A stretch of 64,000 nt of DNA, taken from NCBI RefSeq assembly GCF_006345805.1, contig NC_043019.1:30565360-30629359 (forward strand). The letters are read 5' to 3'. A program made the position numbers and the translations under genes. This DNA is from Octopus sinensis. Taxonomy: Eukaryota. The notes under the pieces are model-generated. The model saw only the letters and a program-made list of their open reading frames with translations. It had not been told where the DNA came from and searched no databases. Below, one piece after another: positions 1 through 64,000 of the stretch (positions are counted from its first letter, which is position 1; every line of letters begins with the position of its first letter).

Positions 1-575
1 GTGATAGTGTATATAAGGTTAATACGAAAATCTGGCAAGAAATTTGAAATAATAAACATAAACAATAATTTTTTCTTTCCTTTAAAGAAAAGGATACTTT
101 AATTAAACAGTAAAAATATATAACAGATTGACAAAGACAAAACAAGCAATAATATAAAAGAGAAATGTCTCCATACATCAAACTGATATAGATTTGGTCT
201 AAATGGCTATATACTAAATGATATAAGCTTTATTTTACACCAGTAGAAGATATACAAAATTAACATTGAAGGTTCACAGCTAACTAGCAGAACAACTATG
301 CACGACTCATTAAGTTGTAATATATTTAATCTAAGATTCTTCACAAAACACCAAAATATCCAGACAAATCGCTTTTGACTTTCAAGTTTTTAGGTTTCTA
401 TTGCTATTATCATTATTATTATTATTATTATCATTATTATTTGTTTATGTTTACAAATGGAAAATTCTTTGGTTTTCTTTCTTCACATGCATGCATACAT
501 AGTTTTTTTTGTTGTTTTGCTTTGAGTTCTTCTTAAGAGTGTTCAAGCCTTGTATGTATATATGTATGTATGTGT

Positions 576-820
576 GGAGGCGCATGGCTTAGTGGTTAGG
601 GTGTCAGCATCATGATCGTAAGATTGTGGTTTTGATTCCTGGACCGGGTGACACATTGTGTTCTTGAGCAAAACACTTCATTTCACGTTGCTCCAGTTCA
701 CTCAGCTGACAAAAATGAGTAACGCTGCGATGGACTAGCATCCCATCCAGTTGGGGAACACATATGCCATGGAAACTGGAAAACCAGGATCATGAGCTTG
801 GCTAGGCTTTAAAAGGGCGC
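576..820 (+). mobile_element. tRNA-derived SINE family A; relatives at about 2995-3298, 49419-49514 plus 53867-53936 (split by the LINE), and a minus-strand copy ending near 61793
   Basis: A-box tggcttagtgg and a degenerate B-box; recurring body gtgttcttgagcaa..acttcatttcacgttgctccagt. Confidence 0.8.
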
Positions 821-1672
821 ATTTATTTATTTTTTATTATGTATGTATGTATGTATGTATGTATGCGTGTGTATGTGTACATGCACACGCAAATGTACTT
901 GTAAGTGTGTGAGTGCATATACATGTACGTGAGTATATATATGTATGTATGTGAATATGGGTGAAGCACTGGCATACAACTTCAGTTGAATCAATATATA
1001 AATCTATAAAGTCTACAAGTATCTAGTACTCGCTTTTCCCTAATTTTTACACCAACGTGTGTGTGTGTGTGTGTATAGATATATACACAAATGTGTGTGT
1101 GTGTATGTGTAAAAATGGTGTAGTTAAAGGGAAGCTGAGAAAAAAAAAAAAAAACAAGCCATGAAACACAATATGGATTTCTTAAAGAGCTGAAAATATA
1201 AACGTGTAAATGTGAAAATGTTTTGGCAATATTTCACCTCAAATATACACAGAAAAAAAAAAAAAAGGCTACATACAAGTCATTTTAGCTATCAACACTA
1301 AGGCCATATTGGATCAATGTCTTCAAAATATGAAATAATAAGGATATTTAATACATGTAAAACTGGTAAAGAGGTGATCACATGACCTCCTTCCAAAATA
1401 TCACTAACACATACACGAAGATACACACACACATATATTGATATACATACATGCACAATTTTCTATGTAAGAGTTTATCAAAAATATTTTTATTTGTGCA
1501 ATTTAGTTGCCATATGATTTTATTAGTAATCCAAGACTGACTACCAATGGTTGGAACTACTTGACTTCTGTCACTAATACTCTTAGGTATGAACATCACA
1601 ATATCACACCTCCTTAGGTATACGGTTTCTTGTCTATGCACGAAATCATCACCATCGTCATCATTATCATTT

Positions 1673-1707
<35 letters not shown>

Positions 1708-3429
1708 GTTATTATCGTTATTATTAAAGGCAGCAAGCTGGCGGAATAGTTACCACACCAAGCAAAATGTTCAGTGGCATTTCTTCCAGTTTTATGTTCT
1801 AAGTTTAAATTCTACCAAAATAAACAGAAATAATGGGCTATACACTTTTATTTATTATAGACTTACATCTGTTTCAGATCTGTGTTTGGGTGCATTCATG
1901 GTTCAATCTTAACAATCACTTGACTGATTGACTGAAAATATAGGGAACTACAAGCCTACATCTATCTTCTTCAGGGCTGTAAGCCTATAATAAATAACTG
2001 TGTATAATCCATTATTTCTGTCTATCTTATGTATCACTCAGTAAAAATGTGACATCTCAACTGGGTAGTGGAATTATGGATTTGAAAATCTGACTGATGA
2101 TGGACTTTGATTTTACAATACCAATCATAAGACCTTTTTGTTCACCTGATGTATTATTATCAGCATAGAACTTAGGAAGTATTTTGCCTGAATTAATAAA
2201 CCCTTATTTAATACCTCTTTGTTTTGAGATCATCTGATGATTGATGTTTGATTGATTTAAGTATGTTTCTCCATTTTCTAATTTTGTATTATATATATAT
2301 ATATATGTAGATAGATAGATAGATAGATAGAATAAAATAGAAATGAAAAGGCAAAGTGTATACATAGTCTATAGACCAGATATATATATATTCATTTAAT
2401 GATATATCTAAATTAAATATCCTTGTCAAATCTTGCAAAACTGCTTGCCTTTCCATTGCTGTTTTAATCTATATCTTCCAGCTCAAAGGGAAGCCACTTC
2501 TCGCTGCTCCAGAAAGGCAGTCTTAACATCACATCTTCAACTGCAGTTCAAACCGCAGCTCAAGTGGCACATCAAATTAAGCACTCAGAGTGCATATCTA
2601 TTGGTTTGAGTCGCCCTGATGAAAACTCCTCGTATACTTTATATATCCAAAGAGAAGCCAAAATAGGGAGCCCTGGTGGATACCAACTGCTTGATTGCTA
2701 AGGCTTCAACAACTGAAACAAACAATTCAATCCATAACCCTTTCACAACATCAGAATGGAAAGGACAGAGATTTCTCAAAAGATCAGTATATTTTCTATA
2801 TAATTGCACTAATACAAGCTCATATCAAAAGACCAATGTATTCTGTAAATGATGCCAAATAGAATAAATTTATGGTTAAACCCTTATTATAATAAAATTT
2901 ATGTAAGGTAAATATATTATATGTATATATATATATGTATATGTATATATATGTATGTATATATACATATATATATATATATTAATAATAATGTGAAGGC
3001 GCATGGCTCAGTGGTTAGAGTGTTGAACTTACGATCGTGAGGTTGTGAACTCAAATCCCGGACTGGGCTGCGTGTTGTGTTCTTGAGCAAGACACTTTAT
3101 TTCATGTTGCTCCAGTTCACCCAGCTGTAGAAATGAGTTGCGACGTCACTGGTGCCAAGCTGTATCGGCCTTTGCCTTTCCCTTGGATAAAACACTGGTG
3201 GTGTGGAGAGAGAAGGTCGGTACGCATGGGCAACTGCTGGTCTTCCATAAACATCCTTGCCTGGACTTGTGCCTGGGCGGGTAACTTTCTAGGTGCAATA
3301 TATATATATGAAGTGTTAAATACTCATGGTATGTGCAAATTAACTGTTCAAGTTCTCTGAAGTTACAGGATTTGTTGTGTATATAAGCAGATATTGGCTA
3401 CTTGTCCCTCTGGGATAGGTCAAATGATG

Positions 3430-4620
3430 TAGACTCCTCTGATAAGAATCCAAAAGATTCAAAAATGAATTGAAGCTATTCATTGTTTTTTTTTTTCCAA
3501 TCTACAGAGAAATAGTTAAGTTTCCCCCTTAGTGAATGAGTAAGACATGACTACTGATGAATTGGGCTTCGAGGAGTGCAGTATCAATGAAATCAGGGTC
3601 TTTGTTGCAGAGACACAGGTGCTGAAGAAATTATAATGAAAGGAGGTATCATATTTGGTGTGAGTTTGATGTAAAGAATAAAAGTTGATGTAGATGTGAG
3701 CCTGCGGGGAAAGGTGAAAGATTTTAACAGGATGAGTGGGACAGACATTTACTGAAGAATATGAAAAGCTAAGGTGCATTCCTATGAGTGAAATGGAATT
3801 GAAACAGTAATTGACATAACAACTGCTTAGCTCAGGTGTTGGTCCAGTAAACTTAGTATAAATTTTGGATTTTAATCTGGAGCCCAACTTGGTTGCCCAC
3901 AGCTACTGTACTTAATATTAGTAGAAATCACTGAAGAAGGTGGCACGTAAAAAGCACCCACTACACTCTCAGAATGGTTGGCATTAGGAAGGGCATCCAG
4001 CTGTAGAAACTCCGCCAAATCAAGATTGGAGCCTGGTGCAGCCATCTGGTTTGCCAGCCCTCAGTCAAAATTGTCCAACCCATGCTAGCATGGAAAGTGG
4101 ACGTTAAACGATGATGATGATGATGATGATGAAGGAAAATCAAATCAGACTGAGTGAGATAGAGATGTGCAGAGGCACAGGGTTCAAGTATGGTGAAGAA
4201 GACTAAGAACTTGATGGCCGAGAGGTTGTGACCATGGAGAATGAAAAGTATATGAGATCTTACATCCATGGTAGAGAGGAGTTTAGAGGGTCCGGGACAG
4301 AAGGGAAAGGAGTTAAAGAGATGGAGGGCATGGTCTGTGGCATTGATATAGGACGGGAAAGTAGCAACATTAGTTGGTAGAGGTAGCTCACAATTAGTTT
4401 GGTGCTGGGGCATCTACAAGAAGGGGCAACAGGAAGTGTTAGGTTTGTGAATTTAGGGACAAAAGTAGATTGTGGAAGTGAAGACTATTTTGATACTGAG
4501 GGTTAGTGCAGGAGGAAATAGAGAGGGGATGAGCTGGTTCATAGTGAGATGACTGGCTAAGATCTAGCCAGGGATGCTTTCTGCATGAAAAAGATAGAGT
4601 TAAGTTTAGGGCACTAAACA
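3430..4620 (-). mobile_element. Degenerate Penelope-like element RT fragment, interrupted by a SINE (about 3938-4131)
   Basis: Translated pieces FPSYINATDHALHLFNSF...LLSTMDVRS and a GVAVG..LG / FTGPTPEL..YVNYCF segment match PLE RT motifs (SYIKDT, TMDVKSLY, GxAMG, RYIDD); frameshifted. Boundaries approximate. Confidence 0.7.
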
Positions 4621-5358
4621 TACATAATGCAGTTAACTAGTTTTATAGGAACTTCTTTCGAAATTCCTATTTTTGTTTTTCACCCATTAACTTGTGTAGG
4701 TCGAACTATGTAAAACATTAGAGAAAGAAACCAGGCTGTTTCTTGCAATACATACCACTACATAGATCTAAAGCAACATTTTTTCAGGGGCCCTTAAAAT
4801 ACAATTGTGGATCCCCACAAAATCTTATATGGACCCACAGGGGCCACATAGACCCTGGTTGAGAACCACTGGTCTAATTGATAAGGTATTAAAATATAGC
4901 TGCTAAGTTTGAAGTAGTAGGTTACATGCCTGACCCCACAAAACTATTTTAATCATAACATTCTTTTCCAAAAATGTTTCTATTATTCAATACTAAATAA
5001 CAATAAACATAAGTTGTTTACTTATAAACTAGAGCAACAGGTAACAAAAAAAAAAGTAAGAGTTTTTAACATTTTTTTATTCATAAAAAAACCCCTCCCT
5101 AAACCCTGATGTTTACCATTTTCACAATGGTAAATCTGGCACTGGAAAAAAAATTCTATGTTTTTCCTTTCACTCGGCGTTCTAAACAGTATATTTGTAT
5201 TGTTTAAATACTGTATTTGGTTCTGTTAAGATATTTGTGTATGTGTGTGTGTGTATGTATCTTATATTATATTATATATATATATATATATATATAATAA
5301 TCATAAAATGACGACGAAAGAATGAGACCTCAATATTCGGTAAATAAAGGAATTTATA

Positions 5359-5476
5359 TATGTATAGTATAGGACAGTCAGTAAGCTGTCATAATAGGAC
5401 TCAGAGTTTCAAATGCCGGCATTTGAAACTCTGAGTCCTATTATGACAGCTTACTGACTGTCCTATACTATACATA
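5359..5476. repeat. Perfect 118-bp palindrome
   Basis: Exact reverse-complement symmetry centred on gccggc (5415-5420). Confidence 0.95.
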
Positions 5477-5846
5477 AATATACATACACACACACACACA
5501 CACATATATATGTTATGTATGTATGTATATGTGTGTATATATGTATGTATATATGCGTATGTGTGCATCTATATGTGTGTGTATGTGTATATATGTATAT
5601 ATATGTGTGTGTATATATATATATATACATATATGTATATATATGTATACATACATATATGTATACATATATATATATATATACATATATATCTGTATAT
5701 ATGTGTGTATATATACACACACACACATATATATACATATCTATATGTACGTATGTGTATGCGTATATATATATATATATATATATATATAAGTAGTTAT
5801 ACGCATGCACATAAATATGCGTGCATATATATATATGTATATATAG

Positions 5847-5877
<31 letters not shown>

Positions 5878-6416
5878 CACACGCACAGATAATTATCATT
5901 GCATGTAAAAAAAAATTTGAACCAAGGGAAATAACTCATGTACCATAACGGCGTGGAGTGATAGAAATTAAGCAAGGTTGTACTGAATGACCACCGAACG
6001 CAAAAAATTCTTGAAGAATTTAAAGTTGGAGAAAGAAAACCTAAAGTAGCATTCGTAAGCTAGTTACAAAGAAAAGGGTGGAAGAATAATTTCGATAAGT
6101 TACAAATTAAAATTTAGAAAAGATGAAAACAAATTAAATTCTCATGATCAATCGAAAATTGGATCTGATCGGGAACAGTGACATGGGACATGATTTAAAC
6201 TTACTGGACTTCGTCATTTAATAAACATAATTGATCGTCTGATCAATAAACATAAAGAAAAATAAGTGTTAACAATACTTTGGGGACAGCAGTAATTTGC
6301 ATAATAAAAAAAAATGTGTATGCGTGAGTGTGTATGCGAATATCATCTATGATATATGTATGGGTACACACATATAAGTACATATACGATATACGCACAC
6401 AAACATATTAATGGGT

Positions 6417-8228
6417 TTATGTACGAGCAACAAAGCCGTATTTTTCGGGTTGATAAAAGTACTTTTCAATGCATTTGACAATATCTTGCAATTCTTTCAT
6501 GACATCAGCCTTCCCGAGACCCCTGTCAGGCTTGGGACAATGTTCAGTGTAGTATTTGATCTTCGGTTCTGTCCCACTGGTTCTTAGGGTCGCTATACAA
6601 CCGCAATCAAACGTGAAAGTAATGACATGGCTTGACTTACTAGTTGGTAGCAGAGGTACGCCGTCCTCGGTATTACTGTCGAACCCCACAGTTAAATCCC
6701 GTATACCGCTGATAGCATAGGGTCCGCAACTTTTCGGATAAGTCCCTGTTCCTTGATAGTTGCGAAGATCGGCGAACATTTGGTCAGTGGCCGACGAATC
6801 ATAACTGAGGAAATAAGAATTTATAGACAGGTGGTTGCCGTAAGTGGAGTAGACCTCTTCCAATTGATCATTTAAATTTTTTCCTGCCTGGTGAACATAA
6901 CTGGCCATCTCAGCTATAACAGCTGCAGCACTTACACCGTCTTTGTCAAGAACCTTACTGCCACACATAAAACCTATAGCTTCCTCGAATGCAAATAAAA
7001 CAGATTTACCTTGGTTGATCAGTTTGTAAGATTCGCTGCCCATCCATTTAAAACCCGTTAAAGTTTCCACGAAATTCAAGTTTTCTTTGTTGGCGATAGC
7101 TTTCAATATTTTTGAGGAAACAGTACTGGATAACATATAAACATCAGACATAGATTTGTTAGGGTGGTTGTCTTTGTAACATTTTACCAACCACCAACCA
7201 AACAGGGCCCCCAATTCGTTTCCAGTAAATATTTTCCATTTTCCGTCTACTTTCTCGGCCACTGCCAGTCGATCGGCGTCAGGATCATTGGCCAAAATGA
7301 TGGAACTTTGGTGTTCATCGGCAGTTTTCATTGCCAGCTTTAAGGCACCCTCCCCTTCCTCTGGGTTAGGGTACTTCACAGTTGGGAAATCAGGGTCGGC
7401 TTCCACCTGCTCTTTAACAGGAATAGGTGGACTAAAACCAAATACCTCAAGCGATCGAGATGTGAATGGGTAACCAACTCCGTGCATGGCTGTATAAGTG
7501 AATTTCAGGGGAGACTTCTGATTCTGTGCTTTATGAAAACAGAGACTCTCCAAGTCTTTATTATATTCAGTATATACAGTTTCATAAGGGTCGCGAACGA
7601 GTGGGTTATCTTTCAATACTGAAGTATCCCATGACGTACTCCATGGCTCTAGGTTGTTGTCAATGGAATCGGAGAGATATTTTTCATACGGAGACACAAT
7701 CTGTGCTCCGTTGTTCCAGTAGACTTTATATCCATTGTCCTCTTTCGGATTGTGCGAAGCTGTCACCATAACGCCACATCGACAGCCATAATAGGAGACA
7801 GCATAGGGTACATAAGGGGTGGGGCACATCCTTGAATACAAATAAACGGGCACTCCAGCTCGAACGTAAATATTGGCCACTAACTGTGCAAACCTTAAGC
7901 TGTTGTAACGACCATCGTAACCGACAACTACACCTTTCGCTTTCAATTTTTCACAATCGTCAGCTTCTATGTAACGAAGTATACCTTGGGTGGCTTGTAT
8001 GATAATCAGTTCGTTCATATAAGCAAATCCAGCGCCCATCTTCGCACGAAGCCCAGCAGTGCCGAAACTGATACGTTTCAAAAGACATTTCTTCAGTTCG
8101 GCGATGTTTTGTTTTTCTAGAAGATCGTTGATTTCCGAACGGGTTCGTTCGTTCTTATCCCATAACATCCACTGTTCTATTTTAGCGTCCAGCTCTTTAT
8201 TTCCAGTAGTTTTCTTTTGCAGAGCCAT
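6417..8228 (-). CDS. PGM2: Phosphoglucomutase-2 / phosphopentomutase (PGM2/PGM2L1 subfamily), single coding exon, 603 aa
   Basis: Uninterrupted ORF from ATG at 8228 (MALQKK...) with alpha-phosphohexomutase motifs FGTAGLR, TASHNP (catalytic Ser), DPDADR (metal loop), FEEAIG (sugar loop) and RTSGTEPKIK (phosphate loop). The ORF-track start at 8327 is a non-ATG upstream extension. Confidence 0.95.
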   Translation of the reverse strand: MALQKKTTGNKELDAKIEQWMLWDKNERTRSEINDLLEKQNIAELKKCLLKRISFGTAGLRAKMGAGFAYMNELIIIQATQGILRYIEADDCEKLKAKGVVVGYDGRYNSLRFAQLVANIYVRAGVPVYLYSRMCPTPYVPYAVSYYGCRCGVMVTASHNPKEDNGYKVYWNNGAQIVSPYEKYLSDSIDNNLEPWSTSWDTSVLKDNPLVRDPYETVYTEYNKDLESLCFHKAQNQKSPLKFTYTAMHGVGYPFTSRSLEVFGFSPPIPVKEQVEADPDFPTVKYPNPEEGEGALKLAMKTADEHQSSIILANDPDADRLAVAEKVDGKWKIFTGNELGALFGWWLVKCYKDNHPNKSMSDVYMLSSTVSSKILKAIANKENLNFVETLTGFKWMGSESYKLINQGKSVLFAFEEAIGFMCGSKVLDKDGVSAAAVIAEMASYVHQAGKNLNDQLEEVYSTYGNHLSINSYFLSYDSSATDQMFADLRNYQGTGTYPKSCGPYAISGIRDLTVGFDSNTEDGVPLLPTSKSSHVITFTFDCGCIATLRTSGTEPKIKYYTEHCPKPDRGLGKADVMKELQDIVKCIEKYFYQPEKYGFVART

Positions 8229-8656
8229 TCTGATGCAACCGTGGGGAGTCAAGTGACGATAATGACAACACAAGTGTTTATAAATCCTTGAACTTTGTAG
8301 AAAGAGGAAGAGGTAGAAGTAGTTCAACTACTTAGTGGTGTTTAGACAGAGGAGGAATGAGGGAAAGAGAGAGACAGAGAGAGAGAGAGAGGAGGAGGAA
8401 TGAAGGAAAGAGAGAGAGAGAGAGAGAGTGTTGAGATGGAAAGAAAGACAGTATGTGTCAGTGTGTGTGTGTGTATACGTATGCAGGTGTGTGCATGTGC
8501 GTGCGTGAAAGAATTACGGATGGCTAAACGGACAACAAAAACCGTATTCCGTTCTCTATTGTTTGAAACGTGGTCCAACCACAGAAATTACTTAATCTAC
8601 TACAAATAATAATTAACTCTCCCGCTAACCACACTCTTAATTGAGCATATACATAT

Positions 8657-8845
<189 letters not shown>

Positions 8846-9637
8846 GTCATAACGGCACATGCGTGTGCAGATAAATTTTACCGTCTCAACTTTTTTTTGA
8901 TTATGATTTTTTAAGGTAAAAAAAAAAGAAAATCGTCTTCGAATTATTGTTTTGAACACCGGAGATTCTGAATCCGGAAAATTATTCTATTTTATTTTTA
9001 AATGCTTTCAGTTTAATCATAACAGGAACAATGACAGTAATAATAACAACAATGATGGTTTCAAATATTTGCATAAGACCAGTAATTTCGGGAAAGGGCT
9101 TAAGTCGATTACATCGACCCCAGTGCTCAAGTGGTGCTTATTTTATAGACCCTCGAAGGACAAAGGGTAAACTTTTGTAAAAACATGAATCTGAAAAAAA
9201 AATGCCGCTAAGCATTTTTGACTGACAGCAAACGAATGACAGCTCGCCACCTTAAACAACAGTAATATTAATAAGAACATCGATAATTAGTTTTAGAATA
9301 TCTGTCATGTAAACAGGAAATGTGGATTCGTATTATACGGGCAGCAATCGACTTTTCCTATTCAAAGGAGTTTTTTTTAGCGCGATATCTATTCGCTATT
9401 ACTTATAACTTTATCTACTTCAAATTTCAACGTTCCAAAATAGAATTATTCCATATTTCGTTTATATTTAAAGTGTTTGACAACATTCATATAATATAAT
9501 ATAATATAATATAATTGTTATAGTTTGCAACAATTCAGTGAAAAGGAATATATTTCACAAAAGAAAAACACGCAAAAAAATAAGAACGAAAAAACATCAA
9601 TGCAGCACCAAGTTCCTCAATTGGTCGCACAACACGG

Positions 9638-10330
9638 TCAAAGGAATCTACTGAAGCAAGCCAGTACGCTCGCGGCATTACCGCAAGCGCTGGAGAGGCT
9701 AAGGTGTTGGAAAAGCCAAGGACCACCCTCGTGAGCATCACCTGACACCTCGGTAAGCCGAGCTGTCAACGATGAAAAGAACTTTGCCATTAGTAGCCCA
9801 AACCCTCCAAACGTCTCAAATGTCACAGGTTAGAAGAGACAGTGGATCTTTTCGGTTTGAACGGCAGTTTTTTAAAAATAATTTCCACGTAACTAAACAC
9901 TTTTAAACTTCGTGTACTGGTAGAATGTGTTTATAAAACATCTTTTTCTCTTGGCTTTATTGAGGAAATTCTATAGTTTGTAAGATATTTGTTGTTTTTT
10001 TCCTTCAATTTCTGTAATTTCAACCAATCAATGACGTCTATTGTGCCGTATGAATATGTCCCTCGTTTAAGAAACAGATTGGGTTTATTTACATTTCTGA
10101 AGAAAAAAGATACCCTTCCCTCCACCTTAACCCTAAAATAGATTGAAATGCAATAGATCGATACTAGGGTCATAATTATGGGTGACGATTTCATATGACA
10201 CCGCTAGAAAAAACTGCCGTTCAAACTGAAAAGATCTGAGATAGTTCTGCCAGGTCCTGATGCTTCAAGGTTTTGTTCTATTTGGCTATGGAAGGAGTGA
10301 CCATCGCATTTCCCGAAGCTTACAGGATGT
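9638..10330 (-). mobile_element. 3' relic of a CRE-like (restriction-like endonuclease) non-LTR retrotransposon, split by a MITE
   Basis: PVTFETFGGFG...RLTEVSGD..E..WLFQHLSL...GNAASVL resembles the C-terminus of CRE-clade ORFs. Confidence 0.65.
9844..10237. mobile_element. Non-autonomous DNA transposon (MITE) with 8-bp TSD (Merlin- or hAT-type)
   Basis: TIRs gatcttttcggtttgaacggcagttttt / aaaaactgccgttcaaactgaaaagatc; flanks gagacagt / gagatagt. Confidence 0.85.
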
Positions 10331-10677
10331 GAAAGATATTTTGCTTACATTGAAAAGCAGTGGTTTCATTTTCTAAATCTTTAAAGGTTTCAGTTTCACT
10401 TTATCATGAAAAAATAATTACATATGCGAATAAAATATATTTGTTTGATATACTCTTTACTCTCTTTTACTCTTTTACTTGTTTCAGTCATTTGACTGTG
10501 GCCATGCTGGAGCACCGCATTTAGTCGAGCAAATCGACTCCAGGACTTATTCTTTGTAAGCTTAGTACTTATTCTATCAGTCTCTTTTGCCAAGCTGCTA
10601 AGTTACAGGGACGTAAACACACCAGCATTGGTTGTCAAGCGATGTTGGGGGACAAATACAGACACACAAACATACAT

Positions 10678-10710
<33 letters not shown>

Positions 10711-11178
10711 CATATATATATACATATACATATATATGACAGGCATCTTTCAGTTTCCGTCTACCAAAAAATCCACTCACAAGGCTTTGGTCAGCCCGTG
10801 GCTATAGAAGAAGACACTTCCCCAAGGTGTCATGCAGTGGGACTGAATCCGGAACCATGTGGTTGGTAAGCAAGCTACTTACCACACAGCTACTCCTACG
10901 CCTAATTTTATTTTTCATTTTCTGAAAAGACGAACATGAATTTGCTGTCACAGCTAACATAGTTATATAAATATTCCACATTAAAATATAAATCCCAAAC
11001 CGAAGAAAATATAAACATGAGTGAAGAAAGAAAAACACATCAATTCACCACTAAATGCATCAGTCAGTCGCACACTATAAGGTTCAATGGAACTTATTGA
11101 AGCAAACCAATGAACTCACAGCATATATCTCTTTCTATTCTCCATAGGCTGGGATGATGACTTGATCTATCTTACAGT

Positions 11179-11575
11179 TTAACCCTTTTGTTACCATATT
11201 TCTGCTGAGGTGCTCTGTGTTTCTTTCAATTAATTTTAAATATAACAAAGAATTTAGTAAAATAACTTTGTTATCATTCAGCTAGTGTTAGGAACATAAA
11301 TTGTGACTAAGGTTTGGTGGAAGATTTTAATTCAGAACTTATGAAAACAAGACATTTGTACTCATTGCCAGAGCCGGTTTCAGCCGGGTTGGTATCAAAA
11401 GGGTTAAATATAACAAAGAATTTAGTAAAATAACTTCGTTATCATTTAGCTAGTGTTAGGAACATAAATTGTGACTAAGGTTTGGTGGAAGATTTTAATT
11501 CAGAACTTATGAAAACAAGACATTTGTACTCAATGCCAGAGCCGGTTTCAGCCGGGTTGGTAACGAAAGGGTTAA
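11179..11575. mobile_element. piggyBac-like MITE (TTAA-CCCTT...AAGGG-TTAA) with internal tandem duplication; other copies at about 25960-26187, 27467-27693, 35698-35925 and 53940-54439 (three tandem units)
   Basis: ttaacccttt...aagggttaa ends and a shared internal sequence (aaatataacaaagaatttagtaaaataact...). Confidence 0.75.
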
Positions 11576-12327
11576 TGCACTACTTAGCCCTTAGGCAGAG
11601 GGGTTCTAGTGGCTGTCATTCTCTTGCAAGCATTCAGGTTATGCCTCTGGTTTGCAAAGAACTTCCACTTTTCATCCTAGCAATCTCAGAGAATCAGGAA
11701 TTATAAAGAGTCTCGGATGCTGGCCTTCCCTTTCTGACTTTACAGTTGAGTGGCTGGGTCATAAGAATTTGCTTCCCAACCACATGGTTCCGGGTTCAGT
11801 CCCACTGCGTGGCACCTTAGGCAAGTGTCTTCTACTATAGCTTCAAGCTGATCAAAGCCTTGCGAACCTGAGTGAAACCCATTGTGTGTGTGTGTGTGTG
11901 TGTGTGTGCATGTATGTATGTAGGTGTATATTCTTTTATTCTTTTACTTGTTTCAGTCATCTGGCTGTGGCCATGCTGGAGCACTACCAACATGAAGTGC
12001 TTTTGTCAAACAATTCGACCCCAGGACTTATTTCTAAGCCTAGTACTTATTCTATTGGTCTCTTTGCCAAGCTGCTAAGTTACAGGGATGTAAACACACC
12101 AACACCGGTTGTCGAGCAACAATGGGGGTGACAAACACAGACACAAAGATGCACACATATAGATATATACATACATTACTGGAACTTACTTTTTGTACTT
12201 TGCTATGTTGTCAATAAAGTTTTTGTTTTTACTCGTTTCAGTGAGTTACAACAGAATAATTCCTTCCTGGGTTTTGGTGGCTAAGAAAGTCCATAATAGA
12301 TGATGTAGTTCTCTCCGTATATATGCA

Positions 12328-12360
<33 letters not shown>

Positions 12361-12473
12361 TATATATATATAAAATTGAATAAGGGTAGAAATTGATGTT
12401 AATCTATTAAAACCAGTGGCCTAGCATATTAAAGAAATCCGAAGATTAAAATATTTTTTACATAACAAAATTT

Positions 12474-12519
<46 letters not shown>

Positions 12520-12553
12520 TCTACATATATATATACACACATATATATGTGTT

Positions 12554-12607
<54 letters not shown>

Positions 12608-12686
12608 TACATATATATATATACATATATATTACATATATACACATATATATACATATTATATATATATATACATATATATATAC

Positions 12687-12752
<66 letters not shown>

Positions 12753-12757
12753 AATAT

Positions 12758-12822
<65 letters not shown>

Positions 12823-12915
12823 ATAAAACGGTAAGATAACAAAAGAAAGAAAGAAACCTCGATATTATGTAAATAGAGGAATTTATGTGTAAATGTAATA
12901 TGTGACAATTATTCG

Positions 12916-12977
12916 GATAACTGAAGAATGGTGGCATGGGGATTTCCACCTCGGCGTCCAAAACTTGGTGTTTTATC
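12916..12977 (+). ncRNA. Degenerate hammerhead motif (G12>A); relative on the minus strand at about 15665-15724
   Basis: GAUAA-CUGAAGA-...-AAAAC-uuggu-GUU-UUAUC, enclosed by the inverted repeat tgtgacaattattcgg / ccgaataattgtcaca. Confidence 0.45.
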
Positions 12978-13012
12978 TTGGCTACCGAATAATTGTCACA
13001 TATTATATATTA

Positions 13013-13070
<58 letters not shown>

Positions 13071-13076
13071 TATATA

Positions 13077-13170
<94 letters not shown>

Positions 13171-13803
13171 GCATATACATATATATAGTTAATCCAAACA
13201 AGAAAGCACAAAAGAGACACAACAACTTCAGGATGTGGGACAAATATAGTATTATTGGACGCTCAGGAAAGAAGGAGGGTTTAATGTTTCGAGCGGAGCT
13301 CTTCGTCGGAAACATAGGAGAAGGAAAGATCCAGAGAAGGGAAGACAGAGGAAAAAAATCACCAACGGTACACATGCGGTCACATATATATATATATCTA
13401 CAATATATATATAACATATATATAAATACATAATATATATAAATATATATGTATATATAATATATATATATAAATATATATATATATACATACATATATA
13501 TATATACACACATATATATATATATATATATTATTATATATATTATATATAATATATAGCTATTATATATATATATGTGTGTGTATATTATATGTAATGT
13601 ATACTATATATTATTTTATATATATATATACAATATATTTATATATATATTATATATATATGTATTTAATATATATTATATTATAATGTGTAGATATATA
13701 TATATATACACATATATATATATATATATTATGTGACCGCGTGTGTACCGTTGGTGATTTTTTTCCCTCTGTCTTCCCTTCTCTGGATCTTTCCTTCTCC
13801 TAT

Positions 13804-13838
13804 GTTTCCGACGAAGAGCTCCGCTCGAAACATTAAAC
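13804..13838 (+). ncRNA. Ultra-minimal hammerhead-like motif (inverted copy 13279-13313; relative at about 19685-19719 on the minus strand)
   Basis: GUUU-CCGACGA-a-GAGC ucc GCUC-GAAAC-AUU-AAAC; the copy near 19700 has canonical CUGACGA but AAAAC. Confidence 0.55.
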
Positions 13839-14019
13839 CCTCCTTCTTTCCTGAGCGTCCAATAATACTAAAGGCAAAGTTGACCTGGAGAGTTTGAACT
13901 CAGAATGTGAAGACGGACGAATACTTGAGAAGTATTTTGTCCGGTGTGCTAACGATTCTGCAAGCTCACCACTATTCACTTTACACCCACACATGTGTAT
14001 ATATGTATATGTATATATA

Positions 14020-14104
<85 letters not shown>

Positions 14105-15790
14105 TATATCTCATATACATATATACACATGTGTGTGGTTTGTATAAGTGAAGTGGTGAGCTTGCAGAATCGTTAGCACACCGGACAAAATACTTCTCAG
14201 TATTTCGTCCGTCTTCACATTCTGAGTTCAAACTCCTCCAAGGTCAACTTTGCCTTTTCTCAGGCGCAGGACTGGCTGTGTGGTAAGTAGCTTGTTTACC
14301 AACCACATGGTTCCGGGTACAGTTCCACTGCGTGGCACCTTGGCCAAGTGTCTTCTACTATACGAGAGCGTAGGCTCGAAACGTTAAAGACTTGTTTTAT
14401 TTATATTTCCTGAGCGCCATACTAATACAATTGTTTGTTTGTTTTCCACCTGCCTTCGTCTTTTTTCTATTTTCATAAAGCTTCCCGTTATATATATATA
14501 TATATATATATTTAAAGAGCTAAGCCCTTTAAATATACACATGTACTAGAATTTTCTCTGATTTTTCAGATTTTGTATGCTAGGCTACTGGTTTTAAATT
14601 GATATTAATTAAATTAATATTCAATTAATCTCCCTCATTATTTAAATGTTTTTAATATATATATATATATATCGTAAAATTGGAGGGGAATACACACACT
14701 ATTGAAACGTGTCTGTATCAGCATGTAATTATTTCTAGAAAACCTCTTAATTCACCCTGTTTTAAACTAGTTGACTCTTAACATTAGCTTACTTATTGTA
14801 TCCTCCTATTTACCTCTCTATCTTATCTCTTTTATTTCTAGTTAACTTTCTAAAGTTCCTTTTGTTAAACGTGTAACACAAGCTTCGTTATTGTATTTCA
14901 CGTGGATGGCATCCCTGTGTTATTCAACTTTCGATATTCAGTCAGCCTGGCATTTATCGAGTTGCAAAAATCTGCTAACTTTAGCAAACAGCTTGCTTCA
15001 CTTGCCCAAACAGATTAAACAAGTCAGCTTGAAACGTAAGAAAAATGAAAATAGAACGGAAGCTTGCTAACAACTTATCCATCGTGGTTGTTTGACAAGT
15101 TCAGTGTCAACATCTGTTTAACTTACTTATGATCGCTATTCTACTCATCAACTCTACACACAGGTAGCTACGTTTCGTTATTAGCTACGAAAAACTGAGA
15201 GTAAAATCTACTTTCTCAACCAGTATGAGGTATCGTAGTTTACTTGCTTGCTAGATATCACATACGTATATGAAGAATATATTCACATACGATGCATACC
15301 TAACAATATTCCGTCTACAATATCCGCTCACAATAGTTTAGTCTGCCTGCAACAATAGTAGAAGATATTTGCCCAAGGTGTCACACAATGGGACAGAACT
15401 CAGAACCATGTGGTTGGGAAGCAAACTTCTTATCACATAATAAATCTTGCATCTTGTGTGTGTATATGTGTATATAATATAAACAATATATATATATATA
15501 TATATATTATGCACACACACGCATATAATATCCTTAAATCCTTAAATATAAATAATATATATATATATATTATATATGCACACACTCACACACTCACACA
15601 CACACGCACACACACATGCATATATGGGTACAGGATCTCACAAACAGTAAACAACATGAAATACGAAAACAAATGAGTTTTGGATGTCGGGGCGGAAACC
15701 CATGCTGGCATCTCTTCAGTTATCAGGCCATCGAAAAACGCAATGAAAATGACCCTTAAAACAAAGGGAAATTGCTGTGTGATTATATAA

Positions 15791-15842
<52 letters not shown>

Positions 15843-15942
15843 AAAATAAATAAATGGAGTTGAACGAAGATGTTATTAAAATTCTTTTACTTTCGACATA
15901 TGTTTTGAAGACAACATTTGAACCATATATATATATAGATAT

Positions 15943-15974
<32 letters not shown>

Positions 15975-16304
15975 ATAATATATAATATAGGGTAACAAAG
16001 ATATACAGGCATTAATTCATGAATTGACACCTATACATCTTTGTTAGTCATTTATATTTTATTCACCTACCCTGGAATCTGTACTCTTAGAGGAAATACT
16101 TTTATATAAAGTAATGTCTGAACAACCTAGAACAGATTTCTTCAATGAGCTGGGTTGTGTTAGCTGCATACACTGCAAGAATATCAAGGGCAAACGCTTC
16201 TGCACAGAGTTTGATATTCACCTGATTATGTGTGGGTGTGTAAATTAGATCAACTGAACAAGGTGCTCAATTTAAGTACCTAATTCAACTGAATCTTAAT
16301 TATA

Positions 16305-16721
<417 letters not shown>

Positions 16722-16902
16722 AGTAGGTGAATGAATTATCCCTATGTTTATCGTTTAACCGAAACCCTGGGTAGCAAATTCACGTCAGAAAACACGGTTG
16801 AAGTGACCTGTCAATGGTAGAAACTCCGGGTTCATGTGTAATTTGGTGTTGTGTATATGAATAAATGAAGAAAATGGAGTCGAACGAAGATGTTAACAAA
16901 AT

Positions 16903-16997
16903 TCCTTACTCTCGACACATGTTTCGAAGACAGCATATTTTCATTCCGAAGGAATAAAGGGTGCATTATGCAATCTTCTCATCAGGAAAGAAAAGGA
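16903..16997 (-). ncRNA. Type-I hammerhead ribozyme motif with fully canonical core
   Basis: uccuuuuCUUUC-CUGAUGA-GAAGAU..long stem II..GUCUUC-GAAAC-augu-GUC-GAGAGuaagga. Confidence 0.8.
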
Positions 16998-17933
16998 GCC
17001 TCTCTCATTCGATTCCATCTTTCATTATTTTATATATATATAATATCTTATCATTCAATGTCTGTTCTCCATGCTGGCATGCGTTGGACAGTTTGACAGG
17101 AGCTGACCAGTTGGAGAGCTGTCTGGACTCCATTTTGTCTGTTTTGGCTTGAATTCTACAGTTGGATGCCTTTCTTAGTGCCAACCACTCTACAGAGTGT
17201 GCTGGATACTTTTAATGTGGCACTGGCATGGACACCTTTACCCGGTGCTAGCATGGGTGCTTTTACGTGGCCCCAGCATGGACACTTTTATGTAACCCTG
17301 GCATGAGTCCTTTTATGCGGGACTGGCATGAATGCTTTTACATGGCTCCATTACAGTGTATGTGTGTATGTGTGTGTGTATATATATACTAGCATTAAAG
17401 ACCCGTCGTTGCCAGGTCATAGTGCTAGTGCATGTATATATGTGTATATATATGTGTACATATTACATGTACATCTATATATATACATCTACACAAAAAA
17501 TACAAAATACAAAGTTATATCTTGATATCTCTAGTGATAACAATACTCAAAATATATAACAGACTGGAATAATTGTTAGCCCGTCTGTTGTAATTTCGAT
17601 CAATTGTATCTTATCCTCCTTCTTGTATAGAAGTGTGGCTACAATCCAGCCTACCTCAACTTCTGGGTGGGTGGAGGACATTTTTAATTTTTATTCGGCA
17701 TGTCCTACGTCCCAGATATAAAGGTAAAAATAAAATATTTCCATTTTGCAAGTCCGAGTCAAGTACTCCCTTGCACGCTACGTTGACTCAAAACTTGCTT
17801 CTATTGTGGGGAATTTACCACCTCTGATTAGATACCTTTCATAGTCGCACCAAGACACTTTTTGAAGGTGCTTTCCTCCATGTGTTCAGATCTTCTTTCT
17901 TCTCTACATAGTATACTTTATAGAGAAAAGTAT

Positions 17934-17968
<35 letters not shown>

Positions 17969-20164
17969 TTTATTTAAAAGCAGCAGAAATTTAACAAAAG
18001 CTGTTACTTGGAGTAACAGCTTTTGTTAAATTTTGTTAAATTTCTGCTGCTTTTCAGTGATATTTTTTTTCCTCTATGACTTTCTTTCTGTGGATATTCT
18101 CTGGCAACTTTTTCTCCTGTGGCTGGTTCTCCTTGTGACCTCCCCCACCTTTAGATGAAAAACACCTAGCATAGTATTGCCACATTACATGTATATTCAG
18201 TGAAAAGATCCAGTGATTTTTAATATTGATGACTAAAATAGATATTCCAGTCACAAAAAAAAAAAGAATATGCTATCATCCTGTGGTTCTTCCATCGGGA
18301 ACACACAAGTCATGAAGGCCTTCTTATAAAACTGTACCATTGACAAAATCTTGACGTTGGTGATCAACAGCATTTTCCCAGTGATGTATTTTCCTGGATT
18401 CGGTTGAAGCACTTGTTTATAGGTCTCCTTGATCAGAGCTGACTTGGAGCTAGTCGACATCACATTGTATCTGGATGAAGAAGAATTTATTGTGCAGGAG
18501 TTCATCCATAGTTTTTATGACCACGCCAAAGTAGTTTCAGATAAAATGTTTTGACATAAAATACTGTTCTATGGTTTGATAAAATCAGTACATAGATCCA
18601 AATTTTACATTTATATCCAGCAACTTAACTGATATAAATCTGTTAGAATGACTAAAAGACTACTTGTAAATAGATAATAATTCTGTTATCAGGGAGAAAG
18701 AAAAAAATATCATTGTTCACTGTTTTATCAAGTAAAGCTTATATAAACGCACCAACTCATAAAATATAACGTCGTCTTTATAATTTTACTTTCGTTTTCC
18801 ATGCTGGCATGGAGCCCACAGCATTTTACATGCATGCATGAACTGAGCATCACTATGGTATTTAATAACAATTGAAGCATTCATTCCATGTAAGTATAGC
18901 AAGTTTCTAACTTGTACTGGCTGAGTTTTCCATACGACAATTTCAGCAGTTTACAGAAAATTTTTTAAATGGAAGAATGCCCTTTATGTGTGTGTGTGTG
19001 GTGTGTGTGTGTGTGTCTGTCTGTGTCTGTGTGTGGGAAAGAGAGAGAAGCCTAGTTCTCAGCCATATGGTTTCAGGTTCAGTTCCACTGTGTGGCACCT
19101 TGGGCAAATGTTTTCAACATGTATGTATGTGTGTGTGTGTGTGTGAGAGAGATAGAGAGAAGCCTAGTTCCCAGCCACATGGTTTCAGGTTCAGTTCCAC
19201 TGCATGGCACCTTGGGCAAATATTTCCAACATGTGTGTATGTGTGTATAGAATTGAAATGGTCTTTCAGCAACAACACACCTTGATAAACTCAGTGACAC
19301 AAGTTGTATAATCAAATGCTTGCACACCTGGTGAACTACATTGCATGGAAACAATTGTAGTGATGGAAAATAAATGTGCACCTGTACTCCTTCATGTTGA
19401 CACCAAATGTTTTCAGTTGTCTATTCACACATGACAGATGCCCAAACGCAAACCTGGAAGTAGTTATAAAACTACTACTGGATAACACAGGATGAAATCT
19501 GAAGGTGGATGAGCTTTATACTGTACTCTGCTACATTCTTTACAGAATATACCTCAACTATATATATATATATATATATACAGTTAATCCAAACATGAAC
19601 ACACAAAGAGAAAACACAACAATACGAGGACGTGAAACAAGTATAGTGTTATTGGATGCTCAGGAAAGGAAAAAAAGAAGGAGGATTTAATGTTTTGAGC
19701 GGAGCTCTTCGTCAGAAACATAGGAAAAGGAAAGATCCAAGGAAGGGAAGACAGAGGAAAAAAATCACCAATGATACACACGCGGTCATATTTATATATA
19801 TCGTTTGTAGAAATACATAAATTCGGAGGAGAAGCATACTCTAAGATGTAGAGCACCTTGGACAAGTATCTTCTATAGCCTTGGGCAGACTAAAGCTGTG
19901 AGAAACATTAGCACGCCGGGTGAAATGCTTAGTGGTATTTCGTCTGCCACTATGTTCTGAGTTGAAATTCTGCTGAGGTCGATTTTGCGTTTCGTACTTT
20001 CGAGGTCGATTAAATAGGTACCAGTTATGCACTGGTATAATCAACTCAGTCCATTTGTCCGTCCTTGTTTGTCCCCTCTGTGTGTAGCCCCTTGTGGGCA
20101 GTAAAGAAATAAAATAAAGCCTTGTGAGTAGATTTGGTAGACAGAAACTGAAAGAAGCCTATTG

Positions 20165-20196
<32 letters not shown>

Positions 20197-20372
20197 CATG
20201 CGTGCGTATTTCTCTGTTATCCTGCCCACCACTGCTTGACAACTGGTGTGTTTATGTCCCCATAACTTAGCGGTTCAGCAAAAGATATTTGATAGAATAA
20301 GTACCAGGCTTTAAAAAGTGAAGTACTGGTGTTGATACATTCCACTAAAAATTCTTCAAAGTAGCTGTGTTT

Positions 20373-20433
20373 GGGGTCTGAAGATACACCGTAAGGCTAA
20401 ACCCCTTATGAGCGAGAAACCCAGTGTAACTCC
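20373..20433 (+). ncRNA. Hammerhead-like motif with a decayed stem II base
   Basis: GGGGU-CUGAAGA-..CGUAAGG/CCUUAUG..-GAAAC-ccagu-GUA-ACUCC. Confidence 0.5.
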
Positions 20434-20802
20434 ATAAACTGGCCTGCTCCACTATCATATTTATATATATATATATATACCTTATTAATTAAATTGTTTT
20501 GTTCATAGGAGTAGGAGCGTCTCTAGAACATGATCGTACTTTAAGCTTATCAATGACCGATCTATCTCTTGATATCTAACTTGTTCGTTATTCACCATTC
20601 ACAACTTATATTAACTTTTGGCACAAAATATTTAAGTCAAACCCTGAGTCCTTTTTATTATTATCGTTTATATTTCATTTTTTTTTCTTTTCAACTAGCA
20701 GGAAATTTTTCTTCGGTTAATCAGCGAAACCCATTGCTTCTAAACCAAATCTATGTCTCACGTTCAATCAAATTTGTACATCTCATTCTCTGTTTGTGTA
20801 TG

Positions 20803-20834
<32 letters not shown>

Positions 20835-20964
20835 CATGAATGCATGTATGTATGAATGTATGTATGCATGCATGCATGTATGTATGTATATGTATATATA
20901 TATATTTATATATACATATATATGTATATGTGTATATATATATACACATATACATATATGTATG

Positions 20965-21010
<46 letters not shown>

Positions 21011-21439
21011 GCCTTACAGTGTATCTTCAGACCCCAAACACAGCTACTTTGAGAGGAGTGGACAGCGTGCTGTGACCAGCGGTGTCAAATGGATGCCCGA
21101 TGGACTGGTCGGTCAAGGTGATATATATATATATATATATACCGGAGTAAACACATAAATGTGAAACAAGGTGGAAAAAAGAGTACTCAAATACCAGTGG
21201 TAGAGTAATATGCTTTATTTAAAGCAGCAGAAAATTCAACAAAACCTGTTACTCTGAGTTTCACGTTGCCGTTTGTTGGACAATTTTTGCTAGCAAAAAC
21301 TGTCCGACGAACAGCAACATGAAACTCAGAGTAACAGGTTTTGTTGAATTTTCTGCTGCTTTAAATAAAGCATATTACTCTACCACTGGTATTTGAGTAC
21401 TCTTTTTTCCACCTTGTTTCACATTTATGTGTTTACTCC

Positions 21440-21479
<40 letters not shown>

Positions 21480-21586
21480 CTTGACCGACCAGTCCATCGG
21501 GCATCCATTTGACACCGCTGGTCACAGCACGCTGTCCACTCCTCTCAAGGTAGCTGTGTTTGGGGTCTGAAGATACACTGTAAGGC

Positions 21587-21636
<50 letters not shown>

Positions 21637-21787
21637 ACATATATATACATACATATATGTATATGTGTATATATATATACACATATACATATATATGTAT
21701 ATATAAATATATATATATACATATACATACATACATGCATGCATGCATACATACATTCATACATACATGCATTCATGCATACATACA

Positions 21788-21822
<35 letters not shown>
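20803..21822. repeat. About 1-kb near-perfect palindrome centred on gctagc (21289-21294)
   Basis: Arms are reverse complements, including microsatellites; ORF-track peptides 20569(+) and 21522(-) share the same C-terminal half. Confidence 0.92.
21296..21342 (+). ncRNA. Hammerhead-like motif (C at core position 4) at the centre of a large palindrome
   Basis: aaaaCUGU-CCGACGA-stem II (ACG gcaa CGU in the opposite arm)-GAAAC-ucaga-GUA-ACAGguuuu. Confidence 0.6.
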
Positions 21823-21823
<1 letters not shown>

Positions 21824-24800
21824 TGGAGGGTGGTGAGAAGCATCTATCTGTCAACCCACCACCACCACCACGCACACGATATAATGATTGTGTGTGTGTG
21901 TGTGTGTGTGTAAAAATACTTGTGCAATTGTGAAATAATTATTAATATAAAAGTGCAGATGTTGGTGCATGGATAACAAGTTGGCTTCCAAACCACATGG
22001 TTTTCGGTTCAGTTCCATTGCCTGGTACCTTGGGCAAGTATCTTTTACTGAAACCCAAAGTTGAGTGGATTTAGTACATGGAAACTGATAGAAGTCTGTG
22101 GTGTGTATGTGAGAGAGAGAGAGAGAGTGAGTGCGTGTGTTTGTGTTTCCTTGTCTTGACCTTGCGTGATAATTGTAAATGAGTGTTGCTGTTATACAAA
22201 CACAGTATAATTCGTTTCCAATGTTCTGTGAGAATATGCCGGGCCAGGGAGGAAATAACACCTTGCTTCGAAACAGGTGAAGAGTGACAACAGAAAGGCC
22301 ATCGGGCTGTTGGAAATCTGCCTCAATAAACACTGTGTAACCAATGCAAGCATGGGAAAGTGTACATTAAAATGAAGATATATACATAGCAACATTATTT
22401 AATGTACTGCTACGTAATTTCTTATTTATTACTCATTCAACAGAATATTTTTTGTGCGACATCTGTTTCTGTTTACTTTCCTCTTTCTTTGACTCTCTTT
22501 TACCTTCCTTCCTTCCTCTCTCTTTCCCTCTCTAACACTTTGTTCTGTGTTGCCTCTGTCCCTCAGCCCTCCACCACTCTTTCTCTCTCCTCCCACCACC
22601 ACATGACCTGTGATCATTCACATCTCTTTGGTCCATTTCATTTTTTTGCCTCACTTTTGACTCTTTCAGTTGTCCTTCTCTCTGCACCTCCAGTTCTTTT
22701 TTTTTACACAGTTTATTTTCTTCACCTTTCATTCTGTATCCTTCTGTCCCTTTCTTGTTTCCAGTCCAACAGGACATTTCCCTTTGCGTTACTCCATATT
22801 CGTCCCCCTTGTGGTCGAGCAACCTTTTTACATTATATATGTATAATTATTTTATTTTGTTCACACGGATGAAATGTCGGTGTGCTAACAATTCTGCCAG
22901 TTCACCACCTCAATATATAATATAGTAAAAAGATATAAAGATATAGGCATAGGAGTGTGGCAAGTAGCTTGCTTACAAAACACATGGTTCCAGGTTCAGT
23001 CCCACTGCGTGGCACCTTGGGCAAGTGTCTTCTACTATAGCCTCGGGCTGACCAAAGCCTTGTGAGTGGATTTGGTAGACGGAAACTGAAAGAAGCCCGT
23101 CAATATGTGTATGTGTTTGTGTGTCTGTGTTTGTCCCCCAAACATCACTTGACAACCGATGCTGGTGTGTTTACGTCCCCGTAACTTAGCAGTTCAGCAA
23201 AAGAGACCGATAGAATAAGTACTAGGCTTACAAAGAGTAAATCCTTGGGGTCGATTTGCTCGACCAAAGGCGGTGCTCCAGCATGGCCACAGTCAAATGA
23301 CTGAAGCGAGTAAAAGAGAGCGATGGACACACATATAAACACACAAGTTTGTTTTTCTCCAGGCTATGGGCTTATTTGGCTGGAGATTATCCTAATTTCC
23401 ATGACGTTGAGAATGCAAGACTCCCTCGTCACAGGAGTAACACCTCCAGCTTTTGCCATCATTTTATTTTCAGCTGAGAAAAGCTTAGCAGAAAATTAGC
23501 AAATTGAAGCAATATGAAATGAAGTGCTTTGCTTGAGACACAATGCACAGCCTTGTCAGAGAATTGAATCCATAACGTGATCATAAATCCTATACCCACT
23601 ATACCACGTGCCTTGATATACATACATACTTAAAAATACGCTTATACGCACACCTGTGTGTGTATGTGTACATATACAGGGGAAACCACTTATCATTGAT
23701 TATGTTATCAAAGTGGTTGTTATCAGAAAGGTTTTATCTTAGTGATCACAAGCCGCTTCCATTGTACACACACAAGATATAAGCTTGTGCTTTTATTGGT
23801 TGTTCAGTTTTCATGTTAAAAGATAAAAGACGCATTGAATACAATTGTCTTAGATAAATTAAATCTAGTAAAAAAAAAAAAAAAATGGAAATGGAGATGT
23901 GATTTTCATAGCTTGAAGGCCTTTGATCACAGGTTTGCTGGATCATAGCTGACTTTGGGCTAAACAACAACAGATTCTGTATGTCTTTGAATAAAAGAAT
24001 TATCAAGTGTTGTCTTAATTTACTAGGCTTACAAAGAATAAGTCCTGGGGTCGATTTGTTCGACTAAAGGCGGTGCTCCAGCATGGCCACAGTCAAATGA
24101 CTGAAACAAGTAAAAGAGTAAAGAGTTTTTTGTCCATTTTAACCCAAGACTTTACTGCAAAGCAAACTTCCTGATTGTCTCCACATCCCGGCTGCATTAC
24201 ACAAACTAGTCAGGTGTGACAAGCAGTGTTTATAGTAAGGTGTGTTCGTTCACCCGGCACTATCTAATCTGCAATAAAAAAAAAAAGAAAAACTTGGCAG
24301 GTCAGCTTATTAGATGCTTAGTAACAGTATACTAACTTTATAATGATTTAGGATAGTCATAACAGTCTCTCCTAACAAAAAACAAAAACTCTAAAACTTT
24401 CTGGAATGCACCTTGCATGCAAATATGCATATATTTAAGTAGGTAGTTAAGCAGGTAGGTCTGTAGGTTATGTAACTTCCATACATTTAGAGTAGGTTAA
24501 AGTGTTTCTCTCATAAATCAGAGACAAACATTCAAGTAGGTCAAAGTCTACTTGCTGACATGCTCACCACGTAGCTATATATTGGAACTCTGCAAGCTGT
24601 CTGTCTGCCTGTCTTTCTGTCTGTTTATATGTATGCATGTACGTGTATGTATTATGTCAGTTCACTTTCGAGTGCTACTGGCAACATGTAACCCAGTACA
24701 ACCTGTTGCATGGTCGGGTTGTTGGCAACTAAACCGACAACCCCACCAAGCTTGCTTGGTGAGGAGGGTGTTTATTGGCCACCCTACGGGATGAAAAACA

Positions 24801-25661
24801 AAACTCGTCAAAGGGCGGAGGACCTCTTGAGAGTCAACGGCCATCCAATAAATGTCTTAAGGCGGGATCATGCGCGGGGACATAGAAATAATTGGACTGA
24901 ATACCCGATCGCGCGGTTAAACCATTGGGAGTGAAGGACTCCTAGCCTTTGTTAGGGCATCCTTCTAAGAGAAGGTAACTCAGGTAACTGGGATAACTCC
25001 GACATAAAACCTGCGGCTCCGTGGTTACTGATGATGTTGACTTGTTCTTCTTTTTGGATTACGGCTGCTGTTGCTTAGTGAGTGGGATTGACTCAGTGCA
25101 CAGCTGTTCCTCACTTTAAAAAAAATCTTCTTGCACAGGAATTGCATGATAACAACATTGATTAAGCTTTGTGCAATGGCCATACTCGATAACGAGGGGG
25201 CAGCCACCATGTGTGTGTATACTATTTTTTCTTTCTGTGAAGAAGTTTGCTTTTTAATCAGTGTGGGCAGGTGCCTTCTGTGCCACAGTCTGGTAGAGCA
25301 ATGACTTAACAGTGGAATTGGGTCATAGAAGGAAACTGGGCAAACAACAAAAAGCATCTTTTGAGCTTTGGGCCTCAAAGAGGCAATGGCAGATGACTGA
25401 GACCTTTGGCATTATGTTGTGCTTGAGAAGAAGACCCATCAAGCCGAGCAAAATCACAGTAATGGCAGATACCAGTGTTGTGCCAGTGGCATGTAAAAGC
25501 ACCCATTACAATGTTGGAGTGGTTGGCATTAGGAAAGGCATCTAGCTATAGAAACCATGCCAAATCAGACTGGAGCCTAGTGCAGCTCCTCAGCATACCA
25601 GCCCTGGTCAAACCGTCTAACCCATATCAACATGGACAATGGACATTAAATGAAAATTATG

Positions 25662-25664
<3 letters not shown>

Positions 25665-25705
<41 letters not shown>

Positions 25706-26630
25706 TCTTTTACTCTTTTACTTGTTTCAGTCATTTGACTGTGGCCATGCTGGAGCACTGCTTTTAGTCGAGCAAATCGACCCCAGGACTTATTCTTTGT
25801 AAGCCTAGTAAAGTACTGGGGTTCATTTATTCATCTAAAAATTCTTCAAGGCAGTTGATACATTTGACTAAAACTTCTTGAAAGCAATGACTGAAAATGA
25901 AAATAGAAAAAAAGACAGTATTTACATTTTTAACTTAGCTATTACTGGTTTTGATTGCTTTAACCCTTTCGTTACCAACCTGGCTGAAACTGGATCTGGC
26001 TCTGAGTACAAAAGTCTTGTTTTCATAAGTTTTGAATTAAAATTTTCCACCAAACTTTAGTCACACTTTATGTTCCTAACACCAGCGGAATGATAACTAA
26101 GTTATTTTACTAAATTCTTTGTTATACTTAAAGTAATTGAAAGAAACACAGAGCATCTCAAAATAAATACAGCAACGAAAGGGTTGAAGACAATCAAGTC
26201 ATGTTGGTTACTTGTGCTGTCAACTGCTACTTAAGCAAACAGAACGCAGCACCATGTGGTCTTTATAAGAAAAACATGTGACTTGCCAGAGCTGATATTA
26301 TGAAAGATTAATTCAACATAATTTATTTTAATATATTTTTTCATTCTTTCTTTATCAATATGGCTAGATCTTCTTTAAGCAATGAAAACTGGTGCCTGCT
26401 TTGTTAAAAGTTTAAATAAGTTTTCAGCTCGTTTTATTCTTTTCATTTATTTTCCAATAGGTGTAGGAGTGGCTGTATGGTAAGTAGGTTGCTTAAAACC
26501 ACATGGTTCCGGGTTCAGTCCCACTGTGTGGCACCTCGAGCAAGTGTCTTCTACTAAAGCCTCGGGCTGACCAAAGCCTTGTGAGTGGATTTGGTAGATG
26601 GAAACTGAAAAAAGCCCGTCTCATATATGC

Positions 26631-26675
<45 letters not shown>

Positions 26676-27175
26676 TGTATATGTTTGTGTGTCTGTGTTT
26701 GTCCCCCAAACATCGTTTGACAACTGATGCTGGTGTGTTTATGTCCCTGTAACTTAGCAGTTCGGCAAAAGAGACCAATTGAATAAGTACTAGGCTTACA
26801 AAGAATAAATCCTGGGGTCGATTTGCTCGATTAAAGGTGGTGTTACAGCATGGCCACAGTCAAATGACTGAAACAAGTAAAAGAGTAATAAATATGGATA
26901 AATTTGTGCGAAACTTCTTAACATACATATTTGTTTCACTCCCACCCTATTGGAAACACCTTGAATACAGTTGTATAGGATTGTCAGCCTTTGGATTAGA
27001 ACATTTACTACAATTAATTTAATATAAATCCATGAAATACACCAAACTGTTATGTCAAAGACATTCAGCAGAAACATGTCAGAATGTGAAAATGGTTTCC
27101 ATCAAATAAATTTTAAGGATGTATAATTCTCCATTTTACATTATTATGTCCATATGTGTATATATGTGTATATAT

Positions 27176-27211
<36 letters not shown>

Positions 27212-28136
27212 CTCTTTTACTCTTTTACTTGTTTCAGTCATTTGACTGTGGCCATGCTGGAGCACTGCTTTTAGTCGAGCAAATCGACCCCAGGACTTAT
27301 TCTTTGTAAGCCTAGTAAAGTACTGGGGTTCATTTATTCATCTAAAAATTCTTCAAGGCAGTTGATACATTTGACTAAAACTTCTTGAAAGCAATGACTG
27401 AAAATGAAAATAGAAAAAAAGACAGTATTTACATTTTTAACTTAGCTATTACTGGTTTTGATTGCTTTAACCCTTTCGTTACCAACCTGGCTGAAACTGG
27501 ATCTGGCTCTGAGTACAAATGTTTTGTTTTCATAAGTTCTGAATTAAAATCTTCCACCAAACCTCAGTGACACTTTATGTTCCTAACACCAGCGGAATGA
27601 TAACTAAGTTATTTTACTAAATTCTTTGTTATACTTAAAGTAATTGAAAGAAACACAGAGCATCTCAAAATAAATACAGCAACGAAAGGGTTGAAGACAA
27701 TCAAGTCATGTTGGTTACTTGTGCTGTCAACTGCTACTTAAGCAAACAGAACGCAGCACCATGTGGTCTTTATAAGAAAAACATGTGACTTGCCAGAGCT
27801 GATATTATGAAAGATTAATTCAACATAATTTATTTTATATATTTTTTCATTCTTTCTTTATCAATATGGCTAGATCTTCTTTAAGCAATGAAAACTGGTG
27901 CCTGCTTTGTTAAAAGTTTAAATAAGTTTTCAGCTCGTTTTATTCTTTTCATTTATTTTCCAATAGGTGTAGGAGTGGCTGTATGGTAAGTAGGTTGCTT
28001 AAAACCACATGGTTCCGGGTTCAGTCCCACTGTGTGGCACCTCGAGCAAGTGTCCTCTACTAAAGCCTCGGGCCGACCAAAGCCTTGTGAGTGGATTTGG
28101 TAGATGGAAACTGAAAAAAGCCCATCTCATATATGC

Positions 28137-28197
<61 letters not shown>

Positions 28198-28700
28198 TGT
28201 ATATGTTTGTGTGTCTGTGTTTGTCCCCCAAACATCGCTTGACAACTGATGCTGGTGTGTTTATGTCCCTGTAACTTAGCAGTTCGGCAAAAGAGACCGA
28301 TTGAATAAGTACAAGGCTTACAAAGAATAAATCCTGGGGTCGATTTGCTCGACTAAATGTGGTGCTCCAGCATGGCCACAGTCAAATGACTGAAACAAGT
28401 AAAAGAGTAATAAATATGAATAAATTTGTGTGAAACTTCTTAACATACATATTTGTTTCACTCCCACCCTATTGGAAACACCTTGAATACAGTTGTATAG
28501 GATTGTCAGCCTTTGGATTAGAACATTTACTACAATTAATTTAATATAAATCCATGAAATACACCAAACTGTTATGTCAAGACATTCAGCAGAAACATGT
28601 CAGAATGTATTTATGAAGAAAATGGTTTCCATCAAATAAATTTTAAGGATGTATAATTCTCCATTTTACATTATTATGTCTATATATATATATATATATA
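25665..28700. repeat. Tandem duplication, unit about 1.5 kb, with junctions in (TA)n
   Basis: Matching ORFs offset by 1506-1507 bp (25878/27385, 26503/28009), with scattered substitutions. Confidence 0.92.
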
Positions 28701-28759
28701 TATTATTAATCAAAATGTACAGAATTATATATCCATTACGTTTGATCTTCCCCATTAGT

Positions 28760-29204
28760 TTCGCACTTGGGTTTCAACGGAGTGTTAGATAACAGCTCAG
28801 TTATGTAACTCTGTGCTCTTCAGAGATAGCAGTTATGGTTGTTAGAGAATTATGACTTGACTAGCCCCGATTTTCTATCTTCTAATTCCCATGGATTATC
28901 ATGTGTGGGGCACAGCTGATAAAAACACCAACAGCTCTGCCTGTAACAACAAGGCTGAACTGGTGGACCAAGATCAATGTTTGAAGAATATCCTAGGGAC
29001 TCAGTGACAAATGCATGTGCCAGTTTCAGAAGCTGTCTTTAGGCCATGGTGGAAGCTGAGGGTGGTTACTTTGAATAAACTGTTATCTCCTTGCCATACT
29101 CTAGTTGATATTTTCTGATTTTTAATAAAATAACTTATTCTTATATGAGATAGTGTCTACTTTTTCTGTAATGCAAACTTTCAATTTCATTCAAACACCC
29201 TATA
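28760..29204 (+). mobile_element. Degenerate Tc1/mariner-superfamily (maT-like) transposase 3' relic
   Basis: NPMDYHVWG and NACASF...AMVEAEGGYFE* remnants; ends ...caccctata. Confidence 0.7.
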
Positions 29205-29869
29205 TATTGTCAGTACCATGGACTTAACTTGTAACTGTTCCAGGAGTATACCAGTATATATTATTATTATGTCCATATATATATATATGAATATTTCTCA
29301 ACTGATATCTTATTGAGGTTTTGTGATTCAATATCCTGAAACATTCTTTTCTACATTTAAGTTGTATAAATATATAAATGTCATAACCTGCCTTGGTAAC
29401 ATTTATTTGCTTGTCTATACTTTTATTCTATTATACATGTATAAGCTTGATTGAAACACTACCTGTAGGAGGTAATCCTTATTTAGGCAGCTTGCACTTT
29501 AAGTTGCAGGTCAAGTTGGAGGTTAGACAAGGAATAAACCTAAGCATTCACTGCATGCACCTGTTAACTTACATCGTCAGACATAACATTACCTGAAATC
29601 CTGAAATATATATATCTCCACACACACATGAACGCATGCACACAAAAGAAAAAGAAAGTGTGATATGGAACTGAGAAAAATTGAAAAAAAAACCAAACAA
29701 ACAGGTGCAGAAGTGGGTGTGTGGTAAGAAGCTTGCTTCCCAACCACATGATTCCGGGTTCAGTCCCACTGTGTTGCACCTTTTGCAAGTGTCTTCCATT
29801 ACAGCCTCAGGCTGACCAAAGCCTTGTGAGTGGATTTGGTAGATTGAAACTAAAAGAAGGTCGTATATA

Positions 29870-29915
<46 letters not shown>

Positions 29916-29962
29916 CACACACACACACATATATATACATACATACATATATATACATATAC

Positions 29963-30008
<46 letters not shown>

Positions 30009-30031
30009 ATATATGTATATATGTATTTATA

Positions 30032-30070
<39 letters not shown>

Positions 30071-30534
30071 ACACATATATATATATTTATGTATATATAT
30101 GTGTGTATTTGTTTGTCTGCGTTTGTCCCCCCACCATCTCTTGACAACCAATGTTGGTGTGTTTACATCCCCGCAACTTAGCAGTTCTGCACAAGAGACT
30201 GACAGAGTAAGTATTAGGCTTACAAAGAATAAGTCTTGGGGTTGATTTGTTTGACTAAAGGCAGTACTTCAGCATGGTTGTAATCACATGACTGAAACCA
30301 GTAAAAACCAAATAAAATTGCTGTAGCACTTCTAGGTCAGATTTGACAAGTTTAGAAAGTGAACAATGCTTATGGTTTGCCGTGTTTTATGTAACTTTAC
30401 AGGTAATAAAAGGTATTTACTCTTGACACTTATATTGGTGTCAGCCAGAGTCTGTGGCCTTGCTGGGGCACCACGTTTAGTATGATTGATTTTTTATTTC
30501 ACACCCACTTCCCAGTCTCCTTTCTCTCTCTCTG

Positions 30535-30835
30535 GAACTTTATAGACCAAGTTTGCAGGGGTGAATATCTCTAGCAAATATAGGATGGTCTACTTCCTCT
30601 CACAGGTACTACGACCACTCATCGAAGTGTCCCCAGATATTTGTGCAAGCATGGGAAACCTCCTCAGTAGAATCAGTGATTGTAAATGCTCCAACGATCT
30701 CATAAGTTGTGTAGTAGGCAGTATGGATGTGGCTTCACTCTATCCGTTTAGTGACAAAGATTTCTTTGTGGAAAAATGCCCTGAGATTATCTGTAAAAGT
30801 AATGTAGAGTTCCATGAAGTTAATCTGAGGGAACA
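30535..30835 (+). mobile_element. Penelope-like RT fragment (second family)
   Basis: YRPVC...LSQVLRPLI...ICAS..LLSRI...VVGSMDVASLYP matches the PLE RT motif region; truncated by a SINE at about 30845. Confidence 0.65.
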
Positions 30836-31458
30836 GTGGCTCCTTCATCTTCGTTTAGCGTCTGCTTTCCATGCTAGCATGGGTTGGACGGTTCAACTGG
30901 GGTCTGGAAAGCCAGGAGGCTGCACCAGGCTATAGTCTGATCTGGCAATGTTTCTACGGTTGGATGCCCTTCCTAACGCCAATCTCTCCGTGAGTGTAGT
31001 GGGTGCCATTTACGTGCCACCGGCACAGGTGCCAGACGAGGCCGGCAAACGGCCACGATCGGATGGTGCTTTTTACGTGACACCGGCACGGGTGCCAGGC
31101 GAGGCTGGCAACGGCCCTTAAAGGATAAAAAAAAGGGGAAATGACAAACTTGGTCTATGAAGGTTCCAACATAGAAACATCAGTGTTGAATACTTGGAAA
31201 TTTTGTACAGTCTGTTTTCTGGGCTGGGGTATGCTGCACCATGTCCCCATGTGTGTGTTGAGAAGGTTTTGTCATCCAGTCTGATTTGTTGTTGGTGAGA
31301 TTTCAGCTGCTCCTCTCATTTTGTGGCTAAGCTAAAGCTTTTGTCATCCATTGAACCAACTCTTATACTATGATTAAAAGCCATATTGACACTAACATTT
31401 TTTATGTCAATTGCTTTGGCCCACTTTAACAGTTTGGCTGTATTATTACAGTGGTCAC

Positions 31459-31577
31459 GTTTATGGCCATATCATATTGAAAGCTCTGGTTTATGTTTGA
31501 TCACCAAAGTTAAGCAACGTTGAGCCTAGTGAGTATTCAGATGGGTGACCACTTAGGAAACCTAGGTGCTGTACATG
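31459..31577 (+). pseudogene. 5S rRNA pseudogene
   Basis: 119 nt collinear with animal 5S rRNA (gatcaccaaagttaagcaacg...gatgggtgacc...ggtgctgta) with many C>T and G>A changes; single copy, no clear T-tract terminator. Confidence 0.85.
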
Positions 31578-31589
31578 TCTCACACATTT

Positions 31590-32410
31590 TCTGTCTGTCT
31601 TTATGTTCTGAGTTCAAATTCTGCTGAGGTCGACTTTGCCTTTCATCCTTTAGGGGTCGATAAATTAATTACTGGTTGCATACTGGGGTCGATCTAATTG
31701 ACTGGCTCACTCCCCAAAAATTTTGGACCTTGTGCCTAGAGTAGAAAAAAAAAATATTTAAGGCAGCAAGCTGTCAGAAACGTTAGCATGCCAGGCGAAA
31801 TGCTTAGCAGTATTTTGTCCATCTTTACATTCTGAGTTCAAATTCCTCCAAGGTTGACTTTGCCTTTCATCCTTTAGGGGTCGATAAATTAATTACTGGT
31901 TGCATACTGGAGTCGATCTAATTGACTGGCTCCCTCCCCCAAAATTTTGGGCCTTGTCACTAGAGTAGAAAAGAATAATACATAAGGCAGTGAGCTGGCA
32001 GAAACGTTAGCATGCTGGGCAAAATACTTAGCAGTATTTCGTCTGTCTTTACATTCTGAGTTCAAATTCTTCCGAGGTCGACTTTGCCTTTCAACCTTTC
32101 GGGGTCGATAAATTAAGTACTGGTCATGTACTAGGGTCGATCTAATTGACTGGGCCCCCTCCCTCAAAATTCTGGGCCTTGTGCCTAGGGTAGAAAAGAT
32201 TATTACAGTGGTCAGAAAGGCTGTGAGCTGACAGAAGTGCTAGCATGCCAAACAAAATGCTTAGTGGCATTTCTTCCAGCTTTTCACTTTCCGAGTCCAC
32301 ATACTGCCGAGGTGGACTTTACCTCTCTTCCTTACTGCCCAGGGGGGGGGGGGTCAATATTATTGACTTGCACCTCCTCTCAAAATCACTGACCTTGTTC
32401 CAAAACAAAG
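31590..32410 (+). mobile_element. Head-to-tail cluster of tRNA-derived SINE family C; other copies at about 34138-34570, 35925-36370 and 44163-44525
   Basis: Repeated ggcagtgagctggcagaaacgttagca...gagttcaaatt...gtcgactttgcctttcatcctttcggggtcgataaat. Confidence 0.8.
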
Positions 32411-32761
32411 AATTATTACAATGATTACACAAAAGTGTTTGCTTGCTTGTGTCAAATACAAACAATGGAATGGCCCTCTCTGGCATTCCTTTTGCTTTAC
32501 ATAAAACAGTATTTCCTTTACAGGCTCAATAAGGACAGTCTGTGGCGGATGTAGTGTTATTCAGAGAACACTTCCTTTTTCCTTGTCTTTCTTACTTTGG
32601 TTTCTTAGTTCTCTTTTTTACATTTTCATCTTCATTTTTTTCTCCAGTTTCGTTGTTGTCACTCCTAGTGTTTTCCGCTTTTTGTTTCTTTCAACATTTT
32701 AACTTACATACAGCTTAAAATAATATAAATATATCCTCACCATGAGATCACATGCCTTAAG

Positions 32762-32795
<34 letters not shown>

Positions 32796-32894
32796 TCGCA
32801 CTCATGTATATATATATAATATATATATAAATTTAATAAGAGGTTATGTTAACCTCATGAAGAGATGGCATATATATGGTGTATATATATCATC

Positions 32895-33155
32895 CAGAGG
32901 GGCAGACCCAATCCATAATATAATATGACATGTCAGATTAGCCAGAGAGGCAAACCGAACTCATAACATTACATGAAATGTCAGATTCGCCAAAGGGGCA
33001 AACCGAACCCATAACATTACATGACATGTCGAAGATTCGCCTGAAGGGCAGACCCAATCCATAACATTACATGACATGTGGAGATTCACCAGAGGGGCAG
33101 GGCCAAACCATAACATTACATGCATGTCAGAGATTCGTCAGAGGGGCAGACTGAA
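32895..33155. repeat. Minisatellite, about 48-bp unit, 5.3 copies
   Basis: cagaggggcaaaccgaacccataacattacatgacatgtcagattcgc units at 32895, 32943, 32991, 33041, 33090 and 33139. Confidence 0.9.
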
Positions 33156-33319
33156 TATATATATATATATACACACATGCATACACATACATTTCTCTCT
33201 CTGTATATGTGTGTGTGTGTATGTGTGTGTGTATGTGTGTGTGTGTGTATGTGTGTGTGTGTGTATGTGTGTGTAGCACTTTCTAATTTTGGCACAAGGC
33301 CTGCAATTTTTAGGGAGTG

Positions 33320-33358
<39 letters not shown>

Positions 33359-34094
33359 TAGAAATATACATATACGCACACAAATATAAATGTATATAGA
33401 TATATAAATGAACATGTATGTATATACCATGTGTGTGTATGTGAAAGCACACACTCACACGTGTATATATAACACAAGCCCTGCAGTTGTCTGTGGTTTC
33501 TGTCAGAGCCCAAAGAGGATAATAAGCACAAAGTCATGTAACTAGGCTAACCCCCACCCCCATGTTGTCCTTGGTTACTACCCCAACTCTTTGCCATTTT
33601 CTCAAAATACTGCCATCTAATTGTTGGTTTGACTCTTTACTCAGCTTTTTTAGACAACATTTTCAAAACATTGTCTTTTTTACATTGACCTTTATAGACC
33701 TTTATAGTTCACCGCCAATAGAGAAGGATGTATGTGGCTGACTGTTGAAAAAGCCCCTCTTCACCCTCATGGGGCCCCTGTATGATACTACAGTGCAATA
33801 CTTTTATCTTTTACTTGTCTCAGTCATTGGACTGCGGCCATGCTAGGGCACTGCCTCGAAGATTTAGTCAAAGAAATTTATTATATATCCTTATCTGAAT
33901 GCCGAATACATCACCATGTTCACCTTACAGACTGCACCTGTGTACATGTTTACTATATTTCTCACAAGCCATTTGTATACGGAAAACTCCCTTAGTGACC
34001 ATCATATTACAAAGTATGGAAGCCTGTGGTCGATATATTTGACTTAACCCCCACCCTGAAATTGCTTGCCTTGTGCCAAAATTTGAAACCATTA

Positions 34095-34138
<44 letters not shown>

Positions 34139-34600
34139 TATTTCTTTATTACCCACAAGGGGCTAAACATAGAGGGGACAAACAAGGACAGACATAGGTA
34201 TTAAGTCGATTATATTGACCCCAGTGCGTAACTGGTACTTAATTTATTGACCCCGAAAGGATGAAAGGTAAAGTCGACCTCGGCGGAATTTGAACTCACA
34301 ATGTAACGGCAGACAAAATACCGCTAAGCATTTCGCCCGACGTGCTAACGTTTCTGCCTACCATCAGAATTAAGGTGAGCTGGCAGAATTGTTAGCATGC
34401 CAGGCAAAATGCTTAGCATTTCTTCCATCTCAATATTCAGAGTTCAAATGTCACCGAGGTTGACTTTTCCTTTCATCCTTTTTTGGTCAATAAAATAAGT
34501 ACCTTGTCAATGTAATCGAACAAGCTCCTTCCTCCTGAAGTTTCAAGCCTCCTGCTTATTGTAGAAAGAATTATTATCATCAGAGTTGTATGATGTAAAG

Positions 34601-35028
34601 CAGGTGTTCTCAACCATTTTTTTTTTACCTACGGAACCCTTCTGGTTGTTATTTTATTCTGGTGGACCTTGCCCCCATAGCCATTCAATGTTTAAAAACT
34701 TAGATTTATAAATACTTCTTTCAAAATGCCTATTTTGTTTTTTGCACATTAAGTTGTATAGGTTGGACTATGTAAAATGTGGTTCTGAACTATTTTTTTT
34801 ATCTATGGACTCCTTTGATTACAATTTTATTCTGGTGGACCCTAGAAATGTTAGAGAAAGAAACTTAGCTGTTTCTTGTAATACATACCAATACATACAT
34901 CTAAATCAAAATTTTTGCGGGGGCCCTTGGAATATGTGGATCTCAATTTACTATTTTGTATGTGTGGAGCCCCCACAATTCTTATACGGACCCTTAGAGG
35001 GCATATGGATCCCAGTTGAGAACTACTG
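34601..35028. mobile_element. hAT-like MITE (CAG..GTTCTCAACC termini); relatives at about 61043-61466 and a partial copy at 4640-4872
   Basis: caggtgttctcaacc ... gttgagaactactg inverted ends; similar interiors across copies. Confidence 0.65.
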
Positions 35029-35413
35029 ATGTAAAGGATGTATCATCATCATCATCATCATCATCGTTTAACGTCCGTTCTCCATGCTAGCATGGGTTGG
35101 ACGGTTCGACCGGGGATCTGGGAAGCCAGAAGGCTGCACCAGGCTCCGGTCTTATCTGGCAATGTTTCTACAGCTGGATGCTCTTCCTAACGCTAACCAC
35201 TCCGTGAGTGTAGTGGGTGCTTTTTACGTGCTAATAATATTTTGGAAGGAATTCAAATTAACAGGATAAAAATTAAGTTTTTATGCCTAATCAACAACAA
35301 CAACAAAAAAATCCATCTTTTGTGTTTAAGAAAATAATCACTTTTTAATGTCTGTATAAATTATAATTTTCTGTTGCTATATTTTTTCCATTTCCATGGA
35401 AACAAATAAATTA

Positions 35414-35419
35414 TTTATT
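35414..35419 (-). terminator. Candidate polyadenylation signal of the ENPP-like gene
   Basis: AATAAA on the minus strand about 50 nt after the stop; the region is AT-rich, so it may be chance. Confidence 0.4.
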
Positions 35420-35471
35420 CAATAAACTCCCTGATATTTCTGTATGAGATTTGTCCTATGTTTTGTGTTAG

Positions 35472-35594
35472 TTACAATGAAGTTCTAGAAATAACAGCTT
35501 TTTCAGATGTCATTTCAGGGAAGAATTCCAAGTTGGTTAATAATTCCACATCTCTTATGCGGGCTTTATGGTTCTGTAGAATCCAGGATGGCGT
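35472..35594 (-). CDS. ENPP-like terminal exon: TPSWILQNHKARIRDVELLTNLEFFPEMTSEKAVISRTSL*
   Basis: ttacag acceptor, HxARIRDVExLT motif, TAA stop at 35474-35472. Confidence 0.92.
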   Translation of the reverse strand, partial: TPSWILQNHKARIRDVELLTNLEFFPEMTSEKAVISRTSL

Positions 35595-38500
35595 CTGTAA
35601 AATCAAAAAAAAAACAAAAACAATTTAACTCCAAGTCACATTATAATTATTGAAAAATCCAATATATGTATAAAAAACCATTATATTATTAAGATGATTA
35701 AACCCTTTTGTTACCATGTTTCTGTTGAGATGCTCTGTGTTCCTTTTAATTAATTTTAAATATAACAAAGAATTTAGTAAAATAACTTTGTTATCATTAA
35801 GCTAGTGTTAGAAACATATATTGTGACTAAGGTTTGGTGGAAAATTTTAATTCAGATCTTTTGGAAACAAGACATTTGTACTACAAGGCCAGAGGCGGTT
35901 TCAGGCGGGTTGGTATCAAAAGGAGTGAGATGGCAGAATCTTTAGCATGCTGGGAAAAATGCTTAGTGGCATTTTGTCCATCTTTATATTCTGAGTTCAA
36001 ATACTGCTGAGGTTGACTTTGCCTTTCATCTTTTCAGGGTCGATAAAAATAAGTACCAGTTGAGTACTGGGGTTGATGTAATCGAATAGTCTCCTCCTAC
36101 TAAATTCCAGGCCTTGTGCCTATAGAAGAAACAATTATTATTTCTTTACTGCCCACAAGGGGCTACACACAGAGGGGACAAACAAGGACAGACAACTGGA
36201 TTAAGTCGATTATATCGACCCCAGTACGTAACTGGTACTTATTTAATCAAACCTGAACGGATGAAAGGCAAAGTCGACCTCAGAGGAATTTGAACTCAGA
36301 ATATAGCAGCTGATGAAATACTGCTAAGCATTTCGCCTGGTATGCTAACATTTCTGCCAGCTCGCCGCCTTGAGCCTATAGAAGAAATGATTATATTATC
36401 AAGATGATGCAGCTGAAGTCTGTCGTAGTGTGAGGATTCAAATGAGCAGCATTGATCATTTAATAATCCTTAGTGATGATGACTGATGACTGATGGTTTG
36501 TTTTAAGTGAAGAATCATCGTGCTCCATTGACCTCACTGTCTCATTTTAAGATTACAGCAGTTATTTCCCTTGATTCAGTGAGTACACCAGAACTTATTT
36601 TTAGAACCTCATATCTAATGATTGGAAGCCAAATACCCTGACCGAATGGTAGTATGAGGATTCAAATGAGCAGCATTGATCATTTAATCATCCTTAGTGA
36701 TGATGACTGATGACTGATGACTGATGACTGATGGCTTGTTTTAAGTGAAGAATCATCGTGCACCATTGACCTCATTCTCTCATCCCGTGACCCTCTTCAA
36801 TGCAGTGGCAAGACCAAGTCCTGGTGACTGGGGATAGAGACGGACGCAGTGGGTGACCAAGATGTCTTATTTGATTAATCTTGCTCTCTGGATTCCACAA
36901 TGCATCGTTGTAGCTGCCTTTCTCCATTGTTGAACCACCTCAAAGCAACATAGCAACTCTTTTACAGATTTGCTAAACGAAAACCAATTTTCGATATGAA
37001 TATATCAGGGTAGACAGAGCCAAGTTGAAACTACATAAAAATGTCAAAAGTAAGACATGTGCCTTCAGAATCTCAACGTCACATTTCATTGATAATAAGA
37101 ATTTTATTCTGTTGTCTGGGGAGAGTCATTTTCTTTTTGTGCCTTATTATTTAACACACTCACTGGTAAAATTTCGTTGCGTGTTGCAACCTTTTCTATA
37201 ACTATTGAAAAGGTTGCAAGACGCAACGAAAATTTTAGGAAAATAAAAATAAGAAATAAGTGGAAATTTTACCGGTGAAAATGACTCTCTCCAGACACAA
37301 CAGAATATGCTTCAACACACGAACTCATATAAAGAAACTTGCAAACCAAATCCCAAAACGAAAAATAATTTTATTATTTTCCAAATTTTACTAAAATTGG
37401 CTACTGATGCAGGTGTTGCAAGAAGTTTACTTCCGAACTACAGGGTTCTGAGTTCAGTCTCACTGCCTGGTACCTTAGGTAACTGTCTTCTATTATAGCC
37501 CTGGGCCAATCAAAACCTCGATTGTAGATTTGGTAGACAGAAACTGAAAGAAGCGTGTGATTGCACTGTGATATTCACTTCTAATATACTACGAGAACAT
37601 TCCTGGCCATAGGGAATTGTTTACCTTTCCTGGAAACAGGTGAGAGTGGGCGACAGGAAGGGTATCTGATTGTAGAAAATCTGCCTCAATAAACTCTGTC
37701 TAACCCATGCAAGTTGGGAAAAGTGGGCGTTAAAATGATGATTTTCATATCTACCTAAATTTCTCCGAACTTGATATTTTAAGTTTACAGCAGTTGTTTC
37801 CCTTGATTCAGTGAGTACACCAGAACTTATTTTTAGAACCTCATATCTAATGATTCGTAGCCAAATACTCTGACCGAATGGTTAAGCCACGTGCCTTCGT
37901 GAGTCATTTACATTACTATGAGAAAATCTGTTTTTATGTCGTCGTCGCCATCAGAAAATATTGAATAGTGGCGAAAAGCAAAATTAAAAAAAGTCCAACC
38001 TAAACACACGCATCCTGACCGCGTAGCTGCGGCGGAAAAAACCTCACAAAGAACACGAAGAAATATTTATTTCATTTAGGCAGTTACTATAAACATCAAA
38101 GAAATAAACATGGAACACTACATGTTTTGATAAACAAATACAACACTATTACAAAAATAATTTTATAACAACGATTCAAGGGAGAGAACTTAGTTATAAA
38201 ATATATAAAGTTATTCCCCCTGTTTTCTGTACTGAATATCGGTTTCGGCATACCTACTTGAATATGTCCTACCTAATTTTATTTCCTCATTCCTTTCAAA
38301 AAGATATTTTGTAGTATATTTGCAACAAATACATTTCAGATGATGTAGATTCTGATTAAGCAGAAATTTGTGACGGAAAAGCTTTTCGTAGTGGAGGGGG
38401 AGAAGAGGATAATTCACACAAGCCAACATTGTTTTCTCACGATTAGGAAGATGGGTATTTTTTTGTGCATTTCCTCCAAATACCTTTCAGATGTTGTAGA

Positions 38501-40881
38501 TTACGGTTATATTGGAATTTAAAGTGAAAACAAAAGGAAAATATCGGTAGTCGCATACTCATACATAACGACACATCACATTTTTACCCCCAAGATTTCA
38601 GGTTTCATAGTATGTGTGTGTACGTGTGTTAGTTTACCTATGTGCACGCCCCGAATTTTGGTCAAAATTGTGACCCCTTCAAAGCGGTATCCAGCGCATG
38701 TGCCCTGCTTGCCCAACCCTATCTACACCCCTGAGGACAATGTCTGACTCTACAATTGCTTCAAATTCATTGTGTCTTTGGTCAGCTCCAGACACAAGTC
38801 CTTTCTGGGTTGTCATTAAAAACTCGTCAAAATAATGCTTGAAATATAAAATACACTCAGGTTTGCATACTCAAACTCTCCAACAAAGGAAACTCTACAT
38901 AGCAGTGACTGACATAAAAGAAATAGCAACCAAATATCACTCAAATCCCAGCCCCATCATCACCATCATTGTAGCCTTAACATTCATTTTTGCATGCTTG
39001 CATGGGTCAGATAATATACTGATGCAAATTTTTCTCTGCTAAATATCAATAACGTCAATAACTTCAGCATTAACATCTTAACAGTAACTGAAATTCAGTT
39101 AGCAAGAAACAGTACATGGTAGGGTGTAAAGCTTGGTGGTTGAACAGGTGTTAAGGTTATAGTGTGTGTAATTCCTTGTCTTTTATACATTGGGTTATAT
39201 AAGTTAACTCTACAGCAAACAGTTCATTTGATATATACACATTTAACCCTTTAGCAGTCAGATCACTCGGCCAAATGTAATGCTTATTTATTCAAATTGC
39301 TTTGAATTAACCATGTGTAAGAATTAACACTTCCTTCTCTAAGCCTAGATTCGAAACCGAATCCAAGAATTCTCGGTTGTTCAAACCATGACGATCAACA
39401 AGCGCGATAAAAGGTTTTCTTTGTTCTGTCAAAAATTGATTGATCATTTCCCTTTGACCTGCGACCTCAGCCATGTCGGGCAAAGTTCAACTGGACAGGT
39501 GTTGACCTATATAGGTACTAACTCTGCTGCAGTATGTCTGTTTTTCTAGCTGCCACAAATATTATAAAACCAAGTGAAACAGGAGAGACAGCAGACAATC
39601 TCAACAGAGACGGGAGCAGACAGATAAGATAGATTTATCTACGACCCAAGGTTTTTGGCAGACGACAGAGACAGAGGGAAATGCTTGAAGTGCCGATCGA
39701 CTACTGTTTCGAATGAAACACGCACACACACAAACATATTCATTCCTAATATGTACTCTGTATTTCTAGCAACTCCTAGCAGTTGCCTACATTTTGTATG
39801 TAGTGACCAGTCACTAAACCAACACTGTAAATAAATGCTTTTCAATCATAAATCGGTTTACGTATTTGTTTACATACACACTTAACCACTACACATGTGT
39901 TACCTTGTAGCTTTGAGATTTCAATGATGTGAATATTTTTCGAATGACATTGTAGGGTAGGTGTGAGAAGCTAGATCTGATCAATTTGAACACGAAACAG
40001 GTAGAATATTTGGGTTGGATATCACTGGTTTAAATGGTTAAGGGGTTTAATTTTACAAGCATACAATGAAAGACATAGTCAAGAAAAACCAATGAACATA
40101 TTTAAGGCATATGCAATAACTATATAGGCTACCTCTGTGCCATAGGTTTGCTCCAGTAGGGCTGGTTAATGTTACTCTAAAAAAAAGACAGTCAAAACAA
40201 AAATAGCAAAGTTTTCTTTTATCTAAGATGAAACTTACCCTGCAATATGAATGATCTCCAAGATCAGTGGGTAGGATGTACGCGACACTGTTTTCCAAAT
40301 CAGACTTTGTGTGATTGTAGGAGGTAAGTACAAGGAAAACGTGTGTTGGAACTGTTTCAGGAGAAAACCTGAAGTTGGAAAATATAAAATTATTTTAGAA
40401 AGCAAAATATCCATAATATATTATATTCACTGAAACAGAGTAACTGTAAACTATAGTGTGTTTCATCTTTTGTTGTTGTTTTCTTTTCATCTTTTAAATT
40501 TAGTGTTAATTCTGATTGATCACCTGCTTAGTAGCAAGGTCGTGAAAGAAAGCATCTTGTTTTGATCATATTGGGTTGTCCGGAGAGTTCGTGCTGATTT
40601 TTAAAGTAAAGAAAAAGGTCAATAAATTCTTGCCATTACATTTTTAATGTATATTTTCATTCAAATATATATTTGCTAGACATCGTTTACTTGTTTCAGT
40701 CATGTGACTGTGGCCATGCTGGAGCACCGCCTTTAGTCGAGCAAATCGACCCCAGGACTTATTCTTTGGAAGCCTAGTACCGGTCTCTTTTGCCGAACCG
40801 CTAAGTTATGGGGACATAAACACACCAGCATCGGTTGTCAAGCAATGCTAGGTGGGGACAAACACACAAACACATACACAC

Positions 40882-40922
<41 letters not shown>

Positions 40923-41406
40923 TGAATAAATGAAAGAATGGAGTCAAACGAAGATTTTAACAAAATTCCTTTACTCTCAACACATGTTTTGAAGACTGCA
41001 TACTCTTAATTCCGAAGGGATAAAGGGTGCATTATGCTGTCTTCTCATCAGGAAAGACAAGGAACCTCTATCAGCCTCAAGACGAACAAAAACTTTTTGC
41101 TGACTTTTTGTTCGTCTTGAGGCTGATAGAGGTTCCTTGTCTTTCCTGATGAGAAGACGGCATAATGCACCTTTTATTCCTTCGGAATTAAGAGTATGCA
41201 GTCTTCGAAACATGTGTTGAGAGTAAAGGAATTTTGTTAAAATCTTCGTTCGACTCCATTCTTTCATATAAAAAAAACACACAAATTTCCACACAAGAAC
41301 ATGGGGTTTCTGTCCTTGGCATGTAGCTTCAACCGTGTTTTCTGACGTGAATTTGCTACCCAGGTATTGATTAACCGAATTATCCATACTAGGATAATTT
41401 AATTCA

Positions 41407-41449
<43 letters not shown>

Positions 41450-42871
41450 GATGGGCTTCTTTCAGTTTCCACCAACCAAATCCACTCGCAAGGCTTTGGC
41501 CGGCCTGAGGCTATAGTAGAAGACACTTGCCCAAGGTGCCACACAGTGGGACTGAACCCGGAACCATGTGGTTGGTAAGCAAACTACTTACCACACAGCC
41601 ACTCCTATGCCTATATCTCTAAACAAAAATAATATTGGATAATATGTTAAGAGGTTAAAGTTGAAAAAGACTTAATTTAAAGCAAAAAAAAAAAGATCAC
41701 ATCACACAATGTCGGTTAACTTATGTTGACAACGTAAGTTGAGGTAAGCTTGTAGATGTTTTCTTCAAGATTTTGACACCTTTAAATATATCAGAATTGA
41801 AACTTACTTCCATATTGTTTCTTGATCATCAGCTCTTCCATCCAAATCATAATCAAATATTGGTCCACTGAACATATTGATCTCTGAGTAAGTGTTTAAC
41901 CATTCAGAAATCTTGTTTAATGCTTCATCCCACAACTCTAAAAATATAAAGATATAAAAAAATGTAGAAATGAGGATTGTTGTAAATATTGATCTTTTGT
42001 TTAACTTGAAATGAAGCCAATTCTTGTATATCTAAAAAAAAAAAAAGAAAAAATAATGGAGAGAGAGGGAGAGAAAGAGAGAGGGAGAGAGAGAAATGTG
42101 TTGGTGTTGGTTGAACTAACTCAAGTATTTTTCGGTACTCATTTTTGTTACTGCCTGAGGGATGGAGAATGAAGTGAACGAAAAATGGAAATTAAACAGG
42201 AGAGAGAGGGGGGGGGGGGGGGGAGAGAGAGACTATGTGTATAAGCGTGAGGAGAGAGAGAGAGAGACTATGTGTATAAGCGTGAGGAGAGAGAGAGAGA
42301 GAGACTATGTGTATAAGCTTGAGGAGAGAGAGAGAGAGAGAGACTATGTGTATAAGCGTGAGGAGAGAGAGAGAGAGAGACTATGTGTATAAGCGTGAGG
42401 AGAGAGAGAGAGAGAGACTATGTGTATAAGCGTGAGGAGAGAGAGAGAGAGAGACTATGTGTATAAGCGTGAGGAGAGAGAGAGAGAGAGACTATGTGTA
42501 TAAGCGTGAGGAGAGAGAGAGAGAGAGACTATGTGTATAAGCGTGAGGAGAGAGAGAGAGAGAGAGACTATGTGTATAAGCGTGAGGAGAGAGAGAGAGA
42601 GAGACTATGTGTATAAGCGTGAGGAGAGAGAGAGAGAGAGACTATGTGTATATGCGTGAGGAGAGAGAGAGACTATGTGTGCGTGTGAGTGTGTGTGAGA
42701 AAGAGAGAGAGAGACTGTGCGTGAGTGAGTGTGTGTGTGAGAAAGAGAGAGAGAGACTGTGTGTGTGAGTGTGTATGTGAGAATGAGAGAGTGAGAGAGA
42801 GACTGTGTGTGCGTGAGAAAGAGAGAGAGAAAGAAAGAAAGAGAGACTGTGTGTGTAAGAGTGAGAGAGAC

Positions 42872-42929
<58 letters not shown>

Positions 42930-45112
42930 GTTTCACAAATACTTTACCATTTCAGTCATCTCTATTTTGTTATAAGTATTTAATTCTTTTTGATGAGGTA
43001 CAGGATTAAATCAACTCCAGTAAGGAACCGCTAAGTGCCAAACTGCTAAATGAAGGGGACGTAAACACACCAGCATCAGTTGTCAACTGATGTTGGGGGA
43101 CCAAAACAGACACACAAAAACATACACTCACACACACATATATATACGATGTGCTTCTTTCAGTTTCCCTCTACCAAATCCATTCACAAAGCTTTGGTTG
43201 GCCCGAGGCTATAGTAGAAGACACTTGCCCATGGTGCCATGCAGTGGGACTGAACCCGGAACCATGTGGTTGGTAAGCAAGCTACTTACCACACAGCCAA
43301 AGAAATATAGCTTTCAAGTTAACTTACCAGAAACAAATTTATATGGAACAGGAATACAGCTCGATGACAGATTTAAAATAATCTTTTTATCATCAGTGAT
43401 GAAATCTAGAAAAAGATTGTACAAGAAGTATTAAATTACAGAATTGCAGAAAAACACATATAATAGCTATCTATTGAAAAAAGGTGATGTAGTGGATTGG
43501 ATGGGTATTTATGAAGGAGTAAAAAACCCTGAAATATGGCATACATGGCCATCACTATTTTCCCATCTTTGATCTCGTTGGTGTTTACATTAGGTGTCTT
43601 GGATAAGAAACATCACAATGAAATCACTGCTGGCTGTAATTTCTATAGAAAGTCTATAGAAATAACCTTAAGACGTGCAGAAGAACCGTGACACAACAGC
43701 TGCACTGAACACAAAACAAAATTTCCTTTACGTTTACTGCAGCTGGTTCTGTCCATTCCTTATTGGCCTAATTGGCCCCCAACGAGCCTGCAGTTAACAT
43801 GAATGGCCCTCTTCTTGAACCTTTGTTTTGGAAAAGCAAACCATGATTTATAAAATCAATCGATAAATGAAATCTTTAACAAATGATTAATGAAACGTAA
43901 TGAAGATGAAAGATTATACCGGATGGATACAAATTCATCCAAGTTAAGTTGTCCTTTGTGGAAGCTTCCTGGGAACAATTTGGGAGGTACTTTGACTGAC
44001 CGGTCAATCTAGGATCAGGGATGAAACAGCTGACCTCTTTAGAGCTCTTTTGTTTTAACTGTGGGAAGAGAAAAAGATAAACACATTTTTACTAGCAAAT
44101 ATAGATTTTGGCACAAGGTCAGTAATTTCAACCCCAGGGCTCAACTGGTACTTATTTTATCAGGCGGCGAGCTGGCAGAAACATTAGCACGCCGGGCGAA
44201 ATGCTTAGCGGTATTTCGTCTGCGTTACGTTGTGAGTTCAAATTCTGCCGAGGTCGACTTTGCCTTTCATCCTTTCGGGGTCGATAAATTAAGTACCAGT
44301 TACAAACTGGGGTCGATGTAATCGACTTAATATCTATGTCTGTCCTTGTTTGTTCCCTCTGTGTTTAGCCCCTTGTGGGTAATAAAGAAATAGGTACTTA
44401 TTTTATTGACCCTGAAAGGATTAAAGGCAAAGTCAACCTGGGCGGAATTTGAACTCAGAATGTTAAGACAGACGAAATATCACTAAGCATTTTTCTTGGA
44501 ATGTTAATGATTTTGCCAGCTTGCCACTATAGTAAAAAAAAAAAAAGAGAATCTTGAATGTTGTGCCCCAGCATGGCCATAGTTCAATGAGTGAAACAAA
44601 TAAAAGGTAGAAGATACACACACAAACACAAACACACACACACACGCACACACAACATTCCCATACCTTGTTCTCCTTGGTTAACGTGGTAGCAATAAAG
44701 GTCGGAAGCTTGATGCCAGAATCGTAAACAGTTACATGGGAAGTATGAGGTAGGAGTAACACCGTCGTGTTAGATGCAGGCAAACCAAAAGATTTAGCCC
44801 CTTCAAAATCCGTGTGGTTGTTTGAGTCATTGAGTAAGACAAATAATCCCTTCACCTGCAAATGGAAATGTGATTCGTTTTTTTTTTTTTGTTAATTTAT
44901 TTATCACAACAAGAATAAATAACAAAGCAATTAACTCTAGAAAAAAAAAAGAAAGGAGAAGTGGCTGTGTGGTAAGAAGCTTGCTTCCCAACCACATGGT
45001 TCCGGGTTCAGTCCAACCCACTGTGTGGCATCTTGGGCAAGTGTCTTCTACTATAACCTCAGGCAGACCAAAGCCTTGTGAGTGGATTTGGTGGATGGAA
45101 ACTGAAAGAAGC

Positions 45113-45150
<38 letters not shown>

Positions 45151-47698
45151 TGCAGCGTGGAAAGTGTTTATAAGCCATTTAAGAAACACACAAAAACCGT
45201 TAGATTCACTTCAACGAGGATTTGGTCAGCCCAAGGTTATAGTAGAAGACACTTGCCCAAGAACCATGTGGTTGGTAAGCAAGTTTTTAACCACACAGCC
45301 ACTCCTACGCCTAGTACATTGGTACTTTATGTAGAAGTATCTTTACCATTTTGCTGAATACTGGGGAGTTAGGACAATCGTTATCTTGAAGAAATTGCTT
45401 CAACTTCACAAGTGACATATTGAAAGGTGTTTTCAAATATTGGCCCATCAGACTCTGCTTGTTCCTTATTGGCGGTGAATGCAAAATGCTATCCAAACGG
45501 CCCACTGTTCCATTGTTTGGAGCACCGGTAACATTGAAGATATCTGAAAAAAGAATTTTCTCATTCAATTTTTTGTTATATATATATATATATATATATT
45601 TTATATATATATATAATATATATATATATATATTTCTCCTTTTTGTGCTCACGTGACCAGCCAGCTACTACTGCCTTTTCGCATCAAGTAGTTAGTGTGA
45701 CAACACGTATTTGTTTGTGCTCCGTTTGCCTTCAGGCACTTGTTCCACAGCCAGCCTATACTCAACTCGTCCTGTCGAAAGATGCTTGTCCTGACGTCCT
45801 GGTTTTGTTATTATTGTTTTTACGTTATTTTGTATTCTTATCCGTGCTATCGTTATTGTTTTTATGTATTTTTGAATTTTTTTCGAGTAACATCGTCCGT
45901 TTTTCCGTCACCGTGTTGTATACTTTCGAGGTTTTCTTCCAAGGAATCTAATGCGATTGGCTTAGATTTCCCTTGGCGGGCTGCCCAGATTGGAGCAATC
46001 TCAAGATTAATCAGCCGAAATTGTGAAGATGATCTGGTTCTTGACTGATGACTGAGAGCTTCGAAAGTCCCGTCTGTGTGTTTTTTTGTTGTCTTCAAAA
46101 TGTTTCACGTTCTTGTCCCAGTTTGTTTTTTTTAACGTTTACATATATACATGGCGGCTACGTATCCTACCTTTTGACCCTATATATATATATATATATA
46201 TGTGCATGTATATGTGTGTATATATATATATATTTGTGTGTGTGTATGTATGTATATAGATGTATGTGCCTATGTCTGTGTCTGCATTTGCGCCCCCTCC
46301 CCACTGCTTGACAATTGGTGCTGGTGTGTATACGTCATAACTTAGTGGTTTAGCAAAAGTGATTGATGCAATAAGTACCAGGCTTTTAAAAATATCAAAG
46401 AAACAAGTAAAACAAAAATAAAAGAAACAACCTATAAGATGGGCTTCTTTCAATTTCCATCCACAAGGCCTTTGTTGGCCTGGGGCCACATCCACATCTA
46501 CTCATATAACATTGATATGCCTGCAACTATACACAGATATACCTACACCTGTGCACAGCCATACCTGTGTCTTTTGAAAATATGGAATGCTTAATATAAC
46601 TGGTACAATATTTTTTACTTAAAAATATGAACAAAATATGGGAATAGAACAAAAAAACAAAAATAAAAAATCAGCGATTACTCACCAGTAAACAGATTAT
46701 AAAGTTCAATATTTTCAAAAGGTTTGATTGTCAAATTTTGCTTGAAATCTGGCCCGTAAGCAAGGAATAAGCTCTGTTGTTTAATATAAAATGATACATC
46801 ATGTAAATACATAAATATACACACACACATGAAAGATTGAAATGGAATATAGAAATTAATAGTTATCGCCATACTAATATGGCATTCTTATAAAAATAAG
46901 AATAAAGCTGTCCGCTTATTAGCTCCATGAGGCCATCGCCTTAAGTTAGCTATTTGATACACAAACTGTATCCATATAACCTTCGAACAAGGGAGGTCAG
47001 TCGCTCCACACTACTTGATCGACAGCTACAGACGCGTTTCGGGGTATTGCCCCTTGTCAATGTAGCGTTTCTATTAACAAGTGGATGTATTCCACCGAAA
47101 CTAGGTAAATAAAACCTTCGAACAGAGATAGTCGGAAGCGACACCTACTGGTCTGACTACGCTACATTGACAAGGGGCAATACCCCGAAACGCGTCTGTA
47201 GCGACTGACCTCCCTTGTTCGAAGGTTATATGGATACAGTTTGTGTATCAAATAGCTAACTTAAGGCGATGGCCTCATGGAGCTAATAAGCGGACAGCTT
47301 TATTCTTATTTTTATAAGAATGCCATATTAGTATGGCGATAACTATTAATTTCCAGGAACGCTGCCGTGTTCTCTTTTAGAGAGACTTAGTAATTTTAAT
47401 ATGAATATAGAAATGATTAACAGAAAAGGACAAAGGACAAATAAACATAGAGATCCTCTCATCAGCCATGCAGACCATGCTCAGTGTAGTTTCAGTATGT
47501 ATAAACTCCAATGACTTTGAATTCTATAGTACTCTTCTCCTTTGGTTGCTCTAGAGATATAGGAGATATCACTGAGGTGATGGTCAAACAAATGCTAAAA
47601 GTGAAGGACAACCACATACTAGTGGGATGGAAAACTGCACTTTTAAACCTTCTTTCAAATATAATTCCACTCATGTGGTACCTTACAACTCCACTTTG

Positions 47699-47749
<51 letters not shown>

Positions 47750-49130
47750 TGCAAAGTATGTACAAGTGATTGTTTTTGAGATTAGGTATGGAAAAATACA
47801 ACACTGACTGAGAATGGTTGAGTGAAGGAAATAAGGAGAGATTAAGGGGTGATACAGTAAGAAGAAAGGATAAGAATTAAAGAGTGAGTTCAATGAAAGT
47901 TTCAATTGAAAAGACAATGGGAGTGAAGAATTTTGGGATTGCCTCACAGTGGTGGTGGCAATGAGTAGGGGAATAGTGAGAGAAACAAAGAAAGAGAATA
48001 ATAAGTGTGAAAGAGAACATGTGAAGAGTGAAGAGAAGTACAGAAAGGAATTTTGAAAGAGGAAAAAAGCAAAACATTAGTAGCAAGGAGAACAAGATAG
48101 AAATGTTAAGTGGCAAAGAAGAAATAAAATTTAACCCTTTTACTGCAGAAATCAGATATATCCTATCAAAATTTCATTAGCCTTTAACTGCCGAAATCAG
48201 TTTTATATTCCAATTAATCTTTTGTTGAGGAACGTCATGTTTGAAATTAATTTCTTTTATGATATACTAGCAGTATCGTCTGGCGTTGCTCGGGTTTGTA
48301 AGGGAAATAACTATAAAGCATTTTTAGAGAGTTATAGCCAAAAAATAGCAAAAAAATGCATTAAAAATGGAAAAAAATGATGGTAATTTTTTTTTTTAAA
48401 TCGTTGACTCATCGTAGACATTTTTAGAGAGTTACTTCCCTTATATAATAGCGAAAAAAGGCATTAAAATGGAAAAAAATGATGGTAAATTATTTTTAAA
48501 ATCGTAGACTCATCGTAGACGCACGCTAATACCCAGAAGGGCTCGATATGAATCACGACTATAACTGCACCACAAAATGTGGGAGTAGTTAGGAATCTAA
48601 ATCATTGGAGACAGACACACAACTTCACTTTTATATATAAAGATTAAGTTTATTAAGGCAATGTTACTTTGCAGAAAATAGCAATTCTATTTTTTTGGTA
48701 GATATTTAACATCATTAATGAAATAACTTTGAAATTTAAGTTTGCTGTTAAAGGGTCAAGAGATCTCATCAAACTTGTGATCAAAGGCAATCCATTCATG
48801 ACTGTCCTACTTTCTATCCAGAAACATTGAACTCAGGACCACATTATTCAATGGCCCCTACTTTCATTTTAACCCCTTTTAATGTGGAAATCAGCTATGT
48901 TCACTCAAAATTTCATTAACCTTAATCACAGAAAGCAATTTTATATACCAATCTATCTTTTGTTGAGGAAGGTCATGTTTGGAACCATTTGCTGTCGAGA
49001 TATGTCAAGTTTACTTCACCAATGTGATTTGCAGAAAATACAATTATATTTTTTGGTAGACTACCATAACCACCACCACCACCGCCACCACCACTGCTGC
49101 CACCGCCACCGCCACCGCCGCCGCCGCCGC

Positions 49131-49215
<85 letters not shown>

Positions 49216-49254
49216 GCCGCCGCCGCCGCCACCGCCGCCGCCGCCGCCACCGCC

Positions 49255-49302
<48 letters not shown>

Positions 49303-52300
49303 GCCGCCGCCGCCACTGCTGCCGCCACCACCACCACCACCACCACCACCAATTAATTTCAATTAATTTTAAATATAACTAAAAATTTAGTAAAATAACT
49401 TAGTTATCATTAAGCTAGTGGAGGTGTGTGGCTTAGTGGTTAGGGTGTTGAATTCATGATCGTAAGGTTGCGGTTTCGATTCTGGGATTGGGGGATGCAT
49501 TGTGATCTTGAGCAGTCAGCTCAACGAGCAGTTGCTGTTGCTCAAACAAGAGGTCGAGCACCTAAAGTCTGTTGTTGCTCTCTTACTGAATAAACAGTCT
49601 CCTGTTGACGCAGAGTCACCCTTGATTTCTTCCCTGGAGACGTCCAAACCGAAGGGAACAAAATCGAAGCGGCCAAAGAAGGCGAAGGAACCGGTGGTCG
49701 TTTCTGCACATGATCGTTCCTGTGCGGATTCTTCCCCATCTGCCTTTTCGGTCCTGGAGGTTCCCCAACCGAATTTGAGGAGCGTAGACTCAAACCCACC
49801 TGAAGACCGTTGTTCTCCCCAAAAGAAGAAACGTCAAAACTCCAGTGGGGCGGATTTAGCTATGAAACCTGACCACGATAAACGGTCTCCTGTTGACGCA
49901 GAGTCACCCTTGATTTCTTCCCTGGAGACGTCCAAACCGAAGGGAACAAAATCGAAGCGGCCAAAGAAGGTGAAGGAACTGGCGGTCGTTTCTGCACATG
50001 ATCGTTCCTGTGCGGATTCTTCCTCATCTGCCTTTTCGGTCCCGGAGGTTCCCCAACCTAATTTGAGGAGCGTAGACTCAAACCCACCTGAAGACCGTTG
50101 TTCTCCCCAAAAGAAGAAACGTAATCAAAACTCCAGAGGGGCAGATTTGGCTATGAAACCTGATCACGATAAAATCCGTTTGGATTCTCCCTCACCTGTC
50201 CTTCCCATTAATGCCATTGCTCAACCAATTCTGAACGATCTCGATGTGAGTTCATCTGGGGAGTGGCGCTCCCCCAAACCGAAGAAGAGGCAGTGCAGTT
50301 CCAAACCAGGTGGGAAAATTATGACCACTAAACCCATTCCGATCGACCCCACAGGCCGACATAAGTCCGATGGCTATGAAACCACCCTTTCGAAATCCTC
50401 CAATGAAGAATCGAATACCACAGCTCATAGTAGAGAACATTTTGCCCACTCAAGATCAGCAATAATTTACGGTAAAGCTGAATCCACCCGTGATACAGGC
50501 ATAAACCGCCTAAAAGATGACATTAATTTTGTTTCCATTTTGGTTGGAGAATTGTTCTCCGTGAACGAAAAGGTCAGTGTCCTTAAGGTCGCTCGGCTAG
50601 GAAGATTCCAAGCGAACCCAACCGCAGATACTAGACCATGCCCAATAAGGGTAATCTTTTCTTCTGATCGGGAAGCTTCAGTCTTTCTGAACAGAGCTCA
50701 GACGCATTCCTGGGAGGACCCCAATATGGGTTATTGCGAGGAATACTCACTAAGAGAGAGAATTCGCCGGAGAAACCTGATATCCGAACTAAAGATGAGG
50801 AAACAAATGGGAGAGAAGGGTTTACGAATCCAAGATGGACAGATAATCAAGTCCTACCTCTGGTCCCATGCTGTAGTGCTGACAGGGAAAGTGATGTGAG
50901 GGCAAATCGAAGTGAAGTTGATACCCCCGTCAACGATGCTATCTCTGATACCCCTTATTCTGCTTGCTCCCCAACTCCCGCCCCTCAGACTTCACAGCTC
51001 AGCATCGTCTACACCAACTCGTGCCCCTTATTCCCAAAGTTCAGTGAACTATTTACACTGGCCATACGTAACTCCCCTGATGTGATAGCTATCACCGAGA
51101 CTTGGCTGACTCCAGCAGTAAAGGACTCAGAAATCCACCTGCAGGGCTACGTCCTTTTCAGATGTGACAGAGGAAAAAGGCGAGGTGGAGGTGTTGCTGT
51201 GTATGTTAAGTCTGAGCACAAACCGTCCAGCGGTATTCTACCCACTAATGCTCAGCCTACAACAAAATTCGATGCCGTCTATTGCAAGCTGAGCCTATCT
51301 GAGTTTTGCCTGCCCGTGTTGGCTGTCTACAGGCCGCCTCTTGCCGACCCCCATGACGATGCTCATTTACTCGAAGCGATAAGATTCGTTTCAGCTTCGC
51401 ATGACTGTTTGGTACTAGGAGACTTCAACGCTCCCACGATCGATTGGCCCGCATCAATTTGTACAACATCTTCCCGGTTCGGCCAGGCCCTTCTTGACGT
51501 GGCTGAAGATTGTTTTCTATCGTAACATGTTGAATATCCGACAAGGCATTGGTCTGGGCAGCAGCCATCTATGCTAGATCTGGTATTCTCCCGCTATCCA
51601 AGATCAGTGTCAGACGTATCTGTGTGCGCCCCTCTTGCCAAGAGTGATCATGCGGTCCTGAAGTTCGTCATGCACACAACTTTTTCTACGCCCACGACTA
51701 CTTCGCTGCCACGTAGAGTCTTCTCTGCAATTAATCTTGAAATTCTAACCGAGGCTTCCGCGCTTCTGGACTGGCGATCCCTGATGACGTTGTCCTCAGT
51801 TGACGAACTATGGTCATCCCTCAAAGCATATGTAATCTGTTTGACTGACCAGGCAGTTCCCGTTGGGCTCCCCAAGAGGAAGAAACACAAGCCCTGGGTG
51901 ACGAAGAGGGTTAAACAAGAACGTCGACTCAGAGATATTGCTTGGGCTGAATTCAAAAATCTGGATTCGACTGCAGCTTTTGAGGTGTACAAAACTCAAC
52001 GAGACCGAGCCGTGAAAATTGAAAAGAAAGAACGCTTCAGTTACGAATACAAAATTGCGGCAAATGCCAGTAGCAATCCAAAAACCTTCTTTGCCCATGT
52101 CCAGCGGAATTCCCGCTTGAACAACCAGATTGCAACGTTGGTAGACTCAACAGGCGTATCGATTGAGGACCCTTATCAACAGAGTCAATTATTTGCCGAG
52201 GCTTTTTCAACTATTTTCAAACAAGATGATGGTCGTGAACCCCCTCCATTTGATAGATCGGTACCTCCAATGCTTCGATTGGTCATCATGCGGGACGAAG

Positions 52301-55300
52301 TCAAACGTGTTATTCAAGGCCTCGATGTCAACAAAGGTCACGGCCCTGACGGCATACACCCACGGGTTATCAAAGCGTTGGCTCCGGTCATCTGCGAGCC
52401 CTTAACACGACTATTCAATATGTCATTGGCGACGGGTGTTATACCTGCAGACTGGAGAACAGCGATAATCTGCCCAATTTTCAAGAAAGGGAGCCGCGAA
52501 GACTCGCTTAACTACCGACCGGTTTCCCTTACATCAATTATCAGCAAGATGTTCGAAACCATCCTTAAGAAAAGTATGATGCTCCACCTCCTAAACACAG
52601 CCTCTATCTCTGATTCCCAACACGGCTTCATGCCGAAGAGATCATACTTGACCAACCTACTAGTAATGGAAGAATTGGTGACGCGCATTCTCGATGATAG
52701 TGATGCTGTTGACATCGTTTTACTGGACTTTGCCAAAGCTTTTGACTCGGTAAACCACCGCCTATTGCTTGTCAAGCTTCAAGCATATAGTTTCCATCCG
52801 GATATTGTACGATGGGTTGGTGCCTTCCTCTCAGATTGCTCCTTCCAAGTCCAAGTTAATGGTTCGCGGTCCGACGTCTCCAGTGCGAGCAGTGGCGTGC
52901 CTCAAGGTTCAGTGCTTGGGCCCTTGTTGTTCTTAGTCTTCATAAATGACTTGCCCGACGACCTCACGCAACACACCCTTCTATTTGCCGACGATATCAA
53001 ACTGGTCGCTCCTCGCGGAAATATAGAGGATCTTCGTCGATGCCTCCACCAAATTTGGAAGTGGTCTAACAATTGGGACCTGTGTCTGAACATGTCAAAG
53101 TGCTGTCATCTGCCTGTTGGCTCTACTCCTGCAACTCAACTTGATTTCGAGCCGGGTCGTCTGCTGCTGGAGAGGACCGATCAGGTAAAGGACCTAGGTA
53201 TCTTGGTGGATTCCTCCTTTTCGCCTTCGGCCCAGTGCGTCCATGCTGCCAACAAAGCACGCGGAATTCTGTTCTTGATTCGACGGTCATTCGGACTGCT
53301 CACAGCAGCCATATTCCTACCACTCTATGTCACGCTGGTGAGACCCATATTGGAGTATGGGATTCAAGCCTCTTCTCCTTATCTCCTCAAAGACATACAG
53401 CATCTCGAAAGAGTCCAGAAGCTGGCTACCCGCATGGTTCATGGTCTCAAAAATTTGTCCTATGAAGAAAGGCTGAGGACGCTCGACCTTTATTCTCTTG
53501 AAAAACGCCGCCGCCGTGGTGATCTCATTCTCGCCCACAACATCATAAGCGGAAAGTGTAACCTCTCGAAAGAGCTGTTCTTCACTCCTGCTCCAGAGCG
53601 TCGGCTGCGAGGTCATTCCGAAAAGCTCTACCTGCGATGATTTCATCTCAATCGAAGGAGAGGAGCTTTCTCCGTCCGGGTTGCGGATCCGTGGAACAAG
53701 CTGCCAGACTAGATGGTGAAGATGCTGACGACCGCTTTGTTCAAAGCCTCCCTTGACCTCAAGTGGCCTGAACTCTTTACATGAACACCACCCTGTACTT
53801 AACTCCATGTCCCCCTACATGGCCTTGCTATTTGCTTTTGAGCCAAATTAACTAACTAACTAACTAACTTCATTTCACGTGGCTCCAGTTGACTCAGCTG
53901 GCAAAAATGAGTAACGCTGCGATGGACTGGCGTCCATTTAGTAAATTTAGTAAAATAACTCAGTTATTATTTAGCTAGTGTTTGGAACATAAATTGTGAC
54001 TAAGGTTTGGTGGAAGATTTCAATGCAAAACTTATGAAAACAAGACATTTGTACTACAGAGCCAGAGCAGGTTTCAGCCGGGTTGGTATCAGAAGGGTTA
54101 AATATAACAAAGAATTTAGTAAAATAACTCAGTTATTATTTATCTAGTGTTAGGAACATAAATTGTGACTAAGGTTTGGTGGAAGATTTCAATGCAAAAC
54201 TTATGAAAACAAGACATTTGTACTACAGATCCAGAGCAGGTTTCAGCCGGGTTGGTATCAAAAGGGTTAAATATAACAAAGAATTTAGTAAAATAACTCA
54301 GTTATCATTTAGCTAGTGTTTGGAACATAAATTGTGACTAAGGTTTGGTGGAAGATTTCAATGCAAAACTTATGAAAACAAGACATTTGTACTACAGAGC
54401 CAGAGCAGGTTTCAGCCGGGTTGGTATCAAAAGGGTTAAACATTTATTATTTAGTATCAAAATTTTCATCACAGTAAATGTGACCATGTCACTGATAAGA
54501 TTCTTGCCAGTGATCAGTCAATGAAAATTTTCACACTAGATAATAAATGTTGATGTGAAGTTAATCGTCTTTGAGAGTTAAAGTAATTGAATTGTCAAAA
54601 TGCGTCTTGCATTATGATTAAAACAAAAATACTGAAAAATAAAGTAAATTCATAAAATTTTACCCTCATGCTTCTGTATCGGTTGTCATAACCATGGCTT
54701 CCTTTATCTGTATATAAAGCTATATCCCTGAGGAAAAGAGAAAGATTTTAATTAATACTTCATTTCAAATTACTTAAGTTTACCGAGCTGTAAATGGGTA
54801 TAACCTGTGAAGGAGTAGTCTTCTGATCAGAGACAATGTTGGCCTGCTCACCTACCCAGCAGGGTGGCTTAATTTGAAAGCTAAAATGATCTAAAGCACA
54901 TTATGACCAGTGATGTATAACAACATCTGATAGTCTGGTTGATCGTGTGATATACATATATATATATATATATATACACACACATATATATACATACATA
55001 CATATATATATAAATATATATATGTGTGTGTGTATATAAATTAGAGAAGACCCACCATGTAGCAATTCAACAATGATATACTTAAATCATACCATATAGA
55101 AAAAAATTAAAGATACAATAAAACATTTACCTAGAACTAAATAAAGTCTGAAATAATGAATAATTAGTATATAATTAGTAAATAGACTACACGTGTTTTG
55201 TGGCTATATTTTCAAATTGATAACAATAAAATCATTCAATTTAAATATAGTCACTCATCAGGTCTAAGATAAAAATAATAAAATAATCAACTGTATATAT

Positions 55301-56646
55301 ATATATGGCTGTGTGGTAAGAAGCTTGCTTCCCATCCACATGATTCTGGGTTCAGTCCCACTGTGTGGCACCTTGTGCAGGTGTCTTCTTCTGTAGCCTT
55401 GGGCTATATATATATATATATATTAATGTGTGTGTGTCTGTGTTTGTAACCCCACCATCACTTGACAACTGATGCATGTTCATGTCCCTGTAACTTAGTA
55501 GTTCAGCAAAAGAGACTGATAGAATAAGTACTAGGCTTATAAAAAATAAGCCCCTGGGGTTGATTTTTTCGACTAAAACCCCTTAAGGCAGTGCTCCAGC
55601 ATGGGTGCAGTCAAATGACTGAAACAGATAAGAGAATAAAACATAGGTGCAGGAGTGGCAGTGTGGTAAGTAGCTTGCTTCCCAACCACATGGTTCTGGT
55701 TTCAGTCCCACTGTGTGACACATTGGGCAAGTGTCTTCTACTATAACCTCAGGATGACGAAAGCTTTGTGAGTGGATTTTGTAGATGGAAGCGTAAAGAA
55801 GCCCATAGTATATATATATATATATATACACACACATATATATACATACATACATATATATAAATATATATATGTGTGTGTGTGTATATAAATTAGAGAA
55901 GACCCACCATGTAGCAATTCAACAATGATATACTTAAATCATACCATATAGAAAAAAATTAAAGATACAATAAAACATTTACCTAGAACTAAATAAAGTC
56001 TGAAATAATGAATAATTAGTATATAATTAGTAAATAGACTACACGTGTTTTGTGGCTATATTTTCAAATTGATAACAATAAAATCAATTCAATTTAAATA
56101 TAGTCACTCATCAGGTCTAAGATAAAAATAATAAAATAATCAACTGTATATATATATATGGCTGTGTGGTAAGAAGCTTGCTTCCCATCCACATGATTCT
56201 GGGTTCAGTCCCACTGTGTGGCACCTTGTGCAGGTGTCTTCTTCTGTAGCCTTGGGCTATATATATATATATTAATGTGTGTGTGTCTGTGTTTGTAACC
56301 CCACCATCACTTGACAACTGATGAATGTTCATGTCCCTGTAACTTAGTAGTTCAGCAAAAGAGACTGATAGAATAAGTACTAGGCTTATAAAAAATAAGC
56401 CCCTGGGGTTGATTTTTTCGACTAAAACCCCTTAAGGCAGTGCTCCAGCATGGGTGCAGTCAAATGACTGAAACAGATAAGAGAATAAAACATAGGTGCA
56501 GGAGTGGCAGTGTGGTAAGTAGCTTGCTTCCCAACCACATGGTTCTGGTTTCAGTCCCACTGTGTGACACATTGGGCAAGTGTCTTCTACTATAACCTCA
56601 GGATGACGAAAGCTTTGTGAGTGGATTTTGTAGATGGAAGCCCATA

Positions 56647-56686
<40 letters not shown>

Positions 56687-59260
56687 GTTTCTGTGTGCGT
56701 GTTTGTTCCCCACCATTGCTTGACAACCAATGTTGGTGTGTTTACATCCCTGTAACTTAGCGGTTCGGCAAAATAGATTGATAGAATAAGTACTACGCTT
56801 ACAAAGAATAAGTCCTAGGGTCGATTCATTTGACTAAAGGTGGTGATCCAGCATGGCCACAGTCAAATGACTGAAATAATTAAAAGAAAAGAAATAAAAC
56901 AATATATACACACTCACTTCTTATATGCATACATGTGTTCACACACACACATATACACGCACACAGAGCATCAGGCTGACCAAAGCTGTGCATTGGGATT
57001 GAACCTTAGACGATATGGATGCAAAGCAAGCTTCTTAACCATGCGGCCACAATGCCACACCTGCACTTATGATGATGAAAATAAATAAATAAAATATTTA
57101 CAAAAAACTTCCACGAACTTTTATTCTCATATTGGAAAAGTTGAAAAGAAAAAGAAAATAATGGTTGCCAACATCAATAAGGTAATTGTGGTGAAGCTGC
57201 TAAAAATAAATATGATTAGCCATTGAAGAGTCTACCTAAAAAGTGGACAGCTAGAAAATTAGTATAATTAGTCATCAGTCAGAAATTTAATTACATTTTT
57301 TTTTTTTTTTTTTTACTTTCCATAACCTTACTAATTAACTGAGACAGACTCACAAACACACATATTCTAGAATTTAGTTAAAGCTGGTTTGCTTTCATCA
57401 TAAGTTAACAAAGTAAAAATGGCTATAACAACAAATGAAACAACAGACAACAACAATAGCAACAGCAACAACAGCAACAACAGCAACAACAACAACAACA
57501 ACAAAAAAAATGTCTTGATGCAGTTTCAGGCAGTGGCTCTCATGGCTTCTGATCTTAATTGATTGGAAGTGTTATCATGTACATTCTTTTGTCTTGGTAT
57601 AAAAGATGGGCTACAGCAAATACTCTGCTCAATACTCCAGCTTTGCTTGTCAGTTACTTTACCTTAACCAGTTGACCATATTCCTTAGTAGCTGAAGATA
57701 TGTGCATCTCTGATCACGAGCAGAAGTAGTGGGGGAGCATCATAGCCATGTTTTGAAAGGAATTCTTTGGGGTTTGAATAACTCACCTCTGGAAACATGG
57801 GTGTTACATTCAATATCCGTAAACAACCCTTATTCAGGGACCTTTTGAGCAAGATGGGCTACTCAACCTGAAGAAAATTCTAACTGGGCCCCACCTACAA
57901 GGTCATGTGCTGTTTATCTTGATATGAGATCACCATGTCATGCACATATGGTTGTGATGCATGTGCCTAGTGTACCCTTATCAGACACCAAAAGCTCCAT
58001 GAGGCTCCAGCAGGGGATGGTGGTGAACCCTGCTGTACTCTTTCACCACAACTTTCTCTCACTCTTTCTTCCTGCTTCTGCTGTACCTGTATTTCAAAGG
58101 GCCAGCCTTGTCACACTGAATCTCCCCGAGAGCTACATTAAGGGTACACGTATCTGTGGAGCACTCAGCCACTTGCATGTTAATTTCACAAGCAGGCTAT
58201 TCCATTGATTGGATCAACTGGAATCCTCATTGTCATAACCGACAGAGTGCCACAACATATATATATATAAGCTCAGCAAAAATTTAGATTCAGATGAATA
58301 TGGTACTTGAGTTAAAGGCACCAGAATTTGGTATGGTATTATCCATATAAATCAAATGGGGTGATTATAATCAAAATAAGCAACAAGGATATCCAAGGTA
58401 GTGTAGTACAATCGTTTCATACTACTTCATTTAATTAAAACAATGTAAGTATTACATCAGTTTTAAAATTTAGAGCACTCATCAGACACATATGGAATTC
58501 TTTTAAAAATTAAATTGACAAGTTCAATTTTCTGCTTAATTCCATTTGCCAACATTACAAAGAGGGTGGATGTATAGACAGAGAGGTTAATTTCATCAAT
58601 AAAAACATGGTAGTAGAAGATCTTAACTCATGGGCAAATTTTTTATCACTGTGTTCACTTTGTTATTTAGATTTACCAATGGGAAGGAGGTTTTCTATTA
58701 AGTTCAGTGAAGACAATCAAGAATTTTTATATTTATAGATAGAGGAAGGGGCAATTTAAATCCAACCCTTTTATGAGGAATTTAGCTCTCCCCATTGGTA
58801 AATCTAAGACAAGGAAATATACATTTGACAATACATACTTGAGTGAAGGTCCCAGCTGTGCATATACATATATATGGAGTGGATTGGATTGCCCATGTTC
58901 AGTTTACTGCAGGACAAAGGTTTCAACATATTTGCTCCACCAGCCATGTTCTGATGTGGAGGTCATGGATTTGAGCTTGAGATCATACTGGTTTGCTGAG
59001 CCTACTCTACTACACTGGCTTGACATGGCAAAGGGGCCCAGTTTTTATACTCTTGCCCACAAGTAGTTAAGTTGATTACATTGATTGCTATGCTTAACGG
59101 GTTCTTTAACAGGTATTTTATCGATCCCAAAAGGATGAAAGGCAAAAACTGACCTTGGCAGAATTTGAACTCAGAATGTAAAGCTGGTCAAAATACTGCA
59201 AAGTATTTCACTCAGTGGGCTAATGATTCTGCCAGCTTGCCTTACACACACACACACACA

Positions 59261-59291
<31 letters not shown>

Positions 59292-59869
59292 CACATGCAC
59301 ACATGAGCAGTGCTACCAGAACTCAGTTCTGTCGAGGTGGGCAGGTCTTCTCATGAACCACATATTGCCAGTCATCCCCCAAATCATCCTCATTATCATC
59401 ATCATCATCATCATCGTTTAACGTCCGTTTTCCATGCTGGCATGGGTTGGACGATTCGACCGGAGTCTTGGAAGCCAGGAGGCTGCACCAGGCTCCCATC
59501 TGATCTGACAGTGTTTCTACAGCTGGATGCCCTTCCCAATGCCAACCACTCCATGAGTGTAGTGGGTGCTTTTTATGTGCCACTGGCACAGGGGCCAGAG
59601 GAAGCTGGCAACGACCACAATCGATTGGTGCTTTTTACATGCCACCGGCACGGATGCCAGTCAAGGCGGTGCTGGCATCAGCCACGTTCGGATGGTGCTT
59701 TTTACATGCCAGGTGAAATGGTCATGACTGGAACACCTCTGATCATAGGTCTGCTTGATTAGGACTGGGCTTGTGTTAAAAACCATCATCATCATCTCAA
59801 CATTTTTTTTAGAGCTTAGCAAATTATAACTCAACCAGAACCATCTGGCTGAAACACTGACCACACAAT

Positions 59870-59904
<35 letters not shown>

Positions 59905-62299
59905 CATATATACGACAGGCTTCTTTCAGTTTCCATCTACCAATCCACTCACAAGGCATTGGTCGGCCCGGGGCTATAGCAGAAGACACTTGCCCAAGAT
60001 GCTATGCAGTGGGACTGAACCTGGAACCATGTGGTTGGTTAGCAAGCTACTTACCACACAGCCACTCCTGCGCCTCAACATTTTTTTTAGAGCTTAGCAA
60101 ATTATAACTCAACCAGAACCATCTGACTGAAACACTGACCACACAACACACACACACACTGTGCAACAAAAGAACACTTACTTTACAACAGACCATTTGT
60201 CTTCTGGTAGAATAACCACATCTTCAATTCTTATGTTGTTAGCATAGTGAAGAACTTTAGGCAAATGTCTTTTGGCATAAACATTCATGTGTGGACTTTG
60301 ACACTTCAGGTCAGATAACAACTCTTCTTCGGAAACTTTATCTTCTGTAAGTAAGAAAAGGAAAAAAATCTCTGAGGTAATTATTCTTTCTTTTTTTGAA
60401 ATTTTCTTACGTATTTAAAGGACAAATTTATTCAGAGAATAAATCTTGACAAAGAGGTATTAAAATTAGTATCAATTCTTTGGTCCTTTAGCATTCAGTT
60501 ATTTCTTCAAACGGCTCTGGATGAATCATGCATTATCTTCTAGTTTTGAAATTTCAATAATGTGACTCTCTTTTTCTTGTTTCAGTCATTTGACTGTGGC
60601 CATGCTGGAGCACTGCCTTTAGTCGAGCAAATCGACCCCAGGACTTATTCTTTGTAAGCCTAGTACTTATTCTATCAGTCTCTTTTTCCGAACTGCTAAG
60701 TTACGGGGACGTAAACACACAGCATCAGTTGTCAAGTGATGTTAGGGGACAAACACAGACACACAAATACACACACACATATATATATATACATACATAT
60801 ATACGATGGGCTTCTTTCAGTTTCCATCAACCAAATCCACTCACAAGGCTTTGGTCAGCCCAAGGCTATAGTAGAAGATACTTGCCCAAGGTGCCACGCA
60901 GTGGGACTGAACCCGAAACCATGTGGCTGGTAAGCAAGCTACTTACCACACAGCCACTCCTGTTTATTTTTTAGAATGACATTGTAGGGTAGGTGTGATA
61001 GGCCAGATCTGGTTGGTCTGAAAGTAAAACGGGACTGGATGTGGCCAAATTAAATGCTAAAGCAGTGGTTCGTGACCATGTTTTTACCTATGGATCCCGT
61101 TTGATTCTGATTTTATTCTGACAGATCCCCATAGCCACTGGATGTTGAAAAACTAGTTTTTATAGATACATGTTCAAAAATTAAAATTTTTTTTTCATGT
61201 GTTCATTCATGTAGGTTTGCAATTTCATCCTCTGAGGGAACATGTTTCAGTATCAGGAAACATGTTGAATTATGGTAAAGCATTTGAGAAAGCCAACCAG
61301 TGGTTTCTTGTAATATACACACCTAAAGCAAAAAACTGTTTCAGGAACTCCTAAAATACTACCTAGGCCCCACCCTCAATTTACTATTTTGCCCATGTGG
61401 ATTCCCACCACTAAAAATCTTATATGGACCCCCAGGGGTCAAATGGACCTTGGTTGAGAACCACTGTACTAAAGAATTTAAAGGGTAAAGATCCCCTTTG
61501 GTCACGAATGGTCATGGGTTTGCACCTAGAAAGTTCCCCTCTGAGGCAAAAGTCTGGGCAAGGTTGTTTGTGGAAGACCAGCAGTTACCCAGGCATAACA
61601 GCCTCTCCTCTCCACATCACCGATGTTGTCCAAGAAACAGGCAAAGACCGATGCAGCTTGGCACCAGTGATGTCACAACTCATTTCTACATGAAATAAAG
61701 TGTCTTGCTCAAGAACACAACACACAACGTAGTCCAGAAATCAAACTCACTACCTCACGATTGTAAACCTAACACTTGAACCACTGAGCCATGCTAAACG
61801 GTTAAACTTTTCTATAACGCCATCACACTGAAGACTGCCTTTGCTTTTATGATACACCAACTGCTTGTATCACAGTATTCAACTTCAAGTCACTATGACA
61901 TTTCAGTTGTATGTAAAGTACTTTCTTTTTTGCTAATTACAAACAGCAGATTACGCTGAAGTTAGTTACGTTTTACTAAATCCTTTCAGCTTCTCATTTT
62001 CAAAATTAATTAAAACACACAGGTAATGTATTTTGTTAGAACTTGGGTTAAGATAATATAATCCACACATGACTTGTTTTATGATTTTACTTTTTTAAAG
62101 AAAGTTCTTTTTACATTGTGCAGGCAGAGCTGTGTAGTAAGAAGTTTGCTTCCCAACCACATGGTTCCGGGTTCAGTCCCACAGCATGGCACCTTGGGCA
62201 AGTGTCTTCTACCATAGCTTTGGACCGACCAAAGTCCCGTGAGTGAATTTGCTAAGATGGACACTGAAAGAAACCAGTTGTATAAACATACACACACAC

Positions 62300-62343
<44 letters not shown>

Positions 62344-63406
62344 GTGTGTACTCTTTGCAACACCTGTCTGTGTTCAGATTGTCCTTGCACAGGAGCCATC
62401 CGGCTAAAGATAATCTCAACTTACTTGTTTCATTGGTGAACATCTCTGTTCCGTTATTTTCCTTTTTGTACTTGGCTGAGATCCTCACTAAGGCGCCAAT
62501 AGACATCACTTGCTTAAGAGCTGCCTCGTTTAGAAAGTCAGAGAGTTCAACAACTCGCTCTAGTGAAATATCCGTCATACCTGGAAATAATGAGAATTAA
62601 ATAAAAAAAACATGGTAAAGGTTAGCATCCAGGAAATGACAGGCACCCTCAACTATACCCTGTTGTGTGTATGTGTGTACATGTGTGTGTGAGTGTGTGT
62701 AAGTGTGTGTGTGTGAGTGTGTAGGAGTGTGTGTGTATGAATCAAATAGGATTTGACTACATCTCCATTTAGAGCATAGTTGAAGCTATCTTTTCGTGGA
62801 AGAAGGTTTATGTTCCTATAACCTGTGTTAATTCTGTAATCCTTTAAAATGGAAGATAAGAAAGTTCATTTTCGGCACTTGATGCTTTGGGATCCAGACA
62901 AAAATTGCTGCAGCTTGGCTGGGATGTGTTACCCCGCCCTCCATATTCATCAGATATTGCTACATCTGATTTCCACTTATTCATGTCTCTGCAGAATAGT
63001 CTTAATGGTAAAAATTTCAATTCCTTGGATGACGTAAAAAGATACCTTGATGAATTCTTTGCCATGAAACCACCTCAATTCTGGGAAGAGGGTATTTTCA
63101 AGTTAAAGGAAAGATGGAGACACATTGTGAAACAAAATTATTCATATTTGGTTGATTAAAAATGTCATGGCAAGTATTTATTGGCCTTTTTCTTTCCTTT
63201 AAAAATTGGCACAAACTTTCCAGACAACCCAATATTTGCATGATAATAATCAGTTAAGAAATAATTTCAGATGCTTTTGATAATTGGGAAAACTCACCAT
63301 GATCTGCTACAATGACGATGTCAATACAGTTCTCAAGTCTTTCTTCATATAATTCATCCATCAGTACTCCAATGATACTATCAATTGTTTGTAGAGCCTT
63401 AACAAC
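35472..63406 (-). CDS. ENPP: Ectonucleotide pyrophosphatase/phosphodiesterase, ENPP1/3-like; 3' 12 coding exons (521 aa), 5' part lies beyond the window
   Basis: Exons 63298-63406, 62425-62580, 60182-60344, 54664-54727, 46686-46773, 45347-45543, 44667-44855, 43920-44058, 43328-43405, 41808-41937, 40239-40368, 35472-35594. All are GT-AG with matching phases, 1566 nt in total. Motifs: VADHGM, LPKVLHY..N.RI, GSHGYDN, GPDFK..FENIELYNL, APNNGT, SGPIFDYDLDGRAD (EF-hand), VPTHVFLVLT, HKARIRDVELLT. Confidence 0.93.
37105..37307. mobile_element. Foldback MITE-like element with nested inverted repeats
   Basis: tattctgttgtctggggagagtcattttc / gaaaatgactctctccagacacaacagaata ends, plus an inner hairpin (ttcgttgcgtgttgcaaccttttc / gaaaaggttgcaagacgcaacgaa). 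Confidence 0.6.
39316..39893 (+). mobile_element. Solo LTR (about 578 bp) inserted into a TTAA-type MITE
   Basis: TGT...ACA termini, 4-bp TSD catg (39312-39315 and 39894-39897), aataaa near the 3' end. The flanks rejoin into the MITE also seen at about 60480-61040. Confidence 0.75.
40239..40368 (-). CDS. ENPP-like exon: FSPETVPTHVFLVLTSYNHTKSDLENSVAYILPTDLGDHSYCR
   Basis: cttcag acceptor, gtaagt donor, phase 2-0; PTHxF and AYILP. Confidence 0.92.
40569..40648 (-). mobile_element. Terminal fragment of the same mariner family
   Basis: Near reverse complement of 63157-63234 (TAttgggttgtccggagagttcgtgc...). Confidence 0.85.
41133..41231 (+). ncRNA. Type-I hammerhead motif (same family as 16903-16997), GUU site
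   Basis: CUGAUGA 41146-41152, stem II GAAGAC/GUCUUC, GAAAC 41207-41211, GUU 41216-41218, stem I CUUUC/GAGAG. Confidence 0.75.
41808..41937 (-). CDS. ENPP-like exon: LWDEALNKISEWLNTYSEINMFSGPIFDYDLDGRADDQETIW
   Basis: ttttag acceptor, gtaagt donor, phase 1-2; Ca-binding EF-hand DxDxDGxxD. Confidence 0.93.
42222..42680. repeat. Compound minisatellite: ctatgtgtataagcgtgag + (GA)n, about 12 units of 35-39 bp
   Basis: Directly visible. Confidence 0.95.
43328..43405 (-). CDS. ENPP-like exon: (D)FITDDKKIILNLSSSCIPVPYKFVS
   Basis: ttctag acceptor, gtaagt donor, phase 1-1; fills the expected gap (aligns to the L.TNIVPMY..F region). Confidence 0.8.
43920..44058 (-). CDS. ENPP-like exon: LKQKSSKEVSCFIPDPRLTGQSKYLPNCSQEASTKDNLTWMNLYPS
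   Basis: ccacag acceptor, gtataa donor, phase 0-1; C...D.R...C pattern of the NUC domain. Confidence 0.88.
44667..44855 (-). CDS. ENPP-like exon: VKGLFVLL...SFGLP...VYDSGIKLPTFIATTLTKENK
   Basis: ttgcag acceptor, gtatgg donor, phase 0-0; start of the nuclease-like domain. Confidence 0.88.
45347..45543 (-). CDS. ENPP-like exon: (D)IFNVTGAPNNGTVGRLDSILHSP...FSKM
   Basis: tttcag acceptor, gtaaag donor, phase 1-0; APNNGT motif. Confidence 0.9.
46686..46773 (-). CDS. ENPP-like exon: SLFLAYGPDFKQNLTIKPFENIELYNLFT
   Basis: caacag acceptor, gtgag donor, phase 0-1; conserved GPxFK and FENIELYNL. Confidence 0.93.
47161..47202 (+). ncRNA. Minimal type-I hammerhead ribozyme motif, U3-A8 variant (identical copy on the minus strand at 47025-47066)
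   Basis: GCUACA-UUGACAA-GGGG caaua CCCC-GAAAC-gc-GUC-UGUAGC: perfect 6-bp stem I, 4-bp stem II, palindromic ACGCGU stem III. Confidence 0.8.
48267..48643 (-). mobile_element. Non-autonomous Helitron
   Basis: Minus strand begins TCTTTATATATAAAAG and ends with a degenerate GC-rich hairpin plus CTAG; it sits between host A and T with no TSD. Confidence 0.75.
49065..49350. repeat. (CCG)n tract interrupted by CCA, about 285 bp
   Basis: Directly visible trinucleotide repeat. Confidence 0.97.
49515..50899 (+). CDS. LINE ORF1 protein (coiled-coil N-terminus, duplicated low-complexity linker, RRM/CTD-like C-terminus)
   Basis: Frame is open from the insertion junction with no native start; C-terminal AIIYG..E, RLG, PIRVIF, ER.RRR.L..E, GEK.L.I..G.I pattern typical of CR1-group ORF1. 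Confidence 0.8.
50900..53784 (+). pseudogene. LINE ORF2 (APE + RT) with three in-frame nonsense changes and no frameshift
   Basis: One frame throughout; TAA 51523-51525 (FLS*HV, expected Q), TGA 53638-53640, TAG 53710-53712; FSVRV...WNKLP continues to TGA 53782-53784. The 5' boundary is approximate. Confidence 0.88.
54664..54727 (-). CDS. ENPP-like exon: DIALYTDKGSHGYDNRYRSMR
   Basis: cctcag acceptor, gtaaaa donor, phase 2-0; G.HGYDN zinc-ligand His motif. Confidence 0.92.
54950..56680. repeat. Tandem duplication, unit about 850 bp, with junctions in (TA)n
   Basis: Matching ORF ends at 55583 and 56432; duplicated SINE pieces and hammerhead relic. Confidence 0.92.
55183..55266 (-). ncRNA. 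Degenerate hammerhead motif (G12>A); duplicate at 56035-56119
   Basis: UAGAC-CUGAUGA-GUGACUAUAUUU...AAAUAUAGCCAC-AAAAC-acgu-GUA-GUCUA. Confidence 0.65.
59395..59712 (-). mobile_element. SINE family D with (GAT)n tail; copies at about 3938-4131(+), 30845-31115(-), 35042-35230(-) and 17050-17350(-)
   Basis: Recurring catcgtttaacgtccgttttccatgct...gatgcccttcctaacgccaaccactcc. Confidence 0.75.
60182..60344 (-). CDS. ENPP-like exon: DKVSEEELLSDLKCQSPHMNVYAKRHLPKVLHYANNIRIEDVVILPEDKWSVV
   Basis: ttacag acceptor, gtaagt donor, phase 1-2; LPKxLHY motif. Confidence 0.93.
62425..62580 (-). CDS. ENPP-like exon: (G)MTDISLERVVELSDFL...EMFTNET
   Basis: ttccag acceptor, gtaagt donor, phase 1-1, completes DHGM. 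Confidence 0.9.
62885..63234 (+). mobile_element. mariner transposase C-terminal fragment with right TIR
   Basis: LGWDVLPRPPYSSDIATSDFHLF (YSPDLAPSDYHLF motif) ... FWEEGIFKLKERW; ends ...cagacaacccaaTA. Confidence 0.9.
63298..63406 (-). CDS. ENPP-like exon: VVKALQTIDSIIGVLMDELYEERLENCIDIVIVADH(G)
   Basis: ttctcag acceptor, gtgag donor; carries the DH zinc ligands of the catalytic domain. Confidence 0.93.
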
Positions 63407-63467
63407 CTGAGAAGTTAAAAATATATATTTTTGGGGTTTATAAATATTTGTTTAGGAATTTGATTTC

Positions 63468-63870
63468 ATAGGAGTGGCTGTGTGGTAAGTAGCTTGCTAA
63501 CCAACCACATGGTTCCGGGTTCAGTCCCACTGCGTGGCATCTTGGGCAAGTGTCTTCTACTATAGCCTCGGGCCGACCAAAGCCTTGTGAGTGGATTTGG
63601 TAGACAGAAACTGAAAGAAGCCTGTCGTATGTATATATATATATGTATGTGTGTGTGTGTCTGTGTTTGTCCCCCTAGCATTGCTTGACAACCGATGCTG
63701 GTGTGTTTACGTCCCCGTCACTTAGCGGTTCGGCAAAAAGAGACTGATAGAATAAGTACTGGGCTTACAAAGAATAAGTCCCGGGGTCGATTTGCTCGAC
63801 TAAAGGCGGTGCTCCAGCATGGCCGCAGTCAAATGACTGAAACAAGTAAAAGTAAAAGTAAAAGTAAAAG
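63468..63870 (+). mobile_element. tRNA-derived SINE family B with internal microsatellite and (agtaaa)n tail; many copies, e.g. 10453-10903(-), 22945-23320, 26460-26888, 27966-28408, 29703-30306, 60575-60961(-)
   Basis: Recurring ggagtggctgtgtggtaag...ggttcagtcccactgcgtggcaccttgggcaagtg...gccttgtgagtggatttggtagacggaaactg. Confidence 0.85.
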
Positions 63871-64000
63871 TATAGATATATATATATGCAAGAGAGAAAG
63901 CTGACAAAAGTTATAATGGAGCAACAAGTGCTACATTCAAAGCCAGATGTGGAGCACATGTTCACTTTCTTATAAACAACACAACATTTTTATTGAGGCA

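What the first reader, a model, noticed from the sequence alone, without database searches (positions are those of the whole stretch)
47025..47202. Hammerhead with a compensatory U3-A8 core (UUGACAA instead of CUGANGA), in two identical inverted copies
Seen: a 42-nt motif GCUACA UUGACAA GGGG-caaua-CCCC GAAAC GC GUC UGUAGC on both strands. The only core deviations are C3>U and G8>A. Known: positions 3 and 8 form a Watson-Crick pair in the active hammerhead, and U3-A8 is a rare but tolerated variant. Inference: a functional variant that standard CUGANGA searches would miss. The ACGCGU palindrome suggests dimeric cleavage.
Basis: partly seen in the sequence, partly recalled or inferred. Interest (0 to 1): 0.82.

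Follow-up and report, generated by a model that had tools for sequence, protein, structure and literature searches.

The report
Penelope-spread retrozyme with U3-A8 hammerhead
This is one young insertion of a 362-base non-coding repeat with over a thousand copies, whose hammerhead RNA motif keeps an already known U-A core swap in every subfamily and so likely still cuts itself in pairs in tandem copies, and whose insertion shape matches that of a Penelope-type jumping gene in the same genome that likely spreads it.

Summary
The motif is real (47161-47202 +, 47025-47066 -). It is one insertion (46857-47402, 12-bp target duplication) of a 362-nt non-coding repeat. U3-A8 is the family state: 1,312 of 1,320 exact genome matches, none C3-G8. 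It is kept across four subfamilies and an older related family, while helices I, II and the helix III palindrome change in compensating pairs. That fits a working type I hammerhead in an animal non-LTR retrozyme; in tandem arrays the predicted best fold is the double hammerhead. The two inverted copies are not that dimer: they lie on opposite strands, each lacks half of extended helix I, and read-through RNA would bury them in a long hairpin. They are the two arms of one Penelope-type insertion: 24 of 34 insertions pair one short with one long fixed end. A young Neptune-like Penelope family here follows the same rule (5 of 7 loci) and also has U3-A8, so it is the likely mobiliser, though no sequence homology was found. 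U3-A8, retrozymes and dimer cleavage are published; cleavage and expression are untested. The scan noted similar elements in other genomes.

The parts
46845..46856 (+). Left copy of the 12-bp target-site duplication (its last 5 nt also match the element end)
   Evidence: Identical 12-mer at 47403-47414
46857..47068 (-). Inverted, 5'-truncated arm; begins 2 nt before the hammerhead and ends at the short fixed 3' end (monomer position about 210)
   Evidence: 99% identical to the 362-nt monomer
47025..47066 (-). U3-A8 hammerhead copy 1 (U3 47060, A8 47055, predicted cut after 47031); lacks the 5' strand of extended helix I
47003..47024 (-). 3' strand of extended helix I, present in this arm and deleted (22 nt) from the plus arm
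47069..47402 (+). Direct arm: one full turn of the monomer in circular permutation, less a 6-nt and a 22-nt deletion; ends near the long fixed 3' end (monomer position about 264)
47081..47095 (+). Conserved 5-bp hairpin just after the long end; looks hammerhead-like but its GAAA box is broken in subfamily D, so not counted as a ribozyme
47125..47160 (+). 5' strand of extended helix I with the 3-nt UAC loop; its partner strand is deleted in this arm
47161..47202 (+). U3-A8 type I hammerhead copy 2: helix I 6 bp, helix II 4 bp with 5-nt loop, palindrome at 47190-47195, predicted cut after 47196
47349..47402 (+). Penelope-type 'tail': the stretch between the two fixed 3' ends, on one arm only (54 nt here, about 60 in most copies)
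47403..47414 (+). Right copy of the 12-bp target-site duplication

Best explanation
The motif is the type I hammerhead of a 362-nt non-coding repeat (an animal non-LTR retrozyme) that likely self-cleaves as a double hammerhead in tandem transcripts and is likely copied into the genome by a Penelope-like element's protein, the two inverted copies here being the two arms of one such insertion. Shown: the repeat, its U3-A8 core in all subfamilies, compensating changes in its helices, tandem arrays, outward-facing arms with one short and one long fixed 3' end, AT-rich targets and a 12-bp duplication. Inferred steps: (1) a tandem array is transcribed; (2) two neighbouring hammerheads swap strands so that their palindromes form a 6-bp helix III, and each cuts after GUC, with U3-A8 replacing C3-G8; (3) the monomer is ligated to a circle by a host ligase, as published for other retrozymes; (4) a Penelope-like RT/GIY-YIG protein nicks both strands of an AT-rich site and starts reverse transcription at two fixed internal sites about 60 nt apart, running round the circle, and the two cDNAs are joined at their 5' ends. 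The Neptune-like family found here is the best candidate for that protein. The two copies in this window are themselves likely inactive passengers.
For: Family state: 1,312 of 1,320 matches U3-A8, 0 C3-G8. Subfamily majority rows A vs C: 0 of 42 differences in the hammerhead, 35 of 318 outside (p = 0.02; C loci were picked by the motif). A vs D (D met as a bystander): 0 of 12 core differences, 43 of 320 outside, with G-C to A-U at the base of helix II, A-U to G-C in helix I and the palindrome changed on both sides. Older family O: 32 of 41 copies U3-A8, 1 C3-G8; against the young family 13 changed helix positions leave all 13 pairs canonical, 6 by double change (14 of 2,000,000 random trials). 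Pair count on 8 real copies: 93.4% paired, 9 pairs with double changes, 0 of 500 shuffles. Free best fold of two natural tandem dimers equals the double hammerhead, 18 kcal/mol below two monomer folds. Anatomy: 24 of 34 complete insertions short+long, none short+short or long+long, 25 inverted; 16 of 16 two-strand clusters face outward. This is the published Penelope signature. Autonomous family: RT + GIY-YIG ORF of 781 aa with a CX4CxxC linker, U3-A8 in 99 of the first 100 of 1,224 matches, two fixed ends into (AT)n, short+long pairing in 5 of 7 inverted loci.
Against: No cleavage or RNA data. No BLAST similarity between the monomer and any of 45 GIY-YIG loci except an independent insertion; only 150 of 5,029 endonuclease candidates were scored; tails differ (about 30 vs 60 nt), so the partner may be another family. 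A vs B and B vs C hammerhead conservation is not significant (p = 0.33, 0.20). Subfamily D has lost the outermost helix I pair (G.A). One of 29 D loci and one of 7 PLE loci read short+short. Homology of family O rests on weak downstream similarity (global z 3.2, local z 1.5, none upstream). Eight of nine frog retrozyme dimers did not cleave in vitro, and hammerhead mutants did not block insertion by an anole Penelope protein in vitro. C>T and G>A are common mutations, and the PLE's own core sits in a T-rich tract with a weak helix I.
Confidence: 0.8

Rival explanations
1. The repeat is spread by Penelope machinery but its hammerhead is dead or nearly so: U3 and A8 arose by common C>T and G>A mutation and the fold is kept for another reason, such as protein binding.
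For: Both changes are common transitions; hammerhead activity was not needed for insertion in vitro; 8 of 9 frog retrozyme dimers did not cleave; the lone 42-mer is predicted to misfold, with GAC pairing to the GUC cut site.
Against: All 12 core positions are unchanged across subfamilies that differ by 11-13% elsewhere, while position 7 takes C, A or U; the palindrome and helices covary; U3-A8 is reported active in vitro.
Confidence: 0.13
2. It is a satellite or DNA-level palindrome: a Penelope end fragment amplified in place by unequal crossing-over, with inverted copies made by DNA rearrangement.
For: Local amplification of a PLE terminal sequence is one model in the 2026 preprint; tandem arrays exist; 82 unshared against 46 shared arm-specific substitutions.
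Against: Copies are dispersed over many contigs; arrays lie inside single insertions bounded by the same two fixed ends; arms always face outward (16 of 16); 12-bp target duplications.
Confidence: 0.04
3. One reading: the two inverted copies at this locus are a functional pair that cleaves as a dimer.
For: Both copies are intact and identical over 42 nt with a perfect palindrome.
Against: Opposite strands cannot both be sense in one RNA; a read-through RNA folds into a hairpin of about 190 bp that pairs the ribozyme with its complement (-383 kcal/mol); each copy lacks one strand of extended helix I; identity only reflects one recent insertion.
Confidence: 0.03

Closest known systems
Metazoan non-LTR retrozymes (Cervera and de la Pena 2020, PMC7229834; parts 2-4 of 6 read, supplement not readable)
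   Same: Non-coding tandem unit of 362 nt and 41% GC (mussel 350-390, axolotl 330/350), one type I hammerhead per unit, helix I 6 bp, helix II 4 bp, helix III of one pair plus a palindromic tetraloop as in axolotl HHR_Amex1, which cleaves well only as a dimer; strongly self-paired circle (z = -8.3).
   Different: U3-A8 core, not mentioned for retrozymes in the parts read; inverted two-arm insertions with a tail are not described there ('inverted' 0 occurrences); the mobiliser is left open there (LINEs or PLEs).
U3-A8 hammerheads: natural examples in Perreault et al. 2011 (PMC3088659, passages) and about 1,300 minimal motifs of Schistosoma Cercyon PLEs (Cervera and de la Pena 2014, PMC4209133, parts 1-2 of 4 and supplement passages)
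   Same: Same covariation at 3-8; palindromic helix III; link to Penelope-like elements; opposite-strand pairs 100-700 bp apart were noted.
   Different: Those are heterogeneous minimal motifs, mostly single, with an extra base after A9; this one has the full canonical helix sizes, an extended helix I with an internal loop, and sits in a young homogeneous tandem family.
Penelope-like element insertions (Craig et al. 2021, PMC8557442 and its preprint, passages; Frangieh et al. 2024, PMC11167929, parts 1-2 of 4)
   Same: Inverted 5'-truncated arm, tail on one end only, two internal reverse-transcription start sites, AT-rich or (TA)n targets.
   Different: No ORF; tail about 60 nt rather than 30-40; whole unit repeated within each arm.
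Li, Clavereau and Pollet 2026 preprint (10.64898/2026.07.22.740005, parts 1 and 3 of 5 and passages)
   Same: [quoted passage not shown]
   Different: Its evidence is co-occurrence and pLTR phylogeny, mostly vertebrate; 'tail' and 'target site' do not occur in it. Here the evidence is insertion anatomy, and no pLTR homology was found.

Membership tests
Type I hammerhead ribozyme | Conserved core boxes with a Watson-Crick pair at 3-8 and an NUH cut site | tested here: met
   UUGANAA / GAAA / GUC; U3-A8 in 1,312 of 1,320; 0 of 12 core differences A vs D
Type I hammerhead ribozyme | Helices I, II, III with helix I open, supported by covariation | tested here: met
Type I hammerhead ribozyme | Internal loop in extended helix I able to contact loop 2 | tested here: inconclusive
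   A 3-nt URC / single U internal loop is kept in A, B, C and O with a covarying outer helix; the 3D contact itself was not tested; both window copies lack half of it
Type I hammerhead ribozyme | Match to an Rfam hammerhead model | tested here: not met
   No hammerhead hit at gathering score or at E<=10; reflects the model's C3-G8 core and short helix III (inference)
Type I hammerhead ribozyme | Site-specific self-cleavage | not testable with these tools
   Needs in vitro transcription
Animal non-LTR retrozyme | Tandem non-coding unit of 150-450 bp, GC under 50%, one type I hammerhead per unit | tested here: met
   359-362 nt period; GC 0.406, longest Met-started frame 21 aa; 13 of 51 clusters tandem
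Animal non-LTR retrozyme | Target duplications longer than 4 bp | tested here: met
   12 bp in the window and in L011, L022, L038, L043; most others are obscured by (AT)n
Animal non-LTR retrozyme | Expressed as linear and circular monomer RNA | not tested
   No RNA data were obtained; only a predicted stable circle
Non-autonomous Penelope-like element | Inverted 5'-truncated arm and tail on one end only | tested here: met
   24 of 34 and 12 of 29 in subfamily D, with 1 short+short
Non-autonomous Penelope-like element | Sequence similarity to the pLTR or 3' end of an autonomous family | tested here: inconclusive
   None by BLAST against 45 GIY-YIG loci; only 150 of 5,029 candidates scored; shared U3-A8 core, shared ACAUGU palindrome in D, and a shared CTATTAT at the long end
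Neptune/Nematis-type PLE (candidate partner, L145/L154) | RT, C-terminal GIY-YIG, CX2-5CxxC linker | tested here: met
   no tree was built, so Neptune vs Nematis is open

The most novel reading that the evidence does not exclude
A retrozyme lineage and its autonomous Neptune-like partner have both carried a U3-A8 hammerhead for a long time, and every two-armed insertion records one Penelope protein dimer priming from two fixed sites on one RNA circle, one per DNA strand, and copying round the circle. That would be direct genomic evidence for how animal retrozymes are mobilised, with a defined protein-RNA pair to reconstitute, and it would mean that CUGANGA-based censuses miss the most abundant young ribozymes of such genomes.
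Probability: 0.5. Interest if true: 0.6.

Novelty: new variant of a known kind. Interest (0 to 1): 0.45.

Why it matters
The core swap alone is published. What adds value is the natural experiment around it: five lineages that change their helices and even the helix III palindrome in compensating pairs while holding U3-A8, which is comparative support both for activity of the variant and for dimer cleavage. And the papers read leave the mobiliser of animal retrozymes as a proposal; here the insertion anatomy is the Penelope one, and a young coding family in the same genome follows the same two-end rule, so the question can be put to an existing in vitro assay. In this genome U3-A8 motifs (1,653 and 1,224 pattern matches) far outnumber the C3-G8 ones found with one comparable pattern (159), although the patterns are not equivalent.

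Tried and rejected
Rfam: no hammerhead hit. A second hammerhead-like stretch in the monomer (47070-47105) was considered and rejected: extra bases on both sides of its stem, GAAA box broken in subfamily D, absent as a core in family O. No C3-G8 or U3-A8 sister with the same loop but another stem II (0 matches). No coding ORF related to a Penelope element around 50 retrozyme loci or around 34 other hammerhead loci. No BLAST link between the monomer and the autonomous family or the C3-G8 motifs. One profile search of family O against the monomer returned nothing while an earlier one gave weak hits; pairwise tests were mixed. No tRNA in the window; a B-box-like 7-mer at monomer position 79 has no A box, so the promoter is unknown. 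No RNA evidence was obtained, which leaves expression, cleavage and circularisation open. Papers not held and so not read: Przybilski and Hammann 2007, Lunse et al. 2017, Nelson and Uhlenbeck 2008; they may already describe U3-A8 dimer variants or give rates. The supplement of PMC7229834 could not be read and may list related invertebrate families; one supplement file of PMC4209133 was not searched; preprint supplements are closed. The organism was not determined; 'octopus' and 'cephalopod' were guesses used as search words only.

Full report
1. Observation. The 42-nt motif lies at 47161-47202 (+) and identically at 47025-47066 (-). A descriptor scan finds only these two sites in the window, against 0.04 per shuffled window (100 shuffles). 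Rfam gives no hammerhead at either threshold. The 42-mer alone folds at -13.3 kcal/mol (z -2.6), into helices I and II with the core GAC mispaired to the GUC cut site; with flanks, the A15.1-U16.1 pair has probability near 0 as a monomer.

2. The element. The window's genome (G000, 2.72 Gb) holds a 359-362-nt repeat in dispersed tandem arrays, 41% GC, non-coding. An exact 32-mer with positions 3, 7 and 8 free has 1,320 matches, reversed control 0. Six have another base at 3 (5 C, 1 A) and two at 8 (1 G, 1 C); none has both. The eight were seen in their loci (L050, seven); where neighbouring copies exist in the same insertion they are U3-A8, so these are private mutations. A looser pattern gives 1,653; its first 100 places form 51 clusters, 13 with a same-strand neighbour one unit away and 16 with both strands, all 16 facing outward.

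3. Is U3-A8 under selection? In a young family 99% conservation proves little, so I compared lineages. Subfamilies A (12 loci), B (17) and C (8) differ in the hammerhead only at position 7 and by an A-U to G.U change in helix I; A vs C shows 0 of 42 differences inside and 35 of 318 outside (p = 0.02; A vs B p = 0.33, B vs C p = 0.20). These loci were partly chosen by the motif. Subfamily D was met as a bystander and then collected (29 loci after dropping one overlap). Of 41 rows printed, one was unrelated and one truncated; 38 of the other 39 have U3 and A8, and 39 of 40 have the palindrome ACAUGU in place of ACGCGU. D also swaps the base of helix II from G-C to A-U and one helix I pair from A-U to G-C, but loses the outermost helix I pair. 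A vs D: 0 of 12 core, 43 of 320 outside. An old family O (copies 68-80% to the query) has U3-A8 in 32 of 41 pieces that cover the core, C3-G8 in 1 and single mismatches or gaps in 8 (51 pieces from 29 loci). Its majority helices differ from the young family's at 13 of 26 positions, all 13 pairs stay canonical, 6 by double change (14 of 2,000,000 random trials); it keeps the 3-nt/1-nt internal loop of extended helix I and shares its loop 2 with D. Its kinship to the young family is only moderately supported. On 8 real copies, 93.4% of cells pair and 9 of 17 pairs show double changes, 0 of 500 shuffles, slid controls 27-53% (related sequences, so not a probability).

4. Dimer. For two natural tandem dimers the unconstrained best fold equals the double hammerhead with a 6-bp helix III (-169.0 and -172.7), 18 kcal/mol below two monomer folds; a D dimer also forms the palindromic helix, with some core mispairing. 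This is the arrangement of axolotl HHR_Amex1, 6% cleaved as a monomer and far better as a dimer (PMC7229834). At this locus it cannot apply: the copies are on opposite strands, a read-through RNA is predicted to form a hairpin of about 190 bp, the plus arm has lost 22 nt directly after helix I and the minus arm starts 2 nt before it.

5. Insertion anatomy. The insertion spans 46857-47402 between two copies of a 12-mer. Among 39 insertions in 38 non-redundant loci (13 overlapping loci dropped; 5 insertions cut by a locus edge), 34 were complete: 24 have one 3' end at monomer position 201-215 and one at 264-276, 5 only the short, 4 only the long, 1 short plus other; 25 are inverted; most sit in (AT)n. 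In D: 12 short+long, 11 single-ended, 1 short+short, 5 with another end. The two arms of an insertion share 46 non-majority substitutions and differ at 82 over 27 loci. An inverted 5'-truncated copy and a tail on one end only are the published marks of Penelope-like elements, and the tail is the stretch between two internal reverse-transcription starts of a protein that cuts both strands at AT-rich DNA and is predicted to be a dimer (PMC11167929).

6. Candidate mobiliser. A GIY-YIG search (150 of 5,029 candidates scored) led to a young family with intact 781-aa RT plus endonuclease frames and the CX4CxxC linker of Neptune/Nematis elements, a motif proposed to direct them to microsatellites. 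Its 3' region holds its own hammerhead with U3 and A8 in 23 of 23 motifs picked by the protein search and in 99 of the first 100 of 1,224 pattern matches. Of 25 distinct 3' ends, 16 are short, 7 long and 2 elsewhere, 23 running straight into (AT)n. Of the 7 outward-facing pairs taken from that listing, 5 pair short with long, 1 is short+short and 1 is unresolved. Against identity of the partner: no BLAST similarity to the monomer and a tail of about 30 rather than 60 nt.

7. Known work. Natural U3-A8 and its in vitro activity are stated in PMC3088659 (passages); about 1,300 U3-A8 minimal motifs were found in Schistosoma PLEs (PMC4209133). Retrozymes, their circles and ligation are in PMC7229834, which names PLEs as a strong candidate only; the 2026 preprint adds phylogeny. 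Searches for U3-A8 with hammerhead, for hammerhead with octopus or cephalopod and for retrozyme with inverted or tail listed no paper describing a U3-A8 retrozyme or this anatomy for retrozymes; I saw most of those hits as listings only, three relevant papers were not held, and non-autonomous PLEs as such are described. That G8's ribose, not its base, serves catalysis, so that A8 can stand in, is recalled and comes from no call. Earlier notes of this scan found nothing like this sequence but four similar elements in other genomes with the same reading; they are not independent support, and was run after reading them.

8. Verdict. Observation confirmed; the variant is real, fixed and likely functional at family level (about 0.75 for dimer cleavage), but known. 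The window's pair is the trace of one Penelope-type insertion and likely inactive. New variant of a known kind; interest 0.45.

Noticed in passing
window 6417-8327 (-): Uninterrupted 636-codon frame with three phosphoglucomutase domains: an intronless PGM2-like gene or retrocopy in an animal genome.
   Followed up: partly
window 31459-31577 (+): Single 5S rRNA match, 79.3 bits, with several broken pairs; probably a dispersed copy.
   Followed up: no
window 49466-53640 (+): LINE-like element: 477-aa frame, then endonuclease-like and reverse-transcriptase-like frames of 285 and 704 aa; family label from reading the sequence, not scanned.
   Followed up: no
window 45031-45262: 49-nt inverted arms around an (AT)n tract, part of another common repeat.
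   Followed up: no
window 48130-48993: Direct repeats of 55-72 nt at 738-739 spacing and of 16-51 nt at about 100 spacing.
   Followed up: no
L145 1174-4877; L154: The autonomous Penelope-like family has a 479-aa frame overlapping the start of the 781-aa RT/endonuclease frame, and an unusually long 3' region of about 1 kb with internal repeats.
   Followed up: partly
L145 584 and 6519; L152 (minus, 5521 on that strand): C3-G8 hammerheads of other repeat families; one belongs to a second Penelope-like ORF of 775 aa. So both core types occur among this genome's elements.
   Followed up: no
L169 near 698 (+): An unrelated hammerhead-like motif with a U3/A8-type core (UUAAUAA) and an ACCGGU palindrome: possibly a further old family.
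   Followed up: no
L003/L004, L145, L162: Whole insertions duplicated in tandem with their flanks at 1,420, 5,935 and about 715 bp spacing.
   Followed up: no
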